Source of the DNA: Macrostomum lignano
Lineage: Eukaryota
Assembly: GCA_002269645.1 (NCBI GenBank)
Contig: NIVC01001281.1
Coordinates: 231,302-295,301, forward strand
DNA length: 64,000 bases
Direction of reading: 5' to 3'
Part shown: positions 1-64,000 of the stretch, one piece after another
How the letters are laid out: every line of letters begins with the position of its first letter
How positions within the stretch are numbered: position 1 is the first letter of the stretch
Made by a program: the position numbers and the translations under genes
Notes under the pieces: generated by a model
Seen by the model: only the letters and a program-made list of their open reading frames with translations
What the model was told of the DNA's origin: nothing
Database searches by the model: none

Positions 1-200
1 GCAGTGCATAACACACTGAGGGGGGCAGTGCATAACACACTGAGGGGGGCAGTGCATAACACACTGAGGGGGGCAGTGCATAACACACTGAGGGAGCAGT
101 GCACAACACACTGAGGGCACAGTGCATAACACACTGAGGGAGCAGTGCATAACACACTGAGGGAGCAGTGCATAACACACTGAGGGCACAGTGCATAACA
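1..200. repeat. 23-24-bp minisatellite (XRN1 intron)
   Basis: GCAGTGCATAACACACTGAGGG(G/A) tandem. Confidence 0.9.
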
Positions 201-226
201 CATTTGCAGTTACTAAGGACGCTCAC

Positions 227-3200
227 AGGCCCGGATGCCGATGATGGTTCCCAGACTGTCAAGCGGCGGGCCCGTCCCCGGCCGGCAGAGGACCACGCGG
301 TCCTTGAGGCGGTGGACAGCGGCCGGGTCGGGCTGGCAGTGCTTGGTGTCGGACTGGCAGCGGTACAGGTGGCCAGCCGGGATCTCCGTGGCGGACACGT
401 CCGACTTGGGCAGTTTGGGCAGCTGGGAGTCCAGAGCCTGGCGGATGAGGCTGACGGAGCGCCCAGACAGGATGCTGCTGCCGACAGGCACCCGCTCGGC
501 TCCGTAGCACGGCAGGCTGCGCAGGAACTCCGTCAGGCGCTCAACAGGCGGCTCGGCCCCGCCCCAGATCTGCTCGGCTGACAGGTCGCCAGTGTCCGAG
601 CCGTGCTTGCCTGCCAGACAGCGGAACAGCTCGGGAAATTCAGCAGCATAGTCGCACAGCACCTGGGCCAGCGACGGCGAGTACTGCCAGCCCATGGAGG
701 CGTCCTTGCGGGTCCAGCCGGCCACCTCCTGTCCGGGGGTGGGGTGAGTTTTTTTTGCATAGTTACTATATAGGTCTTAATTTCAAGCCCAGGTATGAAG
801 ACAAGCCCGGACTCACCTGCTCAGCCCGGTTGAACTTCAGCTCCAGTCCAATGTTCAACCGGCGGCTGCGGGTGTCCGTCGCCGACGAGCTGACGTTGGC
901 GTCCAGGTCTGATGGCGAAAGCGGCTTCTTCGGCTGCTGCGGCAGAGTGACCAGCACCGTGCCGGTGATGCGGGACACCAGGTGGCCGGAGAAGCCTGCG
1001 GGTTGTTTGTGGGAACAGGGGCGGATTCCATTGGGGTTCGGTTGTAACAGGGGCGGATTCCATTGGGTTCGGTTGGAACAGGGGCGGATTCCATTGGGTT
1101 CGGTTGAAACAGGGGCGGATTCCATTGGGTTTGGTTGGAACAGGGGCGGATTTCATTGGGTTCGGTTGGAACAGGGGCGGATTTCATTGGGTTCGGTTGG
1201 AACAGGGGCGGATTCCATTGGGTTCGGTTGAAACAGGGGCGGATTCCATTACGTTTGGTTGGAACAGGGGCGGATTCCATTAGGTTTGGTTGGAACAGGG
1301 GCGGATTCTGAGAAAATTTTGAGGCGCACCTGTTCTCTGAGCCAGGGCCTGGGCAGACAGGAAGCAGTCCTCGGAGTCCACCACGCTGAGGTCGGGCTGC
1401 CGCCTCACCCTGAGCTGCAGGCGCACCTTGGTCTGCTTGAAGCCCAGCACCGGGCCGCTCATGCCGTACCAGTTGCCCTTGGCAACGAACGCCAACTCGC
1501 CAACCGGCAGCACGTCCTCCATGCGCAGGGCGGGCCCGGACTCCGGCACCGCCTCTGGCAGGCAGCGCTGCAGCACGAAGGGCAGCGCGCCCTGCGACCA
1601 CTGGGGCCGCTTGCGGGCGGTGCCGTCCCGGTCGAAGTCCAGCACACGGCCCAGCAGCGTCTTGGCGGTCAGCAGACAGGGCGTCTCGTCTGGAGCGGGG
1701 AAGGGGCAGCTGTGAGCCCACGGGGATTTGGGGCAGCTGTGAGCACACTGGGGATTTGGGGCAGCTGTGAGCACACTGGGGATTTGAGGCAGCTGTGAGC
1801 ACACTGGGGATTTGAGGCAGCTGTGAGCACACTGGGGATTTGAGGCCGCTGTGAGCACATTGGGGATTTGAGGCCGCTGTGAGCACATTGGGGATTTGGG
1901 GCAGCTGTGAGCACATTGGGGATTTGGGGCAGCTGTGGGCACACTGACCACTGATGATTCCAGGCAGCTGTGAGCACACTGATGATTTCAGGCAGCTGTG
2001 AGCACACTGGGGATTTCAGGCAGCTGTGAGCACACTGGGGATTTCAGGCAGCTGTGAGCACACTGGGGATTTCAGGCAGCTGTGAGCACACTGGGGATTT
2101 CAGGCAGCTGTGAGCACACTGGGGATTTCAGGCAGCTGTGAGCACACTGGGGATTTCAGGCAGCTGTGAGCACACTGGGGATTTCAGGCAGCTGTGAGCA
2201 CACTGGGGATTTCAGGCAGCTGTGAGCACACTGGGGATTTGGGGCAGCTGTGAGCACACTGGGGATTTCAGGCAGCTGTGAGCACACTGATGATTTCAGG
2301 CAGCTGTGAGCACACTGGGGATTTCAGGCAGCTGTGAGCACACTGGGGATTTGGGGTAGCTGTGAGCACACTGGGGATTTCAGGCAGCTGTGAGCACACT
2401 GGGGATTTGGGGCAGCTGTGAGCACACTGGGGATTTGGGGCAGCTGTGAGCACACTGGGGATTTGAGGCAGCTGTGAGCACATTGGGGATTTGAGGCAGC
2501 TGTGAGCACACTGGGGATTTGGGGCAGCTGTGAGCACACTGGGGATTTGAGGCAGCTGTGAGCACATTGGGGATTTGAGGCAGCTGTGAGCACACTGGGG
2601 ATTTCAGGCAGCTGTGAGCACACTGGGGATTTCAGGCAGCTGTGAGCACACTGGGGATTTCAGGCAGCTGTGAGCACACTGGGGATTTGGGGCAGCTGTG
2701 AGCACACTGGGGATTTGGGGCAGCTGTGAGCACACTGGGGATTTGAGGCAGCTGTAGATAGCAAGATCCCAGGCACTCACCGCCAACGGAGATGCCGTAC
2801 CGGTTCCAAGACTCCTGCCGCACCAGATCCCACTGGCTCTTCATGAGTGCTGCGTCCCTGTCGGAGAGCTGCTCGCACTGGATGGCGCCGTCCGCGCCGA
2901 GCGTGTAGCGCCGGGTGGTTGAGCTGACGGCCACCGCGTGCACCTCGCTGAGGTGCGGCCAGCCGGCCAGCACAGTTTTGCCCAGCAGGGCGGCGGCCGC
3001 CCGCTGCACCCGGTCTTTGTCGAACTCGCAGTCAGTAAGGGTGAGCACGGTGTTCTCGCCCCGGCTGGCGAACTGGAACACCTTCACGCCGGCTTTGCGC
3101 AGCTCGGCGGTGAATGGCAGGCCGCGCAGCACGGGAAAGCCGGGCAGGTGGGCGGCGCGGCACACGGGCGGCGCCAGTTTGTCGGCGCTAATCCGAAAAC

Positions 3201-6200
3201 CGAACGGCTCGATCTCGGTGCGCCTGCAGTTGCGGCTGGCCGGGTCCCACTGGAACAGCAGGTGCGGCCGGAAGCAGTTCCTGGCCCGCTCCTCATCGGT
3301 GAGCTGCGGCAGGCGGGGCCGCATGGCCGCCAGCAGCTCGTCCTCGTCAATGAATGGGATCAGCACCACGGCCTCCCAGTCCTGCTTCTTGCCGTTCAGG
3401 TCGGTCTCGAACTCGGCCGGGTAGAACTGCTGCACGGGCGAGTCGACCGAGTCCATGAGCGGCCGGAGGCAGTCGGGCAGCAGGGGGCCGCTGGCCGCGG
3501 GCAGGACGGCCATGAGCTGCTGGAAGGGCAGAAACGGGTGGCCGAGGTCGAACTGCAGGTCCAGGTCCGCGAAGTCGCGCACGTCCGAGATGTAGCTGAA
3601 GATCGGTGGGTTGGAGGAAGCCTTTTGGGGTCGGGAATTTAAAAACCACCGAGCAATGTAAAACATGTCCACCCGGATCCTCTACCAGGATCTTTCAACA
3701 GGATCCTCCACCCGGATCCTCTACCCGAATCTTTCAACAGGATCCTCCACCCGGATTCTCAATTCCGGATTATCTACCTGGATCTTTCAACAGGATCCTC
3801 CAGCTGGATCCTCTACCAGGATCTTTCAAAAGGATCCTCCACCCGGATCCTCTACCCGGATCTTTCAACAGGATCCTCCACCCGGATTCTCAATTCCGGA
3901 TTATCTACCAGGATCTTTCAACAGGATCCTCCACCCGGATTCTCAATTCCGGATTATCTACCAGGATCTTCCAACAGGATCCTCCAGCCGGATTCTCAAT
4001 TCCGGATTATCTACCAGGATCTTCCAACAGGATCCTCCAGCCGGATTCTCAATTCAGGATTATCTACCTGGATCTTTCAACAGGATCCTCCACCCGGATT
4101 CTCAATTCCGGATTATCTACCAGGATCTTCCAACAGGATCCTCCAGCCGGATTCTCAATTCAGGATTATCTACCTGGATCTTTCAACAGGATCCTCCACC
4201 CGGATTCTCAATTCCGGATTATCTACCAGGATCTTCCAACAGGATCCTCCACCACCACCATGATACTAAACCAGGATATTTCACCCGGATCTTCCACATA
4301 GATCCTCCACACGGATCCTCCACCAGGATCTTTCACCCATGATCCTTCACAAGGAAACTTCCAAAACTCTGGACCCGGATCACCGTAACCCGGTCAATTT
4401 CTATGCGAGGGAACAAGGATAGCTGAGAGCTTTTAAATGTGTACAACGCAAACCTTTTTACACATACTACAAAGAGATTAGCTCGATAGTGTTCTCTTCT
4501 TGCTACTATTAGTAGGCGATCTCTAATAGGCCAGCTACACAAAATAGCAGAGAGCCACTCACGGAGCGTAGTGCTGCGGGTAGAACCAGCCCCACGAAGG
4601 CACGCCCCTGTAGTAATAGTACAGCACCCACTGCAGGCCGCGCACGTACTCTCGGGTCTGCCGACGGCGCTCTGTCTCGTCGAATTGCAGGCCCATCTTG
4701 CCCTGCACGAATTGAGAAAACATGATCATGAATTTAGTTCGCACAAGCCTACTTACAGTAGAAACATAGGGATTTCACTATCGGAACTACACTGACCTGA
4801 TAGTACTCCTGCTTCATCATCTGCATCTCGTCGGCGAGGAAATCGTCCTCACTGGTGGAGTCCGAGTCCTCGGTCCCGGCGCTGTTGCCGCTGGCCCCGT
4901 CGGCCAGGAGGTTGTCCAGCAGGTCGGGCGGCTGGCCGAGCCGCTCCAGCTCGCGCGCCATCCGCTCACCTTGGCGGCCCTTCATCCAGCGCATGTCGCT
5001 GCACTTCTCGCGCAGGGTGTCGTCGTCGAACTGGGCCAGGGTGGCGAAGTAGGCCTGGGGGGGGGGGGGGGGGGTGGGGAGACTGAGGGCTGCCGCACTT
5101 CAGGTATCGGGACTTCTGTCTGGCTGCAGTGTGACAGGGAATTCTATCTGGCTATAGAGCAGGGGAATTCTATGTTGGTTATAGGACAGTGGAATTCTAA
5201 AATGCTAACGTAGGACAGGGGAATTCTATAATGCTAATGTAGGATAGGGGAATTCTAAAATGCTAACGTAGGACAGGGGAATTCTAAAATGCTAGCGTAG
5301 GACAGGGGAATTCTAAAATGCTAACGTAGGACAGGGGAATTCTAAAATGCTAACGTAGGACAGGGGAATTCTAAAATGCTAGCGTAGGACAGGGGAATTC
5401 TAAAATGCTAACGTAGGACAGGGGAATTCTAAAATGCTAACGTAGGACAGTGGAATTCTAAAATGCTAACGTAGGACAGCGGAATTCTAAAATGCTAACG
5501 TAGGACAGGGGAATTCTAAAATGCTAACGTAGGACAGCGGAATTCTGTAATGCTAATGTAGGATAGGGGAATTCTATAATGCTAATGTAGGACAGGGGAA
5601 TTCTATAATGCTAATGTAGGATAGGGGAATTCTATAATGCTAATGTAGGATAGGGGAATTCTATAATGCTAATGTAGGATAGGGGAATTCTATAATGCTA
5701 ATGTAGGACAGGGGAATTCTTTAATGCTAATGTAGGACAGGGGAATTCTATAATGCTAATGTAGGACATAGGAATCCTATAATGCTAATGTAGGACAGGG
5801 GAATTCTATAATGCTAACGTAGGACAGGGGAATTCTATAATGCTAATGTAGGACAGGGGAATTCTATAATGCTAATGTAGGATAGGGGAATTCTTTAATG
5901 CTAATGTAGGACAGGGGAATTCTATAATGCTAATGTAGGACAGGGGAATTCTATAATGCTAATGTAGGACAGGGGAATTCTATAATGCTAATGTAGGACA
6001 GGGGAATTCTATAATGCTAATGTAGGATAGGCTAATTCTATAATACTAACGTAGGATAGGCGAATTCTATAATGCTAATGTAGGACAGGGGAATTCTATA
6101 ATGCTAATGTAGGACAGGGGAATTCTATAATACTAACGTAGGATAGGCGAATTCTATAATGCTAATGTAGGACAGGGGAATTCTATAATGCTAATGTAGG

Positions 6201-9200
6201 ATAGGGGAATCGGACACACTAAACATGTCTCTCTACTTTCCCAGCAATCAAAAGCAGTTGCGCACCTGCAGCCGGTGCAGGGCAATTTCTCCATTGCACT
6301 GCAGGTAGCCATCTAAAGTGGGAAGCACTTTCTTGTAGGTGTTCCACAGCATCGGCAGGGCCTCTGAATGGATGTGCAGATCCGGAAGGTGAGGCAGGAA
6401 GTCGTTGCCAACCAGGAAGCCGAGCAGCACCCAGTCGTCGATGATTCGCTCGAGATCGTAGCCGAATTTGAGGTCGGCTCGGAGGCTGCGAAACTCGATG
6501 TCGATGTAGTCGCGTAGCAGTGACAGGTGCAGCAGGAAGAAGGTGATGGTCTCCGGGGCGCTGGCCTTGCCGTGAGACTTCTTGTCCTTTTTGCCGCCGA
6601 ACCGAACCTGCAGAGGAGAGAGCGATCTTTCTTAGGTATTTGTAAATTGAATTCTAACTGAATTTCTCTGAAATACTCTATTTACTTTGCTTACTACTCA
6701 TCGCCAGTTGTCAGTAGCCTGCTGAGGATATAAAAATTTATTTTTGGAGACTCGAAATTTAAAGTTAATCAAGAGTGATAGAACCCACTTGCTCCTAGAC
6801 TCTGCTTTAGCCTACTTTTAGACATATTTAGCGCGAATTACTATCGAAGTTTGCGATGAGATCAGACCTGTCAGTTATGGCCATAGACTAAGCTCTTAAA
6901 GCACCGAAACAATGAAAACACTCGAGTTAAAAGTTGCATATCTAGGGGGTCTACAGAATTCTGAAGTGCACGAATTGCCTACTGCTCACCTCCTCTCTGA
7001 GCAGCGAGAAGTGCGCCTGATGGCTGGCCAGGCCCAGCATGATGAGGTCAGCGTCCAGGCCGTACAGGCAGTGCCGGGTGTCGGGGTCATAGTCCGGCAG
7101 GCTGCGCTCATAGCGAATGAACTCCATGATCTTGTGCTCACCCTCGCCGGGAGTCTGGTGGCCAGACAGCACAACCCGGATGCCGCGCCACAGCGGGTCC
7201 TCGGCCACCTTGCGCTGGGCAAACTCGGTCAGGGCGTCCTGCAGGCGGGCCATGAATGGCGTGCCCGGCGTGATGCAGTTCGAGTCGAAGCGGGACTCGG
7301 ACGGCAGCGTCTCGCCTTTGCGGATGGCCCGCGCCTCCTGCGACTCGGCCTCCTTGGCTGAGCGGAACCGGCGGGACCGCTGCTGGTTCATCTTGGCTCT
7401 GGGGGCGAGCGGGGGCGAGCGGGGGGAGAAACTTGGGATTCTTTGACAGACATGGGATATTGGGATCACTGACTGACATGGGATATTCGGATCAGCTGAC
7501 TGACATGGGATATTGGGAACAGCTGACAGGCATGGGATATTGGGATCAGCTGACAGGCATGGGATATTGGGATCAGCTGACAGACATGGGATATTGGGAA
7601 CAGCTGACAGGCATGGGATATTGGGATCAGCTGACAGACATGGGATTTTTGGATCAGCTGACAGGCATGGGATATTGGGATCAGCTGACAGGCATGGGAT
7701 ATTGGGATCAGCTGACAGGCATGGGATATTGGGATCAGCTGACAGACATAGGGATCTTAGAACAAACTGAGAGAAATGGGATCTTGGGATCAGGAACATG
7801 GGGATCTTCCACGTTGCATATAAAGCAGCAAACACAAAAATTACCTGGGAGCAACGCCATCAACGGCCATGAAGAACACTTTTTTAGGCTTGATCATGCG
7901 AAAGATGAAATCTACATAGTTCATCACATTCTTGAACATCTGCTCCTCGGACATGCGGAAGTGAATATTGTCATCCTCGGGATGCGAGCACGGGTGAATG
8001 ATGCCGTTCATGTCCAGGTAGAGATTGTCAAACTCCGGGATCTGAGCAGTTAATGTGGTTTAAAATTGCTAATTTTTTACTCATGACCACTTGAGCATTG
8101 AGCAGACTTTACTGTGCCTTCATTATTGCATTTGATAATCTGCTGCTCACAGACTGATAAACTCATGAACAAAGAGCAGGCATTTGGCTCACCCGACTCT
8201 TAGTTTTACACATTGCGAGGATAAAAATTACCTATGAGTAGTTTGTTAACTAGAAAGATAGTGGGATCAGCTGGGATGGGATCAGTTGATATCAGTGATA
8301 TGACAGATCAGCTGAGGAGGCTAAGACCATGGCACAATTCAAATGCTAGTGCTTAAATTCTGAAGACAATAAAATATCAATCAGTTTTTCAAATATGCTG
8401 CTTTATTGCCTTAATATCATCATATTGCCAATGACAAGACAAAGTTGTTATCAAATATTAAGTGCTACTGCTAGTAGCTATAAATATATTTTAAAGTGTT
8501 GGCAAGCACCCTGAAACAAAGACATTATTCCATAACTAGTCTAAGGCCAATTTTGCCCATATGAGCACATAAGGGTATGTGGTTATTATATCCTGGCCAG
8601 CACTCATCCACACTCACATAGGGTATACAATGGCCCTGACACCCCCCTTAGACAAAGACTAGAAAAAATCAAAGGGGAGACCAAGCAAATTTTTACAAAA
8701 AAACAAAGCTACCTCTTTGCCTCCTTTTCAAGTCTTTACCTTCCAGAATCAGCTTCCAGTCAATTCAACAACAAGCCAATTTGGCAACAACCAATTTGGC
8801 GAATGCTAAAAGCTAAAGCATTAAGCTACTGCAACTCATTGAATTCTATATATCTATATATAAACATTGCCTTTTGCCTTTACCATTCTATGCTTAGGTG
8901 CAACCTAGGGATTCACCCAGCCATTTCTATTAGCAACACATATGTAAATTGCTATTGGACAAAATAGTAGTCATGTGACTACTCTTAGCCAACAGTGACT
9001 TACATGTATATGTTGTCAATCGAAATGGCAAAATGATTCCCAAGGTTAAGTATGTATGTGCCATTAAATATAGAAAAATGGTTTTAATCATGTCAAATTG
9101 TATGTTTTCAAAAATATATATAACATTTTATACTTTCTAGAGATAGGGTGCTGATCATTTTGGCAAAAGACCATTTTAGAGAATCTATTATGCAAATAAA

Positions 9201-10776
9201 ATGACCATTTTGGCAAAGCCTATGGAGCTTAACAAAACATTTGTTTACAAAACAAGACAATGGACTGCTAGCATGAGTTTATCTCTAATAGAGAAATTAA
9301 TATCCATTTCTTATAATTAAGTGATAATAAGAGTGGACTGACTATATAATATGTTAAGAAAGTATAACAAAGGCGATAAAAGTTGTAACAATTTTGAGTA
9401 CTTAATTTTGAGTTGTAGCTAGTAATTCAATACTTTTAATTTAACATTCAATTATATAAAGTTAAATAAACTATATTAAATGTTTTGTTTGCTGAAGTAG
9501 TCATTGCATTTGCCAAAGTAGATTCTTCAAAATGGTCTTTCATTAAAGTGGGCTTTGCAGATGTAGGCTTTTGCTGAAATGGACTGAAACCACAGAGACA
9601 TAGGCACTAGCATATGCTGGGGGATACATGGCCATGTATACTATTTTCCTATCTGACCCAACATATTAGCCATAGTGTGGATCATGCTAAGTGCACGCGA
9701 GAAATGACCCAAAGCTAATTCCCAAAAGCACGCCGACGACAAGCGAATGCACACCGATGCATGCCAATAAATTAAAATTCAAATTGAAGACAAAAAACGT
9801 ATTTTAAATTGCATTGTGTAAAACAAAGCAACAAATGACGTACAAAAGAAATGATATATCTTTAAAAACATGTATTTTTTCATACAATAATTCATTTAAC
9901 AGTCTTATACACTGTTTATTTACAATAGTTTTTTTCAAAAGTTAAATACAATAATACGTATATTATGTCTGCTTACCATTGCATTGGCAGCTTTGCCACA
10001 TCAGGTGCCAGGCACGCGGCACGCGGCGCATGCCAGGCACGCCAGTATATTTATGTAGTGTGCATTATGCACGCCAAATGCATGCCACTTACCTAATTGC
10101 ACGCCGGTGCACACCACTTTTGAAAATGCACGCGGGAAAATTCTCGCGTGCACTACATGATCTACACTATGGCATATTAGGCTTAAATACTTTGACGGTT
10201 ATTTAGCATTTGTTGAGAAAAAAATGCCACTAAATTACTACTGATTGCTAGCAACTTGCTGGTGGCTTTCTGAGAGGGACATTTTGTGCTTGTTACTTGT
10301 ATCTCAACATTAGTTTTACTAAAATACATTTTACATTTAAAACTGACAAAAGGCATGTTGCCAAATTGACTATCACTGAATTGATTTGTCACCAAATTAA
10401 CTGGTTCCCTTAGAATCTGCCCCCCCCCTCAAAAAACTTTTGGTTGTGCTACTGCTTTGAGCTACCTATAATGGTATCAAAATCCTGGTAGTAGAAGTAA
10501 AAATTATTAGCCTAGGCCTAATCAAAAATAGTAGGCCTAATACATCATATTTGTTTTATGAATAATGCATCAGCTATAAGTACATTTTTGCAAGTATGTA
10601 GACCTAAATAATAATACTAATATGATCCTAAAAGCCAAAAATATTTATATTAATAAAACAAAATATTTGTACAAAAACTGAAGTCAGAGACTCAAAAATA
10701 CCTCATGTTCTCGAACAATTTCTGACAGACATGGATATCGCTCGCTTATCCATCTGAAAAACTTGGGCACACCCAT
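227..10776 (-). CDS. XRN1: 5'-3' exoribonuclease 1, 10 exons, 3'-partial (continues beyond position 1)
   Basis: Exons (-): 10776-10702, 8041-7855, 7398-6990, 6607-6266, 5054-4797, 4702-4563, 3595-2781, 1689-1330, 995-817, 728-227. All introns are GT-AG with consistent phases. Motifs: [118 protein letters not shown]. About 1089 aa lie in the window. Confidence 0.96.
1012..1310. repeat. 31-bp minisatellite (XRN1 intron)
   Basis: GAACAGGGGCGGATTCCATTGGGTTCGGTTG tandem. Confidence 0.9.
1710..2757. repeat. 28-bp minisatellite (XRN1 intron)
   Basis: GGGGATTTCAGGCAGCTGTGAGCACACT tandem. Confidence 0.95.
3665..4345. repeat. Complex GGATCC-rich tandem repeat (XRN1 intron)
   Basis: Recurrent CAGGATCCTCCACCCGGATTCTCAATTCCGGATTATCTAC variants. 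Confidence 0.85.
5185..6210. repeat. 29-bp minisatellite (XRN1 intron)
   Basis: AGGACAGGGGAATTCTATAATGCTAATGT tandem. Confidence 0.95.
7432..7800. repeat. 27-bp minisatellite (XRN1 intron)
   Basis: GGGATCAGCTGACAGGCATGGGATATT tandem. Confidence 0.9.
9670..10172. mobile_element. MITE, hAT-like, in XRN1 intron 1
   Basis: About 35-bp imperfect TIRs (CCATAGTGTGGATCATG...GTGCACGCGAGAA and its reverse complement); 8-bp TSD CATATTAG at 9662-9669 and 10173-10180. Confidence 0.8.
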
Positions 10777-11455
10777 GATTCAAAATTTAAACTCTGTTTG
10801 TTGTTGAATTAAAAAGCAGCAATCAAGTTGAAGACTTTGTGAGCAGTCCTATGCCAGGTTCAGGTAAAACTACAGCAAGTAAAATCGTAATAAGATAAAT
10901 AATATCTTTAACGCCTCAACCTGTACGAAAATTATTTAAAATTGATGTAATCAAAAGCGAAAAGATATCTGCGTAGACAACGCTTTAGAAACAAATGTTT
11001 AAAAATAAAACTTGTGCAGAGTAGTAAAAAACCATAATTTTACTTATTTTGCCCAAAAATAAATTTTGCAGAAAGGCAGTGTTAAAAATGTGCCAGTCTT
11101 TACATAAAGTAAAACAAGTGTTAAATGCTAAGTAGTGTATACTTTAGTTTTATTACTTTTTAGTATAAGAATTACTTTAAAAAATTCTACTGAACAATAC
11201 TTGCAGAACTCTTACTCTTTATGTTGACTATTACTTAACTTTCTTGGAAAAGTATTTTCGAAAACAATACACTACGGAGATAGGGAGTTTTATTTTTTTC
11301 AGCACAAAAATGGTTACTGATTCCGATAAGAGGCCGACCCAGTGTTTATCCTTTGATATGTTGTGCCTTTCATATAGCTCAATTGATATTCAAAAATCTT
11401 TTCGTTCAGAATATTAAGATTCTATGTTTATTTTATAGGCCCCCTATCCAATTCC

Positions 11456-11865
11456 GGCAATGTCCTAGTTTCCCGCGTTAAATTATTTTGACCCGATTTT
11501 TGTCGTTTTCAGCACAAATCATGGCTGGATGACCTCGAGCACTGCAAATATCATACCTCCTGCTAATTTGCAGCCATCAACTGACCTCTGTGACATTGAG
11601 ATCAGTCACTGCGATCTGGTGCTGTTGACACTTGACAGTTGATGCTGAGTCGACTATGCATTGGCTGGCAACCTATCATCTAATAGCAAACTCATGGAAC
11701 TGCAGCCACCGTCAGGAAGCTTTCTGTACTGGCTGACACATTACTACACCGTGTAATACTCCTTTTAAGACCTAAGACTCATTTTAAACTTAATAAACTT
11801 GCTTTTGTTTGTTCATTTTAAATTTCAGGTCAAAATAATTTAATGGGTGAAACTAGGACATTGCC
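11456..11865. mobile_element. MITE with GG-starting TIRs (Merlin- or hAT-like)
   Basis: About 40-bp TIRs GGCAATGTCCTAGTTTC...TTAAATTATTTTGACC; 8-bp TSD CCAATTCC at 11448-11455 and 11866-11873. Confidence 0.82.
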
Positions 11866-13005
11866 CCAATTCCTTACATAACAAAAACATACAATTCTAC
11901 ATGTCCTGTGCCTAAAAACTATTAAAATGGCACAGCTTGGCTTGTTTGGTTTTAGGAATCTATTTATCATTATGAGCTGACTGTTTGATGTTTAATAATA
12001 TATATAATAGGGACAACTAAAACTACCAGGACGTGAAACAAGCCATATCATGGCAAAAAGTTTGTTCATTCTTCTATGGTCCTATAGCTGAGATACTTTA
12101 ATTAGATTGAAAAATAAAATTAGAATTGGTGCAGAAATGTTGTGAAATTTTTTCTTATATAACTAGCAAGTCGTAGTAGAACCCTTGCTGTACCTGTACA
12201 GAGCCAAATGTGTTTTATTAAAATTCTGAATAGGCCCTAATATAAACAAAATGGTGTACAATAGTACAATACTTGTGGCGAATGGTCATAACAAAGTATA
12301 AAAGAACAAAGACATAAAAAAGAATAAAAACTTATAAGAAAAAGTGGTATATGTATGTTTGAAGCAAGGCAACTTTTAACAAGTGCCTTACCAAGCCTTT
12401 AAAAATGTTTATAAATCTTTGAGTGACATTATCGATAGTAGTAGACTTCTTTTTAGTGGGAAGGTAAGCCTTAGTACTTGCCAAGAGAAAAGAATAATTT
12501 TTGCACATGAGTCGCGTGTGTTGGTAAGTAAATAATAAAGTAGCTATAACATAAATATAAAAAATTGAATAGCCATTGATAATTTGACAAAGATGACACC
12601 GTTTTCCATAGGCCCCCTATGATACTTTTTCTATAAATTCCCTTGCAAGAATGCTCTTATCAAAAATAATATCTATTCCATTGATGATTGATACCCTCCT
12701 TTGCAGTTGCATGTCTTTTAATAGCAAAAGAGTTATTTTTCAAAATTGAAACCATTTTACATGGGAGCCTCTATAGGCCAATGGTTCTTATAAATGCTCA
12801 TATGCACTGTTATGATCTAAAATAATTATTTTAGTCAATTTTGAGGAAACAATTGCATAATGCTTTGAAATTGACTGGGAGATTTATCTCAATAAAATTT
12901 GGCAATGCCATTTTCTGACGCTTATATGAATTGGGCTTAGTTGGAAAAGAAAAGATTCTTGTTCATTTAGTTTTAGAGTTATAGTTTGATCTGCATCCCA
13001 GATGC

Positions 13006-13878
13006 TAGAGCTCGAACGGGATCCCAATCTCAAATTCTTGGGATCCCGAAGATTTTTCGGGAATTCGGGATCGGGATCCCGAAGGCTTAGAGAACTCGGG
13101 ATTCGGGAGCACAATAGATTAATAATGAAGATGATGCTTTCAACAATCAAGAGCAGTAATCAATACTAAGCTAATTTTTGTAACAGCAACTATAAATATG
13201 TTGAAAGTCTGACCTTGAATTCACCAAATAAAGCAGCAGATTTTTACTTAGTAACAGATTTGTAAAGAGTTGTACTCGTAAATAACGAACTAACGAGTAG
13301 GCCTAATGATAGTTTGTTAGAAATAAACAAATTTAATGCTTGTTCCTACGATTCCTATGACAGAAACTAAAGTGTCTATAGAAGTGTCTGAATAAGTGTC
13401 GGCAAATGTTTAATATGTTTTTCATGAAGAGATTCCAGAAACAGAATTTTACAAGAAAAAAGCAGTATAACTAATGCAATTCAATATTACATTAATGCAG
13501 AACAGTCGCCTTTCGTGCAATTTTTAGCCACCTTGTAACTCTTACTTTCAGAAAAAGTCTACAATGGCTCTTGATTCCTTTTTATTTAGGCGCTCGAAAG
13601 TTAGCTATACTTTGCAAAAAGGGTCTGGATCAAGAATTGACAATTAGTATTGACTATTAGGGCATTAGGCTAGAGCTATTAGATCAACCATCAAGGCTGA
13701 ATAGCATAGATAGTCAGATAAAACTATCCTTGAATCCTTGATTCATTAGTTAGTATGTAATATATTCCCAGATCCCGGATTCCCAAATCCTGAATACTAA
13801 TCCCGAATCCCGATCCCGAAATTATTTTCAATCCCAATCCCGCCCGATCCCGAAAATTCTGCTCCCGTTTGAGCTCTA
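13006..13878. mobile_element. Non-autonomous hAT element
   Basis: TIR TAGAGCTC(G/A)AACGGGA with subterminal GATCCCG repeats; 8-bp TSD CCAGATGC at 12998-13005 and 13879-13886. Confidence 0.85.
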
Positions 13879-15341
13879 CCAGATGCTGCACTTTTGTAGC
13901 ATGGCTTTGTTTCTTAACTACAGATGAACAATTTTTAGAGCTTATTAAAAAGTTATAGAAGCCCCTTGGCCTTGGCAGTCAACTTACTTGAGTATATTAG
14001 AATAAAAAAGGCTTCTATCACAAAACAAAAACATTAATTTTGTATAGTCAGAGACAAAAAATAAGCCCCCAATTTTTTATATTTTCTTAGTAGTTTTAGT
14101 TGTTCCTGATATATAACAGAGATGATAAACCAAATGAAATTAAATACTTTACTTTAGTTAGTTAGATGATATTGATAGGTCTAGAATTCTGCCATAGTTA
14201 TACATTGATATGGCCATAAGAAGTTGAGGATAATATTATAAAAATAATTGTATTACCTTTTTGTAATCTACATGATACAAAATCGTTAATGAAGTGATCA
14301 CAAAATGAATACCCTCTTCATTTTCATTATCATATCAGATTCTACATTTGCCAAATTTACTATTTAAGGGATCATATTATGAAAATGAATATTTAGTGTG
14401 GCTTCTCATTGATTTGTATTTTTAATTATTTAATTTCATTATGATAAAGTGAAGACTGACCTTGCTTTGACTTTTTTAATGGGGATCTAATAATAAATCA
14501 ATGGCAATGCATCAACTAGGTGCAAGAGGATCATATCATATAACAAAACAGTGCAACAAAGGGGATTGCATAATAAAAGAATGCCAAAATCCTTTGCTAA
14601 AGTTTATTGATATTATAAAATTTTAACCTTATGAAGTGTTACTAGAGTTTTCAATGTGAAATTTTGACCTTGTGAAAATACTGTATTAAATAGTAAAAAT
14701 AAATGAATATTGCTAGTTTTAAAGCTTTAAGTGCCTAGGGTTGGGGTCTTATGCAATAGATTTTTATCTCCTATAAGCATTGTGTAGATATACTTTGTCT
14801 TTACCACTAAGTTAGTAGAGTAGTTTTTGAAGTACTACTATCAAAATAATTTTGAAGGTAAGCCTAGTGGAGGCTAGATTGAGATTTTTTATTTTAAATG
14901 CAAGGAGAATTATTAGGTTCTGTGAACAGGGATTTATGGGGCCAAAGGGGTAGCTTCTCTCTTTGATAGACATGAAAAAATGAGAGAATCAAGTTAATTT
15001 TTGCAAGAATATAATGCCACCTCTTTTATTACCCCAGACCCTAGAATATAAAATATGATAATCAAAAAAGCCTTTTGGTGTTAATTATAGAACAATGGTA
15101 GCTTTTACAATATTTACTCTTAAGCAACTTATAAAAGTTCCAATCCAATATTAAAACTGTATAATTTAGTTAGAGTTTAGTAATTATTGCAGAAATGGCT
15201 AAAACTTGATTAGCTGCTTTGATAGATAATTGGCTGTTTATAAATATTTATCCATACAATTATAATTACAAATTCAAGCTACAAAAAATCAATTTAAAAA
15301 ACCTTTATGGATTACAAATCCATGCTTTGCAGCAAAAAGCC

Positions 15342-17455
15342 ATGTATTACTTGAGGATCCTATTCTCATTGGTGTTTCCTTTCTTTGTTGCCAAGGCTGG
15401 GTTAAAGAAGAAATTGCTATCTATTTCTGGAGCATTGCTAGGTGAGCTGAGTTGTGCTGAGAGTCTAAGAGTCTTAGTGGAAAAAACAAAGCTGAAAAAC
15501 GCCAATCTCACTAGGATAGTTCTGGAATGCAAGTTGCAGACTTACATGGGGAGGTTGCAATTGCCAGAGGCAGCTGCTGTGAAGCACTGCAGCCTTCCAG
15601 CTCCAAGGCCTTGGTCTGTCAGTCAGTTGGCAATCTGCAGGCCTCAGAGCCTCCCCACCTACTGTTTCAGGCTATGCCATTGGCGCCCTGCTGGCCTACG
15701 CCAACGCTTGCTATGTGGCAGCCCTGCTGGCCTTCTTCGCCTCCGGCTCCTATGTGACCCGCCTGGGCGCCCATCGGAAGGTCCGTCTGGAGGCCGACTT
15801 TGAGCAGGGCGCGCAGCGCAACTGGATACAGGTTTGTGTGAGCCTGAGTTGATGTTTGTTGCCAAGAAACCGGCTCCCTAAGCCTAAACAAATTATCACG
15901 ATATTCGCTGAGCTTACGTTCCATCCTTGGAGCAAACGATCGCACGTGGCAGAGTGGCCTGACCTCTCTCCTGAATTCATCCCGGACTGCCCCGACTTCC
16001 CCCTCCCTTCACGCAGGTCCTCTGCAACGGCGTTGCCGCGGCCCTGTGCGCCGTCGCCTACCTCGCCTTCGCCTCGCCGCCGCGACCCGAGCTGCCAATC
16101 GACCTCGCCCGCTACCCGTCGCCTTCTTACGTCTCCCTGGCCCTGCTGGCCGCCCTGGCCGCCTGCTGCGGCGACACCTGGGCCTCCGAGGTCGGCGCCG
16201 CTTTCGCCTGGGGCCAGCCGCGCCTCATCATCGGCCTTCGCCGAGTCCCGCCGGGCACCAACGGCGGCGTCTCCCTGGTCGGAACGGCGGCCAGCTGCGC
16301 CGGCGGCGGCATTGTCGGCGTCGCCTACTGGCTGGCCGTCTGCGCCGCCGTGCCCGCCGACGACCTGATAGCCGCGCCGCCACAGCTGCCGCTCCTGCTG
16401 GCCGCCGGTGCCGCCGCCGGCTTCATCGGCTCGCTGGTGGACTCGCTGCTGGGCGCCACCCTGCAGTACTCAGGTGAGTTTAGCTCAGCTGAGATCTGGT
16501 GTATTACCTGTCTGCTCATCTCCTTGGCCACCTCGCACCCTTGGCATCCTCATTAGCGTCCCTTGACATCCTCATTGGCGCCCCTTGACATCCTCATTAG
16601 CGCCCCTTGACATCCTCATTAGCGTCCCTTGGCACCTCATTGTTGGTCCTTGACATCCTCATTAGCGCCCCTTGACATCCTCATTAGCGCCCCTTGACAT
16701 CCTCATTAGCGCCCCTTGACATCCTCATTAGCGCCCCTTGGCACCTCATTGTTGGTCCTTGACATCCTCATTAGCGTCCCTTGACATCCTCATTAGCGCC
16801 CCTTGACATCCTCATTAGCGCCCCTTGGCACCTCATTGTTGGTCCTTGACATCCTCATTAGCGCCCCTTGACATCCTCATTAGCGCCCCTTGGCACCTCA
16901 TTGTTGGTCCTTGACATCCTCATTAGCGCCCCTTGACATCCTCATTAGCGCCCCTTGGCACCTCATTGTTGGTCCTTGACATCCTCATTAGCGCCCCTTG
17001 GCACCTCATTGTTGGTCCTTGACATCCTCATTAGCGCCCCTTGACATCCTCATTAGCGTCCCTTGGCACCTCATTGTTGGTCCTTGACATCCTCATTAGC
17101 GTCCCTTGACATCCTCATTAGCGTCCCTTGGCACCTCATTGTTGGCCCTTGACATCCTCATTAGCGCCCCTTGACATCCTCATTAGCGCCCCTTGACATC
17201 CTCATTGGCGCCCCTTGACATCCTCATTAGCGCCCCTTGGCACCCATTGTTGGCCCTTGGCATTCAGTGGCGCCCCTTCGCTTCCCAGGCTTCGACATCG
17301 ACACGGGGCTGGTGACGGAGCACCCCGGGCCGCGAATCCGCCACATCAGCGGCTGCCGGGTGCTGAACAATCACCTGGTTAACCTGCTGTCATCCGTTAT
17401 CACCTGCCTGCTGCTGCCCCGACTGGCTTTGGCAGCGACGCCTTGGCTGCTGTGA
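15342..17455 (+). CDS. TMEM19: Transmembrane protein 19 (DUF92 family), 4 exons
   Basis: Exons 15342-15441, 15671-15831, 16017-16473, 17289-17455. Motifs: QRNWIQVLCNG, GDTWASEVG, VPPGTNGGVS, GSLVDSLLGATLQYSG, LNNHLVNLLSS. AATAAA at 17552. Confidence 0.93.
16545..17245. repeat. ~22-bp two-variant minisatellite (TMEM19 intron 3)
   Basis: GCGCCCCTTGACATCCTCATTA alternating with GGCACCTCATTGTTGGTCCTT. Confidence 0.9.
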
Positions 17456-17774
17456 GCACCTGCCGATGTCAATCCAGGGCTCCTGATCACTGATTTCCAG
17501 CTGTTCTGTACATGCCTAATTGCCGCCACTGATATAATCCGCTATACTAAAAATAAAGCCAACTTTGCCAGATAATTCCGTATCTTGATGATAAAATTCA
17601 ACTGCCATTGGTTTCCAAATATACTGCTGCATTTTTAATGGGAGTAAGTTTACAATAGTGAATGATGACTGTTTGATTCTTTTGTTAGGGAACAATTGAC
17701 AAGCTTTGTTGCTCCTTTATAGTTTTAGATTTATTCTAAGTTATACTAGTTATAGCCAGTGTGACACAGCCATT

Positions 17775-18527
17775 AGTGACACTGTCATTAGTATCACACA
17801 GCTATTAATGTGACACTGTCATTAGTATCACACAGCTATTAATGTGACACTGTCATTAGTATCACGCACCCATTAGTGTGACACTGTCATTAGTATCACG
17901 CAGCCATTAGTGTGACACTGTCATTAGTATCACACAGCCATTAGTGTGACACTGTCATTAGTATCACGCACCCATTAGTGTGACACTGTCATTAGTATCA
18001 TACAGCCAGTATCACACAGCCAGTATCACACAGTCAGTATCACACAGTCAGTATCACACAGTCAGTATCACACAGTCAGTATCACATAGCCAGTATCACA
18101 CAGCCAGTATCACACAGTCAGTATCACATAGCCAGTATCACACAGCCAGTATCACACAGTCAGTATCACACAGTCAGTATCACATAGCCAGTATCACACA
18201 GTCAGTATCACACAGCCAGTATCACACAGCCAGTATCACACAGTCAGTATCACATAGCCAGTATCACACAGCCAGTATCACACAGCCAGTATCACACAGT
18301 CAGTATCACACAGCCAGTATCACACAGTCAGTATCACATAGCCAGTATCACACAGCCAGTATCACACAGCCAGTATCACACAGCCAGTATCACACAGCCA
18401 GTATCACACAGCCAGTATCACACAGCCAGTATCACACAGTCAGTATCACACAGCCAGTATCACACAGCCAGTATCACACAGTCAGTATCACACAGCCAGT
18501 ATCACACAGCCAGTATCACACAGCCAG
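17775..18527. repeat. 34-bp then 14-bp tandem arrays between TMEM19 and LIG3
   Basis: GTGACACTGTCATTAGTATCACGCAGCCATTAGT, then CAGCCAGTATCACA. Confidence 0.9.
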
Positions 18528-18645
18528 TGTCGCATATTAATCATACAACACTGGCCTCATCCCTGTCCGCCCCCCCCCCCTCTCAGCGCATTGTCCCGTC
18601 CGCGGCCGCCAGCAGCGCCCCATCAGCGAAAGCAGCAACCAGGCA

Positions 18646-20838
18646 ATGTCCAACGTCGGCAGCTTCGGCTGCGAGTACGCCAAGCGCGGCACGGCCGGCT
18701 GCAAGCAGTGCAAGCAGAAGATCGACAAGGAAACCCTGCGCCTCTGCAAGGTGGCCGCCAACCCGTTCTCGTCCGAGGGCGGCGAGATGAAGATGTGGTA
18801 CCACGCCGGCTGCCTGTTCTCCACGTTCGAGCGGGCCCGCGCCACCACGCGGGTTGTGGAGTCGCTGGACGATTTGGACGGCGCCGAATCGCTGCAGGAC
18901 GCCGATAAGAAGCTGCTGCAGCGCCTCATCGACGATCTCGCCGAGAAGCGACGCAACAAAGCGGCCGGCGGCGCCAGGGCGTCACCGAAGAAGCTGGTGC
19001 AGACCACCCTGCCCGTCAGCCCCGCTGGCAAGGCCTCCGCCGGAGCCTCCGCTGCCGCCTCCTCTGCCGCCGCCTCTGCCGCCGCCTCGACCTCGCCAAC
19101 CCGAGCGCCGCTGTCGATGGCCGGTCCAGGCGACTCGCCCGAAGACGCTGCCAAGGACAACGCGTTTCGCACCTTCCGCAAACTCGTGGCCGAAATTGCG
19201 GACCGGCCGGGCTATTCGGACAAGACCCGGGTGCTGGCCGAGTTTCTAGCCAAGTAAAATGGCCTGACTCTGGTGCTTCCCTCTGGCTGCTTCTTAGTCA
19301 ACCCAGTGTCCCCCAGTGAGTCACTGCTGACCCACCCCCGTGTCCCCCAGTGAGTCACTGCTGACCCACCCCCGTGTCCCCCAGTGAGTCACTGCTGACC
19401 CACCCCAGTGTCCCCCAGTGAGTCACTGCTGACCCACCCAGTGTCCCCCAGTGAGTCACTGCTGACCCACCCAGTGTCCTTCAGTGAGTCACTGCTGACC
19501 CACCCCAGTGTCCCCCAGTGAGTCACTGCTGACCCACCCCAGTGTCCCCCAGTGAGTCACTGCTGACCCACCCAGTGTCCCCCAGTGAGTCACTGCTGAC
19601 CCACCCCAGTGTCCTTCAGTGAGTCACTGCTGACCCACCCCAGTGTCCTTCAGTGAGTCACTGCTGACCCACCCCAGTGTCCTTCAGTGAGTCACTGCTG
19701 ACCCACCCCAGTGTCCTTCAGTGAGTCACTGCTGACCCACCCCAGTGTCCTTCAGTGAGTCACTGCTGACCCACCCCAGTGTCCCCCAGTGAGTCACTGA
19801 TGACCCACCCCAGTGTCCCCCAGTGAGTCACTGCTGACCCACCCCAGTGTCCTTCAGTGAGTCACTGCTGACCCACCCCAGTGTCCTTCAGTGAGTCACT
19901 GCTGACCCACCCCAGTGTCCCCCAGTGAGTCACTGCTGACCCACCCCAGTGTCCCCCAGTGAGTCACTGCTGACCCACCCCAGTGTCCCCCAGTGAGTCA
20001 CTGCTGACCCACCCCAGTGTCCCCCAGTGAGTCACTGCTGACCCACCCCAGTGTCCTTCAGTGAGTCACTGCTGACCCACCCCAGTGTCCCCCAGTGAGT
20101 CACTGCTGACCCACCCCAGTGTCCTTCAGTGAGTCACTGCTGACCCACCCCAGTGTCCCCCAGTGAGTCAGTGCTGACCCACCCCAGTGTCCCCCAGTGA
20201 GTCACTGCTGACCCACCCCAGTGTCCTTCAGTGAGTCACTGCTGACCCATCCCAGCTAAGCCATCAACTCTGCCGCGCCAAATTTTTTCGCAGAGGCTCC
20301 ACGGGCGGCGGCTTCAAAGGCGACCTGAGCCTGCTAATTCGCCTGCTGCTGCCGGGCGTTGAACGCCGCGTCTACAACGTGAAGGATCGCCAGCTGCTGA
20401 AGATCTTCAGCGGCATCCTCGGCGCGCCCATTGACGCGATGCAGGTGGGAGAGACCGGCTCCCGCGTTTTCTGGTGCAGCTGGCAATCCAAGCCGCTCGC
20501 TGTTGACTGAGTCGCCCGTTCTCTCCCAAATGTCTTTCAGGAACTGCTCAACTCCAATGGCGACATCGCCGAGACAGTCGGCATCGAGTTCGACAAGCGG
20601 GGCAGCGGCGCCGCCAAGAGCAGTCTGAGTATGCAGGAGGTGGACGCCTTCCTGGACCGGCTGGCCGGCCTTAGCCGCGAGGACGACCAGGGCGCCGCCT
20701 TCAAGCAGCTGGCCGCCAAGTGAGACAGACAGACAGACAGACAGACAGGCAGACAGACAGACAGACAGACAGGCAGACAGACAGACAGACAGACAGGCAG
20801 ACAGACAGACAGACAGACAGGCAGACAGACAGAAAGGC

Positions 20839-20895
<57 letters not shown>

Positions 20896-20970
20896 GGCAG
20901 ACAGACAGAAAGGCAGACAGACAGACAGACAGAAAGGCAGTCAGACAGACAGACAGACAGACAGAAAGGC

Positions 20971-21019
<49 letters not shown>

Positions 21020-21098
21020 GGCAGACAGACAGACAGGCAGACAGACAGACAGACAGACAGACAGACAGGCAGACAGACAGACAGACAGACAGAAAGGC

Positions 21099-21149
<51 letters not shown>

Positions 21150-21242
21150 AAGGCAGACAGACAGACAGACAGAAAGGCAGACAGACAGACAGACAGAAAG
21201 GCAGTCAGACAGACAGACAGACAGACAGACAGAAAGGCAGTC

Positions 21243-21281
<39 letters not shown>

Positions 21282-21402
21282 AAGGCAGGCAGACAGACAG
21301 ACAGACAGACAGGCAGGCAGACAGACAGACAGACAGAAAGGCAGACAGACAGACAGGCAGGCAGGCAGACAGACAGACAGACAGGCAGACAGACAGACAG
21401 CC

Positions 21403-21445
<43 letters not shown>

Positions 21446-24432
21446 AAGGCAGGCAGTCAGACAGACAGACAGACAGACAGACAGAAAGGCAGGCAGACAG
21501 ACAGACAGACAGGCAGGCAGACAGACAGACAGACAGAAAGGCAGGCAGACAGACAGACAGACAGGCAGGCAGGCAGGCAGGCAGACAGACAGACAGGCAG
21601 GCAGGCAGGCAGGCAGGCAGAAAGGCAGAAAGGCAGGCAGGCAGACAGACGCATAGCAGTCCCATCACTGTGTCACAGCAGCCAACTGCTCCCCTCCACC
21701 CAGGTGCACCGGCAACGACCTGCGCATGGTGCTGCGTCTGGTGCGCCACGACTTGCGCATGAACGCCGGTTCCAAGCACATCCTGGACGCCATCGACCCC
21801 AACGCTTACGCGGCCTTCCAGGCCTCCAGGAACCTGCACGACGTGCTCCAGCGAGCTCTGGCCGCCAAGGCCAGCCCCGTGAAGCGGAACCTCAGCGTCC
21901 GGGCCGCTCTCATGACGCCCGTCCTGCCAATGCTGGCCGAGGCCTGCCGCTCCGTTGAACACGTGAGATTTGATTTGAGTCACACTGGCAGCTGTGTGAT
22001 GGCTGAGATCTGTGAGATTTGAGTCACACTGGCAGCTGTGTGATGGCTGAGATCATTGAGATTTGAGTCACACTGGCAGCTGTGTGATGGCTGAGATCAG
22101 TGAGATTTGAGTCACACTGGCAGCTGTGTGATGGCTGAGATCATTGAGATTTGAGTCACACTGGCAGCTGTGTGATGGCTGAGATCTGTGAGATTTGAGT
22201 CACACTGGCAGCTGTGTGATGGCTGAGATTTGTGAGATTTGAGTCAGGATGGCAGCTGTGTGATGGCTGAGATTTGTGAGATTTGAGTCAGGATGGCAGC
22301 TGTGTGATGGCTGAGATTTGTGAGATTTGAGTCAGGATGGCAGCTGTGTGATGGCTGAGATCTGTGAGATGTGAGATTTGAGTCACACTGGCAGCTGTGT
22401 GATGGCTGAGATCAGTGAGATCAGCTGAGATCGGCGCTCACCCCTCCCTCAGGCCATGCGCCGCTGCCCGAACGGGTTCTACGCGGAGATAAAGTACGAT
22501 GGAGAGCGGGTGCAGGTTCACAAGCAGGGCCAGCAGTTCTCCTACTTCAGCCGCTCGCTCAAGCCTGTGCAGCCGCACAAGGTAAGTAGCCAGGTATTTG
22601 TCAAGTACTTGCGTGTCAGTCACTGCCAGCCCCTGCAAGCCGAACTGCTATCCCCATTCTCCAACTCGCAGGTGGCCCACCTGAAGGAGTTCATTCCGCG
22701 CGCCTTCCCCGGCGGCGACAATCTGATTGTGGACGCCGAGGTGCTGCTCATGGACACCAAGACCGACAAGCCGCTGCCGTTTGGCACCCTCGGCGTGCAC
22801 AAAAAGGAGGCCTTTAAAGATGCCACCGTCTGTCTGTTTGTGTTCGACTGTCTGCAGTTTAACAATGACAATCTGATGCTGCGGCCTCTGAAGGAACGGA
22901 GAGAGGTGCGTTGGATACAAAGCTTTGCTTCTCTTCTACTAAGTACTCGCGTACGTAAGCTTTCGTGTGCTTAGGTACTCGCGTACGTAAGTTCTCGTGT
23001 GCGTAAGTACATGTACTCGCGTACATAAGTTTTTCTGTACTCAAGTACTTGCGTACGTAAGTTATCGCGTACGTAAGTTCTCGTGTACTTAAGTACTTGC
23101 GTACGTAAGTTCTCATGTACTTAAGTACTCGCATACTAAAGCTCTTGAGTACTTTTACGATTAAATAGTATCTGTCGGATCACTTGCAACCAGGTTCTGG
23201 AGCGCAGCATGCAGGAGGTGAAGCATCGAGTCCACCTGTCTGAGGCCGAGCTCATCCGCAGTCCGGCGCCTCTGGAACGCCTGCTGAAGCGCGTCTTCAA
23301 CGAGGGTCTCGAAGGCCTGGTGCTGAAGTCGTTGGACGGCGTCTACGAGCCCGGCAAGCGGCACTGGCTGAAGATGAAGAAGGACTACCTGCACGACGGA
23401 GCCATGGCGGACTCCGCCGACCTGGTGGTGCTGGGCGGCTACTACGGCACCGGCAGCAAAGGCGGCCAGCTGTCCATCTTCCTCATGGGCTGCCACGACG
23501 GCGAGGGCACCTGGCGAACCGTCTGCAAGTGTGCCAACGGCTTCGATGATGCCACGGTAGCCAAACTGCAGAAGTCCATCGACTGGGTCAAGTGAGCTGA
23601 TGGTCTTTGTTGTGAATGCCAGCTGGTCACGTGATTAGTGATTCCAGACCCATACCGGGAGCTGCTACCTGGTCACGTGATCAGTGATCCCAGACCCATA
23701 CCCTGAGCTGCTAGCTGGTCACGTGATCAGTGATCCCAGTAATGGTCACGTGACGCGGCTTTGCCCCTCCCCCGCAGGTACGACCGCCGCTCGCCGCCCA
23801 GCTGGCTTCGCTGCAGCAGCGGCCTCCTGCCCGACTGCCTGGTGCGCGACCCGAAGGCCTCCCCGGTGTGGGAGATCACTGGCGCCGAGTTCTCGCACTC
23901 CTCGCAGCACACGGCCGGCGGCGTTGGCATCCGGTTCCCCCGCGTCACGAAGGTCCGCGACGACAAGACCTGGCGGGAGGCCACCAACCTCCAGAGGCTG
24001 CAGAAACTCGCCGCCGAGTCCAAGCGCTTCACTGGCGACGCCGGCGGCGATGGCGGCGACGACGATGACGAGGACGACGGCGAAGCTGCGGCCGCCCCGC
24101 CGCCGAAGAAGGCGCCAGCCGGCAGGAAGCTGGCGAAGTCGGCGGAGGCCTCGTCGTCGTCGCCGCCGAAGCGGCAGCGGCTGCAGCTGCCCGACGCGCT
24201 GAAGTCGGCACGGATCTGCTTCGCCGCCGAGGTGCCGCCGGCCGAACGGCGCGAACTCGAGCGCCTCGTCTTCGCCTACGATGGCGACGTGGTTGACGAA
24301 GCGGCTGACGCCACCCACCTTGTGCGGCCGGACGGCGCCGCGGCCGGCGACTCGGCGCCCGGGGTGGCCGTTGGCAGCGTCAGCTGGCTCAGGCGGTGCC
24401 TGGCCGCGCGGCGGCTCCTGCCGGTCACGTGA
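18646..24432 (+). CDS. LIG3: DNA ligase III (PARP-type zinc finger, DBD, adenylation, OB and BRCT domains), 8 exons
   Basis: Exons 18646-19253, 20294-20444, 20541-20719, 21704-21962, 22453-22581, 22672-22905, 23194-23591, 23778-24432, phase-consistent. ZnF EYAKRGTAGCKQCKQKI...WYHAGC; catalytic EIKYDGER; EGLVLK, YEPGKRHWLKMKKDYL, DLVVLGGYYG, IRFPR; C-terminal BRCT-like segment ending SWLRRCL. Confidence 0.96.
19300..20255. repeat. 34-bp minisatellite (LIG3 intron 1)
   Basis: CAGTGAGTCACTGCTGACCCACCCCAGTGTCCCC tandem. Confidence 0.95.
20722..21650. repeat. (CAGA)n/(CAGG)n microsatellite (LIG3 intron 3)
   Basis: About 930 bp, starting immediately after the donor. Confidence 0.95.
21966..22430. 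repeat. 44-bp minisatellite (LIG3 intron 4)
   Basis: GAGATTTGAGTCACACTGGCAGCTGTGTGATGGCTGAGATCTGT tandem. Confidence 0.93.
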
Positions 24433-25004
24433 CCCAGTAATTGTTAAACACCTGTGTAGACTATTTTAATTAACCCTTACTATAGTTTGCTGTCGTTTGC
24501 GTTGGCCTCTCTTTCCTGGGCTATTATTATTAATCCTTGCACCACAGGCGTGCTCGAACCACCGCTGCTCTGTGACTCGTCTGTTTTATTTGTAGTTGAA
24601 TTTGTTTTTATTACTTTTTACTCTGTGTTGGCCAGTCCTTTACTCAGTATAGCCGCACTACTCATTTTATTCATATAAGTAGTATGCATGTATATCGTGT
24701 ATGCCAGTGCCTTTTTATTGTCGCTAAATGAGTAGATAGTTCTACTATAATCATCCAATAGCTTAATTCATTTCAACTCTGTCCATGACAAAGAATCTTT
24801 CTTAATTGGCTCTCGTGCACCGATTTCCAAATGTTAAATACAATTATTTATGTACTTTTATGTGCACAGACTCCTGCATCAGATTACATTCCGCACATTA
24901 AAAAGCAACTGACTTAGCGTCCGTTCTTCTTTCGTCTTTTTCTTTCTGGGAGATTCCAAACGCCAGCTTAAGGGCACGACCCGATTTTGTTCGAGTTTTG
25001 TTTC

Positions 25005-25850
25005 CATCTTCACACTCAGTAACACGTGTGAGAGGCCTTACCGCAGCTTCACACTCTCAGTCACACGGGTGAGAGGCCTTACCGCAGCTTCACACTCTCT
25101 CAGTCACACGGGTGAGAGGCCTTACCGCAGATTCACACTCTCAGTCACACGGGTGAGAGGCCTTACCGCAGATTCACACTCTCAGTCACACGGGTGAGAG
25201 GCCTTACCGCAGATTCACACTCTCAGTCACACGGGTGAGAGGCCTTACCGCAGATTCACACTCTCAGTAACACGTGTGAGAGGCCTTACCGCAGCTTCAC
25301 ACTCTCAGTCACACGGGTGAGAGGCCTTACCGCAGCTTCACACTCTCTCAGTCACACGGGTGAGAGGCCTTACCGCAGATTCACACTCTCAGTCACACGG
25401 GTGAAAGGCCTTACCGCAGATTCACACTCTCAGTCACACGGGTGAGAGGCCTTACCGCAGCTTCACACTCTCTCAGTCACACGGGTGAAAGGCCTTACCG
25501 CAGATTCACACTCTCAGTCACACGGGTGAGAGGCCTTACCGCAGCTTCACACTCTCTCAGTCACACGGGTGAGAGGCCTTACCGCAGATTCACACTCTCA
25601 GTCACACGGGTGAGAGGCCTTACCGCAGCTTCACACTCTCAGTCACACGGGTGAGAGGCCTTACCGCAGATTCACACTCTCAGTCACACGGGTGAGAGGC
25701 CTTACCGCAGCTTCACACTCTCAGTCACACGGGTGAGAGGCCTTACCGCAAATCAACACTCTCGCAGTCACACGTTTGCGAGTTTGCGACCGCAGATTCG
25801 AGCTGCGCCATCAGCGCAAGCTGCATTAGAGGCTGCACACAGGTGACAAG
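25005..25850 (+). repeat. 41-43-bp minisatellite encoding HTGERPY, abutting a decayed C2H2 finger
   Basis: Unit CACACGGGTGAGAGGCCTTACCGCAG(A/C)TTCACACTCTCAGT; downstream CDRRFELRHQRKLH*RLHTGDK at 25785-25850. Confidence 0.85.
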
Positions 25851-26210
25851 AAGAGACCTGCGAACTTTGCGGAATGAATACAGTTTTGCCTAGTCTTTCA
25901 AAATTAATTGCACTTGCAAAATGACATGTTTGACTTGTACTTTTAATAGTGTGTGCTACAATAATTCATTCGGTGTTGCATCGTGAATATCGATTTCAAG
26001 GACCTTTAGAAGTTATTGTTGTATCATGGATTGTTGTATCATGGACGGTACAACGGTAACTTCCATATTCTGTGGTAACTTCTAGTGGTCCTTGATTAAT
26101 CAATCAACTTATTTGTCGTCGGATTTAATATGCGGATACTAGCGAGGTCTATCTAATTTCTATGTCGATAAGCACAACTTTAATTATATTCAAATTGAGC
26201 CACGTGCAGA

Positions 26211-28501
26211 TCACAGCCTGCGCTTGTGCACCACCAGGCTGTGGTCGCCGGGCGCGCGCACCACACCGTCGGGTCCCAGCAGGATTTCGTCCCGACGCAG
26301 CCGGCAGTCCTCGGTCGGCTCGAAGCGAAACTTCTGCAGCAGAGTGACGAAGAAGATGAACAGCTCCATGCGAGCCAGCGTCTCTCCCAGGCACGCTCGC
26401 TTGCCGAGGCTGAAGGGAATGAGGTACTCGGAGGCCTTGTAGGTCCCGGTCTCGGGATCAATAAACCGATCCGGCTTGAACTCGTGCGGCTCAGAGAACA
26501 GCTCGGGGTCCATGTGGACTGAGTACAGGTTGGGCAGCACCAGACTGTCCGGTGAGATGGGCAGTCCGTCCAACTCCACCGCCTGCAGGTGAGACGATCG
26601 AGAATGGTTCGGGATGAGCGTTCACGGAGATTGTGCAGCATAAATACCAGCAACTCAGCTCGCCTCACCTCAGAGACTCGATGCTCGACGCTCATCGGCA
26701 CCAAATTAGCGATTCGCTGGGTCTCATCGAGGAATGCCTGCACTTTGTGCAGACCGCGCTTGTCCTTCATGCTGACCTCGCGCAAGCCGATGCTGGCGGC
26801 GATCTCGGCGTGACAGGCCTCCTGGTACTCCGGGTGAAAGCTGCAGTACAGCAGGGCCCAGCGCAGTGTTGTGGCGGTGGTCTCGCTGCCGGCCAGGTAC
26901 AGGTCCAGCACAGTTCGAACCAGCTGCAGGTTGTCGAAGCTGCCGACTCCCCCGGAAGACTGTCGCAGCCGCTGCTCCTGCAGGTAGGCCTCAACAAAGC
27001 AGCTGGGCTCGCTGGACTCATCGTAGTTGCGGTCAATAGCCTGGATTTTCTCCCGGCAGTGGTCCATGATCCACTTCTCGCTCTGCAGGTACCGCCCGGT
27101 GCTCGGCGCCAGAGCGGTTAGCCAGGCCGGCAGCTGGGGAAAGAAAAACATGAGCTCGGTGTCCAGGCCGGCTTGCGTCAGGGCCTTCGTGTGATGGAGG
27201 AAATTGTCCAGCTTGGGGTCCTCATAGCCGCTGCGTTGGGCGAATACGAGACTGCCAATCACGTTCACTATGGCCTTCGTGATGTGCACTGCAAACCATG
27301 GTGACTGATGTAATTTATGGCGAGGAAAATCCTGTAATTTGCGGCATTATAAAAGTACTAATGGCTCTTTCACACCAGCATCAAATCAAACCAATTTTTT
27401 AATGACCCCACGGCCTCTACATATCGTTACTTTGTGCTGGCTGCATCAGCTGTGATTTGATAGCTGAAAATCCCTTTCTCAGAATAAGTGGCACGACCCT
27501 TTCTTCGAAAGCAGTTGGGCTTGTATAATTACCATTAATGTTAATCCATGTTAAGCTCAATAATAGAGTCCATTGAGTCCAGTCACCTTTGCTATGCAAT
27601 CAATACTCGTTGTTATGCAATCAATACTCGTTGCTATGCAATCAATACTCGTTGCTATGCAATCAATACTCGTTGTTATGCAATCAATACTCGTTGCTAT
27701 GCAATCAATACTCGTTGCTATGCAATCAATACTCGTTGCTATGCAATCAATACTCGTTGCTATGCAATCAATACTCGTTGCTATGCAATCAATACTCGTT
27801 GCTATGCAATCAATACTCGTTGCTATGCGATCAATACTCTACTATGCAATCAATACTCTGCTATGCAATCAATACTCTGCTATGCAATCAATACTCGTTG
27901 CTATGCAATCAATACTCGTTGCTATGCCATGGGGCCCAAAGATTAAAACAAATTCGAAAATACAATTCCAGAAGTTTAGCAAAATCCTCACCATTCAAAT
28001 CCGTCTCCTGTCCGCTCAGGTCGCTCAGCTTTGCAGCGAGTTCTTGCGCCTCCGTCTGGATCTGCTGCTCCGAGAGGCTTCTGCCGAGGCCGAAGTCCCG
28101 CAGCACTCGCAGGGTGAAGCGGCGGTGCTCCAGCCACAGTGCACCTTCCGATAGCAAGAGGCCGCGGCCCTGGCCATGACCTGGTAGAGAGGCTGGTTCG
28201 GCCGCTGCGAGAACTGGTCGGCCCGGCCTACCAGCGCCGCCTTGATCTGCTGGTAGCCGGAGATCAAGATGAACTCCTGCGTGCCGAGTACAACGGAGAT
28301 GACGTCACCGTAGGCTGCTCGCATTTCGTTCAAGAATCGATACCAACGGAAGCCCGGTTCGACAAAAGCTCTGTACAGCATGTAGGGCAGGCTGCCCAGG
28401 ACAGGCAGGCCAATCGGACCGCGGCGCCGCAACCGCTGGAACAGGTGGCGGCCTAGCAGACCGGCCAGGAGGGCCGCGGCTAACGGTTTAACGATCTGCA
28501 T
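26211..28501 (-). CDS. Cytochrome P450, CYP2 clan-like, 3 exons, with a 1-nt frameshift near 28170 (assembly error or recent pseudogene)
   Basis: Exons (-) 28501-27992, 27288-26669, 26582-26211. N-terminal anchor, GPIGLPVLG, WLEHRRF, DFGLG, AGSETTATTLRW, ETQR, KPDRF, FSLGKRACLG. Adding one base gives 500 aa. Confidence 0.88.
27590..27925. repeat. 21-bp minisatellite (P450 intron 1)
   Basis: GCTATGCAATCAATACTCGTT tandem. Confidence 0.95.
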
Positions 28502-29174
28502 GCGGAATAGTGAAGAGTCTGCAGGCAAGTTTGCTTAGAGAATTTGCTTCCAAGTTTCTGTAAAGAACTAAATACTGCTTTAGAGTCAACACTCGCGTGG
28601 ATACCAGACATGAAGTGCAGTTTTTATTTGCACACTGCTACCTTCTTTCACACAGAATGTACATTTGAACCCCTCCCTGTCCCTTATCTTTCTGTCGTCC
28701 CCACTGGCGGCTCTCTGCGTACATGCACTGTTCTCTCTAGTAGCATGAGAACAGTGCACATTTGATACCAAACTATACAAGTACTTTGCATGTAGGTATG
28801 GCTACTTGAATTAACTCCCTTCGGTGAACAATTCACACTGTAGAAAGAATTACATGTAGCATGTGTGGAATTAGCCAGTACTAGCAATCTAGTCCCCCCT
28901 TCGGGGCGGCCAATTAAGACGAAATTTTTTATGAGAATTTTCTCAAAAGCATTCCTTTTTAATCCTTAAAATCCTTTACTCTGCTTTTGCAATGAATCCA
29001 GTTGCCGGGGGGGTATATGTCCCCATGTCCCCCCAGTAAAAGCGACATGGCAATTCTTTTCCCTCCACCCTTACCTTGTGACCCATTATGGAAATCAATA
29101 ATTTTGCTTCAGGGTGACAAAATATAGCCCCTGCAGCGTCAGAATGAGTGTCTGTGGTGCTAAACTTGATTGAT

Positions 29175-32100
29175 TGTGGCGCTAAAATGAGTGCATGCAC
29201 ACCAAAATAAGTGTCTGCCTGCGACGCCAACATGTGCCTAGTGCGCTAACAAGAGTGGCTGCGGCGCTAAAATGAATTCCTGCGGCTCTAAAAGGAGTGC
29301 CTGCGGTGCTAAAATGAGTGCCTGCGGCGCTAAAATGAGTGCCTGCGGTGCTAAAATGAGTGCCTGCGGCGCTAAAATGAGTGCCTGCGGCTCTAAAAGG
29401 AGTGCCTGCGGCGCCAAAATGAATGCCTGCGGCGCTAAAATGAGTGCCTGCGGCGCTAAAATGAGTGCCTGCGGCTCTAAAGTGAGTGCCTGCGGCGCTA
29501 AAATGAGTGCCTGCGGCGCTAAAATGAGTGCCTGCGGCTCTAAAAGGAGTGCCTGCGGCGCCAAAATGAATGCCTGCGGCGCTAAAATGAGTGCCTGTGG
29601 CGCTAAAATGAGTGCCTGCGGCTCTAAAGTGAGTGCCTGCGGCGCTAAAATGAGTGCCTGCGGCGCTAAAATGAGTGCCTGCGGCGCTAAAATGAGTGCC
29701 TGCGGCGCTAAAATGAGTGCCTGCGGCGCTAAAATGAGTGCATGTGGCGCTAAAATGAGTGCCTGCGGCTCTAAAATGAGTGCCTGCGGCTCTAAAATGA
29801 GTGCCTGCGGCGCTAAAATGAGTGCATGTGGCGCTAAAATGAGTGCATGCACACCAAAATAAGTGTCTGCCTGCGACGCCAACATGTGCCTAGTGCGCTA
29901 ACAGGAGTGCCTGCGGTGCTAAAATGAATTCCTGCGGCTCTAAAAGGAGTGCCTGCGGTGCTAAAATGAGTGCCTGCGGCGCTAAAATGAGTGCCTGCGG
30001 CTCTAAAAGGAGTGCCTGCGGCGCCAAAATGAATGCCTGCGGCGCTAAAATGAGTGCCTGCGGCGCTAAAATGAGTGCCTGCGGCTCTAAAGTGAGTGCC
30101 TGCGGCGCTAAAATGAGTGCCTGCGGCGCTAAAATGAGTGCCTGCGGCTCTAAAAAGAGTGCCTGCGGCGCCAAAATGAATGCCTGCGGCGCTAAAATGA
30201 GTGCCTGTGGCGCTAAAATGAGTGCCTGCGGCTCTAAAGTGAGTGCCTGCGGCGCTAAAATGAGTGCCTGCGGCGCTAAAATGAGTGCCTGCGGCGCTAA
30301 AATGAGTGCCTGCGGCGCTAAAATGAGTGCCTGCGGCTCTAAAAGGAGTGCCTGCGGCGCCAAAATGAATGCCTGCGGCGCTAAAATGAGTGCCTGCGGC
30401 GCTAAAATGAGTGCCTGCGGCTCTAAAGTGAGTGCCTGCGGCGCTAAAATGAGTGCCTGCGGCGCTAAAATGAGTGCCTGCGGCTCTAAAAGGAGTGCCT
30501 GCGGCGCCAAAATGAATGCCTGCGGCGCTAAAATGAGTGCCTGCGGCGCTAAAATGAGTGCCTGCGGCTCTAAAGTGAGTGCCTGCGGCGCTAAAATGAG
30601 TGCCTGCGGCGCTAAAATGAGTGCCTGCGGCTCTAAAAGGAGTGCCTGCGGCGCCAAAATGAATGCCTGCGGCGCTAAAATGAGTGCCTGCGGCTCTAAA
30701 ATTAGTGCCTGCGGCTCTAAAATGAGTGCCTGCGGCGCTAAAATGAGTGCATGTGGCGCTAAAATGAGTGCATGCACACCAAAATAAGTGTCTGCCTGCG
30801 ACGCCAACATGTGCCTAGTGCGCTAACAGGAGTGCCTGCGGTGCTAAAATGAATTCCTGCGGCTCTAAAAGGAGTGCCTGCGGTGCTAAAATGAGTGCCT
30901 GCGGCGCTAAAATGAGTGCCTGCGGCTCTAAAAGGAGTGCCTGCGGCGCCAAAATGAATGCCTGCGGCGCTAAAATGAGTGCCTGCGGCGCTAAAATGAG
31001 TGCCTGCGGCTCTAAAGTGAGTGCCTGCGGCGCTAAAATGAGTGCCTGCGGCGCTAAAATGAGTGCCTGCGGCTCTAAAATGAGTGCCTGCGGCGCTAAA
31101 ATGAGTGCCTGCGGCTCTAAAATGAGTGCCTGCGGCGCTAAAATGAGTGCCTGCGGCTCTAAAAGGAGTGCCTGCGGCGCCAAAATGAATGCCTGCGGCG
31201 CTAAAATGAGTGCCTGTGGCGCTAAAATGAGTGCCTGCGGCTCTAAAGTGAGTGCCTGCGGCGCTAAAATGAGTGCCTGCGGCGCTAAAATGAGTGCCTG
31301 CGGCGCTAAAATGAGTGCCTGCGGCGCTAAAATGAGTGCCTGCGGCGCTAAAATGAGTGCATGTGGCGCTAAAATGAGTGCCTGCGGCTCTAAAATGAGT
31401 GCCTGCGGCTCTAAAATGAGTGCCTGCGGCGCTAAAATGAGTGCATGTGGCGCTAAAATGAGTGCCTGCGGCTCTAAAATGAGTGCCTGCGGCGCTAAAA
31501 TGAGTGCTATGGCGCTAAAATGAGTGCCTGCGGCGCTAAAATGAGTGCATGTGGCGCTAAAATGAGTGCATGCACACCAAAATAAGTGTCTGCCTGCGAC
31601 GCCAACATGTGCCTAGTGCGCTAACAGGAGTGCCGGCGGTGCTAAAATGAATTCCTGCGGCTCTAAAAGGAGTGCCTGCGGTGCTAAAATGAGTGCCTGC
31701 GGTGCTAAAATGAGTGCCTGCGGCGCTAAAATGAGTGCCTGCGGCTCTAAAAGGAGTGCCTGCGGCGCCAAAATGAATGCCTGCGGCGCTAAAATGAGTG
31801 CCTGCGGCGCTAAAATGAGTGCCTGCGGCTCTAAAGTGAGTGCCTGCGGCGCTAAAATGAGTGCCTGCGGCGCTAAAATGAGTGCCTGCGGCTCTAAAAG
31901 GAGTGCCTGCGGCGCCAAAATGAATGCCTGCGGCGCTAAAATGAGTGCCTGTGGCGCTAAAATGAGTGCCTGCGGCTCTAAAGTGAGTGCCTGCGGCGCT
32001 AAAATGAGTGCCTGCGGCGCTAAAATGAGTGCCTGCGGCGCTAAAATGAGTGCCTGCGGCGCTAAAATGAGTGCCTGCGGCGCTAAAATGAGTGCCTGCG

Positions 32101-32880
32101 GCGCTAAAATGAGTGCATGTGGCGCTAAAATGAGTGCCTGCGGCTCTAAAATGAGTGCCTGCGGCTCTAAAATGAGTGCCTGCGGCGCTAAAATGAGTGC
32201 ATGTGGCGCTAAAATGAGTGCATGCACACCAAAATAAGTGTCTGCCTGCGACGCCAACATGTGCCTAGTGCGCTAACAGGAGTGCCGGCGGTGCTAAAAT
32301 GAGTTCCTGCGGCTCTAAAAGGAGTGCCTGCGGCGCTAAAATGAGTGCCTGCGGCGCTAAAATGAGTGCCTGCGGCTCTAAAAGGAGTGCCTGCGGCGCT
32401 AAAATGAGTGCCTGCGGCGCTAAAATGAGTGCCTGCGGCGCTAAAATGAGTGCCTGCGGCGCTAAAATGAGTGCCTGCGGCGCTAAAATGAGTTCCTGCG
32501 GCTCTAAAAGGAGTGCCTGCGGTGCTAAAATGAGTGCCTGCGGTGCTAAAATGAGTGCCTGCGGCGCTAAAATGAGTGCCTGCGGCGCTAAAATGAGTGC
32601 CTGCGGCGCTAAAATGAGTGCCTGCATGAGTGCCTGCGGCTCTAAAAGGAGTGCCTGTGGCGCTAAAAGGAGTGCCTGTGGCGCTAAAATGAGTGCCTGC
32701 GGCTCTAAAAGGAGTGCCTGTGGCGCTAAAATGAGTGCCTGCGGCTCTAAAAGGAGTGCCTGTGGCGCTAAAATGAGTGCCTGCGGCTCTAAAAGGAGTG
32801 CCTGTGGCGCTAAAAGGAGTGCCTGTGGCGCTAAAATGAGTGCCTGCGGCTCTAAAAGGAGTGCCTGTGGCGCTAAAATG
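29175..32880. repeat. 3.7-kb 21-bp minisatellite with higher-order structure
   Basis: TGCGGCGCTAAAATGAGTGCC monomers punctuated by a ~60-bp spacer at 29197, 29849, 30774, 31572 and 32224. Confidence 0.95.
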
Positions 32881-33260
32881 AGTCCACGGTTTTCAAATGC
32901 AAGTACGAGCGTACATGTAAGCCTAGAGAGGGCAGACTTCTTTAACCAATTGTCGCCTGCAAATGTCCGGCTGGCAAACGTCGGCTGGCAAATGTCCCAC
33001 AGGCAAACGTCGGCTGGCAAACGTCCGGCAGGCAAACATCGTAGACCCACTAGCGAAGCGAGCAACTTTTACCTTGTTTTGAGCTGATATTGCCTGTTCC
33101 GTTTTCAGCATCGGTTCCAGAACCGTGTTCTGGTTTGATGAACCACAGGGTTCATGGGTTCGACGCTTTTCACTTTCCTACCGATTCTGGTTCTGGAACC
33201 AATCTACCCGAAAAGCCTAAGAATTTCAGCTGAAAATTCATACAACTTCATGTACAGGTA

Positions 33261-34477
33261 CGAGCGGGGCACTAAAAAAGTTCTGAGCCTCGGTGTGAAA
33301 GAGAGAATTGGAGTAAATGTAGTCAGCTTTTTTCTACATAGTCTCCCTTGACCAAGAAGCACTTGTGACATCTTGATCGCAGTGCTTCGATGCCGCTCTG
33401 AAAGAACTGCTTTGAACACCCCTCGAACCAGGAGGTCGCAGCATCCCTCAGTGCCTCATCAGTGTCAAATCGCTGCCCACGGAGCGCCCGCTTGAGATGC
33501 TGAAACAGGTGAAAGTCGCTGGGGGCAAGGTCTGGTGAATAGGCTGGGTGCAGCAGCTCTCGGTACCCTGCAACACTGACAGCTGCCTTTGCCAGCCCAC
33601 TGGTGTGGGCAGGTGCAGCAGCACCACACCACGGCTCAGCATTCCCCGCCGATTCTCCTTGATTGCCTCACAACGGCAGTAGCACAACTTCCAGCAGCAG
33701 TGGGCCTTTGGCATCCCAAAAGATGGTGAGCATTATCTTGCCTGCACAGCATCCAGACCGTGCCTTCAGTGGTGCAGGTGCACCAACTGGCAGCCACTGC
33801 TTCGACTCCTCCTTTGACTCGGGATCATGGTGGTGGTGGATCCATGTCTCATCACCGGTCACGCAGCAGAACAGGAAGCCGGCAGGATCTGGATCGGAAG
33901 TTTGCAGGACAAGCTTCGCATACTGCAACCGCGCGGACTTCTGCTCGCTTGTCAAGATTCGCGGGATCCACCGGGCCGATGCCTTCGACAGATGAAGATG
34001 CTGGTGCAGGATCTCGATGACCTGTGGGTCAGAGAGCCCGCTTTCCGTGTCTGCCACAGGTTCCCTGACCTTTACTCGCCGGTCGCCATCAACCAGGGCC
34101 GCGCTGGAGGCGCTGGATGTTGTCAGCAGTGACAGCAGTCCGAGGGCGTCCGAATCGAGGGTCATCTTCGAGAGAGTCGCGGCCACGCTTGAACTCGTCT
34201 GCCCAACGCGTATGAGGGGGCAGCCCCAGCATGCACGGCGCCATGCGACTTTGGATTTCAGCAGGTTTTGAGCCCTCCAGGGTCAGGAATTTGATCACTG
34301 CCCTGTTCTCAATTTTCAGTTCTTGAGAATTTGCTATAGGTCCATGTAGAACTTAAGTAATGCCTATAGAGAGCTGAAAAGACTATAATTAACATACATG
34401 TATTATTGTGTTAGAGCATCGAGTTTCAGCGCTTTGTGGCATGGGATCTTGGTCGAACTTTTTTAGTGCCCAGCTCG
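33261..34477 (-). mobile_element. Degenerate mariner transposon
   Basis: TIRs CGAGCGGGGCACTAAAAAAGTTC / GAACTTTTTTAGTGCCCAGCTCG flanked by TA. Frameshifted transposase fragments VIKFL, DDPRFGRP, ARWIPRIL, VTGDETWIHH, MLTIFWD. Confidence 0.9.
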
Positions 34478-36574
34478 TACATGTAATTGTATGCATGCAT
34501 AGATCGATTCCTCCGGACACATTGTTCGCAGTTTGCCACACGTACGTGACAAACGATCGTAGGTGAGAGCAATTCAAAGCAAAATGTGAAAGCAGAAATT
34601 ATACAACTACGACCAGATTACTGAAGTTTCGTTTTTACCTCGCGCTTGCAGCTATCTATAGATATATCTATGGAGTTCATCTTTAAGTATAGTCCTTAAC
34701 TCATGGAGAGTTTAGAATGAGTCTGATACCATAAAAATTGATCATTAGTCACTGCTTGAAGCCGCTGCTTGAAGCCGCTATTATAAAATCTGTTGCTTTC
34801 TTAACTGTGGTTGAATATGACGTGTACTGCTGAGCACTCCTCCATACCCGTACAGCAATCCGACATCGACAACATCGGCCGCCGTTTCCGACCGACGACG
34901 TTTTGGCTAAAGACGGAAATGGCCGTATACTTTTTACACAACGACGTCAGCCGATCGACGTATAGCGTTGTTATACGTCGTTGTTATCCGTAAGCGTAAT
35001 GTACGAGCTAATCGTACCGTCAATATAGTCAGCGGACGTCCGAATGTTGCACGAGTTAGAATTCATAGGAACTGTTTAATAAGTCTATAGTATGGATAAT
35101 CAAAAGTCTTCCGATGCAGAAATGGCCGTCAGTTAAATGGCTGACTAGCTGTAGCTGTTGAAAGTTGTTGAATGCATAACAATTCAGTGGCAGGCGAAAT
35201 TCCCAAACTCTAACTATATTTGACAAGTGTAATTTTAACGGATTAGGAACGGCCTAACGGGAGATCTCCTTTTCAGTTTGTCTTAGTGATGCTGCATGGT
35301 CTTGTTGTTGACTATTTTATATGTAAGACTAATGTGCGAAATTTGCAAAATGAATGGTAAAAATTGTTAATTTTTAAGATTAACTTTATAACCATAGTTT
35401 TTTTGTAGCAAGAACGATCGGAAGAGACTAGGGGCCTTTTCATATTGCTTGTTCTGGTTCTAGAACCAGATCCAATTTGTAAAGTATAACTTTTTGTCTC
35501 CTAAACTAGAGGGATATAAGTGCTTTAAAGTTGTGATTATTGAATGGCAACAGCCAAGAAGAAAGTGAAAAATTGTGCAAAGTGAAGCTGTAAGGCAGTC
35601 AAACATTCAGCAAAGTTAAATAGTTATACTGCTTTTTTCTTGGAAGATCCGAATTGATTCTGGTCCTGGAATTGGTAATGTGAAAAGCCCCTAGCTCGTA
35701 TGACCCTTTTCGAAGAAAACTGCACGATTTCAAAAGGCAGTGGTTCATATGTCCGGCTGCCGTACGTCTGGCGCGGCATGCGGATACAATGCAGGAAATG
35801 AATTGAAAATCAAAATATCTGCTGAAACTACAAGACAAAAGAAGGACAAACATGATCAGACTGCACACTGACTGATGACTCAATGAAATTAAGAATGAAA
35901 AATCAAAGACTATATTTTAGTAAATTTAGATAATTTAAAAATTATGCGTGCGAAACTAGTCTAAAGGATAGCCACTTATTGTTGCCGCCGATTTCATAGC
36001 TAGGCCCTAGCTTTAATATTATACTTATACTATAGTATAGGCTTTGGCCATAGCCCATGCGATGGGTGTGCTATATTTTATAATATGAGCCAATAAGCCA
36101 TTGTGAGGGTGTATGCTTAGGCCTAGTCTATTAGTATAACTACTATAGTGTCTAAATTATGATTTGACTGCTTTCATTTTAAAGCACTTTGCTGTTGTGT
36201 ATTAATCTATAGTATATGTTTTGACTTTTTGACTAGAATCAATTTTCTAATTTATAGGCAAAAACAACCTAGATTAGAATCTGTGCACTATGGGCTTATG
36301 TGCTATGGGCTTATATGGTGTATTTTTAAGTGAAGCTGCATAAAATATATTGAAGTTAATAATGTTGATATTGGCAATGGAATCAGCCACCTTGCCACAA
36401 AGGAAATCATATATCATCAAAAGCTAAAGCTAGTCTGGTCAATAGAGTACAGTAGATTATTGTGCTATATTTATAATTTATTTAGTGCTAAAAATAATTA
36501 TAAGATTGGATCTTTGTTGCAAAATTGTTGCATATACTTTTTTATTTGTCCTTTTTGCATTTTAGGTAGGCCTA

Positions 36575-37883
36575 CGAGGGATACTCTAAAAGTTTTGCAA
36601 TTCAACTATTTAAAGTTAATTTTGCCAAACTTTTCTATTACAATCCTTCAAAGTAGGCTTCCCGGAACTGCAAACACTTGTGCGCTTGTCCGAGCCACTT
36701 GTTCATCAAGCCCTGGAAGTCTTCAATTGGGATGCCATCAATCGCCTCCTTTGCCGCCTGCTCTAGCTCCTCGTCAAACTGAAACCTGCACCCCCTAAGC
36801 GACTTTTTGATTTCTAGAAAGAGCCAAAAGTTGCAGGGGGCGAGGTCTGGTGAGTAGGCCGGGTGTGGTAACATTGAAATGCCCTCTTGGTTCAGGAACA
36901 CTCGAGTTGCAGCAGCCGTGTGGGCGGGGGCGTTGTCATGGTGAAGCTTCCGCCCTCGCATTCCCATCCTTGGTGCCCTCTGGGTCACGTTGTCGATCAT
37001 GACTGGCAAGCACTCTTCAGTGTACCATCGAGCAGTGACTGTAGCTTGACCCTCCTGCTTCACCATTGCCACCACGCATTGTCAGTCGAAGAAGATGGCA
37101 AACATCCGCTTGCCCTGGGACTGGGACCGCGTTGCTTTCAGGGGTCGTTGACCACCTTCCGGCACCCACTCTGCACTGCTGCGCTTTGTCTCGATGTCAA
37201 AATGATAGAGAAACGTCTCATCACCAGTGATGACCTCAGAGCGGCGCTGAAGGCTCCCATGCTCATATCGATTGATGAGAAACTGACAGAACTCCATGCG
37301 GGCCTGTTTCTGAGCATCTGTCAGGATGTGGGGTATCCATCGGGCACAAAGCTTCCTGACTCTCAGGTGATTGTGTAGAATCGTATTGACCACTGCCAAT
37401 CCAATGCCGACATTCATAGCTAGCATGTCCGTGGTGATTCGCGGATCCTAATGAATCAGCTCCTGCACTGCAGCAATGTTTTCCTCTGTCACTGCTGTCG
37501 GAGGTCTTCCGGGCCAGGGGTCGTCAGAAAAGCTAGTCCTGCCGGCCTGGAACTCGCGGTACCAGCGTGTAACCATAGCATATGACGGCGCTTGAGCCTC
37601 CAATGTTGCTAGTAGCTCGGCATGAGTCTCAAGCGCCGTGAGCTTTCGCTTATGGCAGTACCAAATTAGTAGCCGATTCTGCTCACGATTCAATTCCATG
37701 GCTGCAGCTGTACAATTAAGGAGTCTCTGACTTTGACTGGGGGCTGAGCAGGCGTATATGTATTGAATTCACTTGAAAATTGAGGTGGGGACTATGTACA
37801 TGTTTATTGTACAGAGAGTTGGTTTTGAAGATTGTGCAACTTGCGCAAGTGGTTGAATTGCAAAACTTTTGGAGTATCCCTCG
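36575..37883 (-). mobile_element. Full-length mariner (DD34D type) with inactivated transposase
   Basis: 32-bp TIRs CGAGGGATACTC(T/C)AAAAGTTTTGCAATTCAAC with TA TSD. Single frame 37699-36638 with stops at 37448-37450 and 37082-37084. WIPHIL, ITGDET, HHDNAPAH, YSPDLAPCN (third Asp reads Asn). Confidence 0.95.
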
Positions 37884-38559
37884 TACTACATAAAATATTT
37901 CCATTTTCTCATTTTTCTTAAAATTTTGCTAGATAATTCAAGTCAAAGATATCTAAAATGATAGCAAAATATATCTTTGTTAGGCCTAGTCATACAAGCT
38001 ATTAAACTCTTATCTTAACATAAAATTTTTAATGCAAATAGTTTCTACAAATAAAGACTAGGCTTAAGGTGTTTAAATGAACATTAAAAAACCTAAATAT
38101 TAAAGGAAAGTGTTTTGAAAATATAGATTAAAATTAAGATTTGATTTAATCTATTTTGAGGTCTATAATCAAATAAATCATCAGTTTTCTTTATAGACCC
38201 TAGGCATAGGCATATAGACCCTATTTATCAAATTTTTGGTCATGCCTTTTATTTTAACTGCTTTTTTCTATGATTTGTATAAACTTTGGGTTCTTAAAGA
38301 TCAACAAATTTTTGCCTTTAAGTTACCTATTGGTCTATGATTTTCTTAGCATTGGCTTTAAGTAGTATATATTGATTAAGCCCAGTGATATAACTGGGTG
38401 GTTGCTCAGAAACAAGGAATTATATTTTTTCTAATAGTCTTAATAGGCACTCTAGAATCTATTTATTAGACTGAATTATATAGTTATTAGTTCTATATAA
38501 AACAATATATAAAAAGCCCTCTAGACTGCAACTACAATAGCAAAGCCTATGTCCACCAT

Positions 38560-39598
38560 CCCTCTAGCTGTAGCTCCAACTGCAACTGCAGTAGCACAGC
38601 CTGTGTCCACCATCCCTCTAGACCAACTGCAGTAGCACAGCCTGTGTCCACTGTCTCTAGGCTCCAACTGCAGTAGCACAGCCTGTGTCTACTGTCTCTA
38701 GACTCCAACTGCAGTAGCAAAGCCTGTGTTCACTGTCTCTAAACTCCAACTGCAGTAGCAAAGCCTGTGTCCACTGTCTCTAGACTCCAACTGCAGTAGC
38801 ACAGCCTGTGTCTACTGTCTCTAGACTCTAACTGCAGTAGCAAAGCCTGTGTCCACTGTCTCTAGACTCTAACTGCAGTAGCAAAGCCTGTGTCCACTGT
38901 CTCTAGACTCCAACTGCAGTAGCAAAGCCTGTGTCCACTGTCTCTAGACTCCAAATGCAGTAGCACAGCCTGTGTCTACTGTCTCTAGACTCCAACTGCA
39001 GTAGCACAGCCTGTGTCCACTGTCTCTAGACTCCAACTGCAGTAGCAAAGCCTGTGTCCACTGTCTCTAGACTCCAACTGCAGTAGCAAAGCCAGTGTCC
39101 ACTGTCTCTAGACTCCAACTGCAGTAGCACAGCCTGTGTCCACTGTCTCTAGACTCCAACTGCAGTAGCAAAGCCTGTGTCCACTGTCTCTAGACTCCAA
39201 CTGCAGTAGCACAGCCTGTGTCCACTGTCTCTAGACTCCAACTGCAGTAGCAAAGCCTGTGTCCACTGTCTCTAGACTCCAACTGCAGTAGCAAAGCCAG
39301 TGTCCACTGTCTCTAGACTCCAACTGCAGTAGCACAGCCTGTGTCCACTGTCTCTAGACTCCAACTGCAGTAGCAAAGCCTGTGTCCACTGTCTCTAGAC
39401 TCCAACTGCAGTAGCACAGCCTGTGTCTACTGTCTCTAAACTCTAACTGCAGTAGCAAAGCCTGTGTCTACTGTCTCTAGACTCCAACTGCAGTAGCACA
39501 GCCTGTGTCTACTGTCTCTAGACTCCAACTGCAGTAGCAAAGCCTGTGTTCACTTTCTCTAGGCTCCAACTGCAGTAGCACAGCCTGTGTCCACCGTC
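38560..39598. repeat. 41-bp minisatellite upstream of PIR
   Basis: CTCCAACTGCAGTAGCAAAGCCTGTGTCCACTGTCTCTAGA tandem, ending at the PIR acceptor region. Confidence 0.95.
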
Positions 39599-39627
39599 CC
39601 TCTCATGCTTTCAGCCTCCAGCGCCAG

Positions 39628-41121
39628 ATGTCGCGCCGCGTGTCCCAGAAATTGCCTGGCATCGAGCAGGACGAAGGCGTGGGCGCCCGGGTCCGCCGCA
39701 GCATCGGCAGGCCGGAGGTGGCCCGCCTGGACCCATTTCTGCTGCTAGACGAGTTCCGCGGCTCCGCGCCCGCCGGCTTTCCGGACCATCCGCACCGCGG
39801 CTTTGAGACCGTCACCTACGTGCTGGAGGGCGCCGTTCGCCACGAGGACTTCCTTGGCAACCAGGGCGTCATCAGGCCCGGCGACCTGCAGTGGATGACG
39901 GCCGGCAGGGGCATTGTGCACTGCGAGATGCCGCACGGGGAGGTCGAGTGCCGCGGCCTGCAGCTCTGGGTGAACTTGCCGAGGACTGACAAGATGTGCG
40001 AGCCGGCCTACCAGGTAAGGGGCTTCTGGGGTGCGGGATTCCTGGATTCCCTCCCAGTGTGGTTGCGGGAGTGAAGGATTCTCCCTTATCTGTCTGTGGG
40101 ATTCCCCCTATCTTTGTGTGGGGTTCCCCCTTTTTCTGTGGGATTCCCCTTATCTGTGTGGGATTCCCCCTTATCTGTGTGGGGGATTCTCCCTTATCTG
40201 TGTTGGATTCCCCCTTTTTTGTCTGTGGGATTCCCCCTTATTGATCTGTGGGATTCCCGTTATCTGTGCGTGGGATTGCCCCTTTATCTGTCTGTGGGAA
40301 TCCCCCCTTATCTGTCTGTGGGATTTCTAGATTCCTCTCATATACTAGCATTGGCAAATTAATTATTAAACTTACAAATTTTCTCCTTCAATCCTCATAT
40401 TTGCGTATCATTCATGGCCTGTCCCGCGCAGGACCTTCGCTCCTCCGACATCCCCAGCCGCAGTCAGGGCGGCGTCACCGTCCGCGTCATCGCCGGCGAG
40501 TCACTGGGTGCCAAGTCGCCCGTGTTCACCCGCACCCCCACCCTGTATCTGGACGTCACAGTGCAACCGGGTGAGCGGCGGGGGATGTCCTACACGGGCT
40601 ACTCATGCAGCTGACAGCAGTAGGCTGATGCGGATATTCCATACTGGCTACTCATGCACTCTGACAGCAGTTAGAGTAGGCTAGGCAGGATAAACAGTAG
40701 TAAGCGTGTGATAAAGTGAAATAACCTTCAACACTCCCTCCCCGGTTCGCTGGCAGGCGCCAAGGAGTTCACGCAGCCGGTGCCGCAGGACTGGAACGCA
40801 TTCATATTCGTGCTGAGCGGCCGGGCCGAGTTCGGCAGCAGCGGGGCCGGGGGCGTCATCGGCGAGGCGCACGAGACCCTGCTGCTGGACCGCTCCGGCC
40901 CGGCTGTGCGGGTGGCCCCCGTAACCGGGGCCGCCGCTGCCTGTCGCTTCGTGTTGATCGCCGGCCGGCCGCTCGGCGAGCCTGTGGAGCAGTGGGGCCC
41001 CTTCGTCATGTGCAGCAAGGCCGAGCTGCTCCAGGCCAAGGAGGACTATCGGAATGGCCGCAACGGCTTCGAGCGGGCGCCCGGTTGGGCTTCTTTTGTC
41101 GTGCGGGAGCAGGCCGACTGA
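39628..41121 (+). CDS. PIR: Pirin (bicupin), 3 exons
   Basis: Exons 39628-40014, 40432-40570, 40757-41121. EQDEGVGARVRRSIG, LDPFLLLDEF, GFPDHPHRGFETVTY, WMTAGRGIVHCEMP, GLQLWVNLP, EPVEQWGPFVM; the His/His/His/Glu metal ligands are present. Confidence 0.95.
40060..40325. repeat. Degenerate GGGATTCCCC repeat (PIR intron 1)
   Basis: GGGATTCCCCTTATCTGTCTGT variants. Confidence 0.8.
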
Positions 41122-41154
41122 GTCTTGGATTTGGGCTCGTGCATCCTTGATTTT

Positions 41155-41575
41155 CTGATCCCCTACCCCTAATGTACACCCTCACCAGCTGATCCCCTAC
41201 CCCCAATGTACACTCTCACCAGATGATCCCCTACCCCTAATGTACACCCTCACCAGCTGATCCCCTACCCCTAATGTACACCCTCACCAGCTGATCCCCT
41301 ACCCCTAATGTACACCCTCACCAGCTGATCCCCTACCCCCAATGTACACTCTCACCGGCTGATCCCTACCCCCAATGTACACCCTCACCAGCTGATCCCC
41401 TACCCCCAATGTACACTCTCCCTAACCTATCCCTACCCCAAATGTACACTCCCTAACCTATCCCTACCCCCAATGTACACTCTCCCCAACCGATCCCTAC
41501 CCCCAATGTACACTCTCCCTAACCGATCCCTACTCCCAATGTACACTCTCCCCCCATCTGATCCCTACCCCAATG
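41155..41575. repeat. C-rich ~34-bp repeat 3' of PIR
   Basis: TGATCCCCTACCCCTAATGTACACCCTCACCAGC variants. Confidence 0.85.
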
Positions 41576-41984
41576 TACGCTCTTCAAAACTCCCCATCCT
41601 CCAGTTTACCCTATAGAGTACTGTGTTATCAATGCGTTTGTATGACTCACAAGGGTTTTATAAGTTAGCCGACTCTGTTGTGGAATATTCCTGTTTGATT
41701 CAAAAATATTTTTTCTATCTAAAGTTTTGTAATGCAAAATTGTGCTTAGCTTTCCAAAACCGTGGCAGATCTCTCGATAATTTTTGACATCGCTTTTACA
41801 TGACTCTAGTTTTGCAGCGACATGTTTATGTAGAAATATTTTTGTTGAAATATACTTAATTATAAAGGTGTGTTCTAAATTCTTCTTCTTCTATATTCGT
41901 CATTAATTTGCTTATTATTTGCATGAGTTAGTAAAACAGTAATATTTTAATAGATATTCAAAACATTGTTTTTTCCTATCATAG

Positions 41985-42995
41985 ATTGCTAATCTAGCCT
42001 ATCATGGGTGCAGGAATAGAATGGATTGCTAATCTAGCCTATCATGGATGCAGGAATAGAATGGATTGCTAATCTAGCCTATCATGGATGCAGGAATAGA
42101 ATGGATTGCTAATCTAGCCTATCATGGGTGCAGGAATAGAATGGATTGCTAATCTAGCCTATTATGGGTGCAGGAATAGAATGGATTGCTAATCTAGCCT
42201 ATCATGGATGCAGGAATGGAATGGATTGCTAATCTAGCCTATCATGGGTGCAGGAATAGAATGGATTGCTAATCTAGCCTATCATGGGTGCAGGAATAGA
42301 ATGGATTGCTAATCTAGCCTATTATGGGTGCAGGAATAGAATGGATTGCTAATCTAGCCTATCATGGATGCAGGAATGGAATGGATTGCTAATCTAGCCT
42401 ATCATGGGTGCAGGAGTAGAATGGATTGCTAATCTAGCCTATCATGGGTGCAGGAATAGAATGGATTGCTAATCTAGCCTATCATGGGTGCAGGAATAGA
42501 ATGGATTGCTAATCTAGCCTATCATGGATGCAGGAATGGAATGGATTGCTAATCTAGCCTATCATGGGTGCAGGAATAGAATGGATTGCTAATCTAGCCT
42601 ATCATGGATGCAGGAATAGAATGGATTGCTAATCTAGCCTATCATGGGTGCAGGAATAGAATGGATTGCTAATCTAGCCTATCATGGGTGCAGGAATAGA
42701 ATGGATTGCTAATCTAGCCTATCATGGATGCAGGAATAGAATGGATTGCTAATCTAGCCTATCATGGGTGCAGGAATAGAGTGGATTGCTAATCTAGCCT
42801 ATCATGGGTGCAGGAATAGAATGGATTGCTAATCTAGCCTATCACGGATGCAGGAATAGAATGGATTGCTAATCTAGCCTATCATGGGTGCAGGAATAGA
42901 ATGGATTGCTAATCTAGCCTATCATGGGTGCAGGAATAGAATGGATTGCTAATCTAGCCTATCACGGATGCAGGAATAGAATGGATTGCTAATCT
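41985..42995. repeat. 40-bp minisatellite, array A (PIR-GNPNAT1 spacer)
   Basis: GCTAATCTAGCCTATCATGGGTGCAGGAATAGAATGGATT, about 25 copies. Confidence 0.97.
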
Positions 42996-42996
42996 A

Positions 42997-45899
<2,903 letters not shown>

Positions 45900-46664
45900 C
45901 CGCTGCGACCTGTCTGGGCGATTCTTCCAAGGACGGCTTTGTCTGTCTGTGCAGATCGGCATGTACATTCTGCGCTTTGGGGGTTGGCCTCATGGGCTTG
46001 GAATCGCCGCAATGCACAAGGCCAATGTCTATTTATTGATTAGTTAAGCAGGCTATTGTTTAAACTTTCTAAATTTATATTATATAAAATTGCTTGAATT
46101 TTTGGTTTCCTTGGTTGTTAGCGGATTTATTGACACCTGCTTTAGCATTCTTCAGCATGTCACACCCCCTCTGCTTACTCGGAGACGGTCCATGAGTACC
46201 CCTGATACCTGCGTGTGTCATCGCGAGTTGTCACACGCGTGCCTTCGCCAGCTGTGATACCGAATCTCACCGAGTCTGTCGCGCCATCACACTTGAGCTG
46301 CGCCTGACCGACCGACACTGATTGATTTGTAATTTGGTAGCTTGCCTGTCCCCACCTCCATGGCTTTTAACTGTATCTTTGTTTCTTTTTATTTCATTGA
46401 GTTTTTCTACTTTCTTTGCGCAGGCCAAACTGGTAATCAAGACTGGGACGCAGATTTCTTAGCTTAGTTTTGCTTATTTCAGATTTTACTTTTGTACTTA
46501 TTGATGTCCTTTATGATGCTGCTTTGTTCAAATATTTTGGTCTGGATTGGATGGTTTGGAACAATAATACATCTGGTAGCTGGCGTTTAACTACGGATGT
46601 CTGTGTCTCATGTGTTTGATTTATTTTTAGCTGCTATGATTCCATAAGCCACTAAGATGGATTA

Positions 46665-47465
46665 TGGAATCTAGCCTATCATGGATGCAGGAGTAGAATG
46701 GATCGCTAATCTAGCCTATCATGGATGCAGGAGTAGAATGGATCGCTAATCTAGCCTATCATGGATGCAGGAATAGAATGGATTGCTAATCTAGCCTATC
46801 ATGGATGCAGGAATAGAATGGATTGCTAATCTAGCCTATCATGGGTGCAGGAGTAGAATGGATCGCTAATCTAGCCTATCATGGGTGCAGGAATAGAATG
46901 GATTGCTAATCTAGCCTATCATGGGTGCAGGAATAGAATGGATCGCTAATCTAGCCTATCATGGATGCAGGAATAGAATGGATCTCTAATCTAGCCTATC
47001 ATGGATGCAGGAGTAGAATGGATCGCTAATCTAGCCTATCATGGATGCAGGAATAGAATGGATTGCTAATCTAGCCTATCATGGGTGCAGGAATAGAATG
47101 GATTGCTAATCTAGCCTATCGTAGGTGCAGGAATAGAATGGATTGCTAATCTAGCCTATCATGGGTGCAGGAATAGAATGGATTGCTAATCTAGCCTATC
47201 ATGGGTGCAGGAATAGAATGGATTGCTAATCTAGCCTATCATAGGTGCAGGAATAGAATGGATTGCTAATCTAGCCTATCATGGGTGCAGGAATAGAATG
47301 GATTGCTAATCTAGCCTATCATGGGTGCAGGAATAGAATGGATTGCTAATCTAGCCTATCATGGGTGCAGGAATAGAATGGATTGCTAATCTAGCCTATC
47401 ATGGGTGCAGGAATAGAATGGATTGCTAATCTAGCCTATCATGGGTGCAGGAATAGAATGGATTG
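46665..47465. repeat. 40-bp minisatellite, array B (GNPNAT1-DTD2 spacer), same unit and orientation as array A
   Basis: Same consensus, about 20 copies. Confidence 0.97.
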
Positions 47466-47693
47466 AATAGAAATAGTTAATATATATAATATAAGCAATC
47501 TGCAGGGTTTCCCACTGCACAGGTTTTCAGATGCTGCGGAATCTTAGCGCAGTAACCGGAGATGCTCATTTTTGTTGGGTCCTCAATTAATAATTCAGCA
47601 GCCACACGGGCTGTCTGCTGCTAGAAGCCTGCATTTCTGGTTCAGCTTCTTTTTGCTAATTTCTCAAGGCTCGGTGCCAAAAAGATTGCTTAG

Positions 47694-48710
<1,017 letters not shown>

Positions 48711-48904
48711 GAGTCCTTTTTCTCTTATTATTAAAAAAGATACATCCTGTTTTGCAGTCAGCATTCCTCCCATTTCGATACATTTACTCTTAGCTATTCA
48801 TTGTGTTTAGGATGTGCGGATTTCTGATTTTGCCAATAAACTCGCCATGATTTGATCTTTTATTGTATTTTGAAGTTTTTGTTCTTTTACCGACTAACTG
48901 ATTT

Positions 48905-49400
48905 CATACTGCATGTCACTCTATCACTCTGCATGTCACTCTGTTACTCTCCATGTCACTCTATCACTCTGCATGTCACTCTATCACTCTGCATGTCACT
49001 CTGTTGCTCTCCATGTCACTCTATCACTCTGCATGTCACTCTATCACTCTGCATGTCACTTTATCACTCTGCATGTCACTCAATCACTCTAAATATCACT
49101 CTATTCTTCTGCATGTTACTCTGTCACTCTACATGTCACTCTATCACTCTCCATGTCACTCTATCACTCTACTTATCACTCTGTCACTCTGCATGTCACT
49201 CTGTCACTCTACATGTCACTCTATCACTCTCCATGTCACTCTATCACTCTACTTATCACTCTGTCACTCTGCATGTCACTCTCACTCTACATGTCACTCT
49301 GTCACTCTTCATGTCACTCTGTCACTCTTCATATCACTCTGTCACTCTTCGTGTCACTCTGTCACTCTAAATGTCACTCTATCACTCTGCATGTCACACC
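48905..49400. repeat. 20-bp repeat (DTD2-SDR spacer)
   Basis: ATGTCACTCTATCACTCTGC variants. Confidence 0.9.
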
Positions 49401-49536
49401 AGAAGTGCCCACGCTGGCCTTCCTCATTCATGCCAGAGATTCGGGCCGCCACCTCTTGCTGCTGCCCTGGGCTGTTCTGAGGCCTTCCTTCTCAGCTGTT
49501 GACTTTGTTGAACTCCGCGACCGAGACCGCCCGGAC

Positions 49537-51780
<2,244 letters not shown>

Positions 51781-52046
51781 CTGCATTTAACAGCCTGTCC
51801 CGTTGCCATGGCAACCAGTCCCGCCCCCCCCCCTAGATAGTGTAAGCGAATCTTGCGCATTGCAGCCAATTGAAATAGAAATACGCGAGTTTTATCAACT
51901 GCTTTGATAGGCTGATTTATTTGTTTTAGTGTTAGACTTGACTATTGCAAATGGTAACTGACTGGCGGCTTTTGGCTGTCTATGATTCTATCTGTCTTCT
52001 TTTTTCTGCCCGAATCGAATTTTGCCTGTCACGTGCACCTGATCTG

Positions 52047-52262
52047 GCTCATCAGTTTACTGAGGCCTTGGCAACTGCAGTGAGCTTGAGTCATCAGTTT
52101 ACTGAGGCCTTGGCAACTGCAGTGAGCTTGAGTCATCAGTTTACTGAGGCCTTGGCAACTGCAGTGAGCTTGAGTCATCAGTTTACTGAGGCCTTGGCAA
52201 CTGCAGTGAGCTTGAGTCATCAGTTTACTGAGGCCTTGGCAACTGCAGTGAGCTTGAGTCAG
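52047..52262. repeat. 42-bp repeat, about 5 copies
   Basis: CATCAGTTTACTGAGGCCTTGGCAACTGCAGTGAGCTTGAGT. Confidence 0.9.
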
Positions 52263-52415
52263 CTACGCAGAAATTGAAATGAGCAAGCTCCAAGACAATA
52301 GACATTATTCGGCAACTTAGAAAACAAGGCAAGATTTGCGCATAAAGTACTTTATTGAATCCAGCTGGCCTTCGAACAAACTGACAAAGGATTTGTCAAG
52401 TAAAGCCAATAGTTC

Positions 52416-52887
52416 TCAGTAGCACTGGCCGTACCGGTTGGAGGCATTGATGGGCAGGCAGTAGCCCGAGCAGCACTGCCTGAAGCTCACGCACAGGTGG
52501 CCTTTGGCCAGGCAGGCCGCCTCCGCTACCGAGCTCTGCCCTGCCAGCACTGCAGGGGCGGGTTGGGAATGGCGGTTACTGCTGCATCTGAGCCCTCACT
52601 GACAGTCTCTGCACTCCATCTGAGCCCTCACTGGCAGTCCCTGCACTGCATCTGAGCCCTCACTGACAGTCCCTGCACTGCATCTGAGCCCTCACTGACA
52701 GTCCCTGCACTGCATCTGAGCCCTCACTGACAGTCCCTGCACTGCATCTGAGCCCTCACTGACAGTCACTGCTGCCTCCGGAGCTGCCCCTGGACCAGGC
52801 CATCTCAGTCAGCATAGGAAGTGACTCACCGTAGAGCAGAGTAACTATGAGCAGCAAAAGCAAAGTCTGCAACCGAGGTTGAGCCAT
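52416..52887 (-). CDS. Secreted cystine-knot (ICK/knottin) peptide 1, 63 aa
   Basis: Exon 52887-52830 (signal peptide, G|GTGAG) plus exon 52549-52416 gives MAQPRLQTLLLLLIVTLLYVLAGQSSVAEAACLAKGHLCVSFRQCCSGYCLPINASNRYGQCY*. Pattern C-x6-C-x5-CC-x3-C-x11-C. Minus-strand AATAAA at 52351-52356. Confidence 0.82.
52590..52770. repeat. 32-bp repeat (knottin 1 intron)
   Basis: TGCATCTGAGCCCTCACTGACAGTCCCTGCAC. Confidence 0.88.
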
Positions 52888-52959
52888 GGGTGAAGCTGTG
52901 CCGATCCAAGTCTTCGGTCCGGTGTTGGGGCAATTGTTACTGAAGTAGCAAGGGAGGGT

Positions 52960-52975
52960 GTATTGAGCTCAATAC
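52960..52975. promoter_or_regulatory. Perfect 16-bp palindrome in the 210-bp spacer between the divergent knottin genes
   Basis: GTATTGAGCTCAATAC is its own reverse complement; a regulatory role is inferred only. Confidence 0.35.
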
Positions 52976-53097
52976 GTCCGCAGACCTCATGCAAACGTCT
53001 ATGGCCCAGACCTAAATGCATTCCTGTGTAAAATGTAGTTCAAGTTTGAATATCAGCTTCGAGTTTGGTCAAGTGTCTGCTCAGAACAGCTGCCAAA

Positions 53098-53354
53098 ATG
53101 GTTTCCCATTTGAGCACAGTTATTATTGTGCTCGCAATGATTCTGTTTTTCGGTGAGTCAGTTAATTTGTGCATTGTGAATTTTCTGCATACGTGACGGC
53201 TGTTGGAGCTTCCCAGTGCTCTTCTCCATTAGGCTACGACGCGGTAAACAACTGCTGGCTGGTCGGTGAGCACTGCTCGGATGGCAACCAGTGCTGCTCA
53301 CACCAGTGCTACTCAAGCAATGACAGGTTCGGTCCTCTCGGACTCTGCCTCTGA
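53098..53354 (+). CDS. Secreted cystine-knot (ICK/knottin) peptide 2, 58 aa
   Basis: Exon 53098-53152 (G|GTGAG) plus exon 53233-53354 gives MVSHLSTVIIVLAMILFFGYDAVNNCWLVGEHCSDGNQCCSHQCYSSNDRFGPLGLCL*. Pattern C-x6-C-x5-CC-x3-C-x12-C. AATAAA at 53406 and 53432. Confidence 0.8.
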
Positions 53355-53699
53355 GTTGGTAGTACAGCCTGTGCTCACTTTTCACAATGCGATTTTTACT
53401 TAGCAAATAAACCTAAAGGTACTTATTTTTCAATAAACATTTATTCAGATACTCTTTAGTCTTATCCATGCCACGTTTTGCTCAATATTTCGCTTTGATC
53501 CATGGTCTTCGCCAGCTAGACACTGATTGCTAATTTATCAATTCTGGGAGTGCAGGTGACAATGTGCTATTGTTGAGTCATCAGGGGTCTGTGATGTGAA
53601 TACGGATGTCAGGGTGGGCTACAGTTGAGTCAGCAGGTGTCAGGGCTACTGATGAGTCAGCAGATGTCAGGGTGGGCTGTCGTTGCGACAGCAGGTGTC

Positions 53700-54175
53700 A
53701 GAGTGTGCTATTGTTGAGTCTGAGAGTGCAGGTGTCAGCTAGGGTGGGCTATTGTTGAGTCTGAGAGTGCAGGTGTCAGCTAGGGTGGGCTATTGTTGAG
53801 TCTGAGAGTGCAGGTGTCAGCTAGGGTGGGCTATTGTTGAGTCTGAGAGTGCAGGTGTCAGCTAGGGTGGGCTATTGTTGAGTCTGAGAGTGCAGGTGTC
53901 AGCTAGGGTGGGCTATTGTTGAGTCTGAGAGTGCAGGTGTCAGCTAGGGTGGGCTATTGTTGAGTCTGAGAGTGCAGGTGTCAGCTAGGGTGGGCTATTG
54001 TTGAGTCTGAGAGTGCAGGTGTCAGCTAGGGTGGGCTATTGTTGAGTCTGAGAGTGCAGGTGTCAGCTAGGGTGGGCTATTGTTGAGTCTGAGAGTGCAG
54101 GTGTCAGCTAGGGTGGGCTATTGTTGAGTCTGAGAGTGCAGGTGTCAGCTAGGGTGGGCTACTGTTGAGTCAGCA
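53700..54175. repeat. 41-bp minisatellite
   Basis: GCTAGGGTGGGCTATTGTTGAGTCTGAGAGTGCAGGTGTCA tandem. Confidence 0.93.
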
Positions 54176-55039
54176 GGGGGTCTTCAGTTAGAAGCCGGAA
54201 TTCATGCAGTTAGAAAGAAATTCAGACCGCAGCACTGCATGAGCCCTCGAGTTATCTTGAGTAGATAAGGTACTTAATTGAGGCTTCTTTAGTACGTGAA
54301 GTCACTCCCTGATGCTCAAAAATACCAACATTAGTTCTGGTCTTGCATTGTCACCTGCACGGCACTTGTGGGAGGCAATTTCAAGCAAATTGAGGCAGCT
54401 CAGCACCCATAGCCTGGGGGTCCGTATTCTAGTTATAGCTATTCACCTTTCACAACTGAGCAAATAAGGAGCTCGGGGCTGACTCAACAGCAGACCGGGA
54501 ATTGGTGGCTGCAGAGCCTCGGGGCTGATCTGCGAATCTGAAAATTCTAGTGAGGAAAGCTCTGAGTTTGATGGCTTTGATATCAAGAAGTACTTTATTT
54601 GGCGAGGGGTTTGGGAGCTTGGGATATCATCAGATTTCTACCCTAAAATTGAGTAGCGCACGTTTCGAAACTGCCAGGTGTCCGGGTTTAATCTCTGGTG
54701 TCCCTGAGCGGTTGTACGATCGCTACATCTGGCATTGAGCTGATGGTTCATGTGGAAAATGATATCCATAAAATATGCATTAGCTGTGGCCCAATTTTAT
54801 GAGTTCAGTGCCAAGTAAATTGAAAACTGGGGGGGGCGGCAGAGCTCGGAGCTTGCAGTTTCCTGTTGACCTCAGCTTGTAAATTCGGCTTCATTTTACA
54901 ACCTGGCCGAGTCTGAGCTGCCAGGTATGAAAATCAAATTAGCACCGATCAGCGTACAAGTAGAGACTGTAGAGCGCAACCAGAACTGCTCCAGGAGTGT
55001 TCGCTCTGTGGCGTCCTTTGCCGTCAGTTGAAATCTGTC

Positions 55040-56070
55040 CAAACTACCCCGAGGAGTCCCTGCTGTTCTCTTGACTGATTCGGGGGAATCCCTGCTGTTC
55101 TCTTGACTGATCCGGGGGAATCCCTGCTGGTTCTCTTGACTGATCCGGGGGAATCCCTGCTGGTTCTCTTGACCGATCCAGGGGAATCCCTGCTGGTTCT
55201 CTTGACTGATCCGGGGGAATCCCTGCTGGTTCTCTTGACTGATCCGGGGGAATCCCTGCTGGTTCTCTTGACCGATCCAGGGGAATCCCTGCTGTTCTCT
55301 TGACCGATCCGGGGGAATCCCTGCTGTTCTCTTGACCGATCCGGGAGAATCTCTGCTGTTCTCTTTACCAATCTGGAGGAATCCCTGCTGTTCTCTTGAC
55401 TGATCCGGGGGAATCACTGCTGTTCTCTTTACCAATCTGGGGGAATCCCTGCTGGTTCTCTTGACTGATCCGGGGGAATCCCTGCTGTTCTCTTTACCAA
55501 TCTGGGGGAATCCCTGCTGGTTCTCTTGACTGATCCGTGGGAATCCCTGCTGTTCTCTTTACCAATCCGGGGGAATCCCTGCTGATTCTCTTAACTGATC
55601 CCGGGGGAATCCCTGCTGGTTCTCTTGACTGATCCGGGGGAATCCCTGCTGGTTCTCTTGACTGATCCGGGAGAATCCCTGCTGGTTCTCTTGACCGATC
55701 CGGGGGAATCCCTGCTGGTTCTCTTGACTGATCCCGGGAGAATCCCTGCTGGTTCTCTTGACTGATCCGGGAAAATCCCTGCTGTTCTCTTGACTGATCC
55801 GGGGGAATCCCTGCTGTTCTCTTGACTGATCCGGGGGAATCCCTGCTGTTCTCTTGACTGATCCGGGGGAATCCCTGCTGTTCTCTTGACTGATCCGGGG
55901 AATCCCTGCTGTTCTCTTGACTGGGAATCCCTGCTGTTCTCTTGACTGGGAATCCCTGCTGTTCTCTTGACTGGGAATCCCTGCTGTTCTCTTGACTGAT
56001 CCGGGGGAATCCCTGCTGTTCTCTTGACTGATCCGGGGGAATCCCTGCTGTTCTCTTGACTAATCCGGGG
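55040..56070. repeat. 32-33-bp minisatellite
   Basis: TGACTGATCCGGGGGAATCCCTGCTG(G)TTCTCT tandem. Confidence 0.93.
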
Positions 56071-56177
56071 GAATTGAGAGACGAAAATACAAAAAATGTT
56101 TCAGTAGAGAACAGAAAAACCAACGCCAGTTACTTTTTATTACAACACAGTTTGATCCAAGCGCACAGATCCGAGTG

Positions 56178-56401
56178 TCACAGGCGATTATCGTCCGGCA
56201 TTTCGTGAATTCCCCGCTTGCTGGCCCTGGTCGGGAGTCTCGAACATCCATCGGACACGGCGAAAGCTGTGGGTGCGCCGGAGGACGCTGTGAACTTGCC
56301 ATTTAGAATTCTATTCAGTTTATCAGCTTTGTGAGCTCACCCACGAGCAGCAGGACCAGCGCGATGACAGCAAGGAGGCCTGGCCAGTGCTGAGCAGCCA
56401 T
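56178..56401 (-). CDS. Putative small secreted peptide precursor
   Basis: Signal-like exon 56401-56341 (MAAQHWPGLLAVIALVLLLV, G|GTGAG). Phase-1 acceptors at 56287 or 56266 give ...AFAVSDGCSRLPTRASKRGIHEMPDDNRL*. Minus-strand AATAAA at 56136-56141. Confidence 0.45.
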
Positions 56402-57524
56402 GGGTCTGCGGCTTTGGAGAGATTGAAGTTGGCAAGTTAACCCAGTTCGAACTGCTTATAACCCTGCTAATCATGGCATTCTGCCGCCTGCATCGGGTCT
56501 GTTATGGAATTCCCATGGGCTCTCCTGGCCATAGACAGTTCGCTCACTTCCTTCTCAGAGTTCTCAGGATTTGTGTTCGATTATGTCATTAACCAGTCAG
56601 TGATGATGTCAGTGACCAGTCAGTGATGATGTCAGTGACCAGTCAGTGATGATGTCAGAGACCAGTCAGTGATGATGTCAGAGACCAGTTCACTCTGTTT
56701 GTCTCTCGGGAGTTATCTGCAGCTGCTGTTTGCAGTCTCCAAGCGGCTTCAGCCATCATAAATAAAGTGCATCAAGAGTCCGGCCGAGCGCTGCTGTGTG
56801 GGGAGCACCCGACTGCAGGGTAAAATTGGGTAAAAAGTTATCTAAGAAAATCTTGCAGTCGGCAATCAGCCGCCCCCCCCCTGGCAATCTGGGCTGATTG
56901 AATTTCTGTAACAAGATTTGGCACCGCTGGATGATGAGGCAGGGGAGAGGGGAGCCAGCCGGACTCATTAGCTCGAGCTGCTGAGCTTTGAATATTCGTG
57001 AGCAGGGCGGGCCATCAAGGCTGAGCTGCATGGTCCCAGCTCAGGGAGTTGCAGCGAGAGACTTCCCCGTTGGAAATGAGTGGCAGTCTCAGCCAGTTCT
57101 CCCTATTGGTCACAGGTGCCGGCGGGGGGGTCCGGCCCGCGGATTCGAACCGCGCACGGCCGATCGCAGGGGGTTTCAGCTACTCGAATCGCTCAAGTGC
57201 GAGGCCCCCGAGAGGCAGGGCGGGCACTGAAGTGACAGGCAATCAGGGCGGGGATTCGGTCTTATCGGTGTCCCTGCAGACTGGCAGGGGGTTGCGGCCG
57301 GGAGAAATTCGGAAGAAATTGAGGAGAGGCCAGGAAATTTCGGGAACAGGCGGGGCGTGGAGAGGCGAAACTCGATCCAGAGCGCGGGAGAAATATCCCA
57401 GCTAAGCCGGTGGGGAGCCGCAATTGTGGTGCACGGGAATGAGAAATTGAGACGCATTAAAGTGGAATCCGCCGGCTGAGCAGCTGCGGCTGGGAGATTG
57501 CCGCTGTTCTTGGCAACAACACAG

Positions 57525-57975
57525 CCTCCTGACCCTCATCATAGCCTCCCGATCCTCAGCCCAGCCTCCTGACCCTCATCATAGCCTCCCGATCCTCAGC
57601 CCAGTCTCCCGATCCTCAGCCCAGCCTCCTGACCCTCATCATAGCCTCCTGACCTTCAGCACAGCATCCCGATCCTCAGCGCAGTCTCCCGATCCTCAGC
57701 ACAGCCTCCTGATCCTCAGCGCAGTCTCCCGATCCTCAGCCCAGCCTCCTGACCCTCAGCACAGCTTCCTGACCTTCATAATAGCCTCCCGATCCTCAGC
57801 CCAGCCTCCTGACCCTTATTATAGCTTCCTGACCTTCAGCAAAGCATCTCGATCCTAAGCACAGCCTCCTGATCCTCAGCCCAGCCTCCTGACCCTCAGC
57901 ACAGCCTCCTGACCCTCAGCACAGCCTCCTGACCCTCAGCACAGCCTCCTGACCCTCAGCACAGCCTCCTGATCC
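57525..57975. repeat. ~20-bp repeat
   Basis: ACAGCCTCCTGACCCTCAGC variants. Confidence 0.85.
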
Positions 57976-58814
57976 TGTCTTTGCCTCCCTCTACCCCTCT
58001 CGCTCTCCCCTCTCTCCTTCTCTGTCCCCAATGCATCCCCCAGACTCTATCAGCTCCATCCTGTCCAGCTGCGGCTCTCCAGCTCCCTGAGTCAGCTTTT
58101 CTCGCCCACCGTGAGCTTCCGCATTGTCTCTCTGGCTTCCTCGTCTCCCTGCCCCACTCGCCTCCCCGGACACAGAATCTGCAGTCGCCATCCAAAGCAG
58201 ATTTGTCACACTGCATCACTCTGACCAGATCCCTCAATTCACCCCCTCACCCGATGAAGTCCCAGCCGAGAGCTCCCATAATTGAAGCTGCTCCGATCAA
58301 TCTGTGTGGGATTTGGGAACCCTGGCCAGTCCCCACCCGGACTCGAGCCGTGGTTGCTGAATTTGCTCCATTCTAAACAGCAAGATCTGCCGTTGGTCTG
58401 TTTGCCTGCATCTTGAGCAGTGTAGCAAAAGCATGAAAATTCAGCATTGTAAATTCTGTGCGCCAGTTTAATACAGAAGATATTCAGATTTTGTTATATA
58501 GATTTGTCCCACTTGCAAGCACTCGGCACTGGTTGTCAAGCACACAGCTGCACTCTCGGGCTGAGTGGGCCAACAGCTGCGTGAGTGACTAGTGAGCCAC
58601 CGGAGGGTCAAGTGGGAAAGGCGGAGTCGCTCCTCCCACAGCCCACCGCCCCGGAGCCGCATTATTTGGCTGTCATGCAATTCGCGTTGGACTCTTAGAC
58701 TCCTGTGACTGCATAACTGTTCTCCAGCGGCAGGGAGAGCTGTGGCCTCAGCAGATCCACCCAGGCCGACTCAGCTGTTAGATAGTCCTGAATTGTGTGG
58801 ATGCTCGGTGATGT

Positions 58815-59198
<384 letters not shown>

Positions 59199-59531
59199 AT
59201 TCAGGCACAGCCAGTTTGATGGGATCAGCTCTTACGCAGCTGGCACGCTATCATTTTCCCGATTTCAGAATCCAATTTCACTGTCGGCTGTTCATTGCCC
59301 CCCGCTCAGCGAGTCCTGATGCCCGGGGATTAGGGGTCCGGACAGCCAATCGGAGGGGACCAGGCCGACCCCCGCCGAGCAGCTTCAGATTATCTAAGCA
59401 GCTTCCAGTCCGGCCAGGCGGGAGATGCCGACAGCTCCCTGACAGATCCCAGCACCCAAATCCCATCTTTTCTAACGGTAATTTATCATCGCCGAGGCTG
59501 AGAGCAGTCCGGAAGATCGAAATCTGCCACC

Positions 59532-59845
59532 ATGGCCGCCGCAGCCAGGGATTTGAGCGGCTATGCGATTCTACTGGCGCAGGACTTGAGCACAGACCGT
59601 TGCCGTCTCCTGGGTGAGTCTTCTCAGCTCACTTGTGCTGCCTCGCGTTATGCCAGCTTGCGCTTCTTCTGTCAGTAACGATTTGTTATAACATTATAAA
59701 TGTTGCACTGAATTCTCCTATCACAGGCCTCAGCTGCGACTATACCGAAGATTGCTTCGATGAAGTATTTGCGATCAACGACATCCCCCTGTCTGACATT
59801 GTCGGGTGCTCCGACGATGACGAGCGAATGTTTCTGATTGAAATG
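59532..59845 (+). CDS. Unknown protein: two phase-compatible 5' exons, 3' end unresolved
   Basis: GCCACCATGG start; exons 59532-59613 (G|GTGAG) and 59727-59845 (ATG|GTGAG) give MAAAARDLSGYAILLAQDLSTDRCRLLGLSCDYTEDCFDEVFAINDIPLSDIVGCSDDDERMFLIEM. No family recognised. Confidence 0.45.
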
Positions 59846-62144
59846 GTGAGACACACTGTGTGGCATCATCATTTGATTGTTTTTCAATAACAGTTTTCGG
59901 AATTACTATAGCTTCATGTATAGCTCGTATTTATTTTTAATTTTCATGTTCATTTAAACGAGTAACGATAGTTTAATAAAAAAATAACGAGACTTAGCTT
60001 TCACTCTATATATCATTTTGATGGGCAAAACCAGCAGAGCTTATTTTTAAGTCTACAGTAACAAACAGCTACTTTTATAAAACAAAAAGCGCATTTTTTG
60101 CAAAAGAATAAATTGCAAAATGCAAAAACCACGAATTTAATAAAGTTTGTTAAGCTACAATATTTAGAATATTTAAAAATTAGAACCGACTAAGAAATCG
60201 GAAGTTTCGGCCTCTTCTAAAGCACGTTTTTTGAGTTTAATGATTTTATAAAACAATAATTTTCGTTTCAATTCGACTCAAAGTATGCTTTACAGGTAAG
60301 CTTTTTAAATATCAAGTTTTTTCTTCAAAAAATGACTACCACAGTCAAACTAACTGTAGTATACTGCCACAGTTGAATAGTTATTTCTATAAATTCCAAC
60401 TAAATTCAAATCATTTCAATTGGAATTGGCTGCAAAATTGGTCTAGTTTTAAAACCATGTTATCATAAAGCTTAAGACAGTTTTTTGATTCAGTAGATTT
60501 TTTGAATTTCCTGTTTTGATTTCACAGTTAGGTAAAAAATAGATTTTACAATGTTAAAAATATCTAGGCTACTTATTATTTTTTAATTAAGCTAATAACA
60601 GGCAAATGTTCAGGCATGGCATGGGATAGGTCAAAATGGAATTTGTAGGCCATATTTTATTCTATAGTTTTAATTTGTAAATTAAGAGTTTTGATTATGG
60701 GTATAGAAGATGCTTGCTTTTTTCAATTAGAGTCCTTTTATAATATAGGCCTATTATGTCTTAAGTTATCTATTGACTAATAAAATATATAGACTGTAGC
60801 TTGGGCTTTAAATTCATAAATTTCTCAATATATAAAATTTATTTAGTTATCAATTATCAAGCATTGTATATAACTCACTAAAGTTTTGATACATTAAGTT
60901 CTAAACACTAAATTCTAAGGCCTTTTAGCTTATTACTAATAATATATATAGTCATTTTATTTAGTCAAGCCTATATAACTATGTAACTTTTAGCTAGTAG
61001 CAGTTGCTTTGAGTTCAAATGCAAGTTTTATTGAAAAATTTAAACTCAAGAATTTTTGAATTTTTCTACTCAGTAATAATGCTCCATCTGCTCTACTATA
61101 TAAGTAGTAACAGCGAATATGATCTATAGTGCTCAAATATTGACTTAGAAAAAATAGCTATGTCAAGAATGCAATTTATCCCAAGCCTGGCTCATTGCTG
61201 GCAGCAGGCTTTTAATGTCAGCTGCGAAATAAGGCCTGTCAATTCACTGTAAAGGGTCGGTAACTCAGAGTAACGAATTTCTATGAGATACATGTGTTTC
61301 ACCGCTTAGGAACTCGCCAATCTTCGCTACAGAGTCAGGTCGGGGCCCGATAGCCCCCCCCCCATCTCGCATTCGCCGTATCGCCTCGGCTCCGCCCGCA
61401 GACCCGCCCTTTTTCGGGGCTTTGCAGAATACTCGAATGCCGCGTGTAGCCACCCCCTGCTTCACCTACTCTCTTTCGAGCTTGAAACGCGGTCAAAGGC
61501 TCGATTAAAGCTCTAAAGCTTTGTAGGGAGTTGAGGTGGCGAAGGCCGGCTCGGCTCGACACGGTGCCTGAGTGAAGTTTCCGCCCGAGCGAGAAGAGAA
61601 TTCGAAGTGGCCTCGGCCAGCAGGGCCGACCTGCCTGCCCCCCCCCTGCCCGCCACCCCCGCCGCGAGTGCGCGAGGGGCAGCCGCAGCTCCGCCAACCC
61701 GCCTCTTCTTTTTACTTTCTTTACCCCCCCCTTCTGCCGATTTTGCAGCCCACCTGCGGTCTGCGCTGGCGCAACCTCCCTCCCTCCCGCTCACTCCCGC
61801 ATGCCTGCTTGGGCTATAAGAGTCTCCGGAATAAAGCGACTTCGCCATTGCTGCATGCCGTGCAAAACTACAGAGTGTGCCTGTGTGCTCTCCAATGTTC
61901 TCGATAGAGCCAGTGACCAAGGCGGCTTATCTCTTTGCCTAAATCTCGGCGAATCTCACTATATTTTTATTGTAGCCTATTCTAGAAACTTGCGTAAGTT
62001 TGCCCCATACTCGTTGTTCAGATCGCTGAGCGCTATGGGAGCCCGATTAATTTCCCGTTGAGCATTCTCCCCCCCGCCATGAATATCTCCTAACGAGAGC
62101 TGATAAGCAGCTAGTTGCAGCTGGCTTCCAGTAGCCCCCTCTGT

Positions 62145-62478
62145 AGCTGGCGCCCCTTCTGTAGCTGGCGCCCCCTCTGTAGCTGGCGCCCCTTCTGCTA
62201 GCTGGCGCCCCTTCTGCTAGCTGGCGCCCCCTCTGTAGCTGGCGCCCTTCTGCTAGCTGGCGCCCCTTCTGCTAGCTGGCGCCCCTTCCTTCTGCTAGCT
62301 GGCGCCCCTTCTGTAGCTGGCGCCCCCTCTGTAGTTGGCGCCCCCTCTGTAGCTGGCGCCCCTTCTGCTAGCTGGCGCCCCTTCTGCTAGCTGGCGCCTC
62401 TTCTGCTAGCTGGCGCCTCTTCTGCTAGCTGGCGCCTCTTCTGCTAGCTGGCGCCCCCTCTGTAGCTGGCGCCCCCTT
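62145..62478. repeat. 20-21-bp repeat ending at the MAGUK acceptor
   Basis: TAGCTGGCGCCCCTTCTG(C) variants. Confidence 0.9.
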
Positions 62479-62820
62479 TGGATCCGCAGGCCCAATACAT
62501 TCGGATCCGCATTCCAACTTGCCGCCCCGCAGTCCGTCCGCGCACACGGCGGCCTCTCCCTAGACGTCCGCAAGCGCCAGCTGCCGCCCGGACGGCTGCG
62601 AGTGTCCCGCGCCTGCTATGTGGCCGTGGACGCCGGCAGCGCCAGCACTCTAGTTCGGCGACTCGGCGACGCTCCGCTCACCTGCCTGCTCGACTTGGCG
62701 GCCCCGCAGCCGCACAAGCAGCGGGAAAAGCAGCAGCTGACGGCTCCTCGCGTGCCCAGAGACGTCACACAGGAGTCTTTCCTCTGCCTGTCTCCCTCCC
62801 CATCCAGCCAAGCCGTTGCC

Positions 62821-63699
62821 ATGGAGATGCAGCTCGTCAGCGGCGGCGGCGGCGCCAACGGCAGCGTCGACACGCGCAGCCTGGCGGCGGAGATCCAGCG
62901 CAGCCAGGCCGCCAAGAAGCAGCGCTATGATGAAGAAGAGATGCTGCGCCGATCGCTGCGCGAGTCCGAGCGACTCCGCCGCCTTAAGCGGGGCGCCGCC
63001 GCGGCCGCCGCCGGCTCCGTAATTGGCGAGGAGAACGTCGGCTTTGAGCCCGGCGACGACTCCGGCAACTCCGCCACCGCCTCCGCCGTTCCCGCATCGG
63101 CCGAGGTGGCGCAGCCTCCTGTCAGCGCCGAAGAGGTTCGTGACCTCCTCCAGCAGCTCCGCGATGAGGGCGTCGACTTCGGCGAGGACAGCGGCGACGG
63201 CGCCTGTCTGGCCGCCCTCGCCGACTCCCCCCGCTTTGATGCGGTGCTCCGCTTGGCGGCGTTGGCGGCCCGCGGCCGCTCCGCCTCGGCATGTGGGCCT
63301 GCCGGCCCAGACGCCGTCGGGGTCGCCGCGGCCGCCGACGCCGAAGCCGCCGGTGTCGTAGGCGCCTCGCCGTCGAGACAGACGGCGCAGTGGGCGGCCG
63401 AGTTTCGTCGCCTGCTGTCCGGGCCGCACCTGCGGGCGCTGCTGCAGGCGCACGACCTCGCGGCCGCCGCTCTGAGGCCGCCTGCCGCTTCCGCCACGAA
63501 GAACCAGAAAAAGTCCCGTCAGGCGGCTCCTCCTCCTCCTTCCCAGCCTCCCAGTCAGCCTCATCAGCAGCCTCAGGCACCGCGCGCCGCCAGTCCCGAG
63601 ACGCCGCAGCCGCAGTTCAACTGCTTCGATGAGGTCATCGTTGAGGATGGCGTCCAGTTCAAGCGGGTCGTCCTGTTCAAGGATGGCGACCGGCCGCTG
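62821..63699 (+). CDS. MAGUK p55 family scaffold, MPP5/PALS1/Stardust-like; 5' part only (L27 domains and start of PDZ)
   Basis: Open frame from ATG 62821 to donor CTG|GTGAGT at 63699. L27N-like EEVRDLLQQL...SPRFDAVLRL, L27C LLSGPHLRALLQAHD, PDZ start KRVVLFKDGDRPL. The frame is also open upstream to the acceptor at 62489. Confidence 0.78.
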
Positions 63700-63734
63700 G
63701 TGAGTGCCTGCGGGTGCGGCTGCCTTACTGAGGC

Positions 63735-64000
63735 GGTTGCCCTATCTGAGGGTCAGGGAGGGGATGGAGCTGCCCTACCTGAGGGTCAGGGAGGGGGAGG
63801 GGCTGCCCTACCTGAGGGTCAAGGAAGGGAAGGGGTTGCCCTACCTGAGGGTCAGGGAGGGGATGGAGCTGCCCTACCTGAGGGTCAGGGAGGGGATGGA
63901 GCTGCCCTACCTGAAGGTCAGGGAGGGGATGGAGCTGCCCTACCTGGGAGTCAGGGAGGGGATGGAGCTGCCCTACCTGGGAGTCAGGGAGGATGGAGCT
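63735..64000. repeat. 33-bp G-rich repeat (MAGUK intron)
   Basis: GCTGCCCTACCTGAGGGTCAGGGAGGGGATGGA tandem. Confidence 0.88.

Follow-up and report, generated by a model that had tools for sequence, protein, structure and literature searches.

A head-to-head pair of two-exon genes in Macrostomum lignano predicted to encode secreted, knottin-like six-cysteine peptides

Two small genes lie head to head in the flatworm Macrostomum lignano, within a 64,000-nucleotide stretch of contig NIVC01001281.1 (positions 231,302 to 295,301; the window). We read them as divergently transcribed, two-exon paralogues that encode secreted, disulfide-stabilised effector peptides and are served by a compact bidirectional promoter, and we give this reading as a whole a probability of roughly 0.65. 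That the pair is real and expressed, and that its products are secreted peptides with six cysteines, is very probable. What the peptides do is a more tentative matter: toxin, defence and reproductive roles are alike conjecture at this stage.

Gene structures and transcript models

An earlier note on this DNA had described two tiny genes with ATGs 210 bp apart, pointing away from each other, and this arrangement is borne out by the sequence. In the spliced gene models (a slash marks a splice junction), gene 1 is on the minus strand and has the following features.

52887-52885, minus strand: ATG of gene 1 in the spliced gene model.
52830..52887, minus strand: coding part of exon 1 (58 nt), MAQPRLQTLLLLLIVTLLY plus the G of a split codon; predicted signal peptide.
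52550..52829, minus strand: intron (280 nt), phase 1, GTGAGT...CAG, acceptor CCCCTGCAG/.
52416..52549, minus strand: exon 2, with the last part of the signal/pro region, then the six-cysteine domain C-x6-C-x5-CC-x3-C-x11-C and TGA; the product matches PAA69907.1.
52351..52356, minus strand: polyadenylation signal AATAAA, kept in three of three copies (3'UTR alignment).

Gene 2 is on the plus strand.

53098, plus strand: ATG of gene 2 in the spliced gene model.
53098..53152, plus strand: coding part of exon 1 (55 nt), MVSHLSTVIIVLAMILFF plus the G of a split codon; predicted signal peptide.
53153..53232, plus strand: intron (80 nt), phase 1, GTGAGT...TAG, acceptor CCATTAG/.
53233..53354, plus strand: exon 2, with the six-cysteine domain C-x6-C-x5-CC-x3-C-x12-C and TGA; 98% identical to BOX15_Mlig014797g1.
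53406-53411 and 53432-53437, plus strand: two polyadenylation signals AATAAA, both kept in three of three copies.

The splice donors are CTACG/GTGAGT in gene 1 and TTTCG/GTGAGT in gene 2. Both signal exons end in G/GTGAG in phase 1, as had been claimed, and the junctions given at the time (52830/52549 and 53152/53233) are exact. Each gene also has the AATAAA ascribed to it, at 52356-52351 on the minus strand for gene 1 and at both 53406 and 53432 for gene 2. The gene 1 intron contains a minisatellite (32 bp x6, 52582-52772) and measures 248, 280 and 536 nt across the three genomic copies described below; the gene 2 intron is of equal length in all three, with 0-2 substitutions from copy to copy.

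Both N-termini are strongly hydrophobic and signal-like. The gene 1 product (63 aa) has a hydrophobic core of 11 aa with a mean Kyte-Doolittle value of 3.08 and candidate (-3,-1) cleavage sites at VLA/G, LAG/Q and AEA/A. In the gene 2 product (58 aa) the hydrophobic core has a mean value of 3.53, and directly after it we found no canonical (-3,-1) signal-peptidase site, FFG/YD having Phe at -3. The cysteine-rich cores read C-LAKGHL-C-VSFRQ-CC-SGY-C-LPINASNRYGQ-C-Y in gene 1, where the last loop carries an N-A-S sequon encoded in exon 2, and C-WLVGEH-C-SDGNQ-CC-SHQ-C-YSSNDRFGPLGL-C-L in gene 2.

The spliced product of gene 1 matches exactly the GenBank entry PAA69907.1 (BOX15_Mlig017616g3), a model derived from transcripts and annotated at this locus as a hypothetical protein. 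Gene 1 is therefore not unannotated, as it had appeared to be. The description does fit gene 2 on NIVC01001281.1, where there is no gene call, though the model BOX15_Mlig014797g1 (hypothetical protein) is called at two near-identical sister loci. RNA-seq or transcript assemblies, with TransDecoder, are the sole source of the BOX15 models (PMC5730564), which use exactly the junctions above; the refuting condition set by the earlier note, a lack of spliced transcripts, therefore does not hold. Judging from these deposited models, transcripts with these exact junctions exist, and both genes are real and transcribed. Among the older UniProt/WormBase models for this locus, several are artefactual chimeras. 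Rfam returned no RNA family within the window.

A full-text literature search gave no match to Mlig017616 or Mlig014797, and neither identifier occurs in the supplements of PMC5816591, PMC5946080, PMC12896417, PMC7336406 or PMC5977470. Peptide and nucleotide strings from the two genes are likewise absent from the supplements of PMC5977470, the text of which may be incomplete. In this literature and these supplements we found no tissue, proteomic or co-expression record for the pair. The literature search also found no M. lignano cell atlas, nothing specific to link Macrostomum or the flatworm group with knottins, and no paper that joins M. lignano and knottins.

Paralogy and sister copies

The two proteins are 30% identical (BLASTP, E=4e-5), and the genes have intron phase and intron position in common. 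A 35-nt inverted repeat, 74% complementary, has its arms at 52819..52853 and 53129-53163 and, in both genes, covers the last part of the signal exon together with its splice donor. Because of this repeat and the protein identity at that E-value, the sequences indicate that gene 1 and gene 2 are old paralogues from an inverted duplication. At this 30% identity, the proteins still have in common the six cysteines with their spacing, the Gly of loop 1, the QCCS motif and a predicted signal peptide, and the genes agree in intron phase, splice sites and poly(A) signals.

The genome segment occurs in three near-identical copies, all adjoining the same SDR gene, in each of which the two genes are intact, lie head to head at the 210-bp spacing and keep both splice sites (3/3). 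The mature domains are identical in amino acid sequence at the three loci, with non-synonymous changes confined to the signal/pro region; the copies are only ~2-4% different from each other, so that these identical mature domains are weak evidence of selection. Homologue searches and exhaustive HMMER profile searches, flatworms included, found no relatives outside M. lignano beyond generic knottin similarity. Two metagenomic look-alikes (P0028 and P0023), both intronless ORFs on short metagenome contigs, were rejected as orthologues.

The interval between the genes

The genes have the layout that defines a divergent pair: they are on opposite strands, their starts are <1 kb apart, and no gene lies between them. 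The interval contains the following features.

52888..53097, no strand assigned: interval between the two ATGs (210 bp, equal in the three loci), comprising both 5'UTRs and the predicted shared bidirectional promoter.
52960..52975, no strand assigned: perfect 16-bp palindrome GTATTGAGCTCAATAC within the promoter core; candidate site for a dimeric transcription factor (putative function).
53029..53034, plus strand: TAAAAT, a TATA-like element ~22-27 nt upstream of the minimal transcript start of gene 2 at 53056 (putative function).

At the sister loci, the 'partial' CDS of the transcript models is extended 5' of the ATG, by 54 nt in gene 1 and by 42-45 nt in gene 2, which leaves an untranscribed core of at most 114 bp (52942-53055). 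The transcript 5' ends are <=114 bp apart, and it is therefore probable that the two genes share a single compact bidirectional promoter and are active in the same cells. Within this core, the central 12 bp of the palindrome (ATTGAGCTCAAT) are kept in sister locus L002, where the outer positions differ. The TATA-like element reads TAAAAT in the window and in sister locus L001, and TAATAT in L002.

Cysteine framework and fold

The framework C-x6-C-x5-CC-x3-C-x11/12-C, which had been picked out in the second exons, is present in both. We compared the window with 200 dinucleotide-preserving shuffles of itself: there are two occurrences of the strict framework in the window and none in any of the shuffles, and a loose version turns up 0.12 times per shuffle on average. 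Chance is therefore excluded. The loop lengths (6, 5, 0, 3, 11 in gene 1 and 6, 5, 0, 3, 12 in gene 2) are within the range known for knottins of the KNOTTIN database.

The earlier note had gone on to read the framework as ICK. That reading stands as far as the loop lengths and the weak matches are concerned, both of which are knottin-like, but no match reached the curated threshold of any family. The weak sequence matches are all to knottins (UPF0506, Conotoxin, Toxin_18, Toxin_29, bidentatide, and spider or insect venom peptides). In Pfam, the gene 1 scores of 15-17 bits fall short of cut-offs that lie at 23-25, and gene 2 matches no family. For UPF0506 (PF11703), with a curated gathering threshold of 23.2 bits, the scores are 16.0 bits for the gene 1 precursor, 17.2 for its mature domain and 16.8 for the sister copy P0002, with no match for gene 2 or P0006. 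The UPF0506 model also picks up knottins of insects, fungi and metagenomes, so its weak match is not family-specific; given this cross-reaction with unrelated knottins and the sub-threshold score, gene 1 was rejected as a member of the family.

For O-superfamily conotoxins and spider toxins, all matches fall short of the curated thresholds. With PF02950 and PF08087, gene 1 scores 15-17 bits against 24.3-25.1 and gene 2 has no match. The Pfam Conotoxin alignment with gene 1 spans profile positions 44-70 of 75 only, which is the mature-domain end, and leaves the signal/pro part unmatched.

Single-sequence AlphaFold models, of moderate confidence at best, gave a hairpin for gene 1 (pLDDT 72) and three short strands for gene 2 (pLDDT 64). 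A Foldseek search of the PDB returned no match for the gene 1 model. The low-confidence gene 2 model returned 13 weak matches, all with E>1, 11 of them ICK peptides (TM ~0.5, RMSD 2-3 A). In BFVD, searched with the low-confidence gene 2 model only, there were four matches, all with E >=1.1 and none named baculovirus CTL. A profile of the pair retrieves multi-knottin proteins with the core C-x3-G-x2-C-x5-CCS-x2-C. An ICK fold is plausible and, in our view, moderately probable.

Proposed mechanism and alternative explanations

In both genes a hydrophobic, signal-like peptide is encoded by exon 1, and a domain of ~33-40 residues with six cysteines by exon 2. In our proposal, the precursor would enter the ER, where the signal peptide would be cut off and three disulfides formed, most probably in the knottin pattern I-IV, II-V, III-VI, and a protease-resistant peptide of ~4.3 kDa would then be secreted. 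The invariant scaffold C-x3-G-x2-C-x5-CCS-x2-C would hold the long and variable last loop, the putative target binder. The predicted peptide of gene 1 is basic (~ +2) and carries an N-glycosylation sequon; that of gene 2 is acidic (~ -3). Our best guess is that the two may act as extracellular effectors at the body surface, in the gut or in a gland, in defence or in the modulation of enzymes or receptors. A specifically defensive role is put forward tentatively, at somewhat worse than even odds, and a role as predatory venom is not favoured. It would be a long shot that the pair is the first effector system of ICK type in a free-living flatworm, either as an old basic/acidic duo that is co-expressed from the ~114 bp promoter and acts together (as the two components of a secreted effector, or as effector and neutralising partner), or as a knottin inhibitor of the tyrosinase/phenoloxidase chemistry of eggshell tanning.

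Six cysteines in the order C-C-CC-C-C could also be secreted in another topology, such as a mini-granulin or other disulfide isomer. The conotoxin TxVIIB is a precedent, having a VI/VII framework yet a mini-granulin, non-ICK fold whose connectivity AlphaFold mispredicted (PMC11035057), and the model confidence of only 64-72 here, with no significant structural match, would fit such a case. However, loops of 6, 5, 0, 3 and 11/12 with a Gly in loop 1 are typical of knottins, the weak sequence matches are all to knottin families, and ICK peptides make up 11 of the 13 weak fold matches of gene 2, and we consider a non-knottin topology unlikely. The likeness in framework and the sub-threshold Conotoxin, Toxin_18 and Toxin_29 matches could instead point to predatory or defensive neurotoxins of the conotoxin or spider toxin kind, acting as ion-channel blockers delivered to prey. 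This is highly improbable: M. lignano feeds on diatoms and is not known to have a venom apparatus, none of the matches reaches its threshold, and the Conotoxin match is confined to the end of the mature domain. Comparable knottin-like peptides are moreover found in non-venomous animals, such as CRP-I of mussels (PMC10138031).

The peptides might, alternatively, be secreted in connection with reproduction or the egg, as prostate or seminal-fluid products or as knottin inhibitors of phenoloxidase/tyrosinase in eggshell tanning. Flatworm eggshells are tanned by tyrosinases, and the best non-Macrostomum profile matches are dipteran proteins (Corethrella U5EN92, Anopheles) that are named 'phenoloxidase inhibitor' by their sources and have the same core. 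Putative M. lignano seminal fluid proteins are known from a targeted in situ screen (PMC5977470), and rapid evolution of reproduction-related genes is reported for the genus (PMC7336406). Yet the dipteran scores are summed over 4-6 repeats in multi-domain proteins with a last loop of x6, and the identifiers of our genes are absent from the supplements of PMC5977470 and PMC7336406, the texts of which are possibly incomplete; a reproductive function is a minority reading, which we doubt. Finally, the loci could be transcribed and functionless, as decaying or neutrally evolving small ORFs. This would suit genes that are lineage-restricted, with no relative found outside M. lignano beyond generic knottin similarity, and whose copies are too alike to demonstrate purifying selection. 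It sits badly with paralogues that at 30% identity still keep cysteines, spacing, signal peptide, splicing and poly(A) signals, and with the intactness of all three copies of each gene, and we give it very little credence.

Significance

Should the secreted, disulfide-stabilised effectors that we favour turn out to be knottins and their target be defined, a free-living flatworm would join the animals in which use of this scaffold is known, and a transgenic model organism would provide a lineage-restricted secreted effector pair. As a candidate for a bidirectional, cell-type-specific promoter, the interval of 210 bp is very small, and it could be put to direct use in M. lignano transgenesis. 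For annotation, one point is that NIVC01001281.1 has an intact copy of gene 2 that its annotation misses. The finding is otherwise ordinary: invertebrate genomes commonly hold small cysteine-rich secreted peptides, and both of these are already deposited as hypothetical proteins.

Comparison with known systems

With the knottin/ICK class in general, the pair has in common the six cysteines C-C-CC-C-C with loops of 6, 5, 0, 3 and 11/12, a Gly as the fourth residue of loop 1 and a small precursor with a signal peptide (predicted here); it differs in matching no solved knottin significantly, whether in sequence or in structure. UPF0506 (PF11703) is a knottin fold described from Schistosoma and present in the Schistocephalus secretome (PMC8400842). 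Reports of the family are mainly from parasitic flatworms, and the S. mansoni atlas uses a upf0506 gene to mark parenchyma. The sister copy A0A1I8IQJ6 is labelled 'UPF0506 domain-containing protein' in UniRef, and the family is the best or near-best Pfam match of the gene 1 mature domain. The match, however, is sub-threshold and covers profile positions 33-54 of 59 only, and gene 2 is unmatched.

The dipteran multi-knottin 'phenoloxidase inhibitor-like' proteins (Corethrella U5EN92, Anopheles XP_049530314 and others) are the best non-Macrostomum profile matches (E 1e-12 to 1e-6, the scores summing over repeats), and have the core C-x3-G-x2-C-x5-CCS-x2-C in common with the pair. They contain 4-6 tandem domains with a last loop of x6, where each of our peptides has one domain with a last loop of x11/12; the profile-search matches gave no evidence of orthology with the pair. 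O-superfamily conotoxins (PF02950, PF08087) likewise have the VI/VII cysteine framework and a precursor made of signal and mature domain, but their conserved signal/pro region is unmatched here, and the host of the pair is a non-venomous flatworm. By analogy only, the pair is also like CRP-I of Mytilus (PMC10138031), small secreted peptides with a knottin framework and an unresolved function in a lophotrochozoan that is itself non-venomous.

Gene models and their surroundings

We read 52200-53600 on both strands and rebuilt the coding sequences by script. Both gene models of the earlier note, divergent two-exon genes for small cysteine-rich peptides, were borne out (window coordinates; a slash marks the splice boundary):

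52887..52830, minus: gene 1 exon 1, ATG at 52887, donor CTACG/GTGAGT
52829..52550, minus: gene 1 intron, 280 nt, phase 1, acceptor CCCCTGCAG/
52582-52772: 32-bp x6 minisatellite inside the gene 1 intron
52549..52416, minus: gene 1 exon 2, TGA at its end
52356-52351, minus: gene 1 AATAAA, 60 nt downstream of exon 2
53098..53152, plus: gene 2 exon 1, ATG at 53098, donor TTTCG/GTGAGT
Between the gene 2 exons, plus: gene 2 intron, 80 nt, phase 1, acceptor CCATTAG/
53233..53354, plus: gene 2 exon 2
53406 and 53432, plus: gene 2 AATAAA
52049-52261, 53703-54171, 55053-56074: examples of minisatellite arrays on both sides of the gene pair
20.3-22 kb, 29.2-33.1 kb, 43-44.5 kb: examples of other minisatellite arrays

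Spliced reconstruction gives a 63-aa product for gene 1, MAQPRLQTLLLLLIVTLLYVLAGQSSVAEAACLAKGHLCVSFRQCCSGYCLPINASNRYGQCY, and a 58-aa product for gene 2, MVSHLSTVIIVLAMILFFGYDAVNNCWLVGEHCSDGNQCCSHQCYSSNDRFGPLGLCL, with 210 nt between the ATGs. Translated in six frames, the window has two matches to the strict pattern C-x6-C-x5-CC-x3-C-x11/12-C, against none in 200 dinucleotide-preserving shuffles; its other loose-pattern matches fall in translated minisatellites or in off-frame ORFs of high GC content.

In its gene content the window is unremarkable for M. lignano. Neighbours confirmed by Pfam are XRN1, a DNA ligase with zf-PARP, a P450, pirin and a GNAT acetyltransferase; D-Tyr-tRNA deacylase and a short-chain dehydrogenase (SDR) are further neighbours, and Rfam found no RNA families in the window. 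Minisatellites are extremely dense throughout (units of 20-44 bp, copies up to 100% identical), and the arrays yield many long spurious ORFs. By eye, ORFs 33668-34186 (-) and 36638-37426 (-) are putative mariner/Tc1-type transposase remnants; the single ORF of this kind scanned, 36638-37075, had no Pfam match at E <=1e-5.

Annotation, transcripts and genome copies

The exact gene 1 product is already in GenBank as PAA69907.1 ('hypothetical protein BOX15_Mlig017616g3 [Macrostomum lignano]'), with near-identical copies g4 (PAA79588.1; 'UPF0506 domain-containing protein' in UniRef) and g1 (PAA90518.1). The exact gene 2 product was absent from the protein collection searched; a 98%-identical relative is 'BOX15_Mlig014797g1, partial'. 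The contigs encoding the copies resolve into three loci, all in assembly GCA_002269645.1 and all adjoined by the same SDR gene. NIVC01001281.1, which matches the window at 100% identity, has a call for gene 1 alone of the pair and none for its intact gene 2 copy (53098-53354, +); on NIVC01000108.1 and NIVC01000625.1 both genes are called, head-to-head. The missing call seems to reflect incomplete annotation and not a pseudogene. The description of the pair as unannotated-looking thus fails for gene 1 and holds for gene 2 on NIVC01001281.1 only.

Because the GenBank annotation of M. lignano was built exclusively from RNA-seq/transcript assemblies (StringTie, TACO and de novo assembly) with TransDecoder ORFs (PMC5730564), the spliced transcripts on which the earlier note had staked its models exist for both genes. 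The gene 1 junction is supported at the window locus, and the gene 2 junction at two sister loci, where the splice sites are identical. Both genes are real, expressed and already deposited, gene 2 being missing only from the annotation of NIVC01001281.1.

Four M. lignano entries found in UniRef/MetaClust only, not GenBank (A0A1I8JS09, A0A1I8JPX7, A0A1I8F5U2 and A0A1I8FPS2), fuse gene 1 with apparent off-frame or antisense translation of adjacent DNA and are misleadingly named, for instance 'SMB domain-containing protein' or 'Beta-galactosidase'. They are probably older gene models and look like chimeric artefacts.

Since duplicated blocks at >=95% identity make up ~180 Mb of the genome (PMC5730564), the three loci are redundant or homeologous copies, as expected in the neopolyploid M. 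lignano. Common to all three are the layout, the 210 bp between the ATGs, the donor and acceptor of each gene, the poly(A) signals and the 80-nt gene 2 intron. The gene 1 intron measures 248, 280 or 536 nt because minisatellite copy number varies, its splice sites untouched. Both cysteine-rich domains are identical in amino acids in all copies, and every non-synonymous difference (gene 1: L21M, A22S, V27A; gene 2: V11L, F18L) falls within the signal/pro part. This is compatible with purifying selection but no proof of it, as the copies diverge by only ~2-4% even in non-coding DNA.

Origin of the pair and its probable promoter

Gene 1 and gene 2 are, on alignment, paralogues (30% identity, E=4e-5, BLASTP), retaining the six cysteines, the loop-1 glycine, the QCCS motif and a few loop residues. 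They have intron position and phase in common, and a 35-nt inverted repeat, 74% complementary, covers the exon 1 end and donor of both. An old inverted duplication is the simplest account of the pair, and the strongest argument at hand for both genes being functional is that they have kept the scaffold despite such divergence.

In the sister loci, 'partial' transcript-derived coding sequences reach 54 nt upstream of the gene 1 ATG and 42-45 nt upstream of the gene 2 ATG, so transcript starts lie <=114 bp apart (52942-53055). A putative shared bidirectional promoter is therefore structurally well supported. Its core holds TAAAAT, 22-27 nt upstream of the minimal gene 2 start, and this feature:

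52960-52975: perfect 16-bp palindrome, GTATTGAGCTCAATAC

In the NIVC01000625.1 copy the outer positions of the palindrome differ and the 12-bp core ATTGAGCTCAAT is kept; the palindrome is a candidate transcription-factor site.

Fold and family

We read gene 1 and gene 2 as encoding knottin-framework peptides. All gene 1 Pfam matches were sub-threshold and of knottin type (UPF0506 17.2 bits, cut-off 23.2; Conotoxin 16.8; Toxin_29 16.3; Toxin_18 14.8), as was AtDEF-like with the full precursor (17.2 bits). Gene 2 matched no cysteine-rich Pfam family; its mature domain was without any match, the precursor's sole one being a chance transmembrane match in the signal region (E=0.32). A PDB sequence search returned only weak knottin matches (bidentatide, U3-scytotoxins, trypsin inhibitor, venom polypeptide, spiderine and DkTx).

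AlphaFold2, run on single mature sequences, gave a beta-hairpin plus pro-region helix for gene 1 (pLDDT 72) and three short strands for gene 2 (pLDDT 64). Foldseek found no match for the gene 1 model and 13 for the gene 2 model (E 1.9-8.1), 11 of them inhibitor cystine knot (ICK) peptides, including asteropsins, mu-agatoxin, Hc3a, Magi3, DkTx and ACTX-Hi:OB4219 (TM ~0.5, RMSD 2-3 A). A BFVD structure search gave nothing significant.

In an exhaustive search with the two mature domains as profile, 1.84 billion representatives yielded 24 matches at E <=0.001, none from other flatworms. Those from M. lignano were the pair itself and chimeric older gene models; the rest were dipteran multi-knottin 'phenoloxidase-inhibitor-like' proteins, Microplitis proteins, a fungal protein, bacterial repeat proteins and unnamed metagenomic peptides. 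These relatives match Conotoxin, UPF0506, Toxin_29, Omega-toxin and Toxin_18 simultaneously; the Pfam knottin models thus cross-react, so the 17-bit UPF0506 score is not family-specific. Membership in any named family is not established.

Two unnamed metagenomic peptides (ENA ERZ23366319, a 539-bp contig; ENA ERZ23498389, Logan SRR16631311) resemble gene 1 beyond the cysteines. Both are intronless ORFs from metagenome contigs: P0028 reads ...AACLMDGSICVSPSECCSHRCL...YGVC, and the two domains of P0023 end ...RYGTC and ...YYGTC.

An ICK fold is likely for both peptides, with a probability of about 0.65. Conotoxin TxVIIB shares their VI/VII framework and adopts a mini-granulin fold, its disulfides having been mis-assigned by AlphaFold (PMC11035057).

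Predicted secretion and possible role

Both N-termini have strong hydrophobic cores (mean Kyte-Doolittle 3.1 for gene 1 and 3.5 for gene 2, over 11 residues). Gene 1 offers (-3,-1) candidate cleavage sites at VLA/G, LAG/Q and AEA/A. In gene 2 (53098-53160) the core reaches the exon boundary without a canonical small residue at -3 (FFG/YD; FLG/YD in sister copies); with no (-3,-1) candidate directly after the core the site is uncertain, and cleavage may be atypical or further downstream. The predicted mature peptides are ~4.3 kDa each, that of gene 1 basic (pI 8.3, ~+2), with an N-A-S sequon in its long last loop, and that of gene 2 acidic (pI 4.6, ~-3).

The peptides would be secreted, disulfide-stabilised extracellular effectors, their role probably defence or the modulation of an enzyme or receptor. 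The main rival is a reproductive or enzyme-inhibitor role. As M. lignano is a grazer of diatoms, predatory venom is an unlikely role. The earlier note had proposed a co-regulated toxin, defence or reproductive module; its observation stands and its interpretation does so in part only. Among parasitic flatworms, knottins of the UPF0506 type have been reported in the secretome of Schistocephalus, and S. mansoni has one as a marker gene for parenchyma; the knottin-like CRP-I peptides of mussels are a comparable case.
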